Positions 1 through 32,000 of a stretch of DNA of 32,000 bases are shown here, piece after piece. This stretch comes from Desulfocapsa sulfexigens DSM 10523 (lineage in GTDB: Bacteria; Desulfobacterota; Desulfobulbia; Desulfobulbales; Desulfocapsaceae). The position numbers and the translations under genes were made by a program. Numbering within the stretch: the first letter of the stretch is position 1; each line of letters opens with the position of its first letter. The notes under the pieces were generated by a model that worked only from the letters and a program-made list of their open reading frames with translations, did no database searches and had not been told where the DNA came from. The stretch covers positions 1,680,001-1,712,000 of the forward strand of contig NC_020304.1 in the NCBI RefSeq assembly GCF_000341395.1, in the 5' to 3' direction.

Positions 1-298
1 TCATAAGAAATGGTGGACTGTTTTTGGACTGTACCTGGTGATGCTGCTTATATCCACGGTTGCAGCTATTCCTCTCGGGTTGGGCCTGATATGGGTTATT
101 CCGATGTACTTTGTTCTTGTCGGTGTCCTTTATGTACATCTTTTTGGTATCGATGAAAGTATTGAAGAAGAGTTGGATGAAGATCCTGAGGAATATTTTG
201 AGGATGATGAAGAAGAGTATGAAGAGAGCTCAGATGATGAGTCTGAAGAACAAGATACTGAGCTGAAGGAGCCTTTCGTGGAGCCGGAAAGTAAATAG
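1..298 (+). CDS. 3' end of a membrane protein gene (runs off the left edge) with an extremely acidic C-terminal tail
   Basis: The frame is open from nt 2 (HKKWWTVFGLYLV...). Hydrophobic helices are followed by about 50 aa of D/E-rich tail (EEELDEDPEEYFEDDEEEYEESSDDESEEQD). Stop TAG at 296-298. Confidence 0.6.
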   Translation, partial: HKKWWTVFGLYLVMLLISTVAAIPLGLGLIWVIPMYFVLVGVLYVHLFGIDESIEEELDEDPEEYFEDDEEEYEESSDDESEEQDTELKEPFVEPESK

Positions 299-363
299 TC
301 TGTTTGTTATGTAGTAGTTCAGGTAGTGTGAAATGGTTGTGCGAGAGCAGCAGGAGATGGAAA

Positions 364-1248
364 ATGCGTTCCCTTAAGGTCCATCTCCTGATGTTTATCT
401 GTGCGGCTATTGTTTCCGGTTCTTTTCCGGTGGTGGCAGCTATCAGTCATGCCCTCGACCCCATCGTTCTCACCCTGATTCGTTTTGCTCTCGCCACCAT
501 CGTTTTTGCCCCAATCGTCTGGGTTCGTTACAGTTTTGTGATCTCTCCCGGGACTTTTTTCCGTTATTCTCTGATTTCTGCCACCCTGGTCTTTTTCTTC
601 TGGTGTATGTTTCTCTCGCTTCGTTATACAACTGCCTTAAGCAGCAGTGCGATTTATACCATCGTTCCTGGTCTGGCCGGTGTCTACGCCATGCTTATCA
701 ACAAGGAAAGACTTGGGAGAGCACGTTTGATAGCTCTTTTTTTAGGAATAGCAGGAGCCCTGTGGATAATTTTTAAAGGGGATGTTGCTTTGCTTGCAGA
801 ATTTTCCTGGAATAGAGGAGATCTGATCTTTCTTGCTGGTTGTTTTTTTGTCGGCCTGTATGGCCCACTGGTTGGCTTGTTTCATCGGGGCGAGCCTATG
901 CTGCAGATGTCCTTCTGGATCATGTTTACCGGTACCTTGTGGTTGCTTCTGCTGGCAGGGTCCAGATTGTCAGATGTCTCCTGGGCTAGTGTTTCCCTAG
1001 AGGTCTGGACCGGTATTGTCTACCTCGCAGTTTTTTCTACCAGCATTACGTTTTTTCTTACACAGTATTCCATTCTCTTTCTTGGTCCCACCCGAGTTAT
1101 GGCATACTCTTATCTCAATCCTGCATTTGTTCTTGTGCTTGACCTGTTTTTTTATGGAACATGGCCGGGAGTGCGAATTCTTCCAGGTGTTCTTATTGTT
1201 TTGGCAGCCATGGTGGTCGTACAGCGGATGAAGTCTCCAGGTAAATAA
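364..1248 (+). CDS. EamA/DMT-family (drug/metabolite) transporter, about 10 TM helices
   Basis: Uniformly hydrophobic 294-aa product with two-fold EamA-like repeat organisation. ATG 364 is preceded by AGGAG (about 351-355). The track start at 304 is a TTG with no SD. Confidence 0.85.
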   Translation: MRSLKVHLLMFICAAIVSGSFPVVAAISHALDPIVLTLIRFALATIVFAPIVWVRYSFVISPGTFFRYSLISATLVFFFWCMFLSLRYTTALSSSAIYTIVPGLAGVYAMLINKERLGRARLIALFLGIAGALWIIFKGDVALLAEFSWNRGDLIFLAGCFFVGLYGPLVGLFHRGEPMLQMSFWIMFTGTLWLLLLAGSRLSDVSWASVSLEVWTGIVYLAVFSTSITFFLTQYSILFLGPTRVMAYSYLNPAFVLVLDLFFYGTWPGVRILPGVLIVLAAMVVVQRMKSPGK

Positions 1249-1367
1249 TACTTTTCTTCTGTTTTAAAAAAAATATTTGTGTTTTGCCCTCTTCAGCACA
1301 TATACTTCAGGTATCTATTTGTTGAGACGGTAAGCGTTGAGTATACATTAAAAATCGGGAGAACAGC

Positions 1368-3512
1368 ATGTTGCGAAAATTTCTACCACAAAGTGTTAAA
1401 TTCAGGCTGCTAGGGTTAATAGGGGTTTCATTCTGTCTCCTGATTGGTGCCACAGTCTTTCTGACGGCAATGGAACGGAAAAAGACATTTCTGCAGGCAG
1501 AGGAGTTACGACTTGAGGCCAGGTATAGCGGGGTGCAAAAGGCATTTGAGGATGAGGCAACCTCTGCAACGGCTATGGCTCTTGTGGTTGCTGCCATGCC
1601 TGATGTTCAGGAGGCATTTTCTTCCCGTAATCGGGAAGAATTGACAGCATTGACTCTTCCTTTTTTTAACAGTCAAAAGGAACGGCTCTCACTGGCGCAG
1701 TTCCAGTTTCACCTTCCACCCGCAACTTCCTTTCTGAGACTTCATAAACCAGAGAAATTTGACGATGATCTTTCTTCTATTCGTCAAACGGTGGTTGAAG
1801 TAAACAGAACCAAAAAGCCAATTTCAGGGATTGAAAAAGGTGTTGCCGGCCTTGGAATAAGGGGAGTGGTTCCTGTAGCAATGAACGGGAGCCATATAGG
1901 CTCCGTGGAGTTTGGCATAAAACTCAATGATGCTCTGCTTATGCCCCTGAAGGAGACCTTGGGGGTTGATATATCAGTGGTTGTCCCCGAGGGGCAGGGG
2001 TTTAAATATCTGGCTAAAACGCACTCTCTGGACATTCCTCAAAAGAGTTTTCCCTGGCTCAGTAAGATGATGAAGGCCGAGGACCTTCAGTTTAAGCAGG
2101 TTCATAAAAATGGCAAAGATTTGATGACCGTTTATGGCCCCCTCAAAGATTACAGTGGGGAAACCATAGGCGTGCTTGCCATTCCAGCAGATATTACTAA
2201 GACCATGGCAGCCATCAGGATGAACGTGTACAAGATGGTTGGTGGTGGCATTGCTGTTCTTCTTGTCACCATGCTTGCAATATATCTGCTGATGAACTCT
2301 CTTATTGTTAATCCGCTAAAGGAGCTGGTTGGAAAATTTCAACTGGCAGGAATGGGTGACCTTACCGTTGATGTTGAGAGTAAAAGGCTCTGTTCGGTCA
2401 ATTGTTCGGAAGAAATGGAATGCGGGAATCCGGAGTGTTCAAGTTATGGGAAGGTTACTAACTGCTGGGAGCAGAGTGGCTCTTTTTCATCGAAGGTGGA
2501 GTGCCCAAAAATTTTAAAGGGAGAGTATAAGAGTTGCCGTGAATGTCGTCTGTATAAAGAAAATGTAATGGATGAGTTTGCAGAGCTTGCTACTACTTTT
2601 AATTCATTTTTGCACAATGTCCGCCGTATGGTCATTGATATTCAGGGAAGTGTTGAGGATACTACAAACGCCTCAGCCGAATTGTCAGCACTCTCGGACG
2701 GTATGCAGAAAGGCGCAGTAGCGGCATCGGAACGGACTAATACCGTTGCCGCTGCAGCTGAAGAGATGAGCGCAAATATGAACTCCGTTGCTGCTGCCAG
2801 TGAAGAGGCCTCTACCAATGTGAACATGGTCGCCACTGCCACGGAAGAGATGACAGCAACTATTTCTGAAATTGCAAAAAACACCGATGAAGCCAGTTCG
2901 ATCGCTACAAAGGCTGTGGCTCAGGCAGCATCTGCCTCTGGAAAAGTTGACGTCCTTGGTGATGCAGCCATTGAGATCAGCAAGGTGACGGAGGTGATTT
3001 CTGATATTTCTGCTCAGACTAATCTTCTGGCATTGAATGCTACCATAGAAGCGGCAAGAGCTGGAGAGGCCGGTAAGGGCTTTGCAGTTGTTGCAAATGA
3101 GATTAAAGAGCTTGCTCGTCAGACCTCAGATGCTACTCAGAAAATCAAACAGCAAATTGAAGGAATACAGAGTTCTACCAATGAGACTGTAACTGAAATA
3201 CGTGATATTACGGATATCATCCATCAGGTTAATGCTATTGTTGGTACAATAGCTACAGCCATTGATGAACAGGCCGCCACCACCGCTGAGATTGGCAGCA
3301 ATGTGCAGCAGGCAGCTCTGGGTATTTCCGAGGTCAATGAAAATGTTGCCCATACATCAACCGTGGCAGGAGAAGTCGCAGGAGATATTAACCGGATAAG
3401 TGCTGTTACAGAAGAGATTATAACCAGTTCCGAGAGGGTCAACGGCAGTGCTGATGCCCTGTCCAAGCTTGCTGGAAAACTTGGAGAGATGATACGTCGT
3501 TTTAAAGTGTAA
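1368..3512 (+). CDS. Methyl-accepting chemotaxis protein: N-terminal TM, Cache-like periplasmic domain, TM, HAMP, Cys-rich insert, MCP signalling domain
   Basis: Highly conserved MCP hairpin region ([37 protein letters not shown]). A/S/T/E-rich methylation helices. Two TM segments flank a roughly 260-aa extracytoplasmic domain with a Cache-like motif ([25 protein letters not shown]...[17 protein letters not shown]). Confidence 0.95.
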
Positions 3513-3593
3513 CGTATTTGGCTTTTGGATTTGTTAAAAACGTTTTTTGGACATTGAGGTGGGGATTTTTTTCGTCCTCGGTGAACAGTAATT

Positions 3594-4697
3594 ATGAAGA
3601 AAAAACATCTTGTTCTGGCTGGTGCCGGTCATGCCCATATGGTAACCATGGCTGGCATTGCAGATTTCAGAAGCCTTGGTCATGAAGTGACGGTTGTCGG
3701 TCCATCGGATCATCATTACTATTCAGGGATGGGGCCAGGAATGCTTGGTAGCGGCTATGACCCCGAGGAAATCCGTTTTGCCGTGAGGCGTACTGTTGAA
3801 AGTCAGGGCGGAACCTTTATCCGGGATACGGTAACGGGGGTTGCCCCGGGCAGGCGTGAGTTGCATCTGGAGTCAGGCCAGGTTGTTTCCTATGATGTGC
3901 TTTCCTTTAATACCGGTAGTCATGTGGACATGCCGGATATTCGAGGAAATGCAAACCGAATATTCACCGTTAAACCCATTGAACGCCTGTACCAGGCTCG
4001 GACAGAGATTTTATCTCTGTCGCAACGGCAGGATGTGACCGTTGCTGTAATTGGTGGTGGGCCGGCGGGTGCTGAGGTGGCTGGGAACGTAGCGGAGCTT
4101 CTTGAGAAGACCGATTATCCTGCAAAGGTGTTTTTGTTTGCCGGACGTGGTCTGCTTGCAAAATTTCCTGCGGCTGTGCGCAGCACCAGTCGTGGGATCC
4201 TTACTAAATATGGAGTGGTTATCAGGGAGGAGGGGCATCTGCTGTCTATTACCGATAATCTTCTGCAGTTTGATTCAGGATCGACTGAGCTCGCCGATTT
4301 TGTCATTCTGGCAACTGGGGTACATCCTTCTCCTTTTTTTCGGAAGGCGGGCCTCCGCACAGGAGAAGACGGAGGGCTACTGGTGAACAAATATTTGCAA
4401 TGTCCCGATTATCCAGAAATTTTTGGTGGCGGGGATTGCATCTGGTTTGAGGATCAACCTCTTGCCAAAGTGGGTGTCTATGCGGTACGTGAAAATCCCG
4501 TACTCTTTCACAACCTGAAGGCATTCCTTCAGGGAGATGCACTACAGTCCTTTGATCCCGGTGGGGATTATCTTCTAATTTTTAACCTCGGTCATGGTCA
4601 GGGTGTTTTGCGTAAAAAGTGGTTTCAGATATCGGGGAAAGTTGCGTTCTGGGTTAAAGATTGGATAGACAGGAAATTTATGCGCACTTTTCAGTAA
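3594..4697 (+). CDS. FAD/NAD(P)-dependent pyridine nucleotide-disulfide oxidoreductase family protein (NDH-2/SQR-like fold)
   Basis: N-terminal Rossmann motif HLVLAGAGHAH, second dinucleotide motif VAVIGGGPAGAEVAG, and C-terminal FAD motif IFGGGDC. Confidence 0.85.
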   Translation: MKKKHLVLAGAGHAHMVTMAGIADFRSLGHEVTVVGPSDHHYYSGMGPGMLGSGYDPEEIRFAVRRTVESQGGTFIRDTVTGVAPGRRELHLESGQVVSYDVLSFNTGSHVDMPDIRGNANRIFTVKPIERLYQARTEILSLSQRQDVTVAVIGGGPAGAEVAGNVAELLEKTDYPAKVFLFAGRGLLAKFPAAVRSTSRGILTKYGVVIREEGHLLSITDNLLQFDSGSTELADFVILATGVHPSPFFRKAGLRTGEDGGLLVNKYLQCPDYPEIFGGGDCIWFEDQPLAKVGVYAVRENPVLFHNLKAFLQGDALQSFDPGGDYLLIFNLGHGQGVLRKKWFQISGKVAFWVKDWIDRKFMRTFQ

Positions 4698-4744
4698 GAA
4701 CAGGACGTTGTGGGCTTAGTAAGAAAAAAAGAGGGAGAGTTGAA

Positions 4745-5083
4745 ATGAAGGTTGACTGGCTGTATTTCCGTAAAGGTTGAACATCGTGCACTAAAGCCCA
4801 GGGGGCCCTTGAGCTGGCAGATGTGGAGATAGGTGAAATTGCTGATGCGCGAAAAAATGTGATTAAGGCTGATGCTGCCTGGGATATTATAAAGAATATT
4901 AAAACGTTGCATGTTGGAAAGGGTAAGAAAAATGTCGTTTTTGCTCCCGATGCGGATTTCAGAGATGAAATACTGAAGGTTACTCTTGGTCGTACAGGAA
5001 ACCTGAGAGCACCTGCCTTACGTATCGGAAAACGTATGTATGTTGGCTATAATGATACAATGTATGAGGAGTTGATCGGATGA
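4745..5083 (+). CDS. ArsC/Spx-family redox protein, predicted selenoprotein (in-frame TGA 4778-4780; U-T-S-C motif)
   Basis: ATG 4745 with SD GAGGGAGAG (4731-4739). It reads MKVDWLYFRKG-TGA-TSCTKAQGALE..., in the same frame as and contiguous with track ORF 4823..5083. The TGA sits where the first Cys of the Spx-type CxxC lies. The stop overlaps the next start (ATGA at 5080-5083). Confidence 0.8.
4796..4818 (+). promoter_or_regulatory. Candidate SECIS hairpin for the TGA at 4778
   Basis: GC(C)CAG / CTGGC stem with one bulged C and a 12-nt G-rich loop GGGGCCCTTGAG, starting 16 nt after the TGA. Confidence 0.4.
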
Positions 5084-5892
5084 ATTGGAAAAATCTGTTT
5101 GTCTCAGGGGCGAATATGAGCCCCGATGAAGTGAAGAACTTTATGGCTGAGCACAAGCCAGGGGACTACCAACTGCTCGATGTTCGGCAACCCAAGGAGT
5201 ATGAAAAGGAACATATCCCGGGAGCGCTTCTTATTCCTATAAAAGAGCTGAGAGAGCGTATAGGTGAGTTGGATCCAACGAAACCAACCTTTGTCTACTG
5301 ACATTCCGGAGTACGCAGCAAGGCTGCTGCGCAGTTATTACTGGCCGAGAATTTGCCTCATATTTACAATATGAGTGGCGGTATTATTGCCTATAATGGT
5401 GGGAAAGCTGTTGGTGATGAGGCCTTTGGCATGGAGTTTTTTGTCAGTGGGGAATTCAGCGATGTTTTTCGAATGAGTTACGCCATGGAAGAGGGGCTGC
5501 GGCAACTCTATTTGACCTTGAAGGATCTCTGCGAGGACAAAGAGGTCAAGGACCTTCTCGCCAGGTTGGCGCGGTTTGAAGAAGGGCACAAGGCAAAGTT
5601 AAAAGCCCTCTTTCCTGAGGTGGACGAAAAGGGTGGTGAGAACGACTTGAATACTCTTGAGGGGGGGTACAATAAACAGCAGCTACTCGATCATTTCAAA
5701 TCACGGGTTGTTGCCCAAAATGATGTTATTCAGCTTGGTATGATGCTTGAAACCCAGGCCTATGATTTGTACAGTCGTCTGGCCAAGAAAGCTGAAAATC
5801 CTGAGTCCAAAGAGTTCTTCGAGTTTATGGTTGGTGAGGAAAAACAGCATCTTGTTTTTCTCAGTAATGAGTATGATAAAGTCCTGGGCTAA
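5080..5892 (+). CDS. Rhodanese-domain protein with predicted selenocysteine in the active-site loop (TGA 5299-5301), fused to a C-terminal ferritin/rubrerythrin-like diiron domain
   Basis: Track ORFs 5080..5301 and 5353..5892 are in the same frame and separated only by TGA. Read-through gives ...KPTFVY-U-HSGVRSKAAAQLL..., which is the rhodanese C-x-x-G-x-R-S loop with U at the Cys position. The C-terminal half carries E / ExxH / E / ExxH (AMEEG, FEEGH, MLETQ, GEEKQH). Confidence 0.85.
5314..5331 (+). promoter_or_regulatory. Candidate SECIS hairpin for the TGA at 5299
   Basis: Perfect 7-bp stem CGCAGCA / TGCTGCG with loop AGGC, starting 13 nt after the TGA. Confidence 0.6.
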
Positions 5893-5900
5893 AACCATTT

Positions 5901-5925
5901 ATGCCCGACAGTCTCTGTCGGGCAT
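5901..5925 (+). terminator. Stem-loop ending the oxidoreductase/selenoprotein operon
   Basis: Perfect 11-bp stem ATGCCCGACAG tct CTGTCGGGCAT, 9 nt after the stop. There is no clean T-run, so terminator efficiency is uncertain. Confidence 0.55.
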
Positions 5926-6118
5926 TCAAAAATCCAGCTCAGTTATTACGTTCCACTGTTGTTCCCTCCGTAGTTTTCATTCTAATAGCTAAAACTAAAT
6001 AAATGCGATTGAGTTCAGGGGGAGCCTGTCCGGTTCTGTGTCAGTATCCCCAGGTTTCTGTGGTATATCTCTCCCTGTTGCCGGGAATATATTTGGTGGG
6101 CGAGCGATTAAAAAAGTC

Positions 6119-6162
6119 TTGACCTGCTAAGGATTACTACTTACAGTTAGAAATTATTATCG
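6119..6162 (+). promoter_or_regulatory. Sigma70-like promoter with an overlapping Fur-family-type AT-rich box upstream of the Fur/PerR-like gene
   Basis: TTGACC (6119-6124), a 17-nt spacer, then TACAGT (6142-6147). This is followed immediately by TAGAAATTATTATCG, whose reverse complement cGATAATAATTtct resembles a Fur/PerR half-box. Confidence 0.45.
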
Positions 6163-6174
6163 TAAGGAGGGGAT

Positions 6175-6828
6175 ATGCAATTACGAATGACAAACCAGCG
6201 CGAGATGATCCTTCGGGAACTCAAGAAAAGCAAAAAACATCTAACGGCTGATGAGCTATACGAGCGGGTGAAAAAATTTATGCCGCGTATCAGCCTGGCA
6301 ACGGTATACAGGAATCTTGAGATCCTGTCCGATGCTGCAATGATCCGTAAACTTGAGATCAGTGGGCGGCAGAAACGCTTTGACAGTGAACTTGAAGATC
6401 ATGACCACATTTACTGTATCCAGTGTCATCGAATAGAGAATCTGGATATTGGGGAAAATGAGGTGACCCTGGGTGCTGTTGACACAAAGGGCTATGAAAT
6501 CACCGGACGTCGTTTGGAGGTGATTGGTTTGTGTCCCAAGTGTCAGGAAAAACAAACAAAAACAAATATAAAAGCTAAGAAAGGAGAGACTACAATGGCG
6601 TGCGGGTGTAAAAAAGGTGAGTTGAGTGGTGAACAGAAACAGGTCCTTGAGGCAATGGCTAATTGTGAGGGGCCCTGTGCTTCAAAAGATATTGCAACAG
6701 CAACTGGTCTTGAGACTAAACAGGTAAGTTGTCGGATCACAGCGCTCAAGAAAAAAGGATATGTGGACAGTCCGGTACGCTGTAAGTATGGGATTACCAG
6801 TGAAGGCAGGGCTGCCCTTAAGGGTTGA
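6175..6828 (+). CDS. Fur-family (PerR-like by context) metalloregulator with an in-frame 77-aa Cys-rich winged-helix C-terminal extension
   Basis: Residues 1-127 form a complete Fur-family protein (HTH, HDH, CIQC, CPKC). The frame stays open into MACGCKKGELSGEQKQVLEAMANCEGPCASKDIATATGLETKQVSCRITALKKKGYVDSPVRCKYGITSEGRAALKG. That segment has its own SD (AAGGAGAG 6580-6587) and ATG (6595). Confidence 0.85.
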   Translation: MQLRMTNQREMILRELKKSKKHLTADELYERVKKFMPRISLATVYRNLEILSDAAMIRKLEISGRQKRFDSELEDHDHIYCIQCHRIENLDIGENEVTLGAVDTKGYEITGRRLEVIGLCPKCQEKQTKTNIKAKKGETTMACGCKKGELSGEQKQVLEAMANCEGPCASKDIATATGLETKQVSCRITALKKKGYVDSPVRCKYGITSEGRAALKG

Positions 6829-6848
6829 TACGTATTTTAAGGTGTAGC

Positions 6849-7424
6849 ATGAGCAGTTTGAAAGGCAGTAAAACAGAAAAAAACATTCTTGTGGCTTTTG
6901 CCGGGGAATCGCAGGCAAGGAACAGATATTCGTATTATGCCAAGGTGGCTAAAAATGAGGGATATGTTCAGATTTCTGGGATTTTTAGTCGTACCGCAGA
7001 GCAGGAGCGGGCACATGCGAAAACCCTTTTGAAATTTCTTGAAGGCGGTGAGGTTGAAATTACAGCATCCTATCCTGTGACGCCTCCAGGTACTACAGTA
7101 GAGAATCTCCAGAATGCTGCCTCAGGAGAAGAACATGAATATAAAGCCATGTATCCCGAGTTTGCTGCGATTGCAGAAGAGGAAGGTTTTCCTCATGTGG
7201 CTGCAGCCATGCGTTCCATAGCTGTAGCTGAAAAAGAGCACGCAAGGGTTTATCGACGCCTTATTTCAAACATTAAGGCGGGTGCAGTGTTTGAGAGGGA
7301 TGTGGAGGTAACCTGGTATTGCGCAAAATGCGGTTTTGTCCATAGGGGGCTGAAGGCGCCGAAAAAATGTCCTGCCTGTGCCCATTCCCAGGCTTATTTT
7401 GAGATTCTGGTAGATAATATATAA
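6849..7424 (+). CDS. rbr: Rubrerythrin (diiron four-helix bundle plus C-terminal rubredoxin-like FeCys4 domain)
   Basis: N-terminus LKGSKTEKNILVAFAGESQARNRYSYYA, ExxH motifs (EQERAH, AEKEHA), and C-terminal CAKCG...CPAC. ATG 6849 follows AAGGTG. Confidence 0.95.
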   Translation: MSSLKGSKTEKNILVAFAGESQARNRYSYYAKVAKNEGYVQISGIFSRTAEQERAHAKTLLKFLEGGEVEITASYPVTPPGTTVENLQNAASGEEHEYKAMYPEFAAIAEEEGFPHVAAAMRSIAVAEKEHARVYRRLISNIKAGAVFERDVEVTWYCAKCGFVHRGLKAPKKCPACAHSQAYFEILVDNI

Positions 7425-7565
7425 GCCTTGTGGAAAGCCTCTTTATTTTTTTTGAAATGTCCCGACAGGGGATTTTCGTCCCACAAAGGGGTATTGAAAA
7501 AAAGTACCGGCTCTCTACGTTGCCGGTGTAAGTAGATTACTAATTAATAAAACTGTTGGAGATAT

Positions 7566-8162
7566 ATGATGAAACCTTTGGTAACCAATGAAGCCCCTGA
7601 CTTTACTGCGACTGCGGTTATGCCCGACAACACCTTTAACGAAGCGTTCAAACTGTCCGATATGCGGGGTAGATATGTACTGCTGTTTTTTTATCCCCTG
7701 GATTTTACCTTTGTTTGTCCGTCCGAAATTCTCGCTTTCAACTCTGCCGTGGAGCAGTTTAAGGAGAAGAATTGTGAAGTAGTCGGGGTTTCCGTTGATT
7801 CGCATTTCAGCCATCTTGCCTGGAAGAATACGCCAATCAACCAGGGTGGTATCGGTAATATTCAGTTTCCTCTGGTTGCTGATCTGGATAAATCTATTTC
7901 TGAAAATTATGGTATTCTCTTTGGTGGCACCATTGCCCTTCGTGGTCTCTATCTGATTGACAAAGAAGGAATTATTCGTCATCAGGTTGTCAATGATCTT
8001 CCCCTTGGCAGAAGTGTTTCCGAGGCCATGCGTATGCTTGATGCAATTCAGTTCGTTGAAGAGCATGGTGATGTCTGTCCTGCTAACTGGAGTAAGGGGG
8101 ATGATGCCATGGTTCCGACGGCAGAGGGTGTTGCTAAATATTTAACCGATCATATTGCGTAG
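7566..8162 (+). CDS. ahpC: Typical 2-Cys peroxiredoxin (AhpC/Prx1 type)
   Basis: Peroxidatic motif DFTFVCPSE and resolving VCPANW. SD GGAG at 7557-7560. Confidence 0.95.
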   Translation: MMKPLVTNEAPDFTATAVMPDNTFNEAFKLSDMRGRYVLLFFYPLDFTFVCPSEILAFNSAVEQFKEKNCEVVGVSVDSHFSHLAWKNTPINQGGIGNIQFPLVADLDKSISENYGILFGGTIALRGLYLIDKEGIIRHQVVNDLPLGRSVSEAMRMLDAIQFVEEHGDVCPANWSKGDDAMVPTAEGVAKYLTDHIA

Positions 8163-8303
8163 GGTTTTGTTTGGTTGGGTGTTTTTAGATAGATGCAGGA
8201 AGTGCTGGAAAAGCGGTGTTTGAAGCAGTAGACTTGTTTTTGACGGTGTGGGTTCTTTCTCTTTGGATAGAACTGTAACTTTTATCAAAATGGAGGCAGT
8301 ACT

Positions 8304-8678
8304 ATGGCTAAAAAATTAGGTGTATATAAGTGCAATATCTGTGGGAATGTGGCTGAAGTTGTCCACGCTGGAGCAGGGGATATGAGTTGTTGCGGTGCTC
8401 CCATGGAGCTACTCAGTGAAAACAGTGTGGATGCTGCTCAGGAAAAGCATGTTCCTGTGGTTGAGAAAGTTGCGGGTGGTTTTAAGGTAACCGTTGGAAG
8501 TGTTGATCATCCCATGACTGAGGATCATTATATTGAATGGATAGAACTTATTGCCGGTGATTCCTGCTATAGGCAGTTTCTGAATCCTGGTGATGCTCCA
8601 CGGGCTACCTTTCAGGTGGCTGCTGACAGTGCGGTGGCACGAGCTCACTGCAATCTGCACGGTCTCTGGAAGGCATAA
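8304..8678 (+). CDS. dfx: Desulfoferrodoxin (2Fe superoxide reductase)
   Basis: N-terminal desulforedoxin module [13 protein letters not shown]...[11 protein letters not shown] centre II ligands (KHVP, HPM, C..HGLW). SD GGAGG at 8292-8296. Confidence 0.95.
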
Positions 8679-8715
8679 AGATAACCCTATAGAAAAAAAT
8701 TTCAGGAACAGGTCG

Positions 8716-9132
8716 ATGTCGTTGCCAGAAGAGATGTATCAGTGTCAAATGGTGAACTGTGGTTACATTTACGATCCGGATAAGGGGGATCGTAAGAGTA
8801 AAATTAAAAAAGGTACGCAGTTTAAAGACCTTCCTGAAGGATGGAGATGCCCTGTTTGTGGGGCAACTGTAAAAGCGTTTAAACCACTGGCAGGACCCGG
8901 TTCAGTGCATGCCGAAAATGCATCTGCAGCTCCTGCCAAGACTGAAACTGAAATAAAAGGAACAGCGAGTGATATGAAAAAGTATAGATGCGATGTTTGT
9001 GGATATATCTACGACCCGGATGTGGGAGATGATGCTGCAGGGATTCCTGCAGGGACATCCTTTGATGACCTGCCCGATGATTATGAGTGTCCTGTCTGCG
9101 GAGCAGGGAAGGACGAATTCAGCGAAGTGTAG
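8716..9132 (+). CDS. Tandem (two-domain) rubredoxin
   Basis: Two rubredoxin modules: [13 protein letters not shown]...WRCPVCG and [11 protein letters not shown]...YECPVCG, joined by an A/P/T/E linker. The start could alternatively be ATG 8734. The track start 8590 overlaps dfx and is rejected. Confidence 0.9.
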
Positions 9133-9144
9133 GAATTTATTTAC

Positions 9145-9175
9145 AGGGGCCTCCATCATGGTGGCCCCTTTTTTA
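9145..9175 (+). terminator. Rho-independent terminator after the rubredoxin gene
   Basis: AGGGGCC ... GGCCCCT stem (11-nt loop) followed by TTTTT. Confidence 0.8.
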
Positions 9176-9260
9176 CAACGCTTGTAGTTTGCCTGGTTGT
9201 TGATGGCAGGCTTGAGTGTCTTCTTACGTCCTTGATTTTTCTTGAAAAATAGGTGTATAT

Positions 9261-9608
9261 ATGAAAAAGATTCTCCTTGTGGCCTTTCAGGGGCAGCCCA
9301 TGTGTTTTATTCATGTTTTGCTCAATGGACTTGAGTTGAAAACAGCTGGGCACGAATGTAAGATTATAATAGAAGGTGAGGCCACTACCTTGATCCCTGA
9401 AATAATAAAAGAATCGCATTTTCTTCACGGACTCTACAATCAAGTGAAGGAAGCGGGGTTGATTGAAGGCGTCTGTAAAGCATGTTCTATGAAAATGCAG
9501 GTCTTTGAACAAATAGAAAAAACAGGCCTTCCCTTGCTTGATGACATGTCTGGTCATCCTGGGATGGTGAAATATATTGAAAAGGGCTTTGAAATAGTAA
9601 ATTTCTGA
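9261..9608 (+). CDS. Small DsrE/YchN-like fold protein (function unknown; Cys-containing)
   Basis: 115 aa. It starts MKKILLVAFQGQPMCFIHVLLNG..., which is typical of small DsrE-like alpha/beta proteins, and has a CKAC pair. SD AGGTG lies 6 nt upstream. It sits 27 nt upstream of roo. Confidence 0.6.
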   Translation: MKKILLVAFQGQPMCFIHVLLNGLELKTAGHECKIIIEGEATTLIPEIIKESHFLHGLYNQVKEAGLIEGVCKACSMKMQVFEQIEKTGLPLLDDMSGHPGMVKYIEKGFEIVNF

Positions 9609-9635
9609 TTTTAAATTTTTAAGGAGGACAGGGAT

Positions 9636-10835
9636 ATGAATCCGGTTAAACTTATCGAAAATGTTTATTGGGTCGGTGCTGTGGACTGGGACGTTCGTGA
9701 TTTTCACGGATATTCTACTAACAGAGGTACCACGTATAATGCATTTTTAATTATGGATGAGAAGATTACTCTCATCGATACCGTAAAAAAATCGTGTAAA
9801 AACGACATGCTTGCCAGGATTAAGGAAATAGTTGATCCTGAAAAGATTGATTACATCGTAGTTAATCACGTGGAAATGGATCATTCCGGAAGTCTTCCAG
9901 ACATGGTCGAACTCATTAAGCCTGAAAAAATCATCTGTTCAAAGATGGGTGAGAAGGCGTTGGTGCAACATTTTCATCATGAAGACTGGCCCTATCAGAT
10001 TGCAAAGCCTGGCGAAGACGTGAGTCTTGGAGAAAAAACACTTTCTTTCCTCGAAACACGGATGCTGCACTGGCCCGATTCCATGTTTACCTATCTTGTA
10101 GAAGACCAGATACTTTTCTCTTCTGATGCCTTTGGTGAGCACCTTGGTACCAGTGAGCGTTTTGATGATGAAGTGGATCAGGCAATTCTTCTGGAAGAGC
10201 TTACAAAATATTATGCCAATATCCTGACCCTCTATTCACCACTGGTAAAGAAGTTGATTGCCAAGGTGAAGGAAATGAATTTACCAATCAAGATGATTGC
10301 TCCGGATCATGGTGTTATATGGCGTAAAAATCCAAACATGGCGATTGAAGCCTACGATAAGTGGAGCCAGGGAAGAGGTGATGGTAATGCCCTTGTGGTT
10401 TATGATACCATGTGGCATTCCACAGAAGAAATGGCCAAACGTGTCGGAGCAGGATTGCAGGATGAAGGTATTTCCTACCAGCTTGTTAATCTGCGTTATA
10501 ATCATCGCAGTGATGTTATGCGTGATGTGCTGAATGCCAGTGCTATTATTCTTGGCTGTCCTACATTGAATAATGGTTTGCTGCCTCGAATGGCTGGATT
10601 CCTGATGTATATGCGTGGATTACGTCCTCTTAATAAAGTTGGTGCTGCTTTTGGCTCTTTTGGCTGGTCAGGTGAGTCTGTAAAGTTACTCAACGAAGCT
10701 ATGACGGATATGAAATTTGATATTGTAGATGATGGACTGAAGGTGAAGTACGTCCCTGAAGATGCTGATTATCAGCAGTGTGTTGAACTTGGCCGGAAAG
10801 TGGGCCAGGCAATTAAGGCAAAACAGGCAGAATAG
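9636..10835 (+). CDS. roo: Flavodiiron protein (rubredoxin:oxygen oxidoreductase / FprA type): metallo-beta-lactamase-like diiron domain plus flavodoxin domain
   Basis: Diiron motif NHVEMDHSG, C-terminal flavodoxin-like domain (ALVVYDTMWHSTEEMA...), SD AAGGAGG. Confidence 0.95.
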   Translation: MNPVKLIENVYWVGAVDWDVRDFHGYSTNRGTTYNAFLIMDEKITLIDTVKKSCKNDMLARIKEIVDPEKIDYIVVNHVEMDHSGSLPDMVELIKPEKIICSKMGEKALVQHFHHEDWPYQIAKPGEDVSLGEKTLSFLETRMLHWPDSMFTYLVEDQILFSSDAFGEHLGTSERFDDEVDQAILLEELTKYYANILTLYSPLVKKLIAKVKEMNLPIKMIAPDHGVIWRKNPNMAIEAYDKWSQGRGDGNALVVYDTMWHSTEEMAKRVGAGLQDEGISYQLVNLRYNHRSDVMRDVLNASAIILGCPTLNNGLLPRMAGFLMYMRGLRPLNKVGAAFGSFGWSGESVKLLNEAMTDMKFDIVDDGLKVKYVPEDADYQQCVELGRKVGQAIKAKQAE

Positions 10836-10843
10836 GATATTTC

Positions 10844-11167
10844 ATGAAAATACATATTGATAAGAACATTGTAGAGTTTATTCCCGAGAACGAGCAGGAA
10901 ACTGCCTCCATGGAAACTCTATGGAGAGTCGTTGTTGATTGTGCTGCTGATAATAAGCGGATGACTGCCATCGGAGAGTATATCCCTTCCAAGCAAAATC
11001 TTGCCAGGTTTCACATTGAAGGCGTTTCAGCAACAACTCAGTATACTGAAGATAAAGCCGTGGAGGAGTGTACCGTTATCTGCACCACCTGTAATAAATA
11101 TATGGCCTTAAAGGGCGGTGATGCAATACCTGTATGCTGCGGGCGCCCCATGGAGACAACTGATTGA
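10844..11167 (+). CDS. Hypothetical protein with a C-terminal desulforedoxin-type CxxC...CC module
   Basis: The C-terminus ICTTCNKYMALKGGDAIPVCCGRPME parallels the Dfx N-terminus in this same window ([26 protein letters not shown]). The N-terminal roughly 75 aa is not recognisable. It lies 8 nt downstream of roo. Confidence 0.75.
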   Translation: MKIHIDKNIVEFIPENEQETASMETLWRVVVDCAADNKRMTAIGEYIPSKQNLARFHIEGVSATTQYTEDKAVEECTVICTTCNKYMALKGGDAIPVCCGRPMETTD

Positions 11168-11193
11168 TCTGAAGTATTTGTAAACGTTTGTAA

Positions 11194-11231
11194 TAAAAAA
11201 AAGCCGATGGAATTATCCATCGGCTTTTTTT
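11194..11231. terminator. Bidirectional rho-independent terminator between convergent operons
   Basis: A-run, then GCCGATGGA atta TCCATCGGC, then T-run. Confidence 0.85.
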
Positions 11232-11248
11232 GCCTACCTTTACTGCCG

Positions 11249-13516
11249 TTATCCTCTCAAAAAGTTCAATGCCGAACCGGCCTTAAACCAGTCAATCTGC
11301 TCCTCGTTAAGGGAGTGATTCAAAGTTATTTCCGATGTTGTTCCATCATCATGATTCAACCGTGCAGTGATGGTTGAACCAGGTTTGATTTCAGTAATAC
11401 CCGTTAGATCTATAGTGTCACCCTCCTGAACCAGGTCATAATCAGCAGCATCTGCAAAGGTGAGAGGCAGGATACCCTGTTTCTTCAGATTGGTTTCATG
11501 GATGCGGGCAAATGAGCGGGTAATCACAGCTCTACCACCCATATGGCGTGGACACATGGCGGCATGTTCACGTGATGACCCTTCTCCGTAGTTTGTGTCA
11601 CCTACAACGACCCAGTTTTCACCTGCTGCTGTATACTCTCTCGCAATCGTGTTGTATTCCTGTAATTCACCGGTGAGTTGATTCCTTGCATTACCGGGTT
11701 CACCGGTAAATGCATTTACAGCACCACTGAACATGTTTCCTGAGATGTTATCCAGATGGCCTCTGAAACGGAGCCACGGGCCAGCTGGAGAAATATGATC
11801 GGTGGTACATTTTCCTTTGGCCTTCAACAGTAAATGCAGTCCAGTAAAATCTTTACCGTTCCAGCGGTCAAACGGAGTGAGCAGAGAAAGACGTTCAGAG
11901 TCTGGAGAAACCTGTACCGTAATATTGGTTCTGTCGTCAATTGGCGCGAGAAAGCCTTTATCATCGCGAACAAGTTTCAGGCGCGGTGTTTCATCCACTT
12001 TTCCTGGAGGGGTGAGAGTAAATGTGGATCCATCGGCTGCTGTATATTCTGTGGTAAACGGATTCACGGTGAAACTTCCAGTCATGGCATAGGCAAGACA
12101 GGTTTCAGGACTACCGATGAAAGCACTGGTGCCGGAGTTTCCGTCGTTTCGTTTGGGAAAATTACGATTATAGGATGTGACGATGGAGTTGCGGAATCCT
12201 TCCTCTATACCCTCACGGTTCCATTGACCAATGCAGGGGCCACAGGCATTGGCAAGCAGGGTAGCCCCAATGGCTTCGAGTTTGGCAAGCTGGCCATCCC
12301 GTTCTATGGTGGCTCGAATCTGCTCAGAACCAGGGGTGATGAGCATTGGGATCTTTAATTTGGCACCATGGGCGGCAATTTGCTCTGCCATAACGGTGAT
12401 TCTTCCCATATCCTCATAGGAAGAGTTGGTGCATGATCCCACCAGGGCATAGGTGATGTTTTCAGGATGTCCGCCATCTTTGACGTATTGGGTCATATTG
12501 GCAACGGTGCAGGCACGATCCGGGGAGTGGGGGCCTACAAGATGTGGTTCAAGGGTGGACAGGTCTAGCTCAATCACCTGATCAAAATAATTCTCGGGAT
12601 TGGCGAGTACTTCATCGTCTGCCCGGAGAAGGTGCTTGTATTTATCTGCCACCTGAGCAACATCCTCACGGTTACAGGCTGCAAGGAATGTTGCCATATG
12701 TTCGTCGTAGGGGAAGGTGGAGGTGGTAGCACCAAATTCAGCCCCCATGTTGCAGATAGTTGCCTTTCCTGTGCAGGAGATGGTGTCAGCACCGGGGCCA
12801 AAGTACTCAAAGACACGGTTTGTGCCTCCGGAACAGGTGAGTTTGCCAAGAAGATTAAGGATAACATCCTTTGGGGCAGCCCATCCCTGAAGTTCACCTG
12901 TGAGGTGAACACCTATAAATTTGGGATGCAGTACTTCCCAGGGAAGTCCCACCATTACATCCACGGCATCGGCACCACCAACTCCCGAGGCAAAGGCTCC
13001 AAGGCCACCGGCATGTGGTGTGTGTGAATCGGTACCCAGCATCATTAAACCTGGAAAACCGTACTGCTCAATCACCACCTGATGAATAATTCCCGCTCCC
13101 GGCATCCAGCAGCCAAAGCCATAGCGTTGGGATGCTGAGGAGAGAAAATCGTAGACTTCTCTGTTTTCGATGCGGGCAATATTGAGATCACTTTCGGCAC
13201 CCTTCTGGGCCCTTATGAGATGATCACAGTGAACGGTGACCGGAACTGCGGCTTCATTCTTGTCAGCAAGCATGAACTGAAGCACGGCCATCTGAGCGGT
13301 AGCATCCTGGAGAGCAACGCGATCAGGTCTGGTTTTGATATAAGATGAGCCGGCAACAAGCTCGGCATCATCAGCATTGTCCAGGTGTCCATAGAGGACT
13401 TTTTCACCATAGGTGAGGGCTCGGCCCATACGTTTACGGACGGTTGCAATATTTGCATCCATCTTTTTATATGTGGCTTCAATAAAAGCAGGTGTGGAAT
13501 CAACCGATGTGTTCAT
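11249..13516 (-). CDS. acn: Aconitate hydratase (about 755-aa, mitochondrial-type aconitase)
   Basis: 4Fe-4S ligand motifs GTDSHTP, GSCTNSS and NACGPCIGQW. Swivel domain at the C-terminus. SD GGAG. Confidence 0.95.
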   Translation of the reverse strand: MNTSVDSTPAFIEATYKKMDANIATVRKRMGRALTYGEKVLYGHLDNADDAELVAGSSYIKTRPDRVALQDATAQMAVLQFMLADKNEAAVPVTVHCDHLIRAQKGAESDLNIARIENREVYDFLSSASQRYGFGCWMPGAGIIHQVVIEQYGFPGLMMLGTDSHTPHAGGLGAFASGVGGADAVDVMVGLPWEVLHPKFIGVHLTGELQGWAAPKDVILNLLGKLTCSGGTNRVFEYFGPGADTISCTGKATICNMGAEFGATTSTFPYDEHMATFLAACNREDVAQVADKYKHLLRADDEVLANPENYFDQVIELDLSTLEPHLVGPHSPDRACTVANMTQYVKDGGHPENITYALVGSCTNSSYEDMGRITVMAEQIAAHGAKLKIPMLITPGSEQIRATIERDGQLAKLEAIGATLLANACGPCIGQWNREGIEEGFRNSIVTSYNRNFPKRNDGNSGTSAFIGSPETCLAYAMTGSFTVNPFTTEYTAADGSTFTLTPPGKVDETPRLKLVRDDKGFLAPIDDRTNITVQVSPDSERLSLLTPFDRWNGKDFTGLHLLLKAKGKCTTDHISPAGPWLRFRGHLDNISGNMFSGAVNAFTGEPGNARNQLTGELQEYNTIAREYTAAGENWVVVGDTNYGEGSSREHAAMCPRHMGGRAVITRSFARIHETNLKKQGILPLTFADAADYDLVQEGDTIDLTGITEIKPGSTITARLNHDDGTTSEITLNHSLNEEQIDWFKAGSALNFLRG

Positions 13517-13567
13517 GGAGTCTCCGGATCTTTTTCTAGGGTCGTTTGTGTTAGGTGACAGGATTTT

Positions 13568-13900
13568 TCAGGAGCGAATATGTTCTTCTTCAAGCATGGT
13601 GTCAATAAGATCAAGTACATATTGGCGTTGTTGTGGTGTCGCATGGGCAATGCAGTCACAATGTAAGTGTGCATTACTGCGAACCAGTAATTCAAAACAG
13701 ACTGAGTCCTTCTCGATTTCGACTCCGAAATAAAAGGGGGCACAATCTGTGTGTTTCTGTTGGACATCGGTAAGTAACTCTTCCGGTATGACTATCCAGT
13801 AAAGCCCGATCATGGGGCCCATTTTTAAATTACGTTTCAGGTAGGAGTCTATATTATCCCGTTCCATGGGGGATAGATCATCAACAACGAATTGGCGCAT
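13568..13900 (-). CDS. Hypothetical small Cys/His-containing protein
   Basis: 110-aa ORF co-directional with and between phoH2 and acn. It has HTDC and HLHCDCIAH motifs. There is no clear SD, so the start is uncertain. Confidence 0.55.
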   Translation of the reverse strand: MRQFVVDDLSPMERDNIDSYLKRNLKMGPMIGLYWIVIPEELLTDVQQKHTDCAPFYFGVEIEKDSVCFELLVRSNAHLHCDCIAHATPQQRQYVLDLIDTMLEEEHIRS

Positions 13901-14014
13901 GGTATTAAGGTGGTTAAGTTGTAAGGCAGAAGGAAGAAGGGGTTGGGTTGAAAGAAAGAGGACGTGGTATGCGTTATTCCCTTCAGTCTTAGGCCTTCAG
14001 CCTGCAAGCCTGAT

Positions 14015-15331
14015 TTATAAATAGTCGGCAGCTATGGCAGATAGTGGACTCCGTTCACTTTTGTTTAAAGTAATGTGCCCATATATACTATGTCCTTTTA
14101 ATTTTTCAACCGCGTAAGAGAGTCCATTGGAGGCCGAATCAAGATAAGGGTTATCAATCTGCTGTGGATCCCCGGTGAAAACCATTTTGGTGTTTTCGCC
14201 AGCGCGGGAGATAATTGTCTTTACTTCGTGAGGGGTGAGATTCTGGGCTTCATCCACAATGACAAACTGGCGGGGAATAGATCGACCGCGGATGTAAGTG
14301 AGTGCTTCGAGTTCCACCTGATGGGTTTTAAGGAGGTTGTCGACTTTCATCTGGACACGGCCTTCGTCTTCTTCTCTGCGATCATGGCGCATCAGATAGG
14401 TGAGATTGTCAAAGATAGGTTGCATCCAGAGGGTGAGCTTTTCATCCTTAGTTCCTGGGAGATATCCAATATCTTTACCCATGGGAATAACCGGTCTTGA
14501 TACCAGAAGCCGCTCGTAGCTCTCCCTATGAATAACACATTCAAGCCCGGCGGCTAGAGCAAGAAGGGTCTTGCCGGTACCTGCCTGGCCGATCATGGTG
14601 ACCAGGCTGATTTCCGGGTCAAGGAGTAATTCCAGGGCCATACGTTGTTCTTTGGATCTCGGATGGATACTCCATGCCTGTTCGTATTGAGAATTGAGGT
14701 GGGTGAGGTTGTTGTTTCCCGTTGCCCGACCAAGAGCGGAATGTTTAAGGTTTCCTTCGTCCTGGAGAAGGATGAATTCGTTAAGATAAAAATCAAACCC
14801 CTCTGCATCCAGATTTTTATCAGTATAAAAACGGTCGATGACTTCCGAGGGAACTGATGTCTGACGCCAGCCAGTATAAAGATCGTCGACGTTGCATTTC
14901 TGTTTTTCAAAATCCATGGTGTCAATACCAAGGGCATCGGCCTTGAGACGGGCATTAATATCCTTGGAAACGAAAATAACCGAGTGGCCTTCTTCGTGTA
15001 AACTGTTTGCCACGGCCAGGATGCGATTATCGGCCACGCTCATGTCCAGGAGAGCACCCGGCATATCCCGTCGTTCAACTGTGATTTTGAGTATACCCCC
15101 ATTTTCCATGGAAACGCCCTCTTTCAGGGAGCCTGCAATACGGAGTTTGTCCAGTTGTCGGATAACATGTCGGGCATTGCGTCCCAGTTCGTCGTTATGT
15201 CGTTTGAATTTGTCGAGTTCTTCAATGACGGTCATGGGCAGTACGACATAGTTGTCTGCAAAGGAGTTCAGGGAATCTGCATTGTGGAGCAGAACATTGG
15301 TATCAAGAACAAAATATTTCTGGTCACTCAT
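14015..15331 (-). CDS. PIN-domain / PhoH-like ATPase fusion (PhoH2 / YlaK type)
   Basis: N-terminal PIN (YFVLDTNVLLH...D...). C-terminal PhoH P-loop GQAGTGKT and Walker B FVIVDEAQN. Confidence 0.9.
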   Translation of the reverse strand: MSDQKYFVLDTNVLLHNADSLNSFADNYVVLPMTVIEELDKFKRHNDELGRNARHVIRQLDKLRIAGSLKEGVSMENGGILKITVERRDMPGALLDMSVADNRILAVANSLHEEGHSVIFVSKDINARLKADALGIDTMDFEKQKCNVDDLYTGWRQTSVPSEVIDRFYTDKNLDAEGFDFYLNEFILLQDEGNLKHSALGRATGNNNLTHLNSQYEQAWSIHPRSKEQRMALELLLDPEISLVTMIGQAGTGKTLLALAAGLECVIHRESYERLLVSRPVIPMGKDIGYLPGTKDEKLTLWMQPIFDNLTYLMRHDRREEDEGRVQMKVDNLLKTHQVELEALTYIRGRSIPRQFVIVDEAQNLTPHEVKTIISRAGENTKMVFTGDPQQIDNPYLDSASNGLSYAVEKLKGHSIYGHITLNKSERSPLSAIAADYL

Positions 15332-15360
15332 GTGCTTTGTGGTTGGTGTAAGGTTTTGTG

Positions 15361-16461
15361 TTAGATATCAAGCCAGGTCGTATCGTTATTTAGTATTTCG
15401 CAGCCATCTTCTCGGACAACGACCATGTTTTCAAGGCGTATACCGCCCCAGCCTGGCAGATAAATGCCGGGTTCTACTGTGACGATCATCCCGGCCTTCA
15501 GTTGCTTACGATTGCGAGACGAGAGGCGTGGCTCTTCGTGCACGGCAAGTCCTACACCGTGTCCGAGCGCGTGGCCAAAGAATTTACCATAGCCCGCATC
15601 ACTAATAACTCTGCGTGCTGCTTTATCCACTGCAGCAGCAGTGACTCCGGCACGTATCTTCTGTATTCCGGCAAGCTGTGCTTTGCGAACCAGTCGATGG
15701 ATTTCAAGGTATTTTTTACTCGCTTTTCCAAGAGTAAAGGTTCTGGTCATGTCGGAGCAGTAGCCATCAAGGATGAGACCCATATCAATCATAAGAGGTT
15801 TATGTTTTTCAATCTTGACGGGTCCGGGAACCGCATGGGGGAGAGCGCTGCGTTCACCTGTGGCTACGATGCTTTCAAAACTGGGCGCTTCAGCACTTCT
15901 CCGGCGCATTGTGGATTCCAGAGCAAGTGCTATGTCGATTTCGGTTTGTCCGGGAACTATTGTTTTATAGACTGTCTGAAATACCTGTTCGTTGAGGAGC
16001 ACAGAGCTGCGAGTTTTCTCAATTTCTTTTTTGTTTTTGATCGTCCGCATCTTTTCAACTATCCCATAAGTCGGATGGAGGGAGATCGAAAGTTTGCTGC
16101 ACATGGTCTGCAGTTTTTCAGCCACATTATGCAAGGTGTAGTGGCTCTCGAAGGCGAGGCTTGAAATCCCAAGATCCGGCAGGAGTTCTTTCAAGAGGGC
16201 CTGCAGTCCTTTTGGGTAGAGCAGAACCCTCATCTCTTTTGTTTCACGTTCAGCCTGGATCTGAAAACGAAAGTCAGTGAGCAGAAGGGGGTTTTTCCGT
16301 GCGGGAATAAGAAGTGATCCGGAGCTTTCTCCGATATCATGGTCAGTGGCTGTGTAGCCGCTCAGGTAACGCCTGTTGTGCGGTTGACTTATGAGGATTG
16401 CATCGATTTTTTTACGCCGCAGTCTCGCCTGTATTTTTTTGATTCGTTTTGTGGTACTCAT
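15361..16461 (-). CDS. M24-family Xaa-Pro aminopeptidase/dipeptidase
   Basis: Creatinase-like N-domain plus pita-bread domain with metal ligands (DMG..DGYCSDMTRT, HGLGHGVG, EPG, ENMV). Confidence 0.9.
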   Translation of the reverse strand: MSTTKRIKKIQARLRRKKIDAILISQPHNRRYLSGYTATDHDIGESSGSLLIPARKNPLLLTDFRFQIQAERETKEMRVLLYPKGLQALLKELLPDLGISSLAFESHYTLHNVAEKLQTMCSKLSISLHPTYGIVEKMRTIKNKKEIEKTRSSVLLNEQVFQTVYKTIVPGQTEIDIALALESTMRRRSAEAPSFESIVATGERSALPHAVPGPVKIEKHKPLMIDMGLILDGYCSDMTRTFTLGKASKKYLEIHRLVRKAQLAGIQKIRAGVTAAAVDKAARRVISDAGYGKFFGHALGHGVGLAVHEEPRLSSRNRKQLKAGMIVTVEPGIYLPGWGGIRLENMVVVREDGCEILNNDTTWLDI

Positions 16462-17051
16462 TTGCTGAGCCGCTGTTTCAGGATTTCTTTGCGCTGCTCA
16501 AATGCCTGGGTGTATTGGTCATTCAGGTTGGCCTGAGCCTGGGACCATTCCTTTTGATACTGGGGGTGTCTCGTTGGGTCGATTTTCATTGGGTCGCCGC
16601 TTTCCCCGGTCTGTTCCTGAAGTTGCTGCGCCAGCTGGGCCCTGATGGCATCTTCAAGCTGATGCTTTATCTGTTCTTTGTGCTGGGCGTATTGTTCCAG
16701 GAGCTGGGTTAATTCGGTGCAGACAGATTGCACTTCATCGTCAGCTTCGTGAGAAAGATTGAGGAGACCGGAAAGAGCAGTAGCGCTGCTATTCATAAGC
16801 ATTTCATCTCGTGGTACCACAATGTTTCGGACCAGAGCCTTTACCATTCCACGTCTGACTGCCGCCTGATCCGTGGTTCCCTCCTGCTGCAGGAGTGCCG
16901 ACAGGTCTGATTGCTGTCCGTTCATGAAATCTGTAACCAGGCGCATTCCCTGTTTTTCGTCTTCCTGATCTGCAGGCACGTCCCCAGCACGTGCAGCCAT
17001 CCTTGCCGCACGCTCCATAACCATATCCAGAGTACTTCGTATCTCAGCCAT
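16458..17051 (-). CDS. Hypothetical Q/E-rich helical protein, translationally coupled to the peptidase gene
   Basis: ATG at 17051 (MAEIRSTLDMVMERAARM...). The stop overlaps the pepP-like ATG (ATGA at 16458-16461). The track's longer start at 17126 adds an implausible leader. Confidence 0.7.
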   Translation of the reverse strand: MAEIRSTLDMVMERAARMAARAGDVPADQEDEKQGMRLVTDFMNGQQSDLSALLQQEGTTDQAAVRRGMVKALVRNIVVPRDEMLMNSSATALSGLLNLSHEADDEVQSVCTELTQLLEQYAQHKEQIKHQLEDAIRAQLAQQLQEQTGESGDPMKIDPTRHPQYQKEWSQAQANLNDQYTQAFEQRKEILKQRLSK

Positions 17052-17249
17052 AATGTCCTGTTTAAAGTATAATAAAAAAGAAAAAAACCTGATGCTCTTT
17101 GTACCATAGGAGATCGATATCTTCATTGAAAATAACAGCCATGGTCTTGATGATACAATGCAGGAAATATACCGGGTTTGGGGACGATATGGGAGAAGGT
17201 TTTGAGCCTACGACTTTGGGGCTAAATATGCCTGAGGCAATATTTCTTA

Positions 17250-18632
17250 TTATCTTTTAAGGGTCTTAAGTGATGCTTCTGCTAACCGCTTCAGTCTGGC
17301 GCCGAAAAATCCATCAATTTCATTCCCAGGTAATGGTGCGAAAAAGTTTTTATTGCAAAGTGAGTGGGCTTTGGACGGAAGGGAGGCTGAGCATTCTTCC
17401 AGGATAAAATCTGTATTGGCTGCCAGAAAGCGTTCGATGACCTGCTCATTTTCTTCCTCCTGAAGGGAACAGGTTGCGTATACCAGAGTGCCACCAGGAA
17501 GAAGAAGAGTGGTCCCTGCTTGTAAAAGCTCAAGCTGAATTTCCTGATATCGGTTCAGATCTTCAGGCCGTCTGTTCCAGCGTATGTCGGGATGGCGACG
17601 AATAACACCGGTTCCAGAGCAGGGGGCGTCAAGTAGGATGCCGTGAAATCGTTTACTGGTTATAGTTGCGAGTTCCTGTAGTGTGCCGGAGAACAGGGGG
17701 ATGTCAAGATCAGGGTGAAGGCGTTTCATATTCTCGGTGAACCTGGTGCGGCGACCTTTGTCCGGCTCTGCTGCTGCAACACTCGCCATAGGAGTTTTTG
17801 CCATCTGGATCAGAACACTTGTCTTACCACCCACCCCAGCGCAGGCATCAAGATATTCACCTTTATCTGTCATGGGACCTACAAGATGTGCTAATAACTG
17901 AGCTCCCTGATCCTGAATCTGGAAATGTCCTTCAGTAAAACCGGGAATCTCATGGACAGTTCCATTAAAGTCTTCTAGAATCAGAGTATTGTAACAGTAT
18001 TTACCGGAATGGCTGTTTATGCCGTTCTGAGACAGAATTTTGCCAAATGTGTCTCTGTCGGTGACGCAGGAGTTGATTTGCAGACTGAGGGCAGCCTGAT
18101 CATTGTTTTGCCTGCAGATACGTAAGGTCTCAAGCCTGCCATATCGTTTTTCCCAACTTTTTGTCAGCCACTCGGGGTGGTTGAGGATGGGGCTGGCAGG
18201 GTTTTCAGTAAGGGAGAGTAGCTCCTCACGTTTACGAATGGCATTGCGCAACACGCCGTTGACGAATCCGTGAAGCCTTTTAGGCAAATGCATAGCCTGT
18301 AACGCTTTCACCGATTCATTGACCGCCGCAGATTCCGGGATGCGATCAAGGTACATGATCTGAAAAAGGCCAACTCTAAGGGCCTGGAGAACAAAAGGAT
18401 GGAATTTCTTGAGCGGTTGCCTGCAAAGATATTGCAGCATGATGTCGAGTGACTCCCGGTTACGAAGCAAACCGAAAATGAGATTTGCAGCTAATTGTCG
18501 GTCATTGTTTTCAAGAGGATGCTCGGTCAGTACGCTGGTAAAAATGGTATTGACTGGGGTTCGACTTTTTTGTAACTCACACAGAGTGGTAATTGCGACA
18601 AAACGGGCGGATTTGTTCCGTGGGGAAGGCAA
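17250..18632 (-). CDS. rsmB: 16S rRNA (cytosine-C5)-methyltransferase RsmB/Sun (NusB-like N-domain plus SAM MTase)
   Basis: NusB-like N-terminus, SAM motif DACAGVGGKT, catalytic DAPCSGTG and TCS motifs. The apparent start is TTG, so the start is uncertain. Confidence 0.9.
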   Translation of the reverse strand: MPSPRNKSARFVAITTLCELQKSRTPVNTIFTSVLTEHPLENNDRQLAANLIFGLLRNRESLDIMLQYLCRQPLKKFHPFVLQALRVGLFQIMYLDRIPESAAVNESVKALQAMHLPKRLHGFVNGVLRNAIRKREELLSLTENPASPILNHPEWLTKSWEKRYGRLETLRICRQNNDQAALSLQINSCVTDRDTFGKILSQNGINSHSGKYCYNTLILEDFNGTVHEIPGFTEGHFQIQDQGAQLLAHLVGPMTDKGEYLDACAGVGGKTSVLIQMAKTPMASVAAAEPDKGRRTRFTENMKRLHPDLDIPLFSGTLQELATITSKRFHGILLDAPCSGTGVIRRHPDIRWNRRPEDLNRYQEIQLELLQAGTTLLLPGGTLVYATCSLQEEENEQVIERFLAANTDFILEECSASLPSKAHSLCNKNFFAPLPGNEIDGFFGARLKRLAEASLKTLKR

Positions 18633-18646
18633 GGGGGCTGTTGTCC

Positions 18647-19027
18647 TCAGGATGTTGTGAGATTGTCAATGGCAGCAATAAGCTCTTCTATCGGAGACCC
18701 CTTAGAGATAAGCGATGGTGTGTTCTCACCTCTCGCCATATTTCCTGCTTCATCCGGGGTAACCATACCTGAAAGATAGAGAATTGGAATGCTGGATGTG
18801 GCAGAATTTTCTGCAAGCATGGACGCAATCTCAACACCGTGAGTGTCTGGCATGTTTATGTCAAGAATGGCAATATCCGGAAGTTCCTGAGTGATAAAAT
18901 TTAAAGCCTCGGCACCATTGGTGTTGTAACGTACAAGCATTCTTCCGGTGTCTTCAAGCTGCATTTTCAGCAGATCGCAGGCGTCCTGGTCATCATCAAT
19001 CAGTACAATGCGGGTTTGCGGGTCCAT
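18647..19027 (-). CDS. Single-domain response regulator (CheY-like receiver)
   Basis: DD pair and phospho-acceptor context DIAILDINMPDTHG. SD AGGAG. Confidence 0.9.
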   Translation of the reverse strand: MDPQTRIVLIDDDQDACDLLKMQLEDTGRMLVRYNTNGAEALNFITQELPDIAILDINMPDTHGVEIASMLAENSATSSIPILYLSGMVTPDEAGNMARGENTPSLISKGSPIEELIAAIDNLTTS

Positions 19028-19136
19028 TGTTCGGTCTCCTGAGTTATTTGTACATGTTTGTTCATTCTATCAGTAAGTTGCAGAAAAAGTAAGAGACTTT
19101 TTTCAAGAAGAGGCAGAAAAAGAAGAACAGGAACCT

Positions 19137-21059
19137 CTATGACTCCTTGTATACTATTTGGACATTGTTCAGATAGTCTTTTATTTGGACTGTAAGCTGA
19201 AAAGCGTGAGTCGTATCATTGTCTCTTGCCGCCTGTTCAAGGTTAAAACAGAGGTCCCCTAATTCCTTGAAACCATACATCCATGAAGTCCCTTTAATGG
19301 TATGGGATTGCTTGCGTAATTCTTCCAAGTCTCCTGATTCAATTATCTGAAAGAGTTTCTCTGCATCTGTTCTTTTGTTTTTAAGGAATCGTGGAATTAA
19401 ATTTTTGATTTTGGGATCAAGTGATACTCGTGGAATGGTGTTGGCCTGTAGTGTTCTTTTCCTTGGAGGAGGGTGGAGGCCTTCGTCAATTTTGGTGGAG
19501 TTGCTTTGTATGAGGTTAAGATGAGTGGAGATAGTGTGAATAAGAGTGGCCCTGCGAACAGGTTTGGTGAGATAGTCGGAACAGCCAGCATCCATGCATT
19601 TTTTCCGAAATCGAACAAAAGCATGGGCCGTGAGTGCAACGATTGGTGTAGGATCGAGCTTCTGCTCCCTTTCCCATAGCCTGAGGCGACGGGTCGCTTC
19701 GTAGCCATCCATAAGTGGCATTTCAATATCCATAAAGACCAGGTCAAATGGGGAGCGTTTAAATACATTCACAGCTTCTTCCCCATTTTCGGCAGTAACT
19801 AGAATAAAAGGCGTGTTACGTAAATAGAGGCAGAGCAGGTTACGGTTATCCTCATTATCATCGACAATCAGAATTCTTGCAGGGGGAAGAATATTACAGC
19901 TCGCTGGAAGTGGTGATCGTTCAACAGCAGGTTTCGGATCGGAAAGGGCAGGGCGGAAACTGCAGGTAAAAAAGAAGGTTGATCCCTGCCCGGGAACACT
20001 TTCAAGCCAGATTTTACCCTTCATGATTTTTGTGAGTTTCTGGCAGATGGTCAGGCCCAGGCCCGTTCCACCATATTTTCTGGTTGTAAGAGAGTCGGCC
20101 TGAGTAAAGCTGTTAAATATAAGTTCCTGCTTTTCAACAGGAATACCTATGCCGGTATCCTTGATCGAGAAGAGGAGTTTGGATTTGGAGTCTCTTGCTA
20201 CATTAATTGTAACCGTTCCGTTCTCAGTAAACTTGAGACCATTTCCCACAAGATTGATGAGGATCTGACGAAGTCTTGTAGGGTCGCCGCAGATTCCGTC
20301 AGGAACGTCCTCGTGAATGTGAACTGATAAGTGGGTGTTTTGTTCCACGGCTCGCACTGAAAGGATGGAGAGTACCGAATCAAGAAGAGATGGGAGGTGG
20401 AAATCAATGGCTTCAAGGTCTGTCTGGCCAGCCTCAATTTTTGAGAGGTCCAGGATGTCATTGATGATCTCGAGAAGGCTTTCCCCGGCAGAACGGAAGA
20501 TATGTACATAATTACGCTGCTCATCGCTGAGAGGCGTGTCGCTGAGAACTTCGGCCATACCGATGATAGAGTTCAATGGGGTGCGAATCTCGTGACTCAT
20601 GGAAGCTAGAAACTCGGTTTTCGAATGGCTGGCCTCATCGGAAAGTCTTATCAGGCGTTTGTTTTCGAGCAGTGTGTCATAGAGGTGAAGATGATTACGA
20701 ACCCGAGCCAGGAGCTCCTGGCGATTAAAAGGCTTGGTAATGTAATCATTTCCTCCCGCATTGAAACCTTCTACGATATCTTCTTTCTGGGAACGTGATG
20801 TGAGGAATATTATTGGAATGTCAGAGAATTTTTTGTCTTTTTTGAGTTTCCGGCACAGGGAGAAGCCATCCATTCCAGGCATCATTACATCGAGCAGAAT
20901 AATATCAGGTGACTGATTATGGAGATGTTGGAGAGCATCTCTGGAGTTGTTTCCGGTTATAACGGTATAGCCTTCCTCTTCGAGAATTCTGGAGAGAAGG
21001 ATAAGGTTCACCTTGTGATCGTCGACCACAAGAACAGTATGAGCTGTGGAATTTTTCAT
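19137..21059 (-). CDS. Hybrid histidine kinase: REC - HisKA - HATPase_c - REC - HPt, with no TM or recognisable sensor domain
   Basis: REC1 DIILLDVMMPGMDG, H-box SHEIRTPLNSIIG, N/G boxes (NLVGNGLKFT, DTGIGI, GGTGLGL), REC2 DLVFMDIEMPLMDG, HPt HTIKGTS. Confidence 0.95.
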   Translation of the reverse strand: MKNSTAHTVLVVDDHKVNLILLSRILEEEGYTVITGNNSRDALQHLHNQSPDIILLDVMMPGMDGFSLCRKLKKDKKFSDIPIIFLTSRSQKEDIVEGFNAGGNDYITKPFNRQELLARVRNHLHLYDTLLENKRLIRLSDEASHSKTEFLASMSHEIRTPLNSIIGMAEVLSDTPLSDEQRNYVHIFRSAGESLLEIINDILDLSKIEAGQTDLEAIDFHLPSLLDSVLSILSVRAVEQNTHLSVHIHEDVPDGICGDPTRLRQILINLVGNGLKFTENGTVTINVARDSKSKLLFSIKDTGIGIPVEKQELIFNSFTQADSLTTRKYGGTGLGLTICQKLTKIMKGKIWLESVPGQGSTFFFTCSFRPALSDPKPAVERSPLPASCNILPPARILIVDDNEDNRNLLCLYLRNTPFILVTAENGEEAVNVFKRSPFDLVFMDIEMPLMDGYEATRRLRLWEREQKLDPTPIVALTAHAFVRFRKKCMDAGCSDYLTKPVRRATLIHTISTHLNLIQSNSTKIDEGLHPPPRKRTLQANTIPRVSLDPKIKNLIPRFLKNKRTDAEKLFQIIESGDLEELRKQSHTIKGTSWMYGFKELGDLCFNLEQAARDNDTTHAFQLTVQIKDYLNNVQIVYKES

Positions 21060-21269
21060 TGCGGGATTCTACCATAGCAATCTTTAAAAGCATAGAGAAG
21101 AGAGCCCGCTCGGAGCAAGATTTAGCGGTAGATTTTTTTTTATTTATGATAGACATTCTTGATAACGATTGGTAGTATCATTGCAGTTTAACGATGGTTT
21201 GTAGAGATAGGTCTTTTTTTTTTATTAACCTATTGTAATTTTAAAATTTTTTCTACAGGAGAATGTTGC

Positions 21270-22292
21270 ATGAAAAAGATTACATGGGCACTTGTTGCCA
21301 CGGTTGTAACTCTTGTTATTTCTGCCGGATTTGCTCAGGCATCCACAAAAGAGGAAGTTCAGAAGCGTGGAGCCCTTCAGTGTGGTGTTTCAACTGGTCT
21401 TCCAGGGTTTTCCATCGCCGATGAAAAAGGTGCTTGGGCCGGTATTGACGTTGATGTCTGTAAAGCGATTGCTGCCGCCACACTTGGTGATGCAACCAAG
21501 ATTAAATTTGTACCATTGAACGCTAAAGAGCGTTTCACTGCTCTGCAGTCAGGTGAAATTGATGCTCTCGTACGTGGAACCACCTGGACTCTTACCCGTG
21601 ACTCTTCACTTGGTCTGAACTTCACTGGTGTAAACTACTATGATGGTCAGGGCTTTATGGTTTCCAAAAAGCTTGGCGTGAAATCAGCTCTGGAACTTAA
21701 TGGCGCTGCCGTCTGTATTCAGTCCGGGACCACCACCGAATTAAATCTTGCTGACTATTTCAAAGAAAACAACATGGAATACAAAGCGGTAGTTTTTGAT
21801 ACCCATGACGCAACTGCAGCGGCATTTGATAATGGCCGTTGTGATGTTCTTACCTCGGATCAGTCTCAGGTGTACGGACTGCGCACCCATCTTAAAGATC
21901 CAGAGGGAGCCGTTGTCCTTCCTGAAGTTATTTCTAAGGAACCTCTCGGACCGGTTGTACGTCAGGGGGATGATGCCTGGTTTAATATCGTTAAATGGAC
22001 CCTCAATGCAATGATTGAGGCTGAGGAGTACGGTGTAACGTCAGCCAACGTTGATGAGATGAAAGCAAATTCCAACAGCCCGGCTGTTCGCAGACTTCTT
22101 GGCCTCGAGGGAATTGGCGGTAAAGGACTTGGTCTCAACGATGATTGGGCCTACCAGATCATCAAGCAGGTTGGTAACTATGGTGAGATTTTTGAGCGCA
22201 ATGTTGGTGCTGGTTCTCCATTGAAGATTGCCCGTGGCCTGAATGCACTGTGGAGTAAAGGCGGCATTATGTATGCGCCTCCTGTTCGCTGA
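21270..22292 (+). CDS. aapJ: General L-amino-acid ABC transporter, periplasmic substrate-binding protein (AapJ/BztA type)
   Basis: Signal peptide, then a family-3 SBP of about 340 aa (GVSTGLPGFS..., ERFTALQSGEIDAL). SD AGGAG. Confidence 0.9.
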   Translation: MKKITWALVATVVTLVISAGFAQASTKEEVQKRGALQCGVSTGLPGFSIADEKGAWAGIDVDVCKAIAAATLGDATKIKFVPLNAKERFTALQSGEIDALVRGTTWTLTRDSSLGLNFTGVNYYDGQGFMVSKKLGVKSALELNGAAVCIQSGTTTELNLADYFKENNMEYKAVVFDTHDATAAAFDNGRCDVLTSDQSQVYGLRTHLKDPEGAVVLPEVISKEPLGPVVRQGDDAWFNIVKWTLNAMIEAEEYGVTSANVDEMKANSNSPAVRRLLGLEGIGGKGLGLNDDWAYQIIKQVGNYGEIFERNVGAGSPLKIARGLNALWSKGGIMYAPPVR

Positions 22293-22310
22293 TTCAGTTG
22301 TTGACTGAAA

Positions 22311-22347
22311 AAGGGACGCTTTCTGGATTGGAAAGTGTCCCTTTTTT
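22311..22347 (+). terminator. Strong rho-independent terminator/attenuator directly after aapJ
   Basis: 11-bp stem GGGACGCTTTC tggattg GAAAGTGTCCC followed by TTTTTT. Confidence 0.85.
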
Positions 22348-22372
22348 GTTTCGTATCCATGGTAGGAATGAA

Positions 22373-22431
22373 GACTCAAGGCAGAAGGCTGAAGGGTCAG
22401 CTTGAAATACTTCAGCCTTCTGCCTTCAGTC
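22373..22431 (+). repeat. Long perfect inverted repeat (intercistronic stem-loop) between aapJ and aapQ
   Basis: 17-bp perfect arms AAGGCAGAAGGCTGAAG (22378-22394) and CTTCAGCCTTCTGCCTT (22410-22426). They extend 4 bp further after one mismatch. The loop is 15 nt. Confidence 0.75.
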
Positions 22432-22451
22432 TATTACTTTAGGTAGTTACT

Positions 22452-23624
22452 ATGTCTAAAACATCTCAAAAACAGCATTGGTGGAATAATGCCCAGTATC
22501 GCTCCCTGTTCTTTCAGGTTGTGCTGGTGGCCATGCTTGCAGGATTCTTCTGGTTTATCGGAACGAATACCCTGGCCAATCTTGATAAGCGTGGAATCTC
22601 AACAGGATTTGGCTTTTTATCCTTAAAAGCCGGCTTTGGAATTCTTCAGAGTCTGGTCCCCTATGACGAGTCGTATACCTTCGGTCGAACCTTCCTGGTC
22701 GGTCTCTTGAACACACTACTTGTCTCGGGGCTCGGTATTATTTTCGCCACCATTATCGGTTTTACCGTTGGTGTGGCAAGGTTGTCCAATAACTGGCTGA
22801 TAGCAAAGCTGGCTGGGGTATATGTGGAGATGTTTCGTAATATTCCACTGTTGCTTCAGATATTTTTCTGGTATTTTGCTGTTCTTCGTAGCCTGCCATC
22901 CCCAAGACAGAGCTGGACTGCAGGAGAGATCGCATTCTTAAATATCCGAGGGATGTATCTTCCGCAGCCATTGTTAGGTGAGGGGTTTAGTTTTGTAATC
23001 TGGACCTTTGTTCTTGCAGTTGTGGCCACAGTCTTTATTAGAAGGTGGGCCAAAAAGCGTCAGGATGATACCGGGCAACAGTTCAAGATGTTCCGAGTGG
23101 CTTTTGCCCTGATCGTCGGCCTTCCGCTGCTGGTCTTTTTTGCACTTGGCTCGCCTCTTACCTGGGATGTTCCCAAACTGCAGGGCTTTAACTTTATTGG
23201 CGGGATGACGATTATTCCCGAACTCACTGCCCTGCTGGTGGCACTCTCTGTTTACACGGCAACCTTTATTGCTGAAGCTGTACGCTCAGGGATTCTCGCG
23301 GTAAGCAATGGTCAAACCGAAGCTGCGTCGGCCCTTGGTCTTCACAAGAGCAAGGTCTTGAAGCTGGTTGTAATTCCTCAAGCCATGCGGGTTATTATCC
23401 CACAGCTGACGTCTCAGTACTTGAACCTGGTGAAAAACTCATCCCTTGCTACTGCGATCGGGTATCCCGATCTGGTCGCTGTTTTTGCGGGAACCACACT
23501 TAATCAAACCGGTCAGGCCATTGAAATAATAGCCATGACGATGAGTGTTTATCTCTTTATCAGTTTGACTATTTCAGGATTCATGAACTGGTATAACAAG
23601 AAAATTATGTTGGTGGAGAGGTGA
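22452..23624 (+). CDS. aapQ: Amino-acid ABC transporter permease (AapQ/BztB type)
   Basis: 390-aa polytopic protein with the HisM/HisQ-type EAA loop (EAVRSGILAVSNGQTEAASALGL). Confidence 0.9.
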   Translation: MSKTSQKQHWWNNAQYRSLFFQVVLVAMLAGFFWFIGTNTLANLDKRGISTGFGFLSLKAGFGILQSLVPYDESYTFGRTFLVGLLNTLLVSGLGIIFATIIGFTVGVARLSNNWLIAKLAGVYVEMFRNIPLLLQIFFWYFAVLRSLPSPRQSWTAGEIAFLNIRGMYLPQPLLGEGFSFVIWTFVLAVVATVFIRRWAKKRQDDTGQQFKMFRVAFALIVGLPLLVFFALGSPLTWDVPKLQGFNFIGGMTIIPELTALLVALSVYTATFIAEAVRSGILAVSNGQTEAASALGLHKSKVLKLVVIPQAMRVIIPQLTSQYLNLVKNSSLATAIGYPDLVAVFAGTTLNQTGQAIEIIAMTMSVYLFISLTISGFMNWYNKKIMLVER

Positions 23625-23625
23625 T

Positions 23626-24729
23626 ATGACTATACATGTAACAGAACCAAGTCCCTCTTTGCCGGCACCAATAACTTCCGTAGGTGTTGTTGGCTGGCTG
23701 AGACAGAATTTGTTTTCTTCTCCCCTTAACACACTGTTCACCCTCGCAGGATTTTATCTGTTGTATAGTATTCTGCCACCAGCAATTAACTGGGCATTGT
23801 TTCAGGCAGACTGGGTGGGAACAACTAGGGAGGCGTGTACCAGCGATGGTGCATGTTGGGTTTTTGTCGGAGTACGGCTGGATCAGTTTCTCTTTGGTTT
23901 CTACCCACCTTCCGAGTATTGGAGAGTAGTGACAGCGTTTTCTCTAATTGGTGTACTTGTCGCCTGGCTGTTGATTGACCGTCTCCCTAGAAAAGGTCTG
24001 GTCGGTGCCTTTACAATTTTTTGTTATCCAGTCATCGCTTACTATCTTTTTTATGGTGGAGCGTTTGGACTGCCACTTGTGGAAACCTATAAGTGGGGTG
24101 GGCTGATGCTGACCCTGATCCTCGCCACAACCGGGATGTTCTTCTCCTTTCCCATCGGTATTCTGTTGGCCCTGGGGCGCAGGTCGTCAATGCCCATAGC
24201 GAAATCGATGTCTGTGGTCTTTATCGAGTTCTGGCGTGGAGTTCCGCTTATTACTGTTCTCTTTATGTCCTCGGTTATGCTTCCGATGTTTATTCCTGAG
24301 GAGATGCAGATTGATAAACTGCTCCGTGCAATGATCGGGATTATATTCTTCCAGTCTGCTTACATGGCAGAGGTTGTGCGTGGGGGGTTGCAGGCGATCC
24401 CCAAAGGGCAACTGGAAGCAGCAGAAGCCCTCGGACTTTCCTATTGGAAATCGATGTTTTTTATTATTCTGCCCCAGGCGTTAAAACTGGTTATCCCTGG
24501 GATAGTTAATACCTTTATTGCACTGTTTAAAGATACAACCCTGGTTCTGATTATAGGACTCTTTGATTTGCTCGCTGTGGTCCAGTCAGCCTTTGCCGAC
24601 CCCAAATGGCTTGGCTTTTCGGTGGAGGGTTACGTTTTTGTGGCAAGTGTATACTGGGTATCCTGTTTTTCCATGTCTCGATATTCTCAGTATCTGGAGA
24701 AAAAATTGCACCGTGGGCATGCACGATAG
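23626..24729 (+). CDS. aapM: Amino-acid ABC transporter permease (AapM/BztC type)
   Basis: 367-aa polytopic protein with EAA loop (AEVVRGGLQAIPKGQLEAAEALGL). It starts 1 nt after the aapQ stop. Confidence 0.9.
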   Translation: MTIHVTEPSPSLPAPITSVGVVGWLRQNLFSSPLNTLFTLAGFYLLYSILPPAINWALFQADWVGTTREACTSDGACWVFVGVRLDQFLFGFYPPSEYWRVVTAFSLIGVLVAWLLIDRLPRKGLVGAFTIFCYPVIAYYLFYGGAFGLPLVETYKWGGLMLTLILATTGMFFSFPIGILLALGRRSSMPIAKSMSVVFIEFWRGVPLITVLFMSSVMLPMFIPEEMQIDKLLRAMIGIIFFQSAYMAEVVRGGLQAIPKGQLEAAEALGLSYWKSMFFIILPQALKLVIPGIVNTFIALFKDTTLVLIIGLFDLLAVVQSAFADPKWLGFSVEGYVFVASVYWVSCFSMSRYSQYLEKKLHRGHAR

Positions 24730-24783
24730 TAGGGGGATAAGGCCATTTACAGGCAGGCACCAACTAAGATCAACATTAGATAA

Positions 24784-25560
24784 ATGAGTACAAATATGAC
24801 AGCTACACAAGGCAAGCAAGATACTTCAAATGACGTGATGGTGGAGTTGCGTAATGTCAATAAATGGTATGGTGATTTTCATGTCTTGAAGAACATCAAT
24901 CTGCAGGTATCCAAGGGAGAGCGCATTATTATCTGTGGTCCCTCGGGATGTGGTAAGTCGACGCTTATTCGCTGCATGAATCGTCTTGAAGAACACCAGA
25001 AAGGTGACATCATTGTTTCAGGAGTGACTCTTGATGACGACTTGAAACGTATTGACAGGGTACGTCGTGATATCGGCATGGTTTTTCAGCAGTTCAATCT
25101 TTTTCCTCATTTAACCGTTATGGAAAATTGCTGCCTTGCCCCTATCTGGGTTCAGAAGAAACCTCGAAGGGACGCTGAGGCCATTGCCATGAAATATCTT
25201 GAGCGAGTTCAGATCGCAGATCAGGCAAGTAAGTTTCCTGGACAACTTTCCGGTGGTCAGCAGCAGCGTGTTGCTATTGCCAGAAGTCTCTGTATGAATC
25301 CATCCATTATGCTTTTTGACGAGCCCACATCGGCACTTGATCCTGAGATGATCAAAGAGGTACTCGATGTTATGGTTGATCTTGCGCGGGAAGGAATGAC
25401 CATGCTCTGCGTTACCCATGAGATGGGATTTGCCAAGACCGTTGCTAACCGTGTTCTTTTTATGGATGCTGGGGAAATCATCGAAGAGAATGAACCCAAT
25501 GAATTCTTTGATAATCCTCAATCGGATCGAACTAAGCTCTTCCTGAGTCAGATCCTTTAG
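24784..25560 (+). CDS. aapP: Amino-acid ABC transporter ATP-binding protein (AapP/BztD type)
   Basis: Walker [10 protein letters not shown], signature LSGGQQQR, Walker [12 protein letters not shown]. The start could be ATG 24799 instead. Confidence 0.95.
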
Positions 25561-25619
25561 GGGACTTTGCTTAATCGAAAAGTAGTTACCTGATAAACAA
25601 CGTATAAAGGAGTATTGCT

Positions 25620-25979
25620 ATGAAGAAAATATTGCTGATGATTCTATTTTTCGGCTTGATGGCCACTGCTTCTATAGTTTCTGCTCAGGAAGTTGTAGCA
25701 GAGGATGTTGCTGCACCTGAAAAGGCAACAGGTTGGCACAAGGCTGGAAAGGAAATCGGTGAAGCGGCTCATGCGGTTGGAGATGCCACAGCAGATTCCT
25801 CGAAGAAAGCATTGGAGGCAGCAAAGGAAGGTTCCAAAGAGGCCTGGGATGCAACTAAAGAAGAGTCAGAAAAGGCATGGAAATTAGCCAAAGAAAAGGG
25901 GAAAACCACCTGGGAAAAAGGGAAGGAAAAAATACATGATGCTACAGCGCCCACACCTGCCGTACCAGAAGGTGAGTGA
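25620..25979 (+). CDS. Small secreted Lys/Glu-rich protein with periodic Trp repeats
   Basis: Signal peptide MKKILLMILFFGLMATASIVSA. Mature part has repeats of the form x-x-W-x3-K-E (GWHKAGKE, EAWDATKE, KAWKLAKE, TTWEKGKE). SD AAGGAG. Confidence 0.7.
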   Translation: MKKILLMILFFGLMATASIVSAQEVVAEDVAAPEKATGWHKAGKEIGEAAHAVGDATADSSKKALEAAKEGSKEAWDATKEESEKAWKLAKEKGKTTWEKGKEKIHDATAPTPAVPEGE

Positions 25980-26020
25980 TCTTAAGTCCTGCTGTTAAGA
26001 AAGAGTTTTGGAGTAGAAAC

Positions 26021-26057
26021 AAAAACCCTCTTATACGATGAGTATGAGAGGGTTTTT
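26021..26057. terminator. Bidirectional terminator between convergent genes
   Basis: AAAAACCCTCT ... AGAGGGTTTTT (11-bp arms including A/T runs, 15-nt loop). Confidence 0.8.
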
Positions 26058-26080
26058 GTGCTTGTGTGAAAGTCGTTTTT

Positions 26081-27076
26081 TTAACTGGCCTGTTCCAGAG
26101 CGACAGCAACAGCAACCGATGCTCCAACCATGGGATTGTTTCCCATACCGATAAGGCCCATCATTTCAACATGTGCGGGTACCGAGGAAGATCCGGCAAA
26201 CTGGGCATCGGAATGCATGCGTCCCATGGTGTCTGTCATTCCGTAGGATGCAGGGCCAGCTGCCATGTTGTCAGGATGAAGAGTACGTCCCGTTCCGCCA
26301 CCTGATGCAACAGAAAAATATTTTTTTCCACTAATATTGCATTCCTTTTTGTAGGTTCCTGCAACGGGATGCTGAAAACGGGTAGGGTTGGTAGAGTTTC
26401 CAGTAATGGAGACATCGACTCCTTCCAGATGATTGATGGCAACACCTTCACGGACATCATCTGCACCATAGCAGCGAACCTCTCCACGAGGGCCTTCGGA
26501 AAAACGTTTTTCCTTTATGACTTTCAGCTGCGAGGTGGCATAATCAAACCGTGTCTCCACACTGGTGAAGCCGTTGATGCGGGAAATGATATGTGAGGCA
26601 TCCTTGCCGAGACCATTCAGGATTACACGCAGCGGTTCTTTCCGGACACGGTTTGCAGACATGGCCAGGCCGATAGCCCCTTCAGCCGCGGCAAAAGACT
26701 CATGTCCAGCAATAAAGGCAAAGCATTTTGTCTCTTCACGCAGGAGCATGGAGGCAAGATTTCCGTGCCCTATACCTACCTGACGATGATCCGCAACGGA
26801 TCCCGGGATGCAGAAAGCCTGAAGTCCAATACCAAGAGTTGCGGCAATATCAACGGCCTTTGTCTCCCCTTTTTTGATGGCAATGGCAGCACCAACGGTA
26901 TATGCCCAGCAGGCATTTTCAAAGCAGATGGGCTGGATGTCTTTTACAATACGGGCAACATCAACACCATATGCATCACATACTTCCTTGGCCTCTTCAA
27001 GGCTTTTTATTCCATACTCTTCAAGAACAGGGATGATCTGATCGATCCGCCTTTCATAACTTTCAAATAATGCCAT
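26081..27076 (-). CDS. GGGtGRT-family protein (conserved, function unknown)
   Basis: About 331 aa. The namesake motif SGGGTGRTLHPDNMAAGPASYGMTD lies near the C-terminus. ATG 27076 has SD AAGGAG. The track start 27181 overlaps the upstream gene and is rejected. Confidence 0.85.
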   Translation of the reverse strand: MALFESYERRIDQIIPVLEEYGIKSLEEAKEVCDAYGVDVARIVKDIQPICFENACWAYTVGAAIAIKKGETKAVDIAATLGIGLQAFCIPGSVADHRQVGIGHGNLASMLLREETKCFAFIAGHESFAAAEGAIGLAMSANRVRKEPLRVILNGLGKDASHIISRINGFTSVETRFDYATSQLKVIKEKRFSEGPRGEVRCYGADDVREGVAINHLEGVDVSITGNSTNPTRFQHPVAGTYKKECNISGKKYFSVASGGGTGRTLHPDNMAAGPASYGMTDTMGRMHSDAQFAGSSSVPAHVEMMGLIGMGNNPMVGASVAVAVALEQAS

Positions 27077-27086
27077 GAGATTCTCC

Positions 27087-27779
27087 TTATTCCTTACGCG
27101 GATCAATGGTTTTAACGGCTTCTGCGAAACGACCATAGGTCCCCGTCGCTTTTTCAAGGGCCTTGTTGGCGTCTTCACCATTTCTAATTGCTTCCATCAT
27201 TCGACCAAGATGGACAAATTTGTAGCCAATGATTTCATTGTCACCATCAAGGGCCAGCTCCAGAACATAGCCTTCGGTGACTTCAAGATATCGTGGGCCT
27301 TTGAGCTTTGTGCCATAGGTGCTTGCCGTAACGGAACGCAATCCTTTACCCAGGTCTTCAAGACCGGCACCAATGGGAAGACCTCCCTCAGAAAATGCGG
27401 ATTGGCTGCGGCCATAGACGATTTGCAGGAAGAGTTCGCGCATGGCAACATTGATGGCATCACAGACAAGATCAGTATTGAGTGCTTCTAGGATTGTTTT
27501 GCCGGGCAAAATCTCAGAGGCCATGGCGGCGGAATGGGTCATTCCGGTACAGCCAATGGTTTCGATGAGTGCTTCTTCGATAATGCCGTCTTTAATATTC
27601 AGGGTCAGCTTACAGGCGCCCTGATGAGGTGCACACCAGCCAACTCCGTGGGTCAGTCCACGAATGTCTTTTATTTCCTTTGCCTGTGTCCAGCCACCTT
27701 CTTGGGGGATGGGCGAGGGACCATGATTGGTTCCCTGGATTAGTGGACACATTTCTTTTACTTCAGAAGAGTATTCCAT
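27087..27779 (-). CDS. NifU-N/IscU-like Fe-S scaffold-domain protein with a C-terminal extension
   Basis: ATG 27779 has SD AAGGAG 8 nt upstream. IscU-like Cys pattern (GVGWCAPHQGAC, IGCTGMTHSAAMAS, LVCDAI). The stop lies 10 nt before the GGGtGRT start. Confidence 0.8.
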   Translation of the reverse strand: MEYSSEVKEMCPLIQGTNHGPSPIPQEGGWTQAKEIKDIRGLTHGVGWCAPHQGACKLTLNIKDGIIEEALIETIGCTGMTHSAAMASEILPGKTILEALNTDLVCDAINVAMRELFLQIVYGRSQSAFSEGGLPIGAGLEDLGKGLRSVTASTYGTKLKGPRYLEVTEGYVLELALDGDNEIIGYKFVHLGRMMEAIRNGEDANKALEKATGTYGRFAEAVKTIDPRKE

Positions 27780-28043
27780 AAGAGTCTCCTTGTGGTTGTT
27801 ATTGAAGCTGCAAGAATAAAGGATATGGGAAAAAGGAGCAAGTGGAAAGGAGCTTCCCTGGAGGAAGAGGTTGGTCGGATAGCGACAAATTTGCTGTAAT
27901 GATTCTGCAATTACATTGCAGCAGTGTTGTCGAGGTTGATAATATCTTGAATACACAAAATCTGTTGTATCACTGAAGTTACTTCTAAGAACAGTTATAT
28001 AACTCTTGTGTGATGGTCTTTCATCTGGAGCCTGACCCGGAAG

Positions 28044-28090
28044 AAACAAAGCCAAAAGGCCACCCCCCTAAGGGAGTGGCCTTGGGTCAG
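28044..28090 (-). terminator. Terminator of the ECF-linked operon (minus strand), nested stem-loops
   Basis: AAGGCCAC ... GTGGCCTT (28056-28063 / 28076-28083). On the minus strand it is followed by TTTTGGCTTTGTTTCTT. Outer 7-bp pairing CTGACCC / GGGTCAG (28032-28038 / 28084-28090). Confidence 0.75.
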
Positions 28091-28149
28091 TCTGCAAAAT
28101 TGCAGATTGATTCAAGCAAATTTAAAATCCAAGTTCCTTTGTTGACAGT

Positions 28150-29106
28150 TTAGCGTCCAGATCCACCATTTGATCCACCATTGCCACCACTACCGCCATT
28201 GCCCCCACCATTGCCACCGTCTGAGTTGCCTCCGCTACTGTCTCCACCTGAACCAGAGTCGCCAGCGGAGCCATTATTGCCGCCTCCATCTGACCCTCCG
28301 CTATCAGCGTTTCCGGCGTCGGTATTGCCGCCGAATGAGTTTCCTCTATTGTCCAGGGAGCCATTTCCATTCTGAATGGCGTCTGAATAGTTCTTTGCCA
28401 GCGATTCCCCAGATCCCAGGGCGCTTTGGGACATAAATGAACTGCGCAGGGATTGCATTTCCTGTACGTTGAAATCTTTATCCAAAGCCTGGTTTACAAC
28501 ATCTGTTGCAGTCTCTGACAATACACCTTGTCGCACCATATCTCGGGCAGTTAACATACATTCGGTTGCCAGATCTTCCAGTTGGCTCTGTTCCATTTCA
28601 CGTGCCCTCACCTGGAGGCGACTGACAATCTGTTCAGCATCCTCCCTGGAAAGACCAGCAGCACTCCCTGATGCAAACGCATTACCAAGCGTATCTACCA
28701 CCTCTTTTTTCTTGGATAATTGACCGGCAAGACCATATGCATGTTCGTAACGGGATCTAACCCTTTCCATTGCCTGGACAACCGATTCCGCAGGAATTCC
28801 TTTTGCTATGCCTTCGTATGCCTTGTTCATAACTGGCTCTACCGGCAGGTCATTTTTCAGGGTTTTCGCTACAATGTGCTGAGCCTTTACAATGTTACGC
28901 TCTTCAAATTGAGCCCTGATCATTGCCCGGGTCATGAGTACGCCATCATCTTTCTCCAGTCCGGCTTGAATGACGCTTTGTGTTGAAGCCTGAAGCTCAT
29001 TTGACCAGGCAGTGGGGATATCTGTAACCTCTTCTGCAGCAGAAGCTGAAACAGCCATTAAAACCAGACTCAACCAAACTAAAATAGAATAAACACCTCT
29101 TTTCAT
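28150..29106 (-). CDS. Secreted helical protein with a roughly 70-aa Gly/Ser/Asn/Asp low-complexity C-terminal tail
   Basis: ATG 29106 with SD GGAGGA. Signal peptide MKRGVYSILVWLSLVLMAVSASA. The tail is ...GNGSLDNRGNSFGGNTDAGNADSGGSDGGGNNGSAGDSGSGGDSSGGNSDGGNGGGNGGSGGNGGSNGGSGR. Confidence 0.75.
   Translation of the reverse strand: MKRGVYSILVWLSLVLMAVSASAAEEVTDIPTAWSNELQASTQSVIQAGLEKDDGVLMTRAMIRAQFEERNIVKAQHIVAKTLKNDLPVEPVMNKAYEGIAKGIPAESVVQAMERVRSRYEHAYGLAGQLSKKKEVVDTLGNAFASGSAAGLSREDAEQIVSRLQVRAREMEQSQLEDLATECMLTARDMVRQGVLSETATDVVNQALDKDFNVQEMQSLRSSFMSQSALGSGESLAKNYSDAIQNGNGSLDNRGNSFGGNTDAGNADSGGSDGGGNNGSAGDSGSGGDSSGGNSDGGNGGGNGGSGGNGGSNGGSGR
28153..28370 (-). repeat. Imperfect short tandem repeats encoding the G/S/N/D tail
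   Basis: The plus strand shows reiterated CCACCATTGCC / CCGCCATTGCC / CCTCC units. Confidence 0.7.
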
Positions 29107-29200
29107 ACCTTCCTCCAAAACACATATTGACTTTCCATGGCAGCTCGTTGCAACAAGCCTTATATCTTTACAACGTCTGACAAACGAAAAGGTTACCAGT

Positions 29201-29524
29201 CTAAGGCTGATAAAGGCAATTTTCAAAACCGAAATCATCGGTTTCCCTGAAGCGACAGTCTGGAATAAAAACAGACCCATCAATAATATAAAAATAGCTG
29301 CTCCCAGGGGTAAGTGGCTTGCTGATTTCCCATAATCCAAACAGATTCCTATGGGTGTCATGAAGTGTGTATCTGTCGATAGAAGATGCAAACTGGACAT
29401 GGGAGGAGCCAGGGTGGTGCAAGTACAAAGATACCGATTCCCGACCCTCGGTAGTGAAATGATGTCCAGCACAGCCAGTACCGAAAAACAGTAGACAACT
29501 CAAAACCATCACTTGTTTGTTCAT
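29201..29524 (-). CDS. Small exported (possibly lipo-)protein with a CBM48/AMPK-beta-like beta-sandwich domain
   Basis: Signal sequence MNKQVMVLSCLLFFGTGC. The body (VSLYLHHPGSSHVQFASSIDRYTLH...GLWEISKPLTPGSSYFYIIDGSVFIPD...DDFGFENCLY) resembles the C-domain of the anti-sigma protein next door. Confidence 0.7.
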   Translation of the reverse strand: MNKQVMVLSCLLFFGTGCAGHHFTTEGRESVSLYLHHPGSSHVQFASSIDRYTLHDTHRNLFGLWEISKPLTPGSSYFYIIDGSVFIPDCRFRETDDFGFENCLYQP

Positions 29525-29527
29525 TAT

Positions 29528-30115
29528 TTATACCTTGATTGTTATAAGGGAGTTTTCCCCGCCAAAATCATCCTGTACCCGTTCAGAAACGGTTGGGTCT
29601 GTAATCTGTTTTCCCTCTTCAACAAGATAACTGTACTGATATTCCCCTTCGGGAAGGGTAAGAGTCAGACTCCAGTAGCCACTATTTCCGATTGGCTTCA
29701 TAGCTACCGTTTGCCAGCGAGTAAAGGTCCCGATAATAGCAGCCTGCTTTGCCTCTGGTCTATAGATCACAAATCGATACGGAATCTCTGTGCTTGCCAC
29801 AGTTATGGGTGTCGGTGAAGGAATGGATCTCAGCTGTATAAGCAGAAGGGCTATTCCAAGAGCGATTCCGGCTGAAAACAGTACAGCCGGTCGGAGCCAC
29901 GGGAGAAAAACACGTTTTGTCGGCTCCGTTTCCACAGGGATACTGGTCAGTGGAGTCGTATGGACTATTTCAGCGTGCAGCAGTTTTTCCTGTTCAAGGA
30001 GATCTATAGCCTCATTTTTAAACGCTTGTTCATTATGCACTGTCTGCACAAAATCTATTTTTTCGTCAAGATCCAGTTCATTGTCAATGAACATACTGAT
30101 CAGATAATCTTTCAT
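29528..30115 (-). CDS. Putative anti-sigma factor: N-terminal cytoplasmic helix, one TM, periplasmic CBM48-like domain
   Basis: The start overlaps the sigma stop (ATGA). N-terminus MKDYLISMFIDNELDLDEK is typical of anti-sigma N-domains but lacks HxxxCxxC. TM segment AVLFSAGIALGIALLLI. C-terminus YRFVIYRPEAKQAAIIGTFTRWQTVAMKP...GYWSLTLTLPEGEYQYSYLVEEGKQITDP. Confidence 0.75.
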   Translation of the reverse strand: MKDYLISMFIDNELDLDEKIDFVQTVHNEQAFKNEAIDLLEQEKLLHAEIVHTTPLTSIPVETEPTKRVFLPWLRPAVLFSAGIALGIALLLIQLRSIPSPTPITVASTEIPYRFVIYRPEAKQAAIIGTFTRWQTVAMKPIGNSGYWSLTLTLPEGEYQYSYLVEEGKQITDPTVSERVQDDFGGENSLITIKV

Positions 30116-30654
30116 GTCTCACCTGTATGAAGAATTTTTTTCAACTTTTGCCGGCAGCGATGAATTCTAACTTTTATATTGCCCTCACTGGTACCTGTCA
30201 ATTCGGCGATTTGGTGATAGGACAAACCACTACTTACAACGAGTGAAAGGAGATCAGCCTCATCCGGAGCAAGCTGCTGTATGGCATTCATCACTCTGCG
30301 TGACTCCTCCCGTTCCATGTAGGCAGACTCTTCATCAGACCTTCCTTTATGCTTGTTTTCATCATACGGGATAATAATTCGCCGTTTGCGGCTGTTGTCG
30401 TTGAGGAGATTACGACCAATGGTAAAAAGCAGCGATACACTGAGTTCCCGTTGAGCATATCGTTCCAGATACCTGGCAAAGCTCTCCTGCATGGTATCTG
30501 CTGCCAGGTCGTAATCACCACTTCGGCAGAGAAGATACCAAAAAAAACGACCTTTATTGTCGTTATAAAACTCTCTAAACCTATTCACCTTGCTTGTATA
30601 ACGTCCACCAATGTCAAAGGTTACAAAATTTTGAACCAAAAATTGAATGTACAA
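30112..30654 (-). CDS. ECF-type sigma-70 family factor
   Basis: Region 2 (DLAADTMQESFARYLERY) and region 4 HTH (LSYHQIAELTGTSEGNIKVRIHRCRQKL). The start is uncertain: TTG at 30654 or an internal GTG near 30588. Confidence 0.85.
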   Translation of the reverse strand: MYIQFLVQNFVTFDIGGRYTSKVNRFREFYNDNKGRFFWYLLCRSGDYDLAADTMQESFARYLERYAQRELSVSLLFTIGRNLLNDNSRKRRIIIPYDENKHKGRSDEESAYMEREESRRVMNAIQQLAPDEADLLSLVVSSGLSYHQIAELTGTSEGNIKVRIHRCRQKLKKILHTGET

Positions 30655-30727
30655 TAAGCTCTGGTCTTTTTATTTGACTTTTATGGTAATGATTATTAAA
30701 ACTAGATTGAGTAACATGAAATTTATT

Positions 30728-30753
30728 TATACTGAACGTGTCGGTTCAGTATA
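30728..30753. promoter_or_regulatory. Perfect 10-bp inverted repeat in the divergent ECF-sigma / tpx intergenic region
   Basis: TATACTGAAC gtgtcg GTTCAGTATA, 30 nt upstream of the tpx ATG. Confidence 0.5.
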
Positions 30754-30782
30754 CCATTTATCCTACTCTAAAAGGTGAAATC

Positions 30783-31301
30783 ATGAGTGAACGTATTGGA
30801 GAAGCTACATTTTTAGGTAATCCTCTAACCTTAATTGGTACAGAGGTTAAAGTAGGAGATAAAGCACCTGATTTTACTCTCCTTAAGAATGATCTGTCAC
30901 CAGCATCCCTGGCTGATTTTGCGGGTAAGGTGCTGATTATAACCCTGGTGCCTTCCCTGGATACGCCGGTTTGTGACACTGAGACCCGACGTTTCAACAG
31001 TGAGGCGGCTGCTCTTGGTACGGACGTTGCTATCCTTGCCGTCAGTATGGATCTTCCCTTTGCACAGGGGCGCTGGTGTGGGGCTGCAGGTGTGGAGGCG
31101 GTTCAGACCCTTTCCGATCACCGGGATGCATCCATGGGTGAGTCCTATGGTGCTTTGATTAAAGAGTTGCGTCTCCTCAGTCGTGTTGTTCTTGTGGTTG
31201 ACCGGGAAGGGACGGTCACCTACGTCCAGTATGTGAAAGAGATCAGTGAAGAGCCTGATTATGATGCTGCGCTTGTTGCAGCAAAGGCTGCTGTTGGTTA
31301 A
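30783..31301 (+). CDS. tpx: Thiol peroxidase (atypical 2-Cys peroxiredoxin, Tpx)
   Basis: SLDTPVCDTE peroxidatic motif and second Cys in FAQGRWCGA. ATG 30783 follows AAAGGTGA. The track GTG at 30738 lies inside the inverted repeat and is rejected. Confidence 0.95.
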   Translation: MSERIGEATFLGNPLTLIGTEVKVGDKAPDFTLLKNDLSPASLADFAGKVLIITLVPSLDTPVCDTETRRFNSEAAALGTDVAILAVSMDLPFAQGRWCGAAGVEAVQTLSDHRDASMGESYGALIKELRLLSRVVLVVDREGTVTYVQYVKEISEEPDYDAALVAAKAAVG

Positions 31302-31332
31302 TTCCTCTGTCTTGGAAGAAGACCTGTGGACA

Positions 31333-31368
31333 CTTAAAGTGCCTTTGGGAGTTACGGGGCACTTTAAG
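31333..31368 (+). terminator. Stem-loop downstream of tpx (possible terminator, no T-run)
   Basis: 11-bp arms CTTAAAGTGCC / GGCACTTTAAG with a 14-nt loop, 31 nt after the stop. Confidence 0.45.
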
Positions 31369-31609
31369 CACAGTTCTCAATTTGAGTCACCGTAACTGGC
31401 CAAATTTAAAGGTTTTAGGCGTGGCGTGCGCCCTCTTTTCTTCTGGTGCACTGTCTGGCGAAAAGGATCTTATGCAAGACTCCTCCCCCCTCTCTTTATT
31501 TTGTTTTTGCATTTATCGGAATCAATTCATACAATGAATAAGTTGTGAAGGTTTTAGAATATTTTCTTAATATCTAGTATCCAGGCAGAATAAACAGGAG
31601 GTAGCGCCA

Positions 31610-32000
31610 ATGGATGTAGCCCAGTTAATCCCAACGCCCGATGTGCTCCAGGTTCCATGGGGCTGGTTTCAGGTTCTTCTCACCGTTACCTTTTTTCTTC
31701 ATCTGGTGGTGATGAATATCCTTCTTGGTTGTTCAGTTATTGTTTTTTTCAGACATGCCACAGGGAAGTCGACGGATATCAATAAGCGTATTTCCGGAAA
31801 ACTTCCCCTCACTGTCGCCTTTGCCGTGAACTTTGGTGTTGCACCGCTTCTCTTTGTTCAGGTCCTTTATGGCCATTTTATTTATGCAAGCTCAGTTCTG
31901 ATGGCCATTTACTGGTTGTCCATTTTCGTATTGTTGATATTGGCCTATTATGGCACATATATCTATAGCCTGAACTTTGATCGCTTGACTGGCTTCCGCA
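31610..32000 (+). CDS. 5' part of a polytopic membrane protein gene (runs off the right edge; absent from the ORF track)
   Basis: SD AGGAGG (31596-31601) then ATG 31610. There are 130 open codons to the window end (MDVAQLIPTPDVLQVPWGWFQVLLTVTFFLHLVVMNILLGCSVIVFF...) with at least 3 hydrophobic helices. Confidence 0.65.
   Translation, partial: MDVAQLIPTPDVLQVPWGWFQVLLTVTFFLHLVVMNILLGCSVIVFFRHATGKSTDINKRISGKLPLTVAFAVNFGVAPLLFVQVLYGHFIYASSVLMAIYWLSIFVLLILAYYGTYIYSLNFDRLTGFR

Follow-up and report, generated by a model that had tools for sequence, protein, structure and literature searches.

A flavoprotein-selenoprotein operon of Desulfocapsa sulfexigens and the rhodanese-di-iron protein at the hub of its conserved gene neighbourhood

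Three genes facing in one direction lie at positions 3594-5925 (UWK_01494-96) of the window, the whole 32-kb stretch of Desulfocapsa sulfexigens DSM 10523 DNA that was analysed. They encode a flavoprotein (OX), an ArsC-like selenoprotein and a Sec-rhodanese/di-iron fusion, RhRbr (Table 1). The co-directional genes, the 47-nt gap, the ATGA coupling and the 11-bp hairpin at the end are all as reported in a preliminary description of this DNA. GGAG-type ribosome-binding sites precede the ArsC-like and RhRbr genes, the stop of the former and the start of the latter share the four nucleotides ATGA at 5080-5083, and the two genes are translationally coupled. No hairpin was found in the spacer between OX and the ArsC-like gene (4698-4744). 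The hairpin that follows RhRbr is strong (-21 kcal/mol, z = -5.0, with equally good folds in 0 of 200 shuffles) and likely marks the end of the operon. Because the plus strand behind its stem (TCAAAAATCC) has no T-run, we describe it as terminator-like but non-canonical. The closest relatives (L086 and L087) carry the same hairpin, and other relatives have different hairpins at the operon end, some of them with T-runs. We conclude that the three genes form a single operon in D. sulfexigens.

Table 1. Features of the operon and its immediate surroundings (positions within the window).
Feature	Position	Strand	Details
OX gene	3594..4697	+	367 aa; AGF78054.1; N-terminus MKKKHLVLAGAGHAHMV
OX-ArsC spacer	4698-4744	+	47 nt
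Ribosome-binding site of ArsC-like gene, GAGGGAGAG	4731..4739	+	within OX-ArsC spacer
ArsC-like gene	4745..5083	+	ATG 4745, through TGA 4778-4780, stop 5081-5083; 112 aa
Sec-12 codon of ArsC-like protein	TGA 4778..4780	+	in-frame
Candidate SECIS hairpin, ArsC-like gene	4796..4814	+	8 pairs, G-rich loop; starts 18 nt after U of UGA
RhRbr gene	5080..5892	+	ATG 5080, through TGA 5299-5301, stop 5890-5892; 270 aa
Rhodanese domain of RhRbr	about 5122-5394	+	aa 15-105; PF00581, 70 bits vs 22.2 cut-off
Sec-74 codon of RhRbr	TGA 5299..5301	+	in-frame; catalytic position of rhodanese loop U-H-S-G-V-R-S
SECIS-like hairpin, RhRbr gene	5314..5331	+	CGCAGC-AAGGCT-GCTGCG; 15 nt after U of UGA; 6-7 bp stem
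Predicted di-iron four-helix domain of RhRbr	about 5464-5871	+	aa 129-264; Rubrerythrin-family
3' hairpin	5901..5925	+	11 perfect pairs, 3-nt loop; 8 nt past RhRbr stop
perR promoter	6110-6174	+	own, conserved; upstream of perR
Oxygen-defence island	6175..10835	+	outside operon; perR, rubrerythrin, AhpC, desulfoferrodoxin, double rubredoxin, 115-aa orf9261, flavodiiron protein

In public records UWK_01495 is only an 86-aa fragment (4823-5083) of the ArsC-like protein, and RhRbr is split into two pieces, annotated as "rhodanese-like" (73 aa) and "ferritin family" (179 aa). Both selenoprotein families of the operon are already catalogued; the operon itself, the hub pattern described below and the mis-annotation appear to be undescribed so far.

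Alignments by tblastn cross both TGAs in frame in dozens of loci and place TGA opposite Cys codons, evidence from which we judge, as had been proposed, that both TGAs are recoded as Sec and are not true stops. Across 160 related loci the rhodanese active-site codon is TGA in 37 and TGC or TGT in 85 (23 TGA, 13 TGC and 6 TGT in genome loci; 14 TGA and 66 Cys in metagenome loci). The Sec-12 codon of the ArsC-like protein is TGA in all 33 readable copies linked to RhRbr, and distant homologues carry Cys there (CxxC), for example P0247 with RKGCISC. The hairpin behind the RhRbr TGA has 91.7% of its cells paired and 8 compensatory cells (CG<->AU), which none of 500 shuffles reached, and its perfect stem is present in 13 of 24 TGA forms versus 1 of 19 Cys forms (Mann-Whitney p = 2e-6); the single-sequence z of -1.2 is by itself non-significant. 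Judging from these alignments, a SECIS-like stem is maintained in the TGA forms of the rhodanese and decayed in the Cys forms. The candidate hairpin in the ArsC-like gene shows pairing in 84% of cells (12 sequences), covariation not above that of shuffles, a single-sequence z of -0.36 and a shifted location in L017 and L018. No selA, selB, selC or selD is present within the 32-kb window. The rarity claimed for two recoded genes back to back holds only in a relative sense, as a 2026 review describes several selenoprotein operons (PMC13188914).

The ArsC-like protein has an ArsC/Spx fold with the motif G-U-T-S-C (U12-x-x-C15) and matches NF041106, "ArsC family (seleno)protein", over positions 1-107 of 107 with 123 bits, above the cut-off of 85. 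In RhRbr, Sec-74 lies in the sequence VY-U-HSGVRS, and the loop U/C-H-S-G-V-R is of the 6-residue sulfurtransferase type, with G77, R79 and S80 invariant. The closest solved rhodanese domains are 3tp9 and 5ve3 (persulfide dioxygenase-type iron-enzyme fusions), 3nta, 3icr and 8a56, the best structural match being 3tp9 (38% identity). The C-terminal domain passes the threshold of PF02915 (51.8 bits; threshold 22.8). Invariant residues in 44 RhRbr sequences are C/U74, R79, E137, E167xxH170, E224 and E254xxH257; this covers the whole predicted set of di-iron ligands, E / ExxH / E / ExxH. The AF2 model of RhRbr (pTM 0.58, linker pLDDT <50) leaves the packing of the two domains undefined.

A classical rubrerythrin was ruled out for the di-iron domain on three grounds: residue 227, three past E224, is Ala, leaving RhRbr without the helix-C ExxE that classical Rbr has; no rubredoxin (Rd) domain was found in RhRbr; and in hhalign the comparison with the Rbr of the window reached a probability of 4%. 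Among solved structures the domain is nearest to 2fzf and TM1526 (1vjx), two uncharacterised proteins of COG1633 type, and by sequence we assign it to the ferritin-like or "erythrin" (COG1633-type) proteins rather than to Rbr proper. Because the domain differs from classical rubrerythrin, peroxidase chemistry of RhRbr may not be assumed. No mention of a rhodanese-rubrerythrin/ferritin fusion was found in the literature searched.

OX matches Pyr_redox_2 and has the motifs GAGHAH (aa 10-15), HYYSGMGPGML (aa 41-51), GGGPAG (aa 154-159) and GGGDC282. Its AF2 model (pLDDT 86) superimposes in Foldseek on NDH-2 (4nwz, 5na1 and YjlD) with TM 0.80-0.84 and on SQR with TM 0.80. Sequence identity to SQR and NDH-2 proteins is about 20% (phmmer E ~1e-17), OX clusters firmly with neither, in line with expectation, and an NDH-2 model is absent among its NCBIfam matches. 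Both dinucleotide-binding motifs were found, GAGHAH and an NDH-2-like GGGPAGAE, and we regard OX, on the strength of its model, as a FAD/NAD(P)H flavoprotein with an NDH-2/SQR-like fold and an NDH-2-like second dinucleotide motif. The sole conserved Cys is C282, invariant in 91 of 91 sequences; the same alignment contains no CxxC or other conserved redox Cys pair through which a flavoprotein could reduce thioredoxin-fold proteins, and no conserved N-terminal Cys was found. OX scores 35 bits against SQR_III_seleno (cut-off 525) and at most 53 bits against CoADR models (cut-offs 394-579). Given the NDH-2-like fold and an amphipathic C-terminal helix in the model, a quinone instead of a protein may be the electron acceptor.

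By far the top NCBIfam match of OX is TIGR03169 (258.2 bits, E = 1.4e-76), collinear over positions 2-365 of 365; this is the nearest family, but by its curated cut-off of 310 bits OX is not a member. The second match is TIGR04369 (134 bits) and all remaining families score 53 bits or less. The resemblance of the OX N-terminus to the family fused N-terminally to SelD, noted in the preliminary description, was thus borne out as to the best match and not as to the cut-off. No SelD domain is fused to OX, no selD lies in the 32-kb window and SelD is absent among the recurrent neighbour clusters of 80 OX-anchored loci. Because the score is below the cut-off and no SelD is near, the suggested tie to selenium handling comes down to family resemblance, and a module role in selenium supply to SelD is unsupported.

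These results bear directly on the linear relay that had been proposed, in which electrons pass from NAD(P)H to OX, to the ArsC-like protein and then to RhRbr, with a tie to selenium handling. Since the TIGR03169 domain is fused to SelD elsewhere, the relay might, for example, reduce a selenium carrier to provide selenide for SelD. A rhodanese is able to carry selenium as perselenide, the gene order OX>ArsC>RhRbr and the translational coupling in the Desulfocapsa clade would suit a relay, and the two best OX families are TIGR03169 and an oxidoreductase/SelD-related fusion, TIGR04369. Fusions of Ndh to SelD occur frequently and have no explained function (PMC2398784, PMC4561486). Against this stand the OX score (258 versus 310), the lack of selD in the window or among recurrent neighbours (80 OX loci), the lack of a CxxC or other Cys pair in OX, the fact that most RhRbr proteins are Cys forms encoded in oxygen-defence clusters, and gene combinations in which the relay is incomplete: 33 RhRbr>OX loci have no adjoining ArsC-like gene and at least six ArsC>RhRbr loci have no OX. 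The relay is therefore not obligatory; we consider it very unlikely.

Synteny was surveyed at 80 OX-anchored loci (neighbour counts over 78) and 80 RhRbr-anchored metagenome loci, and the linkage among OX, ArsC-like and RhRbr genes recurs across relatives, as expected of a conserved module, though in a hub-like manner. OX has RhRbr as its neighbour more often than any other gene (41 of 78 loci), followed by AhpC (12). Ten Desulfocapsa-type loci have the order OX>ArsC>RhRbr, and the 33 Desulfobacterales-type loci mentioned above have RhRbr>OX. One of the latter (L036) has an ArsC-like copy about 2 kb upstream. Because gene order differs between lineages, the OX-RhRbr linkage has been kept through rearrangement. 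An ArsC-like gene lies directly 5' of RhRbr (overlapping it or at most 6 nt away) in 24 of the 80 RhRbr-anchored metagenome loci and in L081 and L083, and about 55 loci have RhRbr with neither OX nor an ArsC-like gene. The pairing of OX and RhRbr is facultative, since the partner is missing within 5-10 kb at about 37 loci of OX and about 55 of RhRbr. By lineage, the partners of RhRbr are the ArsC-like protein with OX (Desulfocapsa), the ArsC-like protein alone (other Desulfobulbaceae), OX alone, sometimes with rubredoxin (Desulfobacterales), or FDP/Dfx. The synteny is conserved and hub-like, not linear: RhRbr is the hub, and ArsC-like, OX, rubredoxin, FDP, Dfx and AhpC proteins are its exchangeable partners.

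The many solitary OX and RhRbr genes, and an OX upstream region that is not conserved, could indicate that the three genes are mere neighbours with independent functions and no common pathway. We think this scarcely probable, as adjacency is kept in two gene orders across orders of Desulfobacterota, and the 4-nt overlap, the hairpin-free 47-nt spacer and the single hairpin after the third gene point to one unit.

The PerR-type oxygen-defence island noted earlier (perR-rbr-ahpC-dfx-rd-fdp) was confirmed directly downstream of the operon and occurs there in relatives as well. Elsewhere, RhRbr follows directly on a rubredoxin gene in L057, L060, L074, L075 and L079, and in L021 the rubredoxin gene is upstream with one gene in between; L029, L042, L049 and L076 have AhpC as an adjacent gene; the run FDP>orf>RhRbr>RhRbr is followed by an opposite-strand Dfx gene in L131 and L148; and L127 and L133 have an FDP-RhRbr-RhRbr run with no Dfx call. 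Of the 37 RhRbr loci that have no partner and span at least 4 kb, 14 contain FDP or an orf9261 homologue. The recurring neighbours of RhRbr, in independent lineages, are oxygen-defence genes. Upstream of OX, in a region that is not conserved among relatives, neither the D. psychrophila PerR box nor the motif conserved in the perR promoter was matched; no operator shared by the OX promoter region and the perR promoter was found, which is weak negative evidence. A part in defence against oxygen, peroxide or persulfide, earlier offered as the alternative, fits these neighbourhoods better than a selenium relay.

We also considered two sulfur-based explanations. A flavoprotein gene next to a gene for a rhodanese/non-haem-iron fusion mirrors the pairing of SQR with a persulfide-dioxygenase-rhodanese (PRF), and the operon could similarly oxidise sulfide or persulfide, with OX passing electrons from a protein-bound (per)sulfide to quinone and RhRbr replacing PRF, its di-iron site oxidising sulfane sulfur and consuming O2. 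The OX model (TM 0.80 to SQR), a C-terminal helix as in membrane-peripheral NDH-2 and SQR, and the iron-enzyme/rhodanese fusions 3tp9 (38% identity) and BpPRF (5ve3) as best rhodanese structural matches are all consistent with this. However, OX has one conserved Cys where SQR needs a Cys pair, scores only 35 bits against the SQR_III_seleno cut-off of 525 and has kept its NDH-2-type NAD(P)H motif in full; the hosts are strict anaerobes that produce sulfide, and COG1633-type di-iron domains have no known oxygenase activity. We therefore regard this explanation as unlikely. The other explanation, which we find highly doubtful, is a catabolic set for sulfur or thiosulfate disproportionation, in which the rhodanese would mobilise sulfur from S0 or thiosulfate to feed the Dsr/Apr pathway. 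D. sulfexigens is indeed a specialist disproportionator, but the module is just as frequent in Desulfobacterales sulfate reducers (Desulfosarcina, Desulfobacula, Desulfatitalea), and dsr, apr, sat and phs are never adjacent in 160 loci. A 2026 survey also counts against it, having identified no rhodanese as a marker of disproportionation (PMC12998232).

The explanation we favour, with our confidence in it evenly poised, is that the operon is a conserved NAD(P)H-fed cytoplasmic redox module for the defence of anaerobic Desulfobacterota against oxygen, peroxide and reactive or sulfane sulfur; its substrate and the direction of electron flow we can only infer. The rhodanese Sec/Cys of RhRbr would carry or attack sulfane-sulfur or oxidised chalcogen species, and the U-x-x-C ArsC-like partner would resolve the resulting selenosulfide or persulfide, much as a thioredoxin-type acceptor does for rhodaneses. 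OX would oxidise NAD(P)H and deliver electrons to the module, directly or via rubredoxin to the di-iron site.

We further propose, while thinking it improbable, a split, selenium-boosted chalcogen reductase. Here OX C282, which adjoins the FAD GD motif, would bond transiently (S-Se or S-S) and in trans to the Sec/Cys of a carrier protein, either the RhRbr rhodanese loop or the ArsC-like U-x-x-C; NAD(P)H would reduce this bond and the di-iron site would couple O2 or H2O2. If true, this would be the first mechanistic explanation of the very common TIGR03169-SelD (Ndh-SelD) fusions, whose role would then be the reduction of protein-bound selenosulfide or perselenide at the SelD CxxC loop.

Of the known systems, TIGR03169 (Nterm_to_SelD) resembles OX in its full-length collinear match, common length and motif style (GxGHAH, HYYSGM-PG), and its function is likewise not known; OX differs in being stand-alone and below the cut-off, and in having a rhodanese-di-iron protein, not SelD, as its recurrent partner. 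Catalogued Sec rhodaneses similarly carry Sec in place of the catalytic Cys in a sulfurtransferase loop C-x-x-G-x-R; their catalogue entries name PF00581 only and may or may not include a C-terminal di-iron fusion like that of RhRbr. The persulfide reductases Npsr (Shewanella, 3nta), CoADR-RHD (B. anthracis, 3icr) and CoAPR (E. faecalis, 8a56) also combine a pyridine-nucleotide flavoprotein with a rhodanese Cys, and their rhodanese domains align with that of RhRbr at rmsd 1.5-1.8 Å and 30-33% identity. However, these are single polypeptides that have an N-terminal active-site Cys and use CoA, whereas OX is separate, of NDH-2 fold and has only C282, near the C-terminal FAD motif, and RhRbr has a di-iron domain.

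Persulfide dioxygenase-rhodanese fusions (BpPRF, 5ve3; 3tp9) share with the operon the combination of a rhodanese and a non-haem-iron domain with an adjoining gene for an SQR/NDH-2-fold flavoprotein. Their iron domain is a mononuclear metallo-beta-lactamase fold and not a di-iron four-helix bundle, and the operon differs further in that OX lacks the SQR Cys pair and the hosts are strict anaerobes. Rubrerythrin/NROR-rubredoxin peroxidase systems and the Rd-less ferriperoxin (PMC3317640) have in common with RhRbr a Rubrerythrin-family di-iron domain without its own rubredoxin domain, an adjoining pyridine-nucleotide flavoprotein, rubredoxin next to it or one gene off (six loci here) and an oxygen-defence neighbourhood, but RhRbr lacks the helix-C ExxE (A227) and has negligible similarity to the window's Rbr. 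Finally, the ArsC-like protein is a member of NF041106, from which nothing sets it apart at the family level; this type is listed in selenoproteome catalogues as "arsenate reductase-like protein, UxxC" (PMC13188914, PMC9312934). What is new for NF041106 is the obligate-looking translational coupling to RhRbr in Desulfobulbales, with Sec in every readable linked copy (33 of 33).

OX (the flavoprotein gene), the ArsC-like gene (a small U-x-x-C selenoprotein of family NF041106) and RhRbr (a selenocysteine-containing rhodanese fused to a di-iron four-helix domain) are co-directional, and the spacing given in the preliminary description, 47 nt followed by an ATGA overlap, was found here as well, as was the perfect 11-bp hairpin 3' of the RhRbr stop. 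This hairpin has no U-tract on the + strand; the closest relatives keep an identical one at the operon end, and more distant relatives have other hairpins there, some with T-runs. The OX and PerR proteins match D. sulfexigens records exactly, and so do the ORF fragments as which, according to our database look-up, the two recoded genes stand in the public annotation. In the D. sulfexigens genome paper, UWK_01496 appears as an ordinary rhodanese, one of nine such sulfurtransferases, with selenocysteine unmentioned (PMC3739170). Two selenoproteins that are now recorded as fragments are thus corrected in the annotation of a reference genome. Within the window, the Rfam gathering scan gave no match, the tRNA scan found none and Sec machinery was absent.

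Features of the operon, its public annotation and the surrounding genes (window positions)
Feature	Position	Strand	Details
Three-gene operon	3594-5892	+
OX	3594-4697	+	367 aa
ArsC-like gene	4745-5083	+	in-frame TGA 4778-4780, context FRKG-U-TSC
RhRbr, rhodanese/di-iron fusion	5080-5892	+	in-frame TGA 5299-5301, context FVY-U-HSGVRS
Perfect 11-bp hairpin	5901-5925	+	-21 kcal/mol, z = -5
AGF78055.1	4823-5083		'hypothetical protein UWK_01495', 86 aa; fragment of ArsC-like gene
WP_052326975.1	5080-5301		'rhodanese-like', 73 aa; fragment of RhRbr
WP_167320727.1	5353-5892		'ferritin family protein', 179 aa; fragment of RhRbr, TTG start within rhodanese domain
UWK_01493	1368-3512		MCP gene
perR promoter region	6110-6174
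PerR-type regulator	6175-6828		217 aa; Fur/PerR domain aa 1-126
ahpC upstream region	7520-7540
Desulfoferrodoxin gene	8304-8678
Double-rubredoxin ORF as listed	8590-9132		180 aa
orf9261	9261-9608		115 aa
GGGtGRT-family gene	26081-27181		PF14057, E = 1.7e-197
ORF adjoining GGGtGRT gene	27087-28055		no family match
ORF adjoining GGGtGRT gene	28150-29472		no family match

Recoding was assessed in two sets of 80 loci each, one from genomes with OX as anchor and one from metagenomes with RhRbr as anchor, in which tblastn alignments crossed both TGAs in frame; because the frame is conserved on either side of these codons in dozens of loci, a reading of them as true stops was rejected. The catalytic codon of the rhodanese (U74) is TGA in 23 loci of the genome set, TGC in 13 and TGT in six, and in the metagenome set there are 14 TGA and 66 Cys codons. 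Single-sequence folding 3' of each UGA was not significant (z = -0.36 and -1.2), so that the evidence for SECIS elements rests on comparative tests. In RhRbr, a stem with a G-rich loop starts 15 nt past the U of the UGA, its two arms being the Arg-Ser codons CGCAGC and the Ala-Ala codons GCUGCG. Pairing holds in 91.7% of cells among the TGA forms, with CG<->AU compensatory changes, and this covariation was reached by 0 of 500 shuffles. Of 24 TGA forms, 13 keep a perfect stem, against one of 19 Cys forms (Mann-Whitney p = 2e-6, without phylogenetic correction), which is the pattern expected of a putative SECIS element that decays once Cys replaces Sec. RhRbr offers a clean natural case of Sec<->Cys turnover, with matched gain and decay of a SECIS within a coding region.

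The ArsC-like codon is TGA in all 33 readable RhRbr-linked copies, and the protein scores above the cut-off of the NCBIfam 'ArsC family (seleno)protein' model (123 vs 85 bits). A downstream hairpin is present, with covariation no better than chance. In a weak alignment with Spx, U12-x-x-C15 falls at the Spx CxxC, and distant homologs carry Cys at the Sec position, giving CxxC. The family is small, with ~300 representatives among 1.84 billion proteins. Three distant Cys forms (P0247, P0288, P0313) lie on short contigs on which the single readable neighbor is a Mg-chelatase-like gene, not RhRbr. Eight database homologs (P0243, P0244, P0253, P0255, P0258, P0281, P0297, and P0346) show Trp in place of Sec (RKG-W-TSC); they are likely hidden Sec forms in which a gene caller read TGA as Trp under a non-standard code.

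The rhodanese half of RhRbr has the standard loop of single-domain sulfurtransferases, U/C-x-x-G-x-R-S, and in its C-terminal four-helix domain E137, E167xxH170, E224, and E254xxH257 are fully invariant, as is an EGG motif. Although this domain scores above the Pfam Rubrerythrin threshold, it is not a classical rubrerythrin, as it lacks both the helix-C ExxE and a rubredoxin domain and its profile hardly resembles that of the window's own rubrerythrin (hhalign, no meaningful match). Its nearest solved relatives are the uncharacterized ferritin-like proteins 2fzf and TM1526, along with encapsulated ferritins. In structure, the rhodanese half comes closest to two groups of rhodanese domains, those of metallo-beta-lactamase/persulfide-dioxygenase fusions (3tp9, 5ve3) and those joined to flavoprotein persulfide reductases (Npsr, CoADR-RHD, and CoAPR). 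Foldseek searches with the RhRbr AF2 model (pTM 0.58) matched this half only, and the relative placement of the two domains is unreliable in the model, so no Sec-to-di-iron distance can be inferred from it.

OX is a Pyr_redox_2 flavoprotein, which the preliminary description had likened to the family found N-terminal to SelD. TIGR03169 is indeed its best family by a wide margin (258 bits, full length), followed by the related TIGR04369 (134 bits) and the remaining reductase families (<=53 bits); however, its score falls under the TIGR03169 curated cut-off of 310 bits, so that OX is a relative rather than an assigned member. Conserved across 91 homologs are GxGHAH, HYYSGMGPGML, GGGDC, the C-terminal helix, the NDH-2-like NAD(P)H motif GGGPxxxE, and a sole cysteine, C282. 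The AF2 model (pLDDT 86, pTM 0.84) is nearest to NDH-2 (TM 0.80–0.84) and SQR (0.80), with ferredoxin/rubredoxin reductases next (~0.71), and sequence identity to any solved protein is ~20%. An SQR/PRF-like persulfide-oxidizing pair, for which the SQR-like fold and the persulfide-enzyme relatives of the rhodanese half speak, appears to us rather unlikely. Ndh-SelD fusions, in which the TIGR03169 lineage is abundant in marine metagenomes, were described earlier with their function unexplained (PMC2398784, PMC4561486), and our literature searches for TIGR03169 and for the UWK locus tags gave only catalogue entries and the genome note. For this function-unknown lineage there is now a stand-alone relative whose protein partner can be identified, which makes its chemistry experimentally approachable.

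That partner is RhRbr, the commonest neighbor of OX (41 of 78 OX-anchored loci; the next cluster, AhpC, has 12). Four arrangements were distinguished. In arrangement A, found in 10 genome loci of Desulfocapsa type and in 12 loci from metagenomes, the order is OX>ArsC(U)>RhRbr; a 13th metagenome locus, L094, comes near it with OX>RhRbr and no ArsC-like gene detected. Arrangement B keeps the tightly coupled pair ArsC(U)>RhRbr and has no OX nearby (for instance in L081, L083, L089, L090, L099, and L105), OX lying ~110 kb off for L081 and L083, on the same contig as L015. Arrangement C, RhRbr>OX without an adjacent ArsC-like gene, occurs in 33 Desulfobacterales/Syntrophales-type loci; in one of the 33, L036, a TGA-containing ArsC-like gene lies ~2 kb upstream of RhRbr. 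Rubredoxin is directly upstream of RhRbr in five of these loci and one gene farther upstream in a sixth, AhpC adjoins in four, and a DedA/MerA-like reductase and rubrerythrin are downstream in several. In arrangement D, RhRbr has neither partner and is a Cys form (loop CA[VI]GGRS); 14 of its 37 loci of at least 4 kb have a flavodiiron protein (FDP) or an orf9261 homolog, and L131 and L148 read FDP>orf>RhRbr>RhRbr, followed by a desulfoferrodoxin gene on the opposite strand.

OX is linked to RhRbr in two gene orders, and the ArsC-like gene is linked to RhRbr whether or not OX is present, which argues for functional coupling of each partner to RhRbr, based on gene order, and makes it very improbable that the three genes merely adjoin without a functional link. 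These linkages do not show the obligatory series of the linear OX, ArsC-like, RhRbr relay proposed previously, but a hub with partners. Neither selD nor dsr, apr, or sat recurs among the neighbors of OX- or RhRbr-anchored loci. The absence of recurrent selD weighs against a selenium-supply relay, the earlier reading of the kinship of OX with the SelD-linked family, to which we now give little chance. An enzyme of sulfur disproportionation was similarly doubtful and was rejected, as both the taxonomic distribution and the neighbors are wrong for it. The recurring company of RhRbr and OX is rubredoxin, FDP, desulfoferrodoxin, AhpC, rubrerythrin, and PerR, the oxygen-defense genes of anaerobes, and the network is widespread in Desulfobacterota adjoining such genes.

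Several further features of these loci were recorded. RhRbr paralog pairs, divergent or tandem, occur in many genomes (L021, L028, L031, L049, L059, L122, L127, L133, L144, L148, and L163), some with one copy beside OX and the other on the opposite strand. In Desulfobacula/Desulfamplus-type loci (L021, L032, L056, L057, L075, and L079) the gene after OX encodes a 714-aa protein in which a DedA/TVP38 membrane domain is fused to a class-I (CxxxxC) pyridine nucleotide-disulfide oxidoreductase, and in several of them a rubrerythrin gene comes next. Genes for a SagB-type nitroreductase, thioredoxin-2, and MntP recur close by in the wider Desulfobacterales-type set.

We consider it an even chance that RhRbr, the ArsC-like protein and OX form a redox module that defends against O2, H2O2, or reactive sulfur species. 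In such a module the rhodanese Sec/Cys would handle a sulfane-sulfur or oxidized chalcogen intermediate, with the U-x-x-C protein as its dedicated dithiol-type (selenol/thiol) resolving partner, and OX would oxidize NAD(P)H and give electrons, directly or via rubredoxin, probably to the di-iron site; the entire module would serve this defense. The result is a testable network with one hub, RhRbr, and as partners a U-x-x-C ArsC-fold protein, a TIGR03169-like flavoprotein, and rubredoxin/FDP, which could be an unrecognized oxidant/reactive-sulfur defense arm of anaerobes at oxic-sulfidic interfaces.

The operon and the PerR island look like separate units, based on the fact that perR, which starts 280 nt 3' of the operon, has its own promoter-like site in a region almost invariant among relatives. 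Upstream of OX, there was no site for the D. psychrophila PerR-box consensus (overall counts at chance), no copy of the conserved perR-promoter 9-mer, and no conserved block by phylogenetic footprinting; no operator shared with the perR promoter was found that would speak for co-regulation with the PerR island. The perR promoter region reads TTGACYTGC-AAGGATTAYTACTTACAGTT-GAAATTATTATCG-AAGGAGG, almost invariant in 16 relatives. The 9-mer TGTAAGTAG is common to this region and, in inverted orientation, the sequence upstream of ahpC; this candidate PerR operator is unlike the published D. psychrophila box, and its window counts are at chance. The regulator itself, of the same length in relatives, has an additional Cys-containing, winged-helix-like C-terminal domain (weak MarR_2, TrmB, and Mrr_N matches), and a PerR with two predicted DNA-binding domains is unusual in architecture.

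Between the rubredoxin and FDP genes, orf9261 encodes a Cys-containing protein of no Pfam or NCBIfam family. Nine distant metagenome loci (L126, L135, L138, L140, L141, L142, L147, L150, and L159) carry a homolog of it (44–49% identity) ~1 kb upstream of RhRbr, and the RhRbr hub may have in it a fourth partner. The listed double-rubredoxin ORF overlaps the desulfoferrodoxin gene by ~90 nt, and its true start is probably farther downstream, the product in relatives being 135 aa. Directly upstream of the operon, UWK_01493 encodes dCache_3, HAMP, and MCP signaling domains, with a Cys-rich insert of ~60 aa (including CRECRLY) between the latter two, possibly a module for metal or redox sensing. 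In L001, L084, L089, and L090, an MCP and then a response-regulator/HD-GYP gene precede OX or the ArsC-like gene. The GGGtGRT-family gene, of unknown function, is unrelated to the operon.

No mention of a rhodanese/rubrerythrin-type fusion was found in the literature searched. The selenoprotein-operon section of a 2026 review names grdAB, prdBC, frhA-frhD-hdrA(-glpC), Prx/SelW, Prx-like/AhpD-like, SAO, and Tso, and the ArsC-like/RhRbr pair is absent from that section (PMC13188914). Set beside these systems, the operon is a selenoprotein redox operon that combines a flavoprotein, a rhodanese, and an iron enzyme and is not new as a category; of value are the corrected annotation, the map of a hub and its partners, the stand-alone TIGR03169 relative, and the clean co-variation of Sec/Cys with the SECIS.

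What the first reader, a model, noticed from the sequence alone, without database searches (positions are those of the whole stretch)
4745..5083. ArsC/Spx-like gene recoded by an in-frame UGA (U-T-S-C redox motif), truncated in the ORF track
A well-placed SD (GAGGGAGAG) and ATG 4745 open a frame reading MKVDWLYFRKG-TGA-TSCTKAQGALELADVEIGEI... It continues without interruption into the 86-aa track ORF, which starts only at an internal GTG. The TGA occupies the first position of an x-T-S-C-x-K-A motif at the end of beta-1. As I recall, Spx carries C-T-S-C there and ArsC-family proteins carry their nucleophilic Cys there. A bulged G-rich-loop hairpin follows 16 nt downstream. A Sec-x-x-Cys arrangement is the standard layout of redox selenoproteins, and deltaproteobacteria are known to be selenoprotein-rich. 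Standard gene callers would report only a fragment lacking the active site.
Basis: partly seen in the sequence, partly recalled or inferred. Interest (0 to 1): 0.72.

Follow-up and report, generated by a model that had tools for sequence, protein, structure and literature searches.

The report
Known ArsC/Spx-like selenoprotein gene
The in-frame TGA at 4778 is very probably a selenocysteine codon in a small thioredoxin-fold redox protein, but that selenoprotein family has been catalogued since 2008, so this is a correct call rather than a discovery.

Summary
ATG 4745 opens a frame that crosses TGA 4778-4780 and ends at 5083 (112 codons), and the mechanical ORF list holds only the 86-aa GTG fragment.

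The read-through product passes the curated NCBIfam model NF041106, "ArsC family (seleno)protein" (123 bits, cutoff 85).

- **TGA conservation:** 78 of the 80 best related genome loci, from several phyla, have TGA at the same column; 2 have Cys, as do other full-length homologs.
- **Coding signature:** The nine codons analysed upstream of the TGA vary mainly at third positions.
- **SECIS-like hairpin:** A hairpin with a GGC loop lies 23 nt after the TGA and essentially fits the published bacterial SECIS model. Its MFE is borderline. It recurs in most Sec forms.
- **Organism:** The window is from Desulfocapsa sulfexigens DSM 10523, which the literature lists as Sec-utilising. Its original GenBank record calls only the 86-aa fragment.
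- **Prior description:** The family appeared in 2008 as "Arsenate reductase 2, UxxC". By the tests run here it is neither Spx nor a bona fide arsenate reductase.
- **Neighbouring gene:** The translationally coupled downstream gene (5080-5892), a rhodanese/diiron fusion, has a second Sec-type TGA at its active-site Cys. RefSeq holds its two halves as separate proteins.

Verdict: already known, low interest.

The parts
4731..4739 (+). Shine-Dalgarno-like GAGGGAGAG, 5 nt before the ATG
   Evidence: Read directly from the sequence.
4745..5083 (+). Full ArsC/Spx-like selenoprotein gene: 112 codons plus stop, with Sec at codon 12
   Evidence: Translation. NF041106 hit at 123 bits against a cutoff of 85. 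Homolog alignment.
4778..4780 (+). In-frame TGA, predicted selenocysteine codon (U12 of the U-T-S-C motif)
   Evidence: TGA in 78 of the 80 best genome loci at this column, Cys in 2. Cys in full-length homologs. Aligns with Spx Cys10.
4787..4789 (+). TGC encoding Cys15, the presumed resolving Cys of UxxC
   Evidence: Cys in 77 of 78 distinct Sec-form sequences. Aligns with the second Cys of the Spx CTSC motif.
4795..4815 (+). Bacterial SECIS-like hairpin with apical loop GGC at 4804-4806; an extended stem is possible over 4781-4824
   Evidence: Folds. Recurs in 76 of 80 Sec forms with at least 5 bp, and the loop starts with G in 69. Pair counts with shuffle and slide controls. Criteria taken from PMC13188914.
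4823..5083 (+). The 86-aa GTG fragment that ordinary gene callers report (AGF78055.1, UWK_01495)
   Evidence: ORF list. Exact look-up of the sequence. JGI gene calls in L085.
3594..4697 (+). Upstream FAD-dependent pyridine nucleotide-disulfide oxidoreductase, 47 nt before the selenoprotein gene
   Evidence: Pfam Pyr_redox_2. TIGR03169 'Nterm_to_SelD' at 258 bits, below its cutoff of 310. Syntenic in 11 other loci.
5080..5892 (+). Downstream rhodanese plus rubrerythrin-like diiron fusion gene. Its ATG overlaps the ArsC-like stop (ATGA). It carries a second in-frame TGA at 5299-5301, at the rhodanese active-site Cys position.
   Evidence: Pfam Rhodanese and Rubrerythrin. TGA/TGC/TGT at the same codon in 22 sequences. 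Synteny in about 25 loci.
5314..5331 (+). SECIS-like hairpin of the rhodanese gene: 7-bp stem, loop AGGC, -10.4 kcal/mol
   Evidence: Folds. The GCAGC/GCUGC core stem (5-7 bp) is present in all 8 TGA forms and changed in the 14 Cys forms.
5901..5925 (.). 11-bp palindromic hairpin after the rhodanese fusion gene, a possible end of the operon
   Evidence: Terminator scan, which is a consensus match only.

Best explanation
Gene 4745-5083 encodes a 112-residue thioredoxin-fold protein of the ArsC/Spx superfamily. Codon 12 (UGA) is decoded as selenocysteine by SelB and tRNA-Sec, directed by the hairpin at 4795-4815.

The product carries a U-T-S-C redox centre at the N-terminus of helix 1. It most likely acts as a selenol/thiol-disulfide oxidoreductase: Sec12 attacks an oxidised sulfur substrate, and Cys15 resolves the adduct as a selenenylsulfide.

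**Shown:** the recoded frame, family membership, the Cys/Sec column, the conserved hairpin and the fold.

**Inferred:** the catalytic cycle and the partners. Gene order suggests the upstream FAD oxidoreductase as reductant and the downstream rhodanese(Sec)/diiron protein as partner or substrate.
For: - **Family model:** NF041106 'ArsC family (seleno)protein', E = 7e-36, 123 bits against a cutoff of 85.
- **TGA column:** TGA in 78 of the 80 best genome loci, from Desulfobacterota, Poribacteria, SAR324, Calditrichaeota and others; Cys in 2. Full-length database homologs have Cys there, or W where TGA was read as Trp.
- **Coding signature:** Codon-position entropy upstream of the TGA is typical of coding sequence.
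- **Hairpin:** 3-nt loop GGC, 5-bp upper stem, 23 nt after the UGA. MFE is -7.4 kcal/mol for the bare hairpin and -8.5 with flanks.
- **Hairpin recurrence:** It recurs in 76 of 80 Sec forms. It has 36 double-change cells against 10.5 in shuffles, and 75.8% of cells paired against at most 52.8% in slid controls.
- **Structure:** The PDB profile search hits Spx at 1.5e-6 with CTSC aligned. An AlphaFold model of Cys homolog P0084 has pLDDT 93.6, and its best fold match is Spx.
- **Genetic code:** TGA is an ordinary stop in 7 of 25 window genes, so the code is not reassigned.
- **Organism:** It is listed as Sec-utilising.
- **Operon:** A second TGA-recoded gene with its own hairpin lies in the same operon.
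Against: - No experimental proof of selenium incorporation exists for this protein.
- The window holds no selA, selB, selC or selD. The machinery rests on a literature table.
- The hairpin's energy is not better than shuffles (z = -0.36).
- RNAalifold found no consensus structure.
- Part of the stem conservation may come from the conserved A-Q-x-x-L-E peptide.
- Two Cys forms (L082, L065) also retain a hairpin.
- The minimal hairpin MFE of -7.4 is marginally weaker than the model's threshold of -7.5.
- The substrate and the redox partners are unknown.
Confidence: 0.92

Rival explanations
1. The TGA is a true stop. The real gene is the 86-aa ORF starting at GTG 4823 (or there is no gene at all), and the upstream 11 codons are a decayed remnant.
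For: This is what the original GenBank annotation and most public gene calls show. The hairpin energy is unremarkable against shuffles.
Against: - A remnant would not keep W-7, R-3 and the S-C of the motif invariant, with free third positions, across 78 species of several phyla.
- The 86-aa product would lack beta-1 and helix 1 of the fold.
- Cys-containing homologs are full length.
Confidence: 0.03
2. The TGA is read through as a standard amino acid (Trp, Cys or Gly) by near-cognate suppression or a variant code. It is not decoded as selenocysteine.
For: Some public gene calls of homologs show W at this column (P0010, P0076). These probably come from calling with a TGA=Trp table.
Against: - TGA terminates 7 of 25 well-supported genes in the window, including this gene itself.
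- The column alternates only with Cys.
- A SECIS-type hairpin sits at the canonical distance.
- The organism is catalogued as Sec-utilising.
Confidence: 0.03
3. It is a selenoprotein, but it works as a redox-sensing transcription regulator like Spx rather than as an enzyme.
For: The closest solved structures and sequence profiles are Spx, with the CXXC motif aligned.
Against: - Scores against the curated Spx models are far below cutoff: 21.6 against 123, and 17.1 against 159.
- The TM-score is only about 0.53.
- The protein is about 20 residues shorter than Spx.
- Its neighbours are redox enzymes, with translational coupling to a rhodanese.
Confidence: 0.07

Closest known systems
NCBIfam NF041106 'ArsC family (seleno)protein'. 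Called 'Arsenate reductase 2 (cd03032, UxxC)' in Zhang & Gladyshev 2008 (PMC2398784) and 'Arsenate reductase-like protein' in the 2026 review PMC13188914.
   Same: It scores above the curated cutoff, at 123 bits against 85. It has the same UxxC motif and the same size, and it is a Sec/Cys family.
   Different: Nothing differs in kind. This is one more member. The conserved neighbourhood with a rhodanese(Sec)/diiron fusion and an FAD oxidoreductase is not mentioned in the papers read.
Spx/MgsR redox-sensing RNA polymerase-binding regulators (PDB 1z3e, 3gfk, 6ghb)
   Same: It shares the ArsC-type thioredoxin fold. C-T-S-C aligns with U-T-S-C, and a G-x-L-R-x-P element and a V-G-[YF]-N-[ED] element are also shared.
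   Different: It is far below the Spx model cutoffs. It is shorter, and the TM-score is about 0.5. Sec replaces the first Cys. There is no evidence of RNA polymerase binding.
Glutaredoxin-coupled arsenate reductase ArsC (PF03960, TIGR00014) and its selenoprotein form 'Arsenate reductase 1, UxxS' (PMC1088965)
   Same: It belongs to the same superfamily, and the nucleophile sits at the same position after beta-1.
   Different: The Pfam ArsC score is 12.4 bits against a cutoff of 24. The motif is UxxC rather than UxxS. No Pfam-annotated gene in the window is an ars-type gene.
Escherichia coli fdhF-type bacterial SECIS and the consensus bSECIS model of Zhang & Gladyshev 2005, as summarised in PMC13188914
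   Same: The hairpin lies within the coding region just 3' of the UGA. It has a small apical loop starting GG, 23 nt after the UGA, within the model's 16-37 nt range.
   Different: The sequence is unrelated to fdhF. The window copy has a C/A mismatch in the stem, and its minimal-hairpin energy is borderline.

Membership tests
NF041106 ArsC family (seleno)protein | Whole-protein HMM score at or above the curated cutoff of 85 bits | tested here: met
   123 bits, E = 7.3e-36, covering residues 3-107 of the protein against positions 1-107 of the 107-position profile, with U entered as C.
NF041106 ArsC family (seleno)protein | UxxC (or CxxC) motif after beta-1 | tested here: met
   The motif is U12-T-S-C15. 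The column is TGA in 78 of the 80 best genome loci and Cys in the other 2. The second Cys is present in 77 of 78 distinct sequences.
Bacterial selenoprotein (general) | The in-frame UGA aligns with Cys in homologs, with conservation on both sides | tested here: met
Bacterial selenoprotein (general) | bSECIS hairpin: 3-9 nt loop, upper stem of at least 4 bp, G in the first two loop positions, 16-37 nt from the UGA, MFE of -7.5 kcal/mol or lower (PMC13188914 Fig. 2 legend) | tested here: met
   The loop is GGC, the upper stem is 5 bp, and the spacing is 23 nt. MFE is -7.4 for the bare hairpin, -8.5 with 3-6 nt flanks, and -15.1 for the extended stem. The energy criterion is borderline for the bare hairpin.
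Bacterial selenoprotein (general) | selA, selB, selC (tRNA-Sec) and selD present in the genome | not testable with these tools
   None is in the 32-kb window. Indirect evidence: Peng et al. 2016 Table S2 lists D. sulfexigens DSM 10523 among Sec-utilising organisms with 14 selenoproteins.
Bacterial selenoprotein (general) | Selenium demonstrated in the polypeptide | not testable with these tools
   This needs 75Se labelling or mass spectrometry.
Spx / SpxA transcriptional regulator | Score above the curated cutoffs of the Spx models | tested here: not met
   NF002459 scores 21.6 bits against 123. NF009210 scores 17.1 against 159. TIGR01617 scores 15.5 against 75.
Spx / SpxA transcriptional regulator | N-terminal CXXC redox switch | tested here: met
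   U-T-S-C aligns with C-T-S-C of Bacillus subtilis Spx.
ArsC arsenate reductase (PF03960) | Pfam gathering score of 24 bits | tested here: not met
   12.4 bits, E = 0.2, over the C-terminal 23 residues only.
ArsC arsenate reductase (PF03960) | Catalytic Arg triad and ars operon context | tested here: inconclusive
   No ars-type gene was found among the Pfam-annotated ORFs of the window. The Arg triad was not aligned against a reference ArsC. Only R88 of G-N-L-R-A-P is invariant.

The most novel reading that the evidence does not exclude
The FAD oxidoreductase (3594-4697), the ArsC-like Sec protein (4745-5083) and the rhodanese(Sec)/diiron fusion (5080-5892) may form one dedicated module with two selenoproteins. 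It would be an NAD(P)H-driven selenol relay that processes persulfide or polysulfide sulfur, or delivers selenium, in sulfur-disproportionating Desulfocapsaceae.

The oxidoreductase is a relative of the SelD-linked TIGR03169 domain.

The rhodanese/diiron selenoprotein has no NCBIfam model passing cutoff. RefSeq holds its two halves as separate proteins.
Probability: 0.3. Interest if true: 0.45.

Novelty: already known. Interest (0 to 1): 0.22.

Why it matters
For the gene itself the value is a corrected annotation. UWK_01495 is a 112-residue selenoprotein, not an 86-aa hypothetical protein, and its active site lies in the part that gene callers discard.

The same problem affects most public homologs, which are stored as 73-95 aa fragments.

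The wider value is modest. The conserved pairing with a second selenoprotein, a rhodanese fused to a diiron domain, gives a testable lead on the function of an uncharacterised family. The organism lives by sulfur disproportionation, which makes a sulfur-handling role plausible.

Tried and rejected
- **RNAalifold on 77 Sec-form sequences** gave no consensus structure. The stem register differs by 3 nt in one subgroup, so I used a named-structure count and per-sequence hairpin search instead.
- **Rfam and ARAGORN** found nothing in the window.
I modelled the Cys homolog P0084 instead.
- **Neighbour clustering** produced a large 'cluster 1' that turned out to be antisense ORFs overlapping the gene. 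I discarded it.
- **The bioF/bioG-like genes** downstream in 12 Desulfobulbus-type loci were judged unrelated context, from reading representative sequences only.
- **A scan of the whole window** for other TGA-split genes found only the two selenoprotein genes as credible cases.
- **Retrieving the D. sulfexigens locus** by exact protein look-up failed.
- **Haft & Tolstoy 2025** was not in the held library.
- **An alternative genetic code** was rejected from stop-codon usage.

Full report
**1. Observation**

The sequence is as described.
- GAGGGAGAG lies at 4731-4739, and ATG 4745 follows 5 nt later.
- The frame reads MKVDWLYFRKG, then TGA (4778-4780), then TSCTKAQGALELADVEIGEI..., and ends at TGA 5081-5083.
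- The mechanical ORF list has only 4823..5083, 86 aa, with a GTG start.

**2. Family**

With U entered as C, the 112-residue product matches NCBIfam NF041106, "ArsC family (seleno)protein". The score is E = 7.3e-36 and 123 bits against a curated cutoff of 85.
- Pfam ArsC scores only 12.4 bits against a cutoff of 24.
- The curated Spx models score 15-22 bits against cutoffs of 75-159.

By these tests the protein belongs to the ArsC/Spx superfamily but is neither Spx nor a classical arsenate reductase.

**3. Homologs**

A search of 5.8 billion proteins found 109 relatives, most of them 73-95 aa fragments. The full-length relatives have Cys at the TGA column (P0074, P0077, P0078, P0080-82, P0084). 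Two have W there (P0010, P0076), most likely because TGA was called as Trp.

A scan of one genome per species found at least 598 loci.
- Of the best 80, 78 carry TGA at the identical column and 2 carry Cys.
- The taxa include Desulfocapsaceae, Desulfobulbaceae, Desulfuromonadales, Poribacteria, SAR324, Calditrichaeota and Planctomycetota.
- The consensus upstream of the TGA is M-x-I-[DE]-W-[AM]-Y-[LF]-R-K-G.
- Codon analysis of 78 distinct Sec forms shows third-position entropy of 1.6-1.9 bits at most of the nine upstream codons analysed. First and second positions are mostly below 1 bit.
- W at -7 and R at -3 are invariant.

This is purifying selection on a translated frame that runs across the TGA.

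**4. SECIS**

The published bacterial model, read in PMC13188914, asks for four things:
- a 3-9 nt loop and a 4-16 bp upper stem;
- G in one of the first two loop positions;
- 16-37 nt between the UGA and the loop;
- MFE of -7.5 kcal/mol or lower.

The window hairpin (4795-4815) has loop GGC, a 5-bp upper stem, a C/A mismatch and then 3 more pairs. The loop starts 23 nt after the UGA. MFE is -7.4 kcal/mol for the bare hairpin, -8.5 with short flanks, and -15.1 for the extended stem.

Its energy does not differ from shuffles (z = -0.36), so I relied on comparison across homologs.
- Among 80 Sec forms, 76 have a stem of at least 5 bp.
- The loop starts with G in 69 of them, and at nucleotide 27 in 54.
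- The named structure is 75.8% paired, against 70.1% in shuffles and at most 52.8% when slid.
- It has 36 double-change cells against 10.5 expected.

Caveats apply. The stem overlaps a conserved A-Q-x-x-L-E peptide, and RNAalifold gave no consensus. Among the 6 Cys-form loci examined, the three Desulfobacter-type loci and L077 lack a comparable hairpin, but L082 and L065 keep one.

**5. Structure**

A profile of the family hits Spx structures at E = 1.5e-6, with C-T-S-C aligned to U-T-S-C. The window protein could not be submitted for modelling. An AlphaFold model of the Cys homolog P0084 has pLDDT 93.6 and places the first Cys between beta-1 and helix 1. Foldseek ranks Spx first, then ArsC-related proteins, YffB and glutaredoxins, at TM-scores of about 0.5.

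**6. Organism and machinery**

Exact look-ups identify the window as Desulfocapsa sulfexigens DSM 10523.
- The 86-aa fragment is AGF78055.1, hypothetical protein UWK_01495.
- The upstream oxidoreductase is AGF78054.1.

The window holds no tRNA and no sel genes. Peng et al. 2016 list this strain among Sec-utilising organisms with 14 known selenoproteins (PMC5029168 Table S2). TGA is an ordinary stop in 7 of 25 well-supported window genes, so the genetic code is standard.

**7. Prior knowledge**

The family was reported as "Arsenate reductase 2, cd03032, UxxC", with 42 sequences, in the GOS selenoproteome (PMC2398784). [quoted passage not shown] The distinct UxxS arsenate reductase selenoprotein dates from 2005 (PMC1088965). 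The finding is therefore a correct re-discovery.

**8. Context and likely mechanism**

The gene lies 47 nt after an FAD-dependent pyridine nucleotide-disulfide oxidoreductase. That enzyme is related to TIGR03169 "Nterm_to_SelD" at 258 bits, below the cutoff of 310.

The stop of the ArsC-like gene overlaps the ATG of a rhodanese plus rubrerythrin-like fusion gene at 5080-5892. That gene has its own in-frame TGA (5299-5301) at the rhodanese active-site position, F-V-Y-U-H-S-G-V-R-S.

Twenty-two sequences carry this fusion gene with the active-site motif.
- All 8 with TGA have a GCAGC/AAGG/GCUGC-type hairpin about 15 nt downstream.
- In the 14 with TGC or TGT, that stem sequence is changed.

This is a natural Sec/Cys contrast.

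The ArsC-like/rhodanese pairing holds in about 25 loci, and the oxidoreductase is present in 12, counting the window. A Desulfobacterales genome (L035) keeps all three genes in a different order, with a multihaem cytochrome c gene between them.

Directly downstream lies an oxidative-stress cluster: Fur/PerR-like, rubrerythrin, peroxiredoxin, desulfoferrodoxin, rubredoxin and a flavodiiron protein.

My inference, which is not shown: Sec12 attacks an oxidised sulfur species, perhaps the rhodanese persulfide or a selenenylsulfide. Cys15 then resolves the adduct, and the flavoprotein re-reduces the centre with NAD(P)H.

**9. Verdict**

The kind is already known. What remains of interest is the unannotated rhodanese/diiron selenoprotein and the conserved three-gene module.

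Noticed in passing
window 5080-5892 (TGA at 5299-5301; hairpin 5314-5331): A rhodanese plus rubrerythrin-like (two ExxH motifs) fusion gene has an in-frame TGA at the rhodanese active-site Cys. RefSeq holds its halves as two proteins: WP_052326975.1 (73 aa, rhodanese-like) and WP_167320727.1 (179 aa, ferritin family). No NCBIfam model passes cutoff. All 8 TGA forms carry a GCAGC/GCUGC hairpin, and the 14 Cys forms do not.
   Followed up: partly
window 3594-4697: An FAD-dependent oxidoreductase with no CxxxxC redox disulfide. It is related to the SelD-linked TIGR03169 domain at 258 bits, below the cutoff of 310. It is syntenic with the two selenoprotein genes in 11 other loci.
   Followed up: partly
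L035 6001-10115: A Desulfobacterales genome keeps the ArsC-like(Sec), rhodanese(Sec)/diiron and oxidoreductase genes in a different order. A 539-aa protein with multiple CxxCH motifs lies between them.
   Followed up: partly
window 6175-10835: An oxidative-stress cluster lies directly downstream. It holds a Fur/PerR-like regulator with an extra C-terminal wHTH, rubrerythrin, 1-Cys-type peroxiredoxin, desulfoferrodoxin, a double rubredoxin and a flavodiiron protein.
   Followed up: no
window 13568-13900 and 11249-13516, minus strand: A 110-aa ORF with no Pfam hit lies in the same frame as the aconitase gene downstream of it, separated by a TGA and about 17 codons. This is probably coincidence.
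   Followed up: no
window 26081-29472, minus strand: A GGGtGRT-family protein (PF14057, 655 bits) is followed by two long ORFs (322 and 440 aa) with no Pfam match.
   Followed up: no
L014, L023, L025-L029, L031, L033, L051, L065, L069: In 12 Desulfobulbus-type loci the ArsC-like gene is followed by ORFs that, by eye, look like bioF (8-amino-7-oxononanoate synthase) and an esterase of the bioG/bioH type, instead of the rhodanese fusion. These were not checked against any profile library.
   Followed up: no
P0010, P0076: Two public protein records of homologs show Trp at the Sec column. TGA was evidently translated with a TGA=Trp table in those metagenome gene calls.
   Followed up: no

Follow-up and report, generated by a model that had tools for sequence, protein, structure and literature searches.

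A predicted selenocysteine rhodanese fused to a ferritin-like diiron domain and coupled to an ArsC-like selenoprotein in Desulfobulbales

Introduction

Rhodanese-like proteins that carry selenocysteine (Sec) are already on record, as the earlier note on this DNA had said. They are catalogued as 'forms 1-5' (PMC13188914, PMC9312934, PMC1976440), and the catalogue entries and passages covered here place them mainly in Deltaproteobacteria/Desulfobacterota, from bioinformatics only. Like the gene described below, they have a PF00581 domain in which Sec lies within the active-site loop or beside it. According to these entries, forms 2 and 4 also share its UxxG motif (here U-H-S-G), while form 1 has UxxS and form 4 is of the two-domain COG2897 type. 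A ferritin-like or rubrerythrin domain is not mentioned in these entries and passages.

Two further groups of proteins resemble the halves of the gene product. PDO-rhodanese fusions (BpPRF 5ve3, 3tp9), Npsr 3nta, CoADR-RHD 3ict and CoAPR 8a56 contain the same single-rhodanese type (Foldseek rmsd 1.5-1.8 A over ~97 residues, 30-38% identity) and share a common logic, in which a persulfide-carrying Cys is tethered to a redox-active metal or flavin centre. In these proteins, however, the rhodanese is joined to a mononuclear-iron metallo-beta-lactamase fold or to an FAD disulfide reductase, and all of them use Cys rather than Sec. Rubrerythrin and the rubredoxin-less 'erythrin' diiron peroxidases (PF02915) have in common with the C-terminal half a four-helix bundle, the ligand pattern E/ExxH/E/ExxH, two second-shell Tyr, and a genomic association with perR, ahpC, desulfoferrodoxin, rubredoxin and FDP. 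Our protein differs from these peroxidases in an E-G-G loop that is invariant and specific to its own family.

Here we describe a locus of Desulfocapsa sulfexigens DSM 10523 that lies within a window of 32,000 nt, the whole stretch of DNA that was analysed (Table 1). We consider it highly probable (roughly 0.93) that 5080..5892 is one gene, that its UGA at 5299-5301 is recoded as Sec with the help of the hairpin at 5314-5331, that this Sec takes the nucleophile position of a single-domain rhodanese, that the same polypeptide chain continues into a ferritin-like domain whose dimetal site, most likely diiron, has all six ligands, and that translation stands in fixed coupling with an upstream ArsC/Spx-fold U-x-x-C selenoprotein. 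This two-selenoprotein module is newly recognised and is not described in the literature. Measured against the catalogue entries covered here, the fusion of a Sec-rhodanese to a ferritin-like domain has likewise not been described before, though overlap with form 2 (representative MBM9537886.1) is possible.

Table 1. Features of the locus, with positions counted from the first letter of the window
Feature	Position	Strand	Basis or remark
FAD/NAD(P)H flavoprotein, 367 aa	3594..4697	+	Pfam Pyr_redox_2; 47 nt upstream of ArsC-like gene
Predicted ArsC/Spx-fold selenoprotein, 112 aa, motif G-U-T-S-C	4745..5083	+	NF041106
UGA, predicted Sec12 of ArsC-like protein	4778..4780	+	TGA in 36/36 loci bearing the gene
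SECIS-like hairpin of ArsC-like gene	4796..4814	+	RNAalifold covariation
Predicted Sec-rhodanese/ferritin-like fusion gene	5080..5892	+	270 codons/aa including U74; one frame, single internal TGA
Rhodanese domain, single-domain sulfurtransferase type	5122..5394	+	Residues 15-105, Pfam PF00581
UGA, predicted Sec (U74), catalytic residue of loop U-H-S-G-V-R-S	5299..5301	+	Alignment with invariant catalytic Cys
SECIS-like hairpin CGCAGCA-AGGC-UGCUGCG	5314..5331	+	7-bp stem, 4-nt loop, G at loop positions 2-3
Ferritin-like four-helix bundle, putative diiron site	5464..5871	+	Residues 129-264, Pfam PF02915
11-bp GC-rich hairpin	5901..5925		Strand undefined; 9 nt past fusion stop codon

Results

One reading frame across an in-frame UGA

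The earlier note had read the ORFs 5080..5301 and 5353..5892 as a single gene, and translation bears this out: the two are in frame with each other, the TGA is their sole interruption, and the read-through product runs ...PTFVY-U-HSGVRSKAAAQLLL...NMSGGIIAY.... The gene begins at ATG 5080, with GAGGAG ahead of it at 5066-5071, and ends at TAA 5890-5892. RefSeq cuts it into WP_052326975.1 (73 aa) and WP_167320727.1 (179 aa). A scan of the whole window for other split ORFs joined by TGA gave noise only. The hairpin that follows the stop codon is a probable operon end; termination on the + strand is plausible there but not established, since the scored T-run sits on the minus strand.

Homologs were surveyed for Cys against Sec at the loop. 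Among the best 120 matches, all 98 full-length homologs carry Cys at the position aligned with U74, and the remaining 22 are shortened gene calls that start just after it. Full-length Cys homologs are 269-290 aa long and span the entire fusion. TGA occupies exactly the U74 codon, with the frame open on both sides, in 19 of 80 GTDB species reference genomes, and TGC/TGT does so in the other 61; the same TGA recurs in more than 20 independent assemblies with in-frame coding conserved on both flanks. The segment 3' of U74, HSGVRSKAAAQLL...NMSGGI, is conserved in Sec and Cys forms alike. The Cys form is not rare; alignments point to a large family in Desulfobacterota that comprises well over 100 clusters at 50% identity and occurs in Desulfobulbales and at least some Desulfovibrionales. 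An NJ tree contains a Sec clade with nested Cys reversions, as well as an independent Sec form in Desulfosediminicola (L073), and by this evidence Sec and Cys appear to have been exchanged several times within the family.

Desulfocapsaceae are among the most selenoprotein-rich bacteria, with 56 selenoprotein genes in one genome of the family (PMC13326102). This richness, and the second SECIS-bearing TGA gene next to the fusion, indirectly favour a Sec machinery in the host genome. The window itself contains no tRNA and none of selA, selB, selC and selD, and the literature yielded no experimental report of selenium incorporation (75Se labelling, mass spectrometry) for the fusion.

A hairpin constrained in UGA-bearing genes

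A perfect 7-bp hairpin had been claimed downstream of the TGA. We found it there, starting at the 13th nt after the TGA, and its loop AGGC begins 22 nt past the U of UGA. All 21 distinct TGA-form sequences have it, at a constant distance from the TGA and with a stem of 6-9 bp. Its MFE is -10 to -16 kcal/mol across these sequences, against a mean of -9.0 for Cys forms, in which the 3' arm is degenerate. Bacterial SECIS elements are said, in criteria that Zhang & Gladyshev reportedly set out in 2005, to place the apical loop ~16-37 nt from the UGA, to have G among the first bases of that loop and to fold into a stable stem; the hairpin agrees with these properties in its 22-nt distance, its loop G and its stem.

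The stem is identical in 19 of 20 sequences, and in the Desulfosediminicola gene it is kept with other bases (GCAGCCG-GGC-CGGCUGC) and shifted by one position, and no covariation in register was found among these sequences. Because an invariant stem makes covariation uninformative, a synonymous-site test was used instead. Third-position entropy in Sec forms is 0.16 bits in the hairpin codons against 1.09 in the rest of the gene (p=2.4e-4), whereas the corresponding values in Cys forms are 1.19 and 1.15 (p=0.49). The hairpin is thus under RNA-level constraint only in the TGA-bearing genes. Searches of Rfam, with the window at gathering thresholds and with 4740..5400 at E<=10, returned no SECIS family and chance matches only, a null that is uninformative since bacterial SECIS elements are gene-specific.

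These data bear directly on the simplest rival account, that the TGA is a genuine stop (or marks a sequencing error or a pseudogene) and that the locus makes two products, a rhodanese fragment of 73 aa and a ferritin-like protein of its own. Current RefSeq/GenBank annotation has it so, and the lack of an Rfam SECIS match points the same way. The recurrence of the TGA between conserved coding flanks argues against it, as does the restriction of the hairpin constraint to TGA forms. Termination at the TGA would also leave a defective domain, as the earlier note had argued, in that the 73-aa product would be without the active-site loop and without the last beta-strand/helix of the rhodanese fold. 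No conserved start or SD was found for a separate ferritin-like gene, whose annotated start varies among gene callers between V/MRSK, MLLA, MPHI and MKGG; homologs are either single Cys genes or carry the same in-frame TGA. Finally, TGA and hairpin recur in the same way in the neighbouring gene, a member of a curated (seleno)protein family. We regard a genuine stop as very improbable indeed, and the combined signal for read-through, Sec and fusion is far more than chance would give. Alignment, TGA recurrence and hairpin together support the interpretation that Sec occupies the catalytic rhodanese loop in a single polypeptide with the ferritin-like diiron domain.

The rhodanese domain

Both halves of the read-through product are recognised by Pfam where the earlier note had placed them. 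The rhodanese domain matches PF00581 with E=2.5e-19 and 70 bits (cutoff 22.2). Its loop consensus is intact, with U74-H-S-G-V-R79-S80, and over 128 representatives the loop is strongly conserved (C in 124/128, G77 in 125/128, R79 in 128/128, S80 in 123/128). It is the six-residue C-x-x-G-x-R followed by S/T, with the nucleophile first, and not the seven-residue CX5R of Cdc25/Acr2. Two curated models of other Sec-rhodaneses do not fit the protein. Against NF041203 (LYCAU/'form 3', C-x-U) it scores 18.6 bits, with a cutoff of 115, and its Sec stands at the catalytic Cys position itself, not two residues further on. TsoB NF045694 ('form 5', UxxxxU) gives no match at E<=0.01, and the fusion has a single Sec.

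Structures were modelled for a natural Cys ortholog (P0002, pTM 0.61) and for the C-terminal 179 aa of the D. sulfexigens fusion itself. In Foldseek searches the AF2 model of the ortholog reaches TM-target 0.8-0.9 to single-domain rhodaneses and to the rhodanese domains of persulfide reductases and PDO fusions, and up to 0.90 to 3iwh and GlpE-type rhodaneses. The fusion has no conserved second (resolving) Cys, positions 84 and 151 being Cys in sub-clades only, so an external resolving partner would be needed.

The ferritin-like domain

The C-terminal half matches PF02915 with E=1.4e-13 and 51.8 bits (cutoff 22.8). The E/ExxH/E/ExxH pattern that the earlier note had seen is present as E137, E167-x-x-H170, E224 and E254-x-x-H257 and is invariant in the family alignments, with the dimetal ligands retained in 124-127 of 128 representative clusters. 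Y144 and Y231 are second-shell residues, and E194-G-G is a conserved loop motif. Over the 128 clusters, down to 22% identity, the catalytic Cys and R79, the six E/H ligands, both Tyr and E194 are co-conserved. The AF2 model of this part has four long helices. Its best Foldseek matches are generic (2oh3, 2fzf, Dps-like, Bfr) and weak, at TM 0.5-0.6, and a profile match to 2fzf has E=4.7e-9. By its ligands and its four-helix bundle, we assign the C-terminal half to the ferritin-like diiron-carboxylate superfamily, with the metal predicted.

The description of this half as rubrerythrin- or ferritin-like held in its second part only. The domain is a generic PF02915/ferritin-like bundle and not rubrerythrin proper: there is no RUBY_RBDX (rubredoxin) domain and no match to NF045767, on which the window's true Rbr at 6825..7424 scores 277 bits. 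In hhalign the ferritin-like profile aligned with that Rbr over only one half-bundle and at 2% probability, and we therefore drop the label "rubrerythrin".

A chain that joins iron-binding and sulfur-carrying domains could also serve in Fe-S cluster repair or assembly, with the ferritin-like domain holding or donating iron and the rhodanese persulfide giving sulfur, in the manner of diiron RIC/YtfE. Stress genes such as Hcp and FDP accompany RIC-type repair proteins in other bacteria, and the oxidative/nitrosative stress setting of some fusion loci, which in Desulfosediminicola includes Hcp and FDP, is in keeping with such a role. However, an E/ExxH/E/ExxH site that is buried and invariant and has second-shell Tyr is usual for catalytic diiron centres rather than for labile iron donors, Sec is hard to rationalise for plain sulfur donation, and no scaffold or cysteine desulfurase gene lies near the fusion in the window or related loci. 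Fe-S repair is thus quite unlikely to be the function of the protein.

The upstream ArsC-like gene

The earlier note's reading did not include the gene directly upstream. Its product, with U replaced by C, passes the 85-bit cutoff of NF041106 'ArsC family (seleno)protein' with 123 bits over model positions 1-107, and it aligns end to end but weakly with Spx structures, including the N-terminal CxxC position. To our knowledge, this family has no known function. Its SECIS-like hairpin has compensatory double changes in 3 of 6 pairs (UA/CG 15:14, AU/GC 20:8; RNAalifold, 34 distinct sequences). The stop codon TGA 5081-5083 overlaps the fusion's ATG 5080 (ATGA), as it does in 30 of 30 loci, and this indicates that the fusion gene is translationally coupled to the ArsC-like gene. 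The latter adjoins the fusion in 21 of 23 Sec-form loci and 16 of 54 Cys-form loci, and is absent from the other 38 Cys-form loci. Distant members of NF041106, in Desulfobacter and others, are stand-alone genes in unrelated contexts and without a rhodanese neighbour; within the family as a whole, the obligatory ATGA link with a rhodanese-ferritin gene belongs to the Desulfobulbales module alone. The coupled selenoprotein is probably the key to the mechanism.

Flavoprotein and gene neighbourhood

Further upstream in Desulfocapsa is a flavoprotein that might supply electrons. Against TIGR03169, the oxidoreductase 'N-terminal to SelD', it reaches 258 bits, which is under the curated cutoff of 310 and makes it a relative rather than a member. 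A CxxxxC (redox-active Cys pair) was sought in it and not found. The gene lies upstream of the fusion in 16 of 23 Sec loci against 3 of 55 Cys loci, and its synteny holds only within the Desulfocapsa clade.

The flavoprotein and the ArsC-like gene together bring up a role in selenium (or arsenic/chalcogen) trafficking, in which the rhodanese would carry perselenide or reduce a chalcogen oxyanion, selenide would pass to SelD or selenite/arsenate would be detoxified, and the ferritin-like domain would sense redox state or be an accessory. The TIGR03169-type domain is fused to SelD in some organisms, the partner belongs to the ArsC family, and a rhodanese is able to hold selenium in perselenide form (Ogasawara et al. 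2001, cited in PMC5877670). Yet the flavoprotein stays under the TIGR03169 threshold and keeps its synteny only in Desulfocapsa, neither the window nor related loci contain selD, ars or selenite-reductase genes, and trafficking would leave the strictly co-conserved diiron site unexplained. We consider it even less probable than Fe-S repair.

In Desulfocapsa, the fusion operon directly adjoins perR-rbr-ahpC-dfx-rubredoxin-FDP, with the PerR-like protein encoded at 6175..6828 in the window. The independent Sec form of Desulfosediminicola lies between FDP and a rhodanese-MBL fusion, with reverse rubrerythrin and Hcp close by, and at two further loci (L072, L077) FDP is 2 kb upstream. O2/ROS-defence genes are thus neighbours of the fusion in two lineages. 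The coupling of a persulfide or perselenide carrier to peroxide or O2 chemistry that the earlier note had suggested is compatible with these contexts. Distant Cys-form loci mostly have unrelated housekeeping neighbours (RadA-like, CysZ, HemN, PLP enzyme, peptidase S13), with no consistent partner. A TGTAAGTAG...TTAC element is common to the perR and ahpC upstream regions in the window; this candidate PerR-type operator is absent upstream of the flavoprotein and ArsC-like genes and shows no footprint across loci.

The same neighbourhoods raise the question of whether the enzyme oxidises persulfides instead. Sulfane sulfur (S0, polysulfide, thiosulfate) would form a Se-S or S-S persulfide with Sec or Cys, and the diiron site with O2 (or H2O2) would oxygenate that sulfur to sulfite or thiosulfate, which would make the protein a diiron functional analogue of PDO-rhodanese fusions that removes O2 and reactive sulfane sulfur together. 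Such a role fits the rhodanese half, which is closest to PDO-rhodanese fusions (3tp9, 5ve3) and persulfide reductases and whose family lacks a conserved resolving Cys. It also fits the hosts, which are sulfur-disproportionating or sulfide-oxidising Desulfobulbales, and some of the neighbours, namely the rhodanese-MBL (PDO-like) fusion next to the Desulfosediminicola gene and a rhodanese + DoxX/MauE pair that adjoins the fusion at two loci (L088, L089). However, these hosts are strict anaerobes, in which O2-dependent sulfur oxidation would merely be a detoxification side-line, and no diiron persulfide oxygenase is known. The coupled U-x-x-C redoxin suits reductive recycling better than sulfur oxygenation, and the adjacent PDO-like gene in Desulfosediminicola would be redundant. 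Persulfide oxidation is unlikely on balance, if the least improbable of these alternatives.

Discussion

We tentatively propose, at odds somewhat short of even, that the fusion is a selenol/thiol-fed diiron H2O2 or O2 reductase in the oxidative-stress defence of anaerobes. By analogy with rubrerythrin, a diferrous site would reduce peroxide (or O2) to water, and the rhodanese Sec74 would stand in place of rubrerythrin's rubredoxin domain. Sec74 could supply two electrons, either as the free selenol or as a Se-S persulfide formed from ambient sulfide or sulfane sulfur, and this oxidation would turn it into a selenenyl-sulfide or selenenic species. Its co-translated partner, the ArsC-like U-x-x-C protein, might then resolve and re-reduce it, and in Desulfocapsa the upstream flavoprotein may connect this relay to NAD(P)H. 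Relative to Cys, Sec would offer faster nucleophilic and leaving-group steps and resistance to over-oxidation, which fits the repeated exchange of Sec and Cys in the family. We argue that this exchange, together with an obligate Sec-redoxin partner, implies demanding redox chemistry at the nucleophile and not plain sulfur transfer. We know of no well-characterised natural precedent for thiol or selenol electron delivery to a diiron site. Peroxidase chemistry is argued here from rubrerythrin, a distant relative of the ferritin-like domain, and is therefore an analogy rather than a family trait. As the best explanation of the locus as a whole, selenoprotein identity and reductase mechanism combined have about an even chance of being right.

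Several observations touch on this proposal from either side. The nearest solved rhodanese relatives (Npsr, CoADR-RHD, CoAPR, PDO fusions) are wired to persulfide-acting redox partners, which speaks for a redox role. Against the reductase mechanism are the unrelated neighbours at most distant Cys loci and the 38 of 54 such loci without the ArsC-like partner, and likewise a flavoprotein without a redox-active Cys pair and the failure to find a PerR-type operator shared with the fusion operon.

It is conceivable, though we would sooner doubt it, that the fusion and its ArsC-fold partner form a two-selenoprotein relay that drives a diiron centre with selenol/persulfide electrons rather than rubredoxin/flavin electrons, and hence an unrecognised class of peroxide/O2 reductase (or persulfide oxygenase). 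If so, sulfur-cycling anaerobes would use sulfide or sulfane sulfur from their surroundings as fuel for detoxifying oxygen species, and this would be the first natural hand-off of electrons or sulfur from Sec/Cys to a diiron site in one polypeptide. If the link to O2 and peroxide is true, a sulfur/selenium-driven branch would be added to the rubrerythrin/FDP/desulfoferrodoxin defence of anaerobes at oxic-sulfidic interfaces, a group to which relatives of cable bacteria belong. As two organisms with the Sec form are in culture, this defence hypothesis is directly testable.

The family has two strictly co-conserved active sites and a function that has never been studied. A literature search found no paper that combines rhodanese, rubrerythrin and Desulfobulbaceae, in agreement with the earlier note's remark that no functional description of such a fusion was at hand, and none on the locus tags UWK_01494-01497. 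Gene calling in the type strain D. sulfexigens DSM 10523 and in ~20 related genomes wrongly breaks this pair of neighbouring selenoprotein genes into three or four pieces, labelled 'rhodanese-like' (73 aa), 'ferritin family protein' (179 aa) and 'hypothetical' (86 aa, UWK_01495 in the public annotation, for the ArsC-like gene). No current curated model rescues the rhodanese-ferritin gene, and its conserved hairpin and alignment would permit building one. In IMG, the Cys-form fusion bears the automatic name 'rhodanese-related sulfurtransferase/rubrerythrin', and two database homologs of the ArsC-like protein show 'W' at Sec12, which is TGA under another genetic code.

The fusion gene and its in-frame TGA

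In the rhodanese-ferritin gene (fusion gene in the table), the in-frame TGA takes the place of the first residue of the rhodanese active-site loop (FVY-U-HSGVRS), and the part of the rhodanese fold that comes last, a strand and a helix (NMSGGIIAY...), is encoded 3' of it. Public annotation of the Desulfocapsa sulfexigens DSM 10523 chromosome splits the gene into a 73-aa 'rhodanese-like domain-containing protein' (WP_052326975.1) and a 179-aa 'ferritin family protein' (WP_167320727.1). Judged by its position beside UWK_01495, the rhodanese fragment is probably UWK_01496, a tag that the genome paper (PMC3739170) includes in its list of nine rhodanese genes.

Features of the fusion gene and its surroundings (window coordinates unless locus L073 of Desulfosediminicola flagellatus is named)
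Feature	Location	Strand	Details
FAD flavoprotein	3594..4697		TIGR03169-like, 258 bits, under cutoff 310
ArsC-like selenoprotein	4745..5083	+	112 aa, G-U-T-S-C motif, ArsC/Spx fold; TGA 4778-4780; hairpin 4796-4814
Shine-Dalgarno GAGGAG	5066-5071	+	upstream of fusion ATG 5080
Fusion gene	5080..5892	+	one 271-codon frame, sole internal stop TGA 5299-5301, read-through product 270 residues
Rhodanese domain	residues 15-105 of read-through product		Pfam, 70 bits
Ferritin-like domain, PF02915 'Rubrerythrin'	residues 129-264 of read-through product		Pfam, 51.8 bits
GC-rich hairpin	5901-5925		11 bp, 3' of fusion TAA stop
PerR/Fur-family regulator	6175..6828	+	217 aa; FUR domain residues 2-115, normal
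O2/ROS-defence island	6825..10835	+	after perR: rubrerythrin, AhpC-type peroxiredoxin, desulfoferrodoxin, two-domain rubredoxin, flavodiiron protein
Rubrerythrin of the island	6825..7424		NCBIfam rubrerythrin model, 277 bits
Two conserved ORFs of unknown function	9261..9608 and 10844..11167	+	115 and 107 aa, flanking flavodiiron protein gene
Flavodiiron protein, L073	4119..5324	+
Rhodanese-metallo-beta-lactamase fusion, L073	6911..8062	+
Rubrerythrin, L073	8249..8791	-
Hybrid-cluster protein, L073	10428..12062	+

Four independent lines of evidence support recoding of the TGA: homologs, other genomes, the downstream hairpin and phylogeny. Among the best 120 database homologs, all 98 full-length proteins (~270 aa) have Cys at the aligned position, and the remaining 22 are truncated gene calls that start just after the TGA position, with four different pseudo-starts among them (V/MRSKAAAQ, MLLAE, MPHIY, MKGG). 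Truncation immediately after a Cys-aligned position, at differing starts, points to an unrecognised Sec codon. The annotated reading, two separate genes, has the split database entries in its favor, and it is very improbable given the lack of a consistent start for the ferritin-like part. We also compared the DNA of three truncated homologs and of 80 further loci, obtained by scanning one genome per GTDB species. In 19 of the 80, TGA occupies exactly this codon, flanked in either direction by open frame and conserved protein sequence; the other 61 have TGC or TGT. A neighbour-joining tree places one Sec clade in Desulfocapsa, with Cys forms nested inside it (L018, L010/L011), and a separate Sec form, L073, among Cys forms. 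Repeated exchange of Cys and Sec is typical of selenoprotein families, and since it recurs here, the tree fits such a family.

Every TGA form carries the hairpin GCAGCA-AGGC-UGCUGC at a constant offset, extended to 7-9 bp in some, while its 3' arm is degenerate in Cys forms. On average, the 33-nt segment folds with -12.3 kcal/mol in TGA forms and -9.0 kcal/mol in Cys forms (Mann-Whitney p=1.8e-5). Third-codon-position entropy offers a better controlled comparison, in which the remainder of each gene sets the level expected from relatedness. In TGA genes, the six hairpin codons average 0.16 bits and 110 other codons for conserved residues 1.09 bits (p=2.4e-4), whereas in Cys genes the hairpin codons (1.19 bits) resemble the rest of the gene (1.15 bits; p=0.49). 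Because the drop is confined to TGA genes, selection acts on the RNA of this hairpin only where a UGA needs recoding. The stem is invariant in 19 of 20 sequences, leaving nothing for formal covariation, and the sole divergent Sec form, L073 (46% identical), has a different, equally good stem, GCAGCCG-GGC-CGGCUGC.

The fusion gene also adjoins a second selenoprotein gene, and one Desulfocapsaceae genome, with 56 selenoprotein genes, ranks in the top ten of known bacteria for selenoprotein number (PMC13326102). From these comparisons, we put at about 0.93 the probability that the fusion gene truly encodes a selenoprotein. The earlier note's proposals of a single frame broken only by TGA, U at the catalytic position, two recognizable domains and a hairpin after the TGA have thus all been borne out.

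A large family with two conserved active sites

An AlphaFold2 model (mean pLDDT 77.9) of P0002, the nearest natural ortholog with Cys (74% identical), has a rhodanese alpha/beta domain of canonical form and, after it, a helical bundle. In Foldseek searches of the PDB, the rhodanese half matched rhodaneses of a single domain (3iwh, GlpE) and the rhodanese domains of persulfide-handling enzymes (3nta, NADH persulfide reductase; 3ict, CoADR-RHD; 8a56, CoA-persulfide reductase; 3tp9 and 5ve3, persulfide dioxygenase-rhodanese fusions), with rmsd of 1.5-1.8 A and 30-38% identity, and a sequence-profile search agrees. The loop U-H-S-G-V-R-S is of the six-residue sulfurtransferase type, which excludes the CX5R loop of phosphatases and arsenate reductases.

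The C-terminal 179 residues, modelled from the window's own sequence, form four long helices. Structural matches are generic ferritin-like bundles (2oh3, COG1633; Dps-like PA4880; 2fzf; bacterioferritin) with E-values of 2e-3 or worse and TM-scores of 0.5-0.6, and the best sequence-profile match is 2fzf (E=4.7e-9). Family alignments show a complete and invariant set of metal-site residues (E137, E167-x-x-H170, E224, E254-x-x-H257), invariant Tyr144 and Tyr231, each seven residues past a Glu ligand, and an invariant loop motif, E194-G-G; the metal site is presumably diiron. Of the earlier suggestion of a rubrerythrin- or ferritin-like diiron half, the ligand pattern and the ferritin-like bundle stand. 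We dropped the label rubrerythrin: this half does not match the NCBIfam rubrerythrin model that recognizes the window's true rubrerythrin, no rubredoxin domain was found in the fusion protein, and alignment to that rubrerythrin covers one half-bundle at 2% probability. From its sequence, the half should be called a putative ferritin-like diiron domain of the broad PF02915 class.

The fusion itself, first proposed from this one gene, belongs to a large family. Searching 1.84 billion representative proteins with a profile gave 535 matches at E<=1e-30, and ~125 of the top 150 are single proteins of ~270-290 aa spanning the whole profile. Among 128 representatives of this kind, which share 22-57% identity with the query (the window's read-through protein), the catalytic Cys is kept in 124 and R79 in all 128; each of the six metal ligands is kept in 124-127, the two Tyr in 123-125 and E194 in 125. 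Both active sites have thus been retained together across a large, old family. Named hosts are Desulfocapsa, Desulfobulbaceae, Desulfurivibrionaceae, Desulfopila, Desulfosediminicola and Desulfobaculum. The family's names are automatic only ('rhodanese-like domain-containing protein'; in IMG, 'rhodanese-related sulfurtransferase/rubrerythrin'), and a literature search for a rhodanese-ferritin fusion found no paper describing it.

Rhodaneses with Sec form an established class known from bioinformatics alone, with five 'forms' in recent catalogues (PMC13188914, PMC9312934), and they are abundant in the Olavius delta-1 symbiont (PMC1976440); as a Sec rhodanese, the fusion is not categorically new. 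It differs from form 3 (NF041203; 18.6 bits, cutoff 115), form 5 (TsoB; no model match), form 1 (motif UxxS) and form 4 (COG2897 architecture); the distinction covers these four, and overlap with form 2 (UxxG, a single accession) is possible. The portions of the Sec-rhodanese literature available to us make no mention of a ferritin-like fusion or of pairing with an ArsC-family selenoprotein.

A coupled ArsC-like selenoprotein and a possible mechanism

The upstream ORF is annotated as an 86-aa hypothetical protein, UWK_01495, which matched NF041106, 'ArsC family (seleno)protein', only from model position 26. Moving the start to ATG 4745 yields MKVDWLYFRKG-U-TSC..., and with U replaced by C the 112-aa protein scores 123 bits against a curated cutoff of 85 and aligns end to end with Spx structures, the CxxC position included. 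All 36 loci with the gene have TGA at this codon, and its hairpin shows compensatory double changes in three of six pairs (U-A/C-G 15:14; A-U/G-C 20:8). In two homologs, P0139 and P0205, the Sec position reads Trp (..RKG-W-TSC..), which is TGA read by a gene caller using an alternative genetic code; this artefact conceals selenoproteins in metagenome protein catalogues.

Of the 23 Sec-form loci, 21 have the ArsC-like gene directly beside the fusion gene, as do 16 of the 54 Cys-form loci. In all 30 scorable loci, the ArsC-like TGA stop and the fusion ATG share bases as ATGA, and an AGGAG sits within the last codons of the ArsC-like gene. As the pair is ATGA-coupled here while more distant NF041106 members stand alone elsewhere, what is conserved in this lineage is a module of two selenoprotein genes, one for a U-x-x-C redoxin and one for a rhodanese-diiron protein. 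The fusion is thus the Sec form of an uncharacterised rhodanese-diiron family, in a two-selenoprotein operon that is mis-annotated in reference genomes. Such a pair might also be read as a selenium or chalcogen trafficking module, which we consider quite improbable in a family that keeps its metal ligands.

We found no second conserved Cys in the fusion protein, so any resolving thiol or selenol must be external, and the ArsC-like partner is the obvious candidate. Tentatively, and at somewhat below even odds, we suggest that the fusion is a selenol- or thiol-fed diiron reductase of H2O2 or O2. A diferrous site would carry out rubrerythrin-like chemistry, with Sec74 of the fused rhodanese as immediate electron source in place of a rubredoxin domain, acting either as free selenol or, after reaction with sulfide or sulfane sulfur from the surroundings, as a Se-S persulfide. 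Oxidised Sec would be resolved and re-reduced by the co-translated U-x-x-C protein, and in Desulfocapsa the upstream flavoprotein could provide the link to NAD(P)H. The sequence comparisons establish the structure of the gene, its recoding signals, the identity of the domains, the conservation of the active sites, the coupling to the partner and the neighbourhoods; the identity of the metal, the substrates and the path of the electrons are inferred. This mechanism is testable because hosts are cultured, and the module and its co-conserved active sites merit experiment by specialists in selenoproteins and anaerobe redox biology.

Genomic neighbourhood

In Desulfocapsa, Sec forms and the nearest Cys forms alike keep the order EamA, dCache-MCP, FAD flavoprotein, ArsC-like protein, fusion, PerR-like regulator, rubrerythrin, AhpC, desulfoferrodoxin, rubredoxin, 115-aa unknown, flavodiiron protein and 107-aa unknown. 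The O2/ROS-defence island is compact and syntenic in all close relatives. The independent Sec form in L073 lies between a flavodiiron protein and a persulfide-dioxygenase-like rhodanese-metallo-beta-lactamase fusion, near a reverse rubrerythrin and a hybrid-cluster protein, and in Desulfopila (L072, L077) a flavodiiron protein gene is 2 kb upstream. In Desulfobaculum and one metagenomic lineage, a gene pair for a small rhodanese and a MauE/DoxX membrane protein diverges from the Cys-form fusion gene (L088 4394..5871, L089 5101..5975, both on the minus strand). Many other Cys-form loci have unrelated neighbours. This context is suggestive rather than compelling for O2/ROS defence together with sulfur and thiol handling. 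The sulfur-handling neighbours and the structural matches to dioxygenase-rhodanese fusions would also suit a diiron persulfide oxygenase analogous to those fusions, which we regard as unlikely. Less likely still is an iron-plus-sulfur donor for Fe-S cluster repair, although a rhodanese joined to a metal-binding bundle could supply both elements. The peroxide or O2 reductase remains our preferred reading.

The window's perR (about 6135-6155) and ahpC (7527-7546) upstream regions have in common a TGTAAGTAG...TTAC element, which left no footprint across loci, and a search of the flavoprotein operon for a shared PerR-type operator found none. The regulator has an extra C-terminal winged-helix domain (MarR_2/TrmB/Mrr_N matches at 150-216), and its relatives in other Desulfocapsa loci are called at the same 217-aa length; it is unusual for a Fur-family protein to have two DNA-binding domains. 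The 115- and 107-aa proteins matched no Pfam or NCBIfam family, and their identity among Desulfocapsa loci is 77-97%. In L076, L083 and L084, a homolog of the 115-aa protein is encoded just upstream of the Cys-form rhodanese-ferritin gene, and in L090 a gene of the fatty-acid-hydroxylase family (membrane diiron) runs 4 nt into the start of the fusion gene. In the MAG of Desulfocapsa sp. isolate MC-01, the whole locus occurs twice, as distinct Sec-form copies on two contigs (L007 and L009; 74% and 71% identical to the query), which are either paralogs or the product of a mixed bin.

Follow-up and report, generated by a model that had tools for sequence, protein, structure and literature searches.

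A PerR-type regulator gene of the Desulfobulbales that is fused to, or split from, a small cysteine-rich winged helix and keeps a conserved internal start

The Desulfobulbales include sulfur disproportionators, sulfate reducers and relatives of the cable bacteria that dwell at oxic-anoxic interfaces, and to our knowledge the switching of their oxygen defences is known only through predictions for other orders. We also know of no studied Fur-family protein that carries an extra Cys-rich partner. Two products from one gene, by way of an in-frame internal start, are known in bacteria from CheA-L/S, ClpB 93/79, IF2 alpha/beta and B. subtilis LysC alpha/beta. PerR regulons of delta-proteobacteria have been predicted in a study that lists the D. 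psychrophila perR gene and leaves a partner gene unmentioned (Rodionov et al. 2004, PMC545781). A further relevant protein is PscE, an accessory 'helix-turn-helix' subunit of the reaction centre-FMO supercomplex of Chlorobaculum tepidum, where it is placed between PscC and FMO (PMC9529944).

The locus described here lies in a 32,000-nucleotide stretch of the Desulfocapsa sulfexigens DSM 10523 genome (NC_020304.1, positions 1,680,001 to 1,712,000), hereafter the window, in whose numbering all positions are given. It is a single reading frame that runs from a PerR-type Fur domain (residues 1-123) through a Lys-rich disordered linker into a 77-aa Cys-rich MarR-like winged helix, the mini-wHTH. 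An earlier note on this DNA had described it as an in-frame fusion of a complete Fur/PerR-type protein to an independent small wHTH protein, and the Pfam FUR match, the PerR alignment and the AF2 winged-helix model all bear this out. The parts of the frame are the following.

6175..6828, + strand: full fused ORF, 217 aa (~25 kDa), from the ORF call and translation
6175..6543, + strand: PerR-type Fur domain, residues 1-123, from Pfam FUR, the B. subtilis PerR alignment and conservation in 72 loci
6544..6594, + strand: Lys-rich, A-rich linker, Q124-T140, from the AF2 model, junction comparison and base composition
6581..6586, + strand: internal SD AAGGAG, whose GGAG is separated from ATG 6595 by 8 nt, from the sequence and SD conservation
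6595..6828, + strand: nested cistron equal to the C-terminal domain, 77 aa, ~8.5 kDa if made alone, from homologues, AF2, Foldseek and PscE homology

Residues 2-115 match Pfam FUR (PF01475) with 96.2 bits against the curated cut-off of 23.1 (E 2e-27), which places them in the Fur family, and the best solved relative of this part is B. subtilis PerR (2fe3, E 4e-21), in an alignment that reaches residue 127. Indeed, AF2 secondary structure and the alignment reveal the layout of the family, an N-terminal winged-helix domain and then, at the C-terminus, a dimerisation domain that bears two CxxC pairs, the second of which is C120-P-K-C123. Cysteines C81, C84, C120 and C123, which align with C96, C99, C136 and C139 of B. 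subtilis PerR, make up a predicted structural Cys4 site that is invariant in 72 of 72 loci. The predicted regulatory site consists of H22, D70, H76, H78 and E88/N89; the first four of these are conserved in the 72 loci and have H37, D85, H91 and H93 as their B. subtilis PerR counterparts. The position of D104 in that protein is taken here by the invariant N89, preceded by a conserved acidic residue at 88, and with Asn in this place peroxide sensing through the canonical PerR site is uncertain. The NCBIfam PerR equivalog models rank first yet remain below threshold (best NF052545, 95.9 bits versus a cut-off of 180).

The regulator gene stands behind a promoter with two operator-like boxes and in front of a co-oriented set of oxidative-stress genes.

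6119..6147, + strand: predicted sigma-70-type promoter (TTGACC, 17-nt spacer, TACAGT), from a promoter scan
6125..6144, + strand: operator-like box 1, in the promoter spacer, TGCTAAGGATTACTACTTAC, from upstream-region comparison
6148..6162, + strand: operator-like box 2, just 3' of the -10 hexamer, TAGAAATTATTATCG, from upstream comparison
6164..6170, + strand: SD AAGGAGG of the main start ATG 6175, from the sequence
6849-7424, + strand: rbr, from ORF and synteny
7566-8162, + strand: ahpC, from ORF and synteny
8304-8678, + strand: dfx, from ORF and synteny
about 8716-9132, + strand: double rubredoxin, from ORF and synteny
9261-9608, + strand: 115-aa protein, from ORF and synteny
9636-10835, + strand: flavodiiron protein (FDP), from ORF and synteny
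10844-11167, + strand: 107-aa desulforedoxin-like protein, from ORF and synteny

The -35 hexamer and the promoter layout are conserved in ~70 orthologous upstream regions, and conservation extends to the two Fur-type boxes over the promoter. Box 1 is a diverged form of TGATAATnATTATCA, a 7-1-7 Fur-type box found at the equal position in other clades, and is the sole match to the clade consensus in the window; box 2, whose family consensus is about TAGTAATnATTATCA, is the one place in the window that fits the clade pattern exactly, weaker matches being at chance level. Searches of the window for further operator copies with the B. subtilis Fur box and the clade-specific boxes gave only chance-level matches outside 6125-6162. 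In the ~70 aligned upstream regions the conserved elements were the -35 hexamer, the two boxes and an A-tract, with no additional motif that could belong to the wHTH. The synteny of the downstream set (6849..11167) extends to most fused loci and to the split loci of the Desulfocapsa clade, and ORFs and synteny agree with the earlier placement of the regulator gene at the head of an rbr-ahpC-dfx-rubredoxin cluster. A terminator scan found none between 6828 and the ahpC start at 7566, and the few later matches fall inside dfx, the FDP gene and the 107-aa gene.

The C-terminal 77 residues were modelled by AF2 as a confident winged helix (pLDDT 85), for which the nearest solved folds in Foldseek are MarR-family cores (TMq 0.74-0.81), and the domain thus has a MarR-type winged-helix core. 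Its Pfam-type matches (MarR_2, Mrr_N, TrmB, HTH_5 and cas_HTH) are all sub-threshold; the MarR models in particular scored 22.7 bits versus 27 (MarR_2) and 14 bits versus 24.6 (MarR). The N- and C-terminal dimer helices of MarR-type proteins of ~140 aa are absent from the AF2 model, in which these 77 aa have one short helix after the wing. An assignment to ArsR/SmtB finds no better footing, with HTH_5 at 17-18 bits versus 22, HTH_metalloreg at 14-19 bits versus 55, and neither an alpha5 nor a CxC in the alpha3 equivalent for a metal site. PADLOC defence-system models gave weak generic wHTH matches to Csa3/CasR/CARF C-terminal domains, which are uninformative, and in the AF2 monomer of the fusion the domains were not placed against each other with confidence (pTM 0.44). 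The domain is basic, with a conserved KKKG at the end of the recognition helix, and has 135 stand-alone homologues of ~77 aa. As counted in the earlier note, it holds six cysteines (C143, C145, C164, C168, C186 and C203). In the numbering of the small protein, Cys3 and Cys28 (C143 and C168) are near-invariant and the wing-tip Cys63 (C203), part of the wing motif SPVRCKY, is invariant, the three being 91-100% conserved.

The only solved structure with sequence-level homology to the mini-wHTH is PscE (Q8KDI3; PDB 7ueb chain E), with a 7ueb_E profile match at an hmmsearch E of 3.5e-8 and an hhalign probability of 96.7% (E 3.6e-10). The relationship is remote, at 31% identity over 52 columns; an SPxRC wing motif is nevertheless common to the mini-wHTH, PscE and their relatives, many of which are 56-61 aa long. 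An association with photosynthetic reaction centres does not carry over to the mini-wHTH, for which the taxon-assigned loci belong to non-phototrophic Desulfobulbales and the partner gene is of the Fur family. Homology to a protein-binding subunit also means that the two different DNA-binding domains announced in the earlier note are not established. The mini-wHTH might be a protein-protein adaptor or redox partner like PscE rather than a DNA binder, perhaps serving as an anti-repressor, as a metal or thiol relay, or as a link between the PerR-like dimer and another redox protein. Such a role would suit the PscE match, the position of PscE between two other proteins and the missing dimerisation helices, as well as the invariant Cys at the wing tip, the usual site of a DNA-contacting residue in MarR-type proteins, and the repeated events of fusion to and fission from the Fur gene described below, which are a classic sign of physically interacting partners. 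However, the fold, the basic charge and the conserved KKKG end of the recognition helix are typical of DNA binders, and PscE, beyond being a distant relative, has neither the N-terminal Cys tail nor Cys28. We entertain an adaptor role tentatively and judge it unlikely.

Beyond C123 the frame passes through QEKQTKTNIKAKKGETT into M141. AF2 gives residues 136-145 a pLDDT of <50, so that the linker is modelled as disordered, and its A content is 56% as compared to 32% for the whole ORF. The weakest predicted RNA structure in the ORF lies in the linker and internal start region; around the internal ATG, Lys-rich coding is a confounder of this feature. The strong SD reported earlier at 7 nt before ATG 6595 is indeed present as AAGGAG, its distance being approximate, since the spacing is 8 nt when counted from GGAG. 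Across the 43 fused loci the internal start codon is kept in every case, GGAG occurs at the internal SD in 38 and some SD core in 42, and the SD-to-start spacing is that of the split loci, all of which have GGAG 7-10 nt 5' of the small-gene ATG. Within the deepest all-fused clade the SD is weakened in five loci, four of which (L061, L063, L065 and L081) read AGGAAAGGA and the fifth of which (L064) has none. The persistence of the SD in fused genes could partly reflect the youth of the fusions.

The residue that follows the Gly at the internal SD is E, D, G, V, A, S or R in different fused loci, and this variable GGA-Gnn pattern suggests that constraint acts at the nucleotide and not at the protein level; M141, for its part, is invariant though it lies within a disordered linker. 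A conserved SD and start codon inside an ORF and at a domain boundary, as found in the 43 fused loci and in remote lineages, are what one expects of a dual-product gene. Judged by this recurrence, the internal SD and start are more than chance, since they are found in 42-43 of 43 fused orthologues. Because the SD and start of the small part are retained when it is fused, the most likely outcome is two products from one mRNA, namely the fusion of 25 kDa and, from ATG 6595, the winged helix by itself at 8.5 kDa, and the earlier proposal that a nested start could give both has thus become a plausible one.

A different possibility is that the fusion protein alone is made, with the internal SD and ATG as an inert relic of two ancestral genes and the wHTH acting solely as a second DNA-binding domain, tethered to the first, by which the operator footprint is enlarged. 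This would agree with an ORF that is intact as a fusion in 43 of 73 loci, with the weakened or absent SD in five loci of the oldest all-fused clade, with a basic and MarR-like wHTH and with two boxes in the promoter, but the retention of the start codon (43/43) and of an SD core (42/43) in fused loci, remote lineages included, speaks against it. It also sits poorly with the selection on nucleotides suggested by the GGA-Gnn pattern and the invariant Met in a disordered linker, and with the 30 split loci, and a further 8 that lack the Fur gene, in which the small protein works as a polypeptide of its own. We consider it improbable, and retain two products as the preferred reading.

The wHTH was found in 229 GTDB species, and fused and split states were counted as species-level loci among the best 80 loci of these species. 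Within these 80, 43 were fused, 30 were split-adjacent and 8 had no Fur gene, so that the pair-bearing Desulfobulbales loci are 43/73 fused and 30/73 split; where paired, the Fur part and the mini-wHTH are always adjacent. A tree of 72 loci requires at least nine fused/split transitions, which came about in the A-rich, Lys-coding linker through single-base stop/sense substitutions or through small indels. For example, one split locus (L008) has TAA exactly at the Lys136 AAA codon of the window (6580-6582), and in another (L001) the parts are separated by a 1-nt indel; orthologous loci in synteny with separate Fur and wHTH genes and a stop between them, which the earlier note had envisaged, do therefore exist. 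Split pairs have an ATGA overlap or gaps of 3-24 nt, a translationally coupled layout. The relatives nearest to the window carry the fused state and have split forms branching among them, and one cluster at >=90% identity contains both forms, each in several assemblies. Homologues of the full-length ORF form >120 clusters of 60-96% identity, and one homologue is likewise 217 aa long and 96% identical. Remote fused lineages (L084-L092) keep AAGGAG and ATG and are also located upstream of ahpC-dfx.

A single recent fusion by stop-codon loss, one of the origins that had been proposed, is ruled out by this tree, with its transitions and fused nearest relatives, and likewise by the 43 fused loci of 73 and by the remote fused lineages. 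Copies of the mini-wHTH without a Fur gene occupy heterogeneous neighbourhoods, with a redox context only in L027 (ahpC) and in L002/L080 (p107-like protein and rubredoxin). The architecture was earlier called unusual, which holds relative to characterised Fur proteins and fails within the Desulfobulbales, where it is common (43/73 loci). Commonness had been named together with prior characterisation as what would refute the earlier observation, and a literature search on Fur-wHTH fusion, on PerR in Desulfobulbaceae or Desulfocapsa and on internal initiation in fused regulators did not find this architecture. The assembly error at the fusion that the earlier note had allowed for, a homopolymer artefact in the A-rich linker, might be suspected where fused and split forms differ by single bases within an A-rich tract, but is exceedingly improbable and indeed ruled out, as an independent assembly (L089, Logan, SRR25712207) is identical over 761/761 nt, the fusion recurs in a 217-aa protein of 96% identity and in dozens of orthologues with differing linkers, and fused and split states are each backed by several assemblies in another lineage. 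That split genomes still make the fusion through a programmed frameshift, or through read-through of the stop, within the A-rich linker, giving all species the same products, is hardly credible, for although L001 ends GCA AAA AAG TAA, where a +1 slip on the A6 run would enter the wHTH frame, the split loci use all three relative frames, contain in-frame stops and ATGA overlaps that rule out frameshifting as their general mechanism, share no slippery motif or stimulator and have the layout of ordinary translational coupling.

Our main reading, to which we assign a probability of roughly 0.6, is that the Desulfobulbales possess a conserved two-part module, a PerR-type Fur repressor plus a mini-wHTH of 75-80 aa, that this ORF is its fused version and that the ORF yields two products; dual translation, physical partnership and a sensing role are what we infer from the comparisons above. 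A dimer of the PerR-like part, which carries a structural Cys4 site as well as a regulatory His/Asp site for metal, would occupy the two Fur-type 7-1-7 boxes overlapping the promoter region 6119-6162 and would repress its own operon (rbr-ahpC-dfx-rubredoxin-FDP) until inactivated by peroxide. As a second input or contact, the mini-wHTH would join the PerR part in a ratio of 1:1 or above, its Cys3, Cys28 and wing-tip Cys63 may serve thiol-oxidation sensing or metal binding, and it could thereby modulate DNA binding of the complex, whether as co-repressor, thiol/metal sensor or protein adaptor. Counting against this model are the lack of confident domain packing in AF2, a mini-wHTH without a dimerisation element, the protein-binding nature of PscE and the replacement of D104 by Asn; there is also no second conserved DNA motif assignable to the wHTH.

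A bolder proposal, which we offer as doubtful speculation, is that the PerR-like protein and the mini-wHTH would form an obligate heteromeric two-input redox switch, with peroxide sensed through the Fur metal site and thiol/persulfide or Fe-S/Zn through Cys3/Cys28/Cys63. The ratio of tethered to free small protein would then be tuned by fused/split switching, the internal start always being kept, and the SPxRC superfamily, PscE included, would represent a redox-partner module of general use and not a set of DNA-binding proteins. The PerR/mini-wHTH module is in any case the main candidate regulator of the rbr-ahpC-dfx-FDP operon in the Desulfobulbales. Its switching between fused and split states with a retained internal start makes the module a natural experiment in how genes fuse, in translational coupling and in stoichiometry, and by homology to PscE a mini winged helix that is 'regulator-like' becomes tied to a component of a photosynthetic complex. 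Direct testing is possible, since cultured strains of either state exist, both fused (Desulfogranum japonicum DSM 18378 and D. marinum DSM 2058) and split (Desulfopila sp. IMCC35008 and Desulfoprunum benzoelyticum DSM 28570).

As compared to PerR of B. subtilis (PDB 2fe3/3f8n) and the predicted PerR regulons of delta-proteobacteria, the locus has in common the Fur fold, the Cys4 structural site, the equivalents of H37/D85/H91/H93, a place at the head of rbr/ahpC-type genes and a 7-1-7 AT-rich inverted-repeat box over its own promoter, but it adds a fused or coupled 77-aa Cys-rich winged helix, has Asn for D104 and reaches 96 bits versus 180 in the NCBIfam PerR equivalog score. With PscE the mini-wHTH shares its size class and the SPxRC wing motif, whereas PscE is without the Cys-rich N-terminal tail and Cys28, has no link to a Fur gene and was discovered as a structural subunit of a photosynthetic complex. 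The MarR thiol-switch regulators (M. tuberculosis MosR, 4fx0, and OhrR) share the winged-helix core (TMq ~0.77), and the mini-wHTH has conserved cysteines that include an N-terminal C-x-C, MosR reportedly using an N-terminal Cys pair; in contrast to these regulators, the mini-wHTH has no N- or C-terminal dimerisation helices, is half the size, has cysteines at non-homologous positions and matches MarR models below threshold. Finally, dual-product genes and Rosetta-stone pairs have in common with this locus a nested SD and ATG in a longer ORF, a short product equal to the C-terminal domain, and parts that are separate genes in other genomes. Dual translation is here a prediction from sequence, and the switching is unusually frequent within one bacterial order, with at least nine events in 72 loci.

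The fused reading frame holds all the parts that the earlier note had described, namely a Fur part, a linker, a small winged helix (mini-wHTH) and a nested Shine-Dalgarno (SD) sequence with its ATG, as judged from the reading frame, Pfam and structural models. The features of the locus are:

6119-6147, predicted promoter, TTGACC-17-TACAGT
6148-6162, second predicted Fur-type box, approximately TAGTAATnATTATCA, after the -10 hexamer, from the upstream alignment
6175-6828, + strand, fused open reading frame, 217 aa
6581-6586, + strand, internal SD AAGGAG, with 8 nt from GGAG to the ATG at 6595

The Pfam FUR model matched residues 2-115 (96 bits, E 2e-27), and the best solved relative, B. subtilis PerR (2fe3, E 4e-21), aligned up to residue 127. 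Beyond the second CxxC (C120-P-K-C123), QEKQTKTNIKAKKGETT leads in frame to M141, which 76 more residues follow. These C-terminal 77 residues gave sub-threshold wHTH matches only (MarR_2, Mrr_N, TrmB, HTH_5 and cas_HTH). AlphaFold2, supplied with a 44-sequence alignment, modelled them as a1-b1-a2-a3-b2-b3-a4 (pLDDT 85) with a disordered N-terminal MACGC tail, and Foldseek put it with the winged-helix cores of MarR-family proteins (TMq 0.74-0.81). In the full-length AlphaFold2 model two well-folded halves meet at a low-confidence join (136-145) and are not confidently packed against each other (pTM 0.44). Against an assembly error, one explanation raised earlier for the fusion, stands an independent assembly from Logan (run SRR25712207) that encodes the window's exact protein and is identical at 761 of 761 nt over promoter, junction and stop.

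The PerR-like and mini-wHTH parts form a conserved module that switches frequently between fused and split genes and keeps its nested start. Searching 5.8 billion proteins with the fused frame gave 1422 matches; among the best 120, almost all were 210-226 aa long, with 97-100% query coverage and 60-96% identity (one being a 161-aa fragment), and the named organisms were Desulfocapsa, Desulfobulbus and Desulfobulbaceae. JGI gives some fused homologues two COG names ('Fe2+ or Zn2+ uptake regulation protein/predicted transcriptional regulator'), indicating that annotation pipelines recognise two parts. Stand-alone homologues of the 77-aa part numbered 135 (about 75-90 aa), and the idea that the two parts might elsewhere be separate genes with a stop between them was borne out by orthologues. 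For example, contig L001, which is syntenic, has a 134-aa Fur gene with the 3' end GCA AAA AAG TAA; 16 nt past its stop a 77-aa gene, preceded by AAGGAGG, begins in the +1 frame, so that a 1-nt indel separates the window from L001. At another relative's locus, L008, the linker has the window's length and TAA falls exactly at the window's K136 codon (AAA, 6580-6582); therefore, indels and stop/sense substitutions both divide the fused from the split state.

We then used the wHTH alignment to scan GTDB at one genome per species; relatives turned up in 229 species, and the 80 best loci come essentially all from Desulfobulbales or unclassified delta-proteobacterial MAGs. Tabulated together, these 80 loci, the window and contigs L001-L003 comprised 43 fused loci, 30 split loci, 8 without an upstream Fur gene and a few that are cut by contig ends. 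In the 30 split loci the Fur gene lies immediately upstream, the stop-to-ATG distance runs from -4 (ATGA overlap) up to +24 nt, and the small gene may be in any of the three frames relative to it; recoding is a rival reading for these split genomes. Cultured isolates include both states: fused in Desulfogranum japonicum DSM 18378 and D. marinum DSM 2058, split in Desulfopila sp. IMCC35008 (complete genome) and Desulfoprunum benzoelyticum DSM 28570. All loci are fused in a Desulfobulbus-like clade and all are split in a Desulfopila/Desulforhopalus clade; the Desulfocapsa clade, to which the window belongs, has both states, and the relatives closest to the window are fused. On a rough neighbour-joining tree of concatenated Fur and wHTH sequences, Fitch parsimony gave at least nine fused/split changes, nine being an estimate; with the 43 fused loci and many full-length homologues, this argues against a one-off fusion. 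The module is common in its order and no oddity of the window's genome.

Profile searching across 1.84 billion representative proteins gave 569 relatives (E up to 1e-3), including the divergent Fur-wHTH fusions P0253, P0261, P0268 and P0269, the last two also with ahpC-dfx directly downstream. One cluster at >=90% identity contains fused loci (L084, L085) alongside split ones (L090-L092), a 10-nt indel apart. Each state occurs in several assemblies, so the switching is biological, and sequencing noise was rejected as its source. Three distant relatives, P0263 (764 aa), P0276 (510 aa) and P0278 (581 aa), carry 7-10 tandem mini winged-helix units per polypeptide.

A start codon stands at the domain boundary in all 43 fused loci (42 ATG, one GTG), with GGAG between -16 and -4 in 38 and some SD core in 42, mostly at a spacing of 7-8 nt, as in split loci; the remote fusions keep AAGGAG 6-7 nt before the internal ATG. 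Read in the fused frame, the motif gives K/Q-G-X; an in-phase GGAG always makes GGA the Gly codon, and residue X is variable (E, D, G, V, A, S, R), a pattern that fits constraint acting on the GGAG bases and not on the encoded protein. Among 66 fused proteins Met141 never varies, though it lies in a segment that AlphaFold2 models as disordered. By RNA folding in 40-nt windows the internal start lies in the least structured part of the frame (mean -1.8 versus -6.0 kcal/mol), a signal confounded by the Lys-rich coding sequence, the A content being 56% near the start against 32%. The rival view is that the internal start is an inert relic, and retention does carry a caveat, since four loci of the oldest all-fused clade have a weakened SD and a fifth has none. 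Internal initiation producing a free 8.5-kDa protein appears likely, with a probability of about 0.65.

In the Fur part, H22, D70, H76 and H78 align with B. subtilis PerR H37, D85, H91 and H93, and C81, C84, C120 and C123 match the PerR Cys4 zinc site; these residues are kept in 72 of 72 loci, position 70 being Glu in two. PerR D104 aligns with Asn in 71 of 72 Desulfobulbales loci, with a conserved acidic residue just before. NCBIfam PerR equivalogs ranked top, with scores far under their cut-offs. By these alignments the Fur part is a PerR-like Fur-family member, for which peroxide chemistry is plausible. At the D104-aligned metal-ligand position, N89 in the window (6439-6441), remote fused relatives retain Asp.

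The module combines an autoregulatory promoter layout with linkage to oxygen-defence genes. Upstream alignment of about 70 orthologues revealed a Fur-type 7-1-7 box in the promoter spacer. Several clades have it as TGATAATnATTATCA, the Desulfocapsa clade in the diverged form TGCGAAnnATTAYYA (6125-6144 in the window); the 32-kb window held no further convincing copies. No terminator-like site was found from the regulator to ahpC, and a few later matches lie inside coding sequences, as would be expected if the regulator and downstream genes formed a single autoregulated transcription unit. In the majority of fused loci, and also in the Desulfocapsa-clade loci that are split, the pair stands at the head of (rbr)-ahpC-dfx-rubredoxin-(115 aa)-FDP-(107 aa). 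In the Desulfopila-type clade it stands alone, in agreement with Desulfotalea psychrophila perR, described in 2004 as lying away from stress genes with a GtTAATgATnATcATTAaC box (PMC545781); the wHTH partner gene goes unmentioned there.

Upstream, a perfect 11-bp-stem hairpin, ATGCCCGACAGtctCTGTCGGGCAT (5901-5925), between the rhodanese-rubrerythrin gene and the regulator promoter, is probably a terminator isolating the perR-like operon. The rhodanese-rubrerythrin fusion gene (5080-5892, +), which the ORF lister cuts in two, has an in-frame TGA (5299-5301) exactly at the rhodanese active-site Cys (FVY-*-HSGVRS versus FVY-C-HSGVRS in the L001 orthologue), and a GC-rich hairpin, ACGCAGCAAGGCUGCUGCG, begins about 16 nt downstream; it is a candidate selenocysteine rhodanese. 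A methyl-accepting chemotaxis protein upstream of the island (1368-3512, +) has a Cys-rich insert (about 2400-2580) between its sensor and signalling parts that could be a metal- or redox-sensing module. The 107-aa protein last in the operon (10844-11167, +) ends in a desulforedoxin-like CxxC...CC motif.

Within the mini-wHTH, numbered from M141, Cys63 (SPVRCKY motif, wing turn) is invariant across 233 sequences, in which Cys28 is conserved at 94-99%, Cys3 at 91-98%, Cys5 at about 75%, Cys46 at 71-93% and Cys24 at 41-87%. The domain is basic, KKKG closes its third helix, and unlike MarR/ArsR proteins it has no dimerisation helices. Among PDB sequences a profile search gave one significant match, PscE (7ueb chain E, E 3.5e-8), and hhalign of the mini-wHTH (6595-6825) with PscE (Q8KDI3) gave 96.7% probability, with 31% identity across 52 aligned columns. 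PscE, 59 residues long, is described as a 'helix-turn-helix subunit' of the Chlorobaculum tepidum reaction-centre supercomplex, where it sits between PscC and the second FMO trimer (PMC9529944), and an SPxRC motif is common to it, the mini-wHTH and many 56-61-aa proteins of the profile search. On this sequence kinship the mini-wHTH is part of a wider tiny winged-helix family, at least one member of which is modelled as a protein-binding subunit; it may therefore serve as a partner or adaptor and not as a second domain for binding DNA. The assignment of PscE as an accessory subunit of the reaction centre-FMO supercomplex of green sulfur bacteria is recent. Where copies lack a Fur neighbour their contexts vary, two adjoining redox genes: ahpC (L027), and a p107-like protein with rubredoxin (L002/L080). 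In L002/L080 the homologue of the 107-aa protein (4241-4570), then the rubredoxin, directly follow the mini-wHTH copy.

In the mechanism that we favour, one mRNA would yield both the fusion and free wHTH, and the PerR-like dimer would repress via the two boxes until oxidised. Repeated fusion and translational coupling suggest that the wHTH would act jointly with this dimer, perhaps adding a second sensor or a contact by way of its conserved cysteines. Of the earlier note's view that the regulator is unusual, rarity falls away given how common it is in its order, and novelty stands: no description of a Fur-wHTH architecture came up in the literature searched, be it the SPVRCKY mini-wHTH as an appended or coupled part, the polymorphism between fused and split genes or the conserved internal start. 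Both gene states occur in available cultures, so the module is open to test. Its Fur part belongs to the Fur family and may be a PerR in the strict sense, with scores below the equivalog cut-offs; in its working the module would resemble a PerR-type autoregulated repressor.
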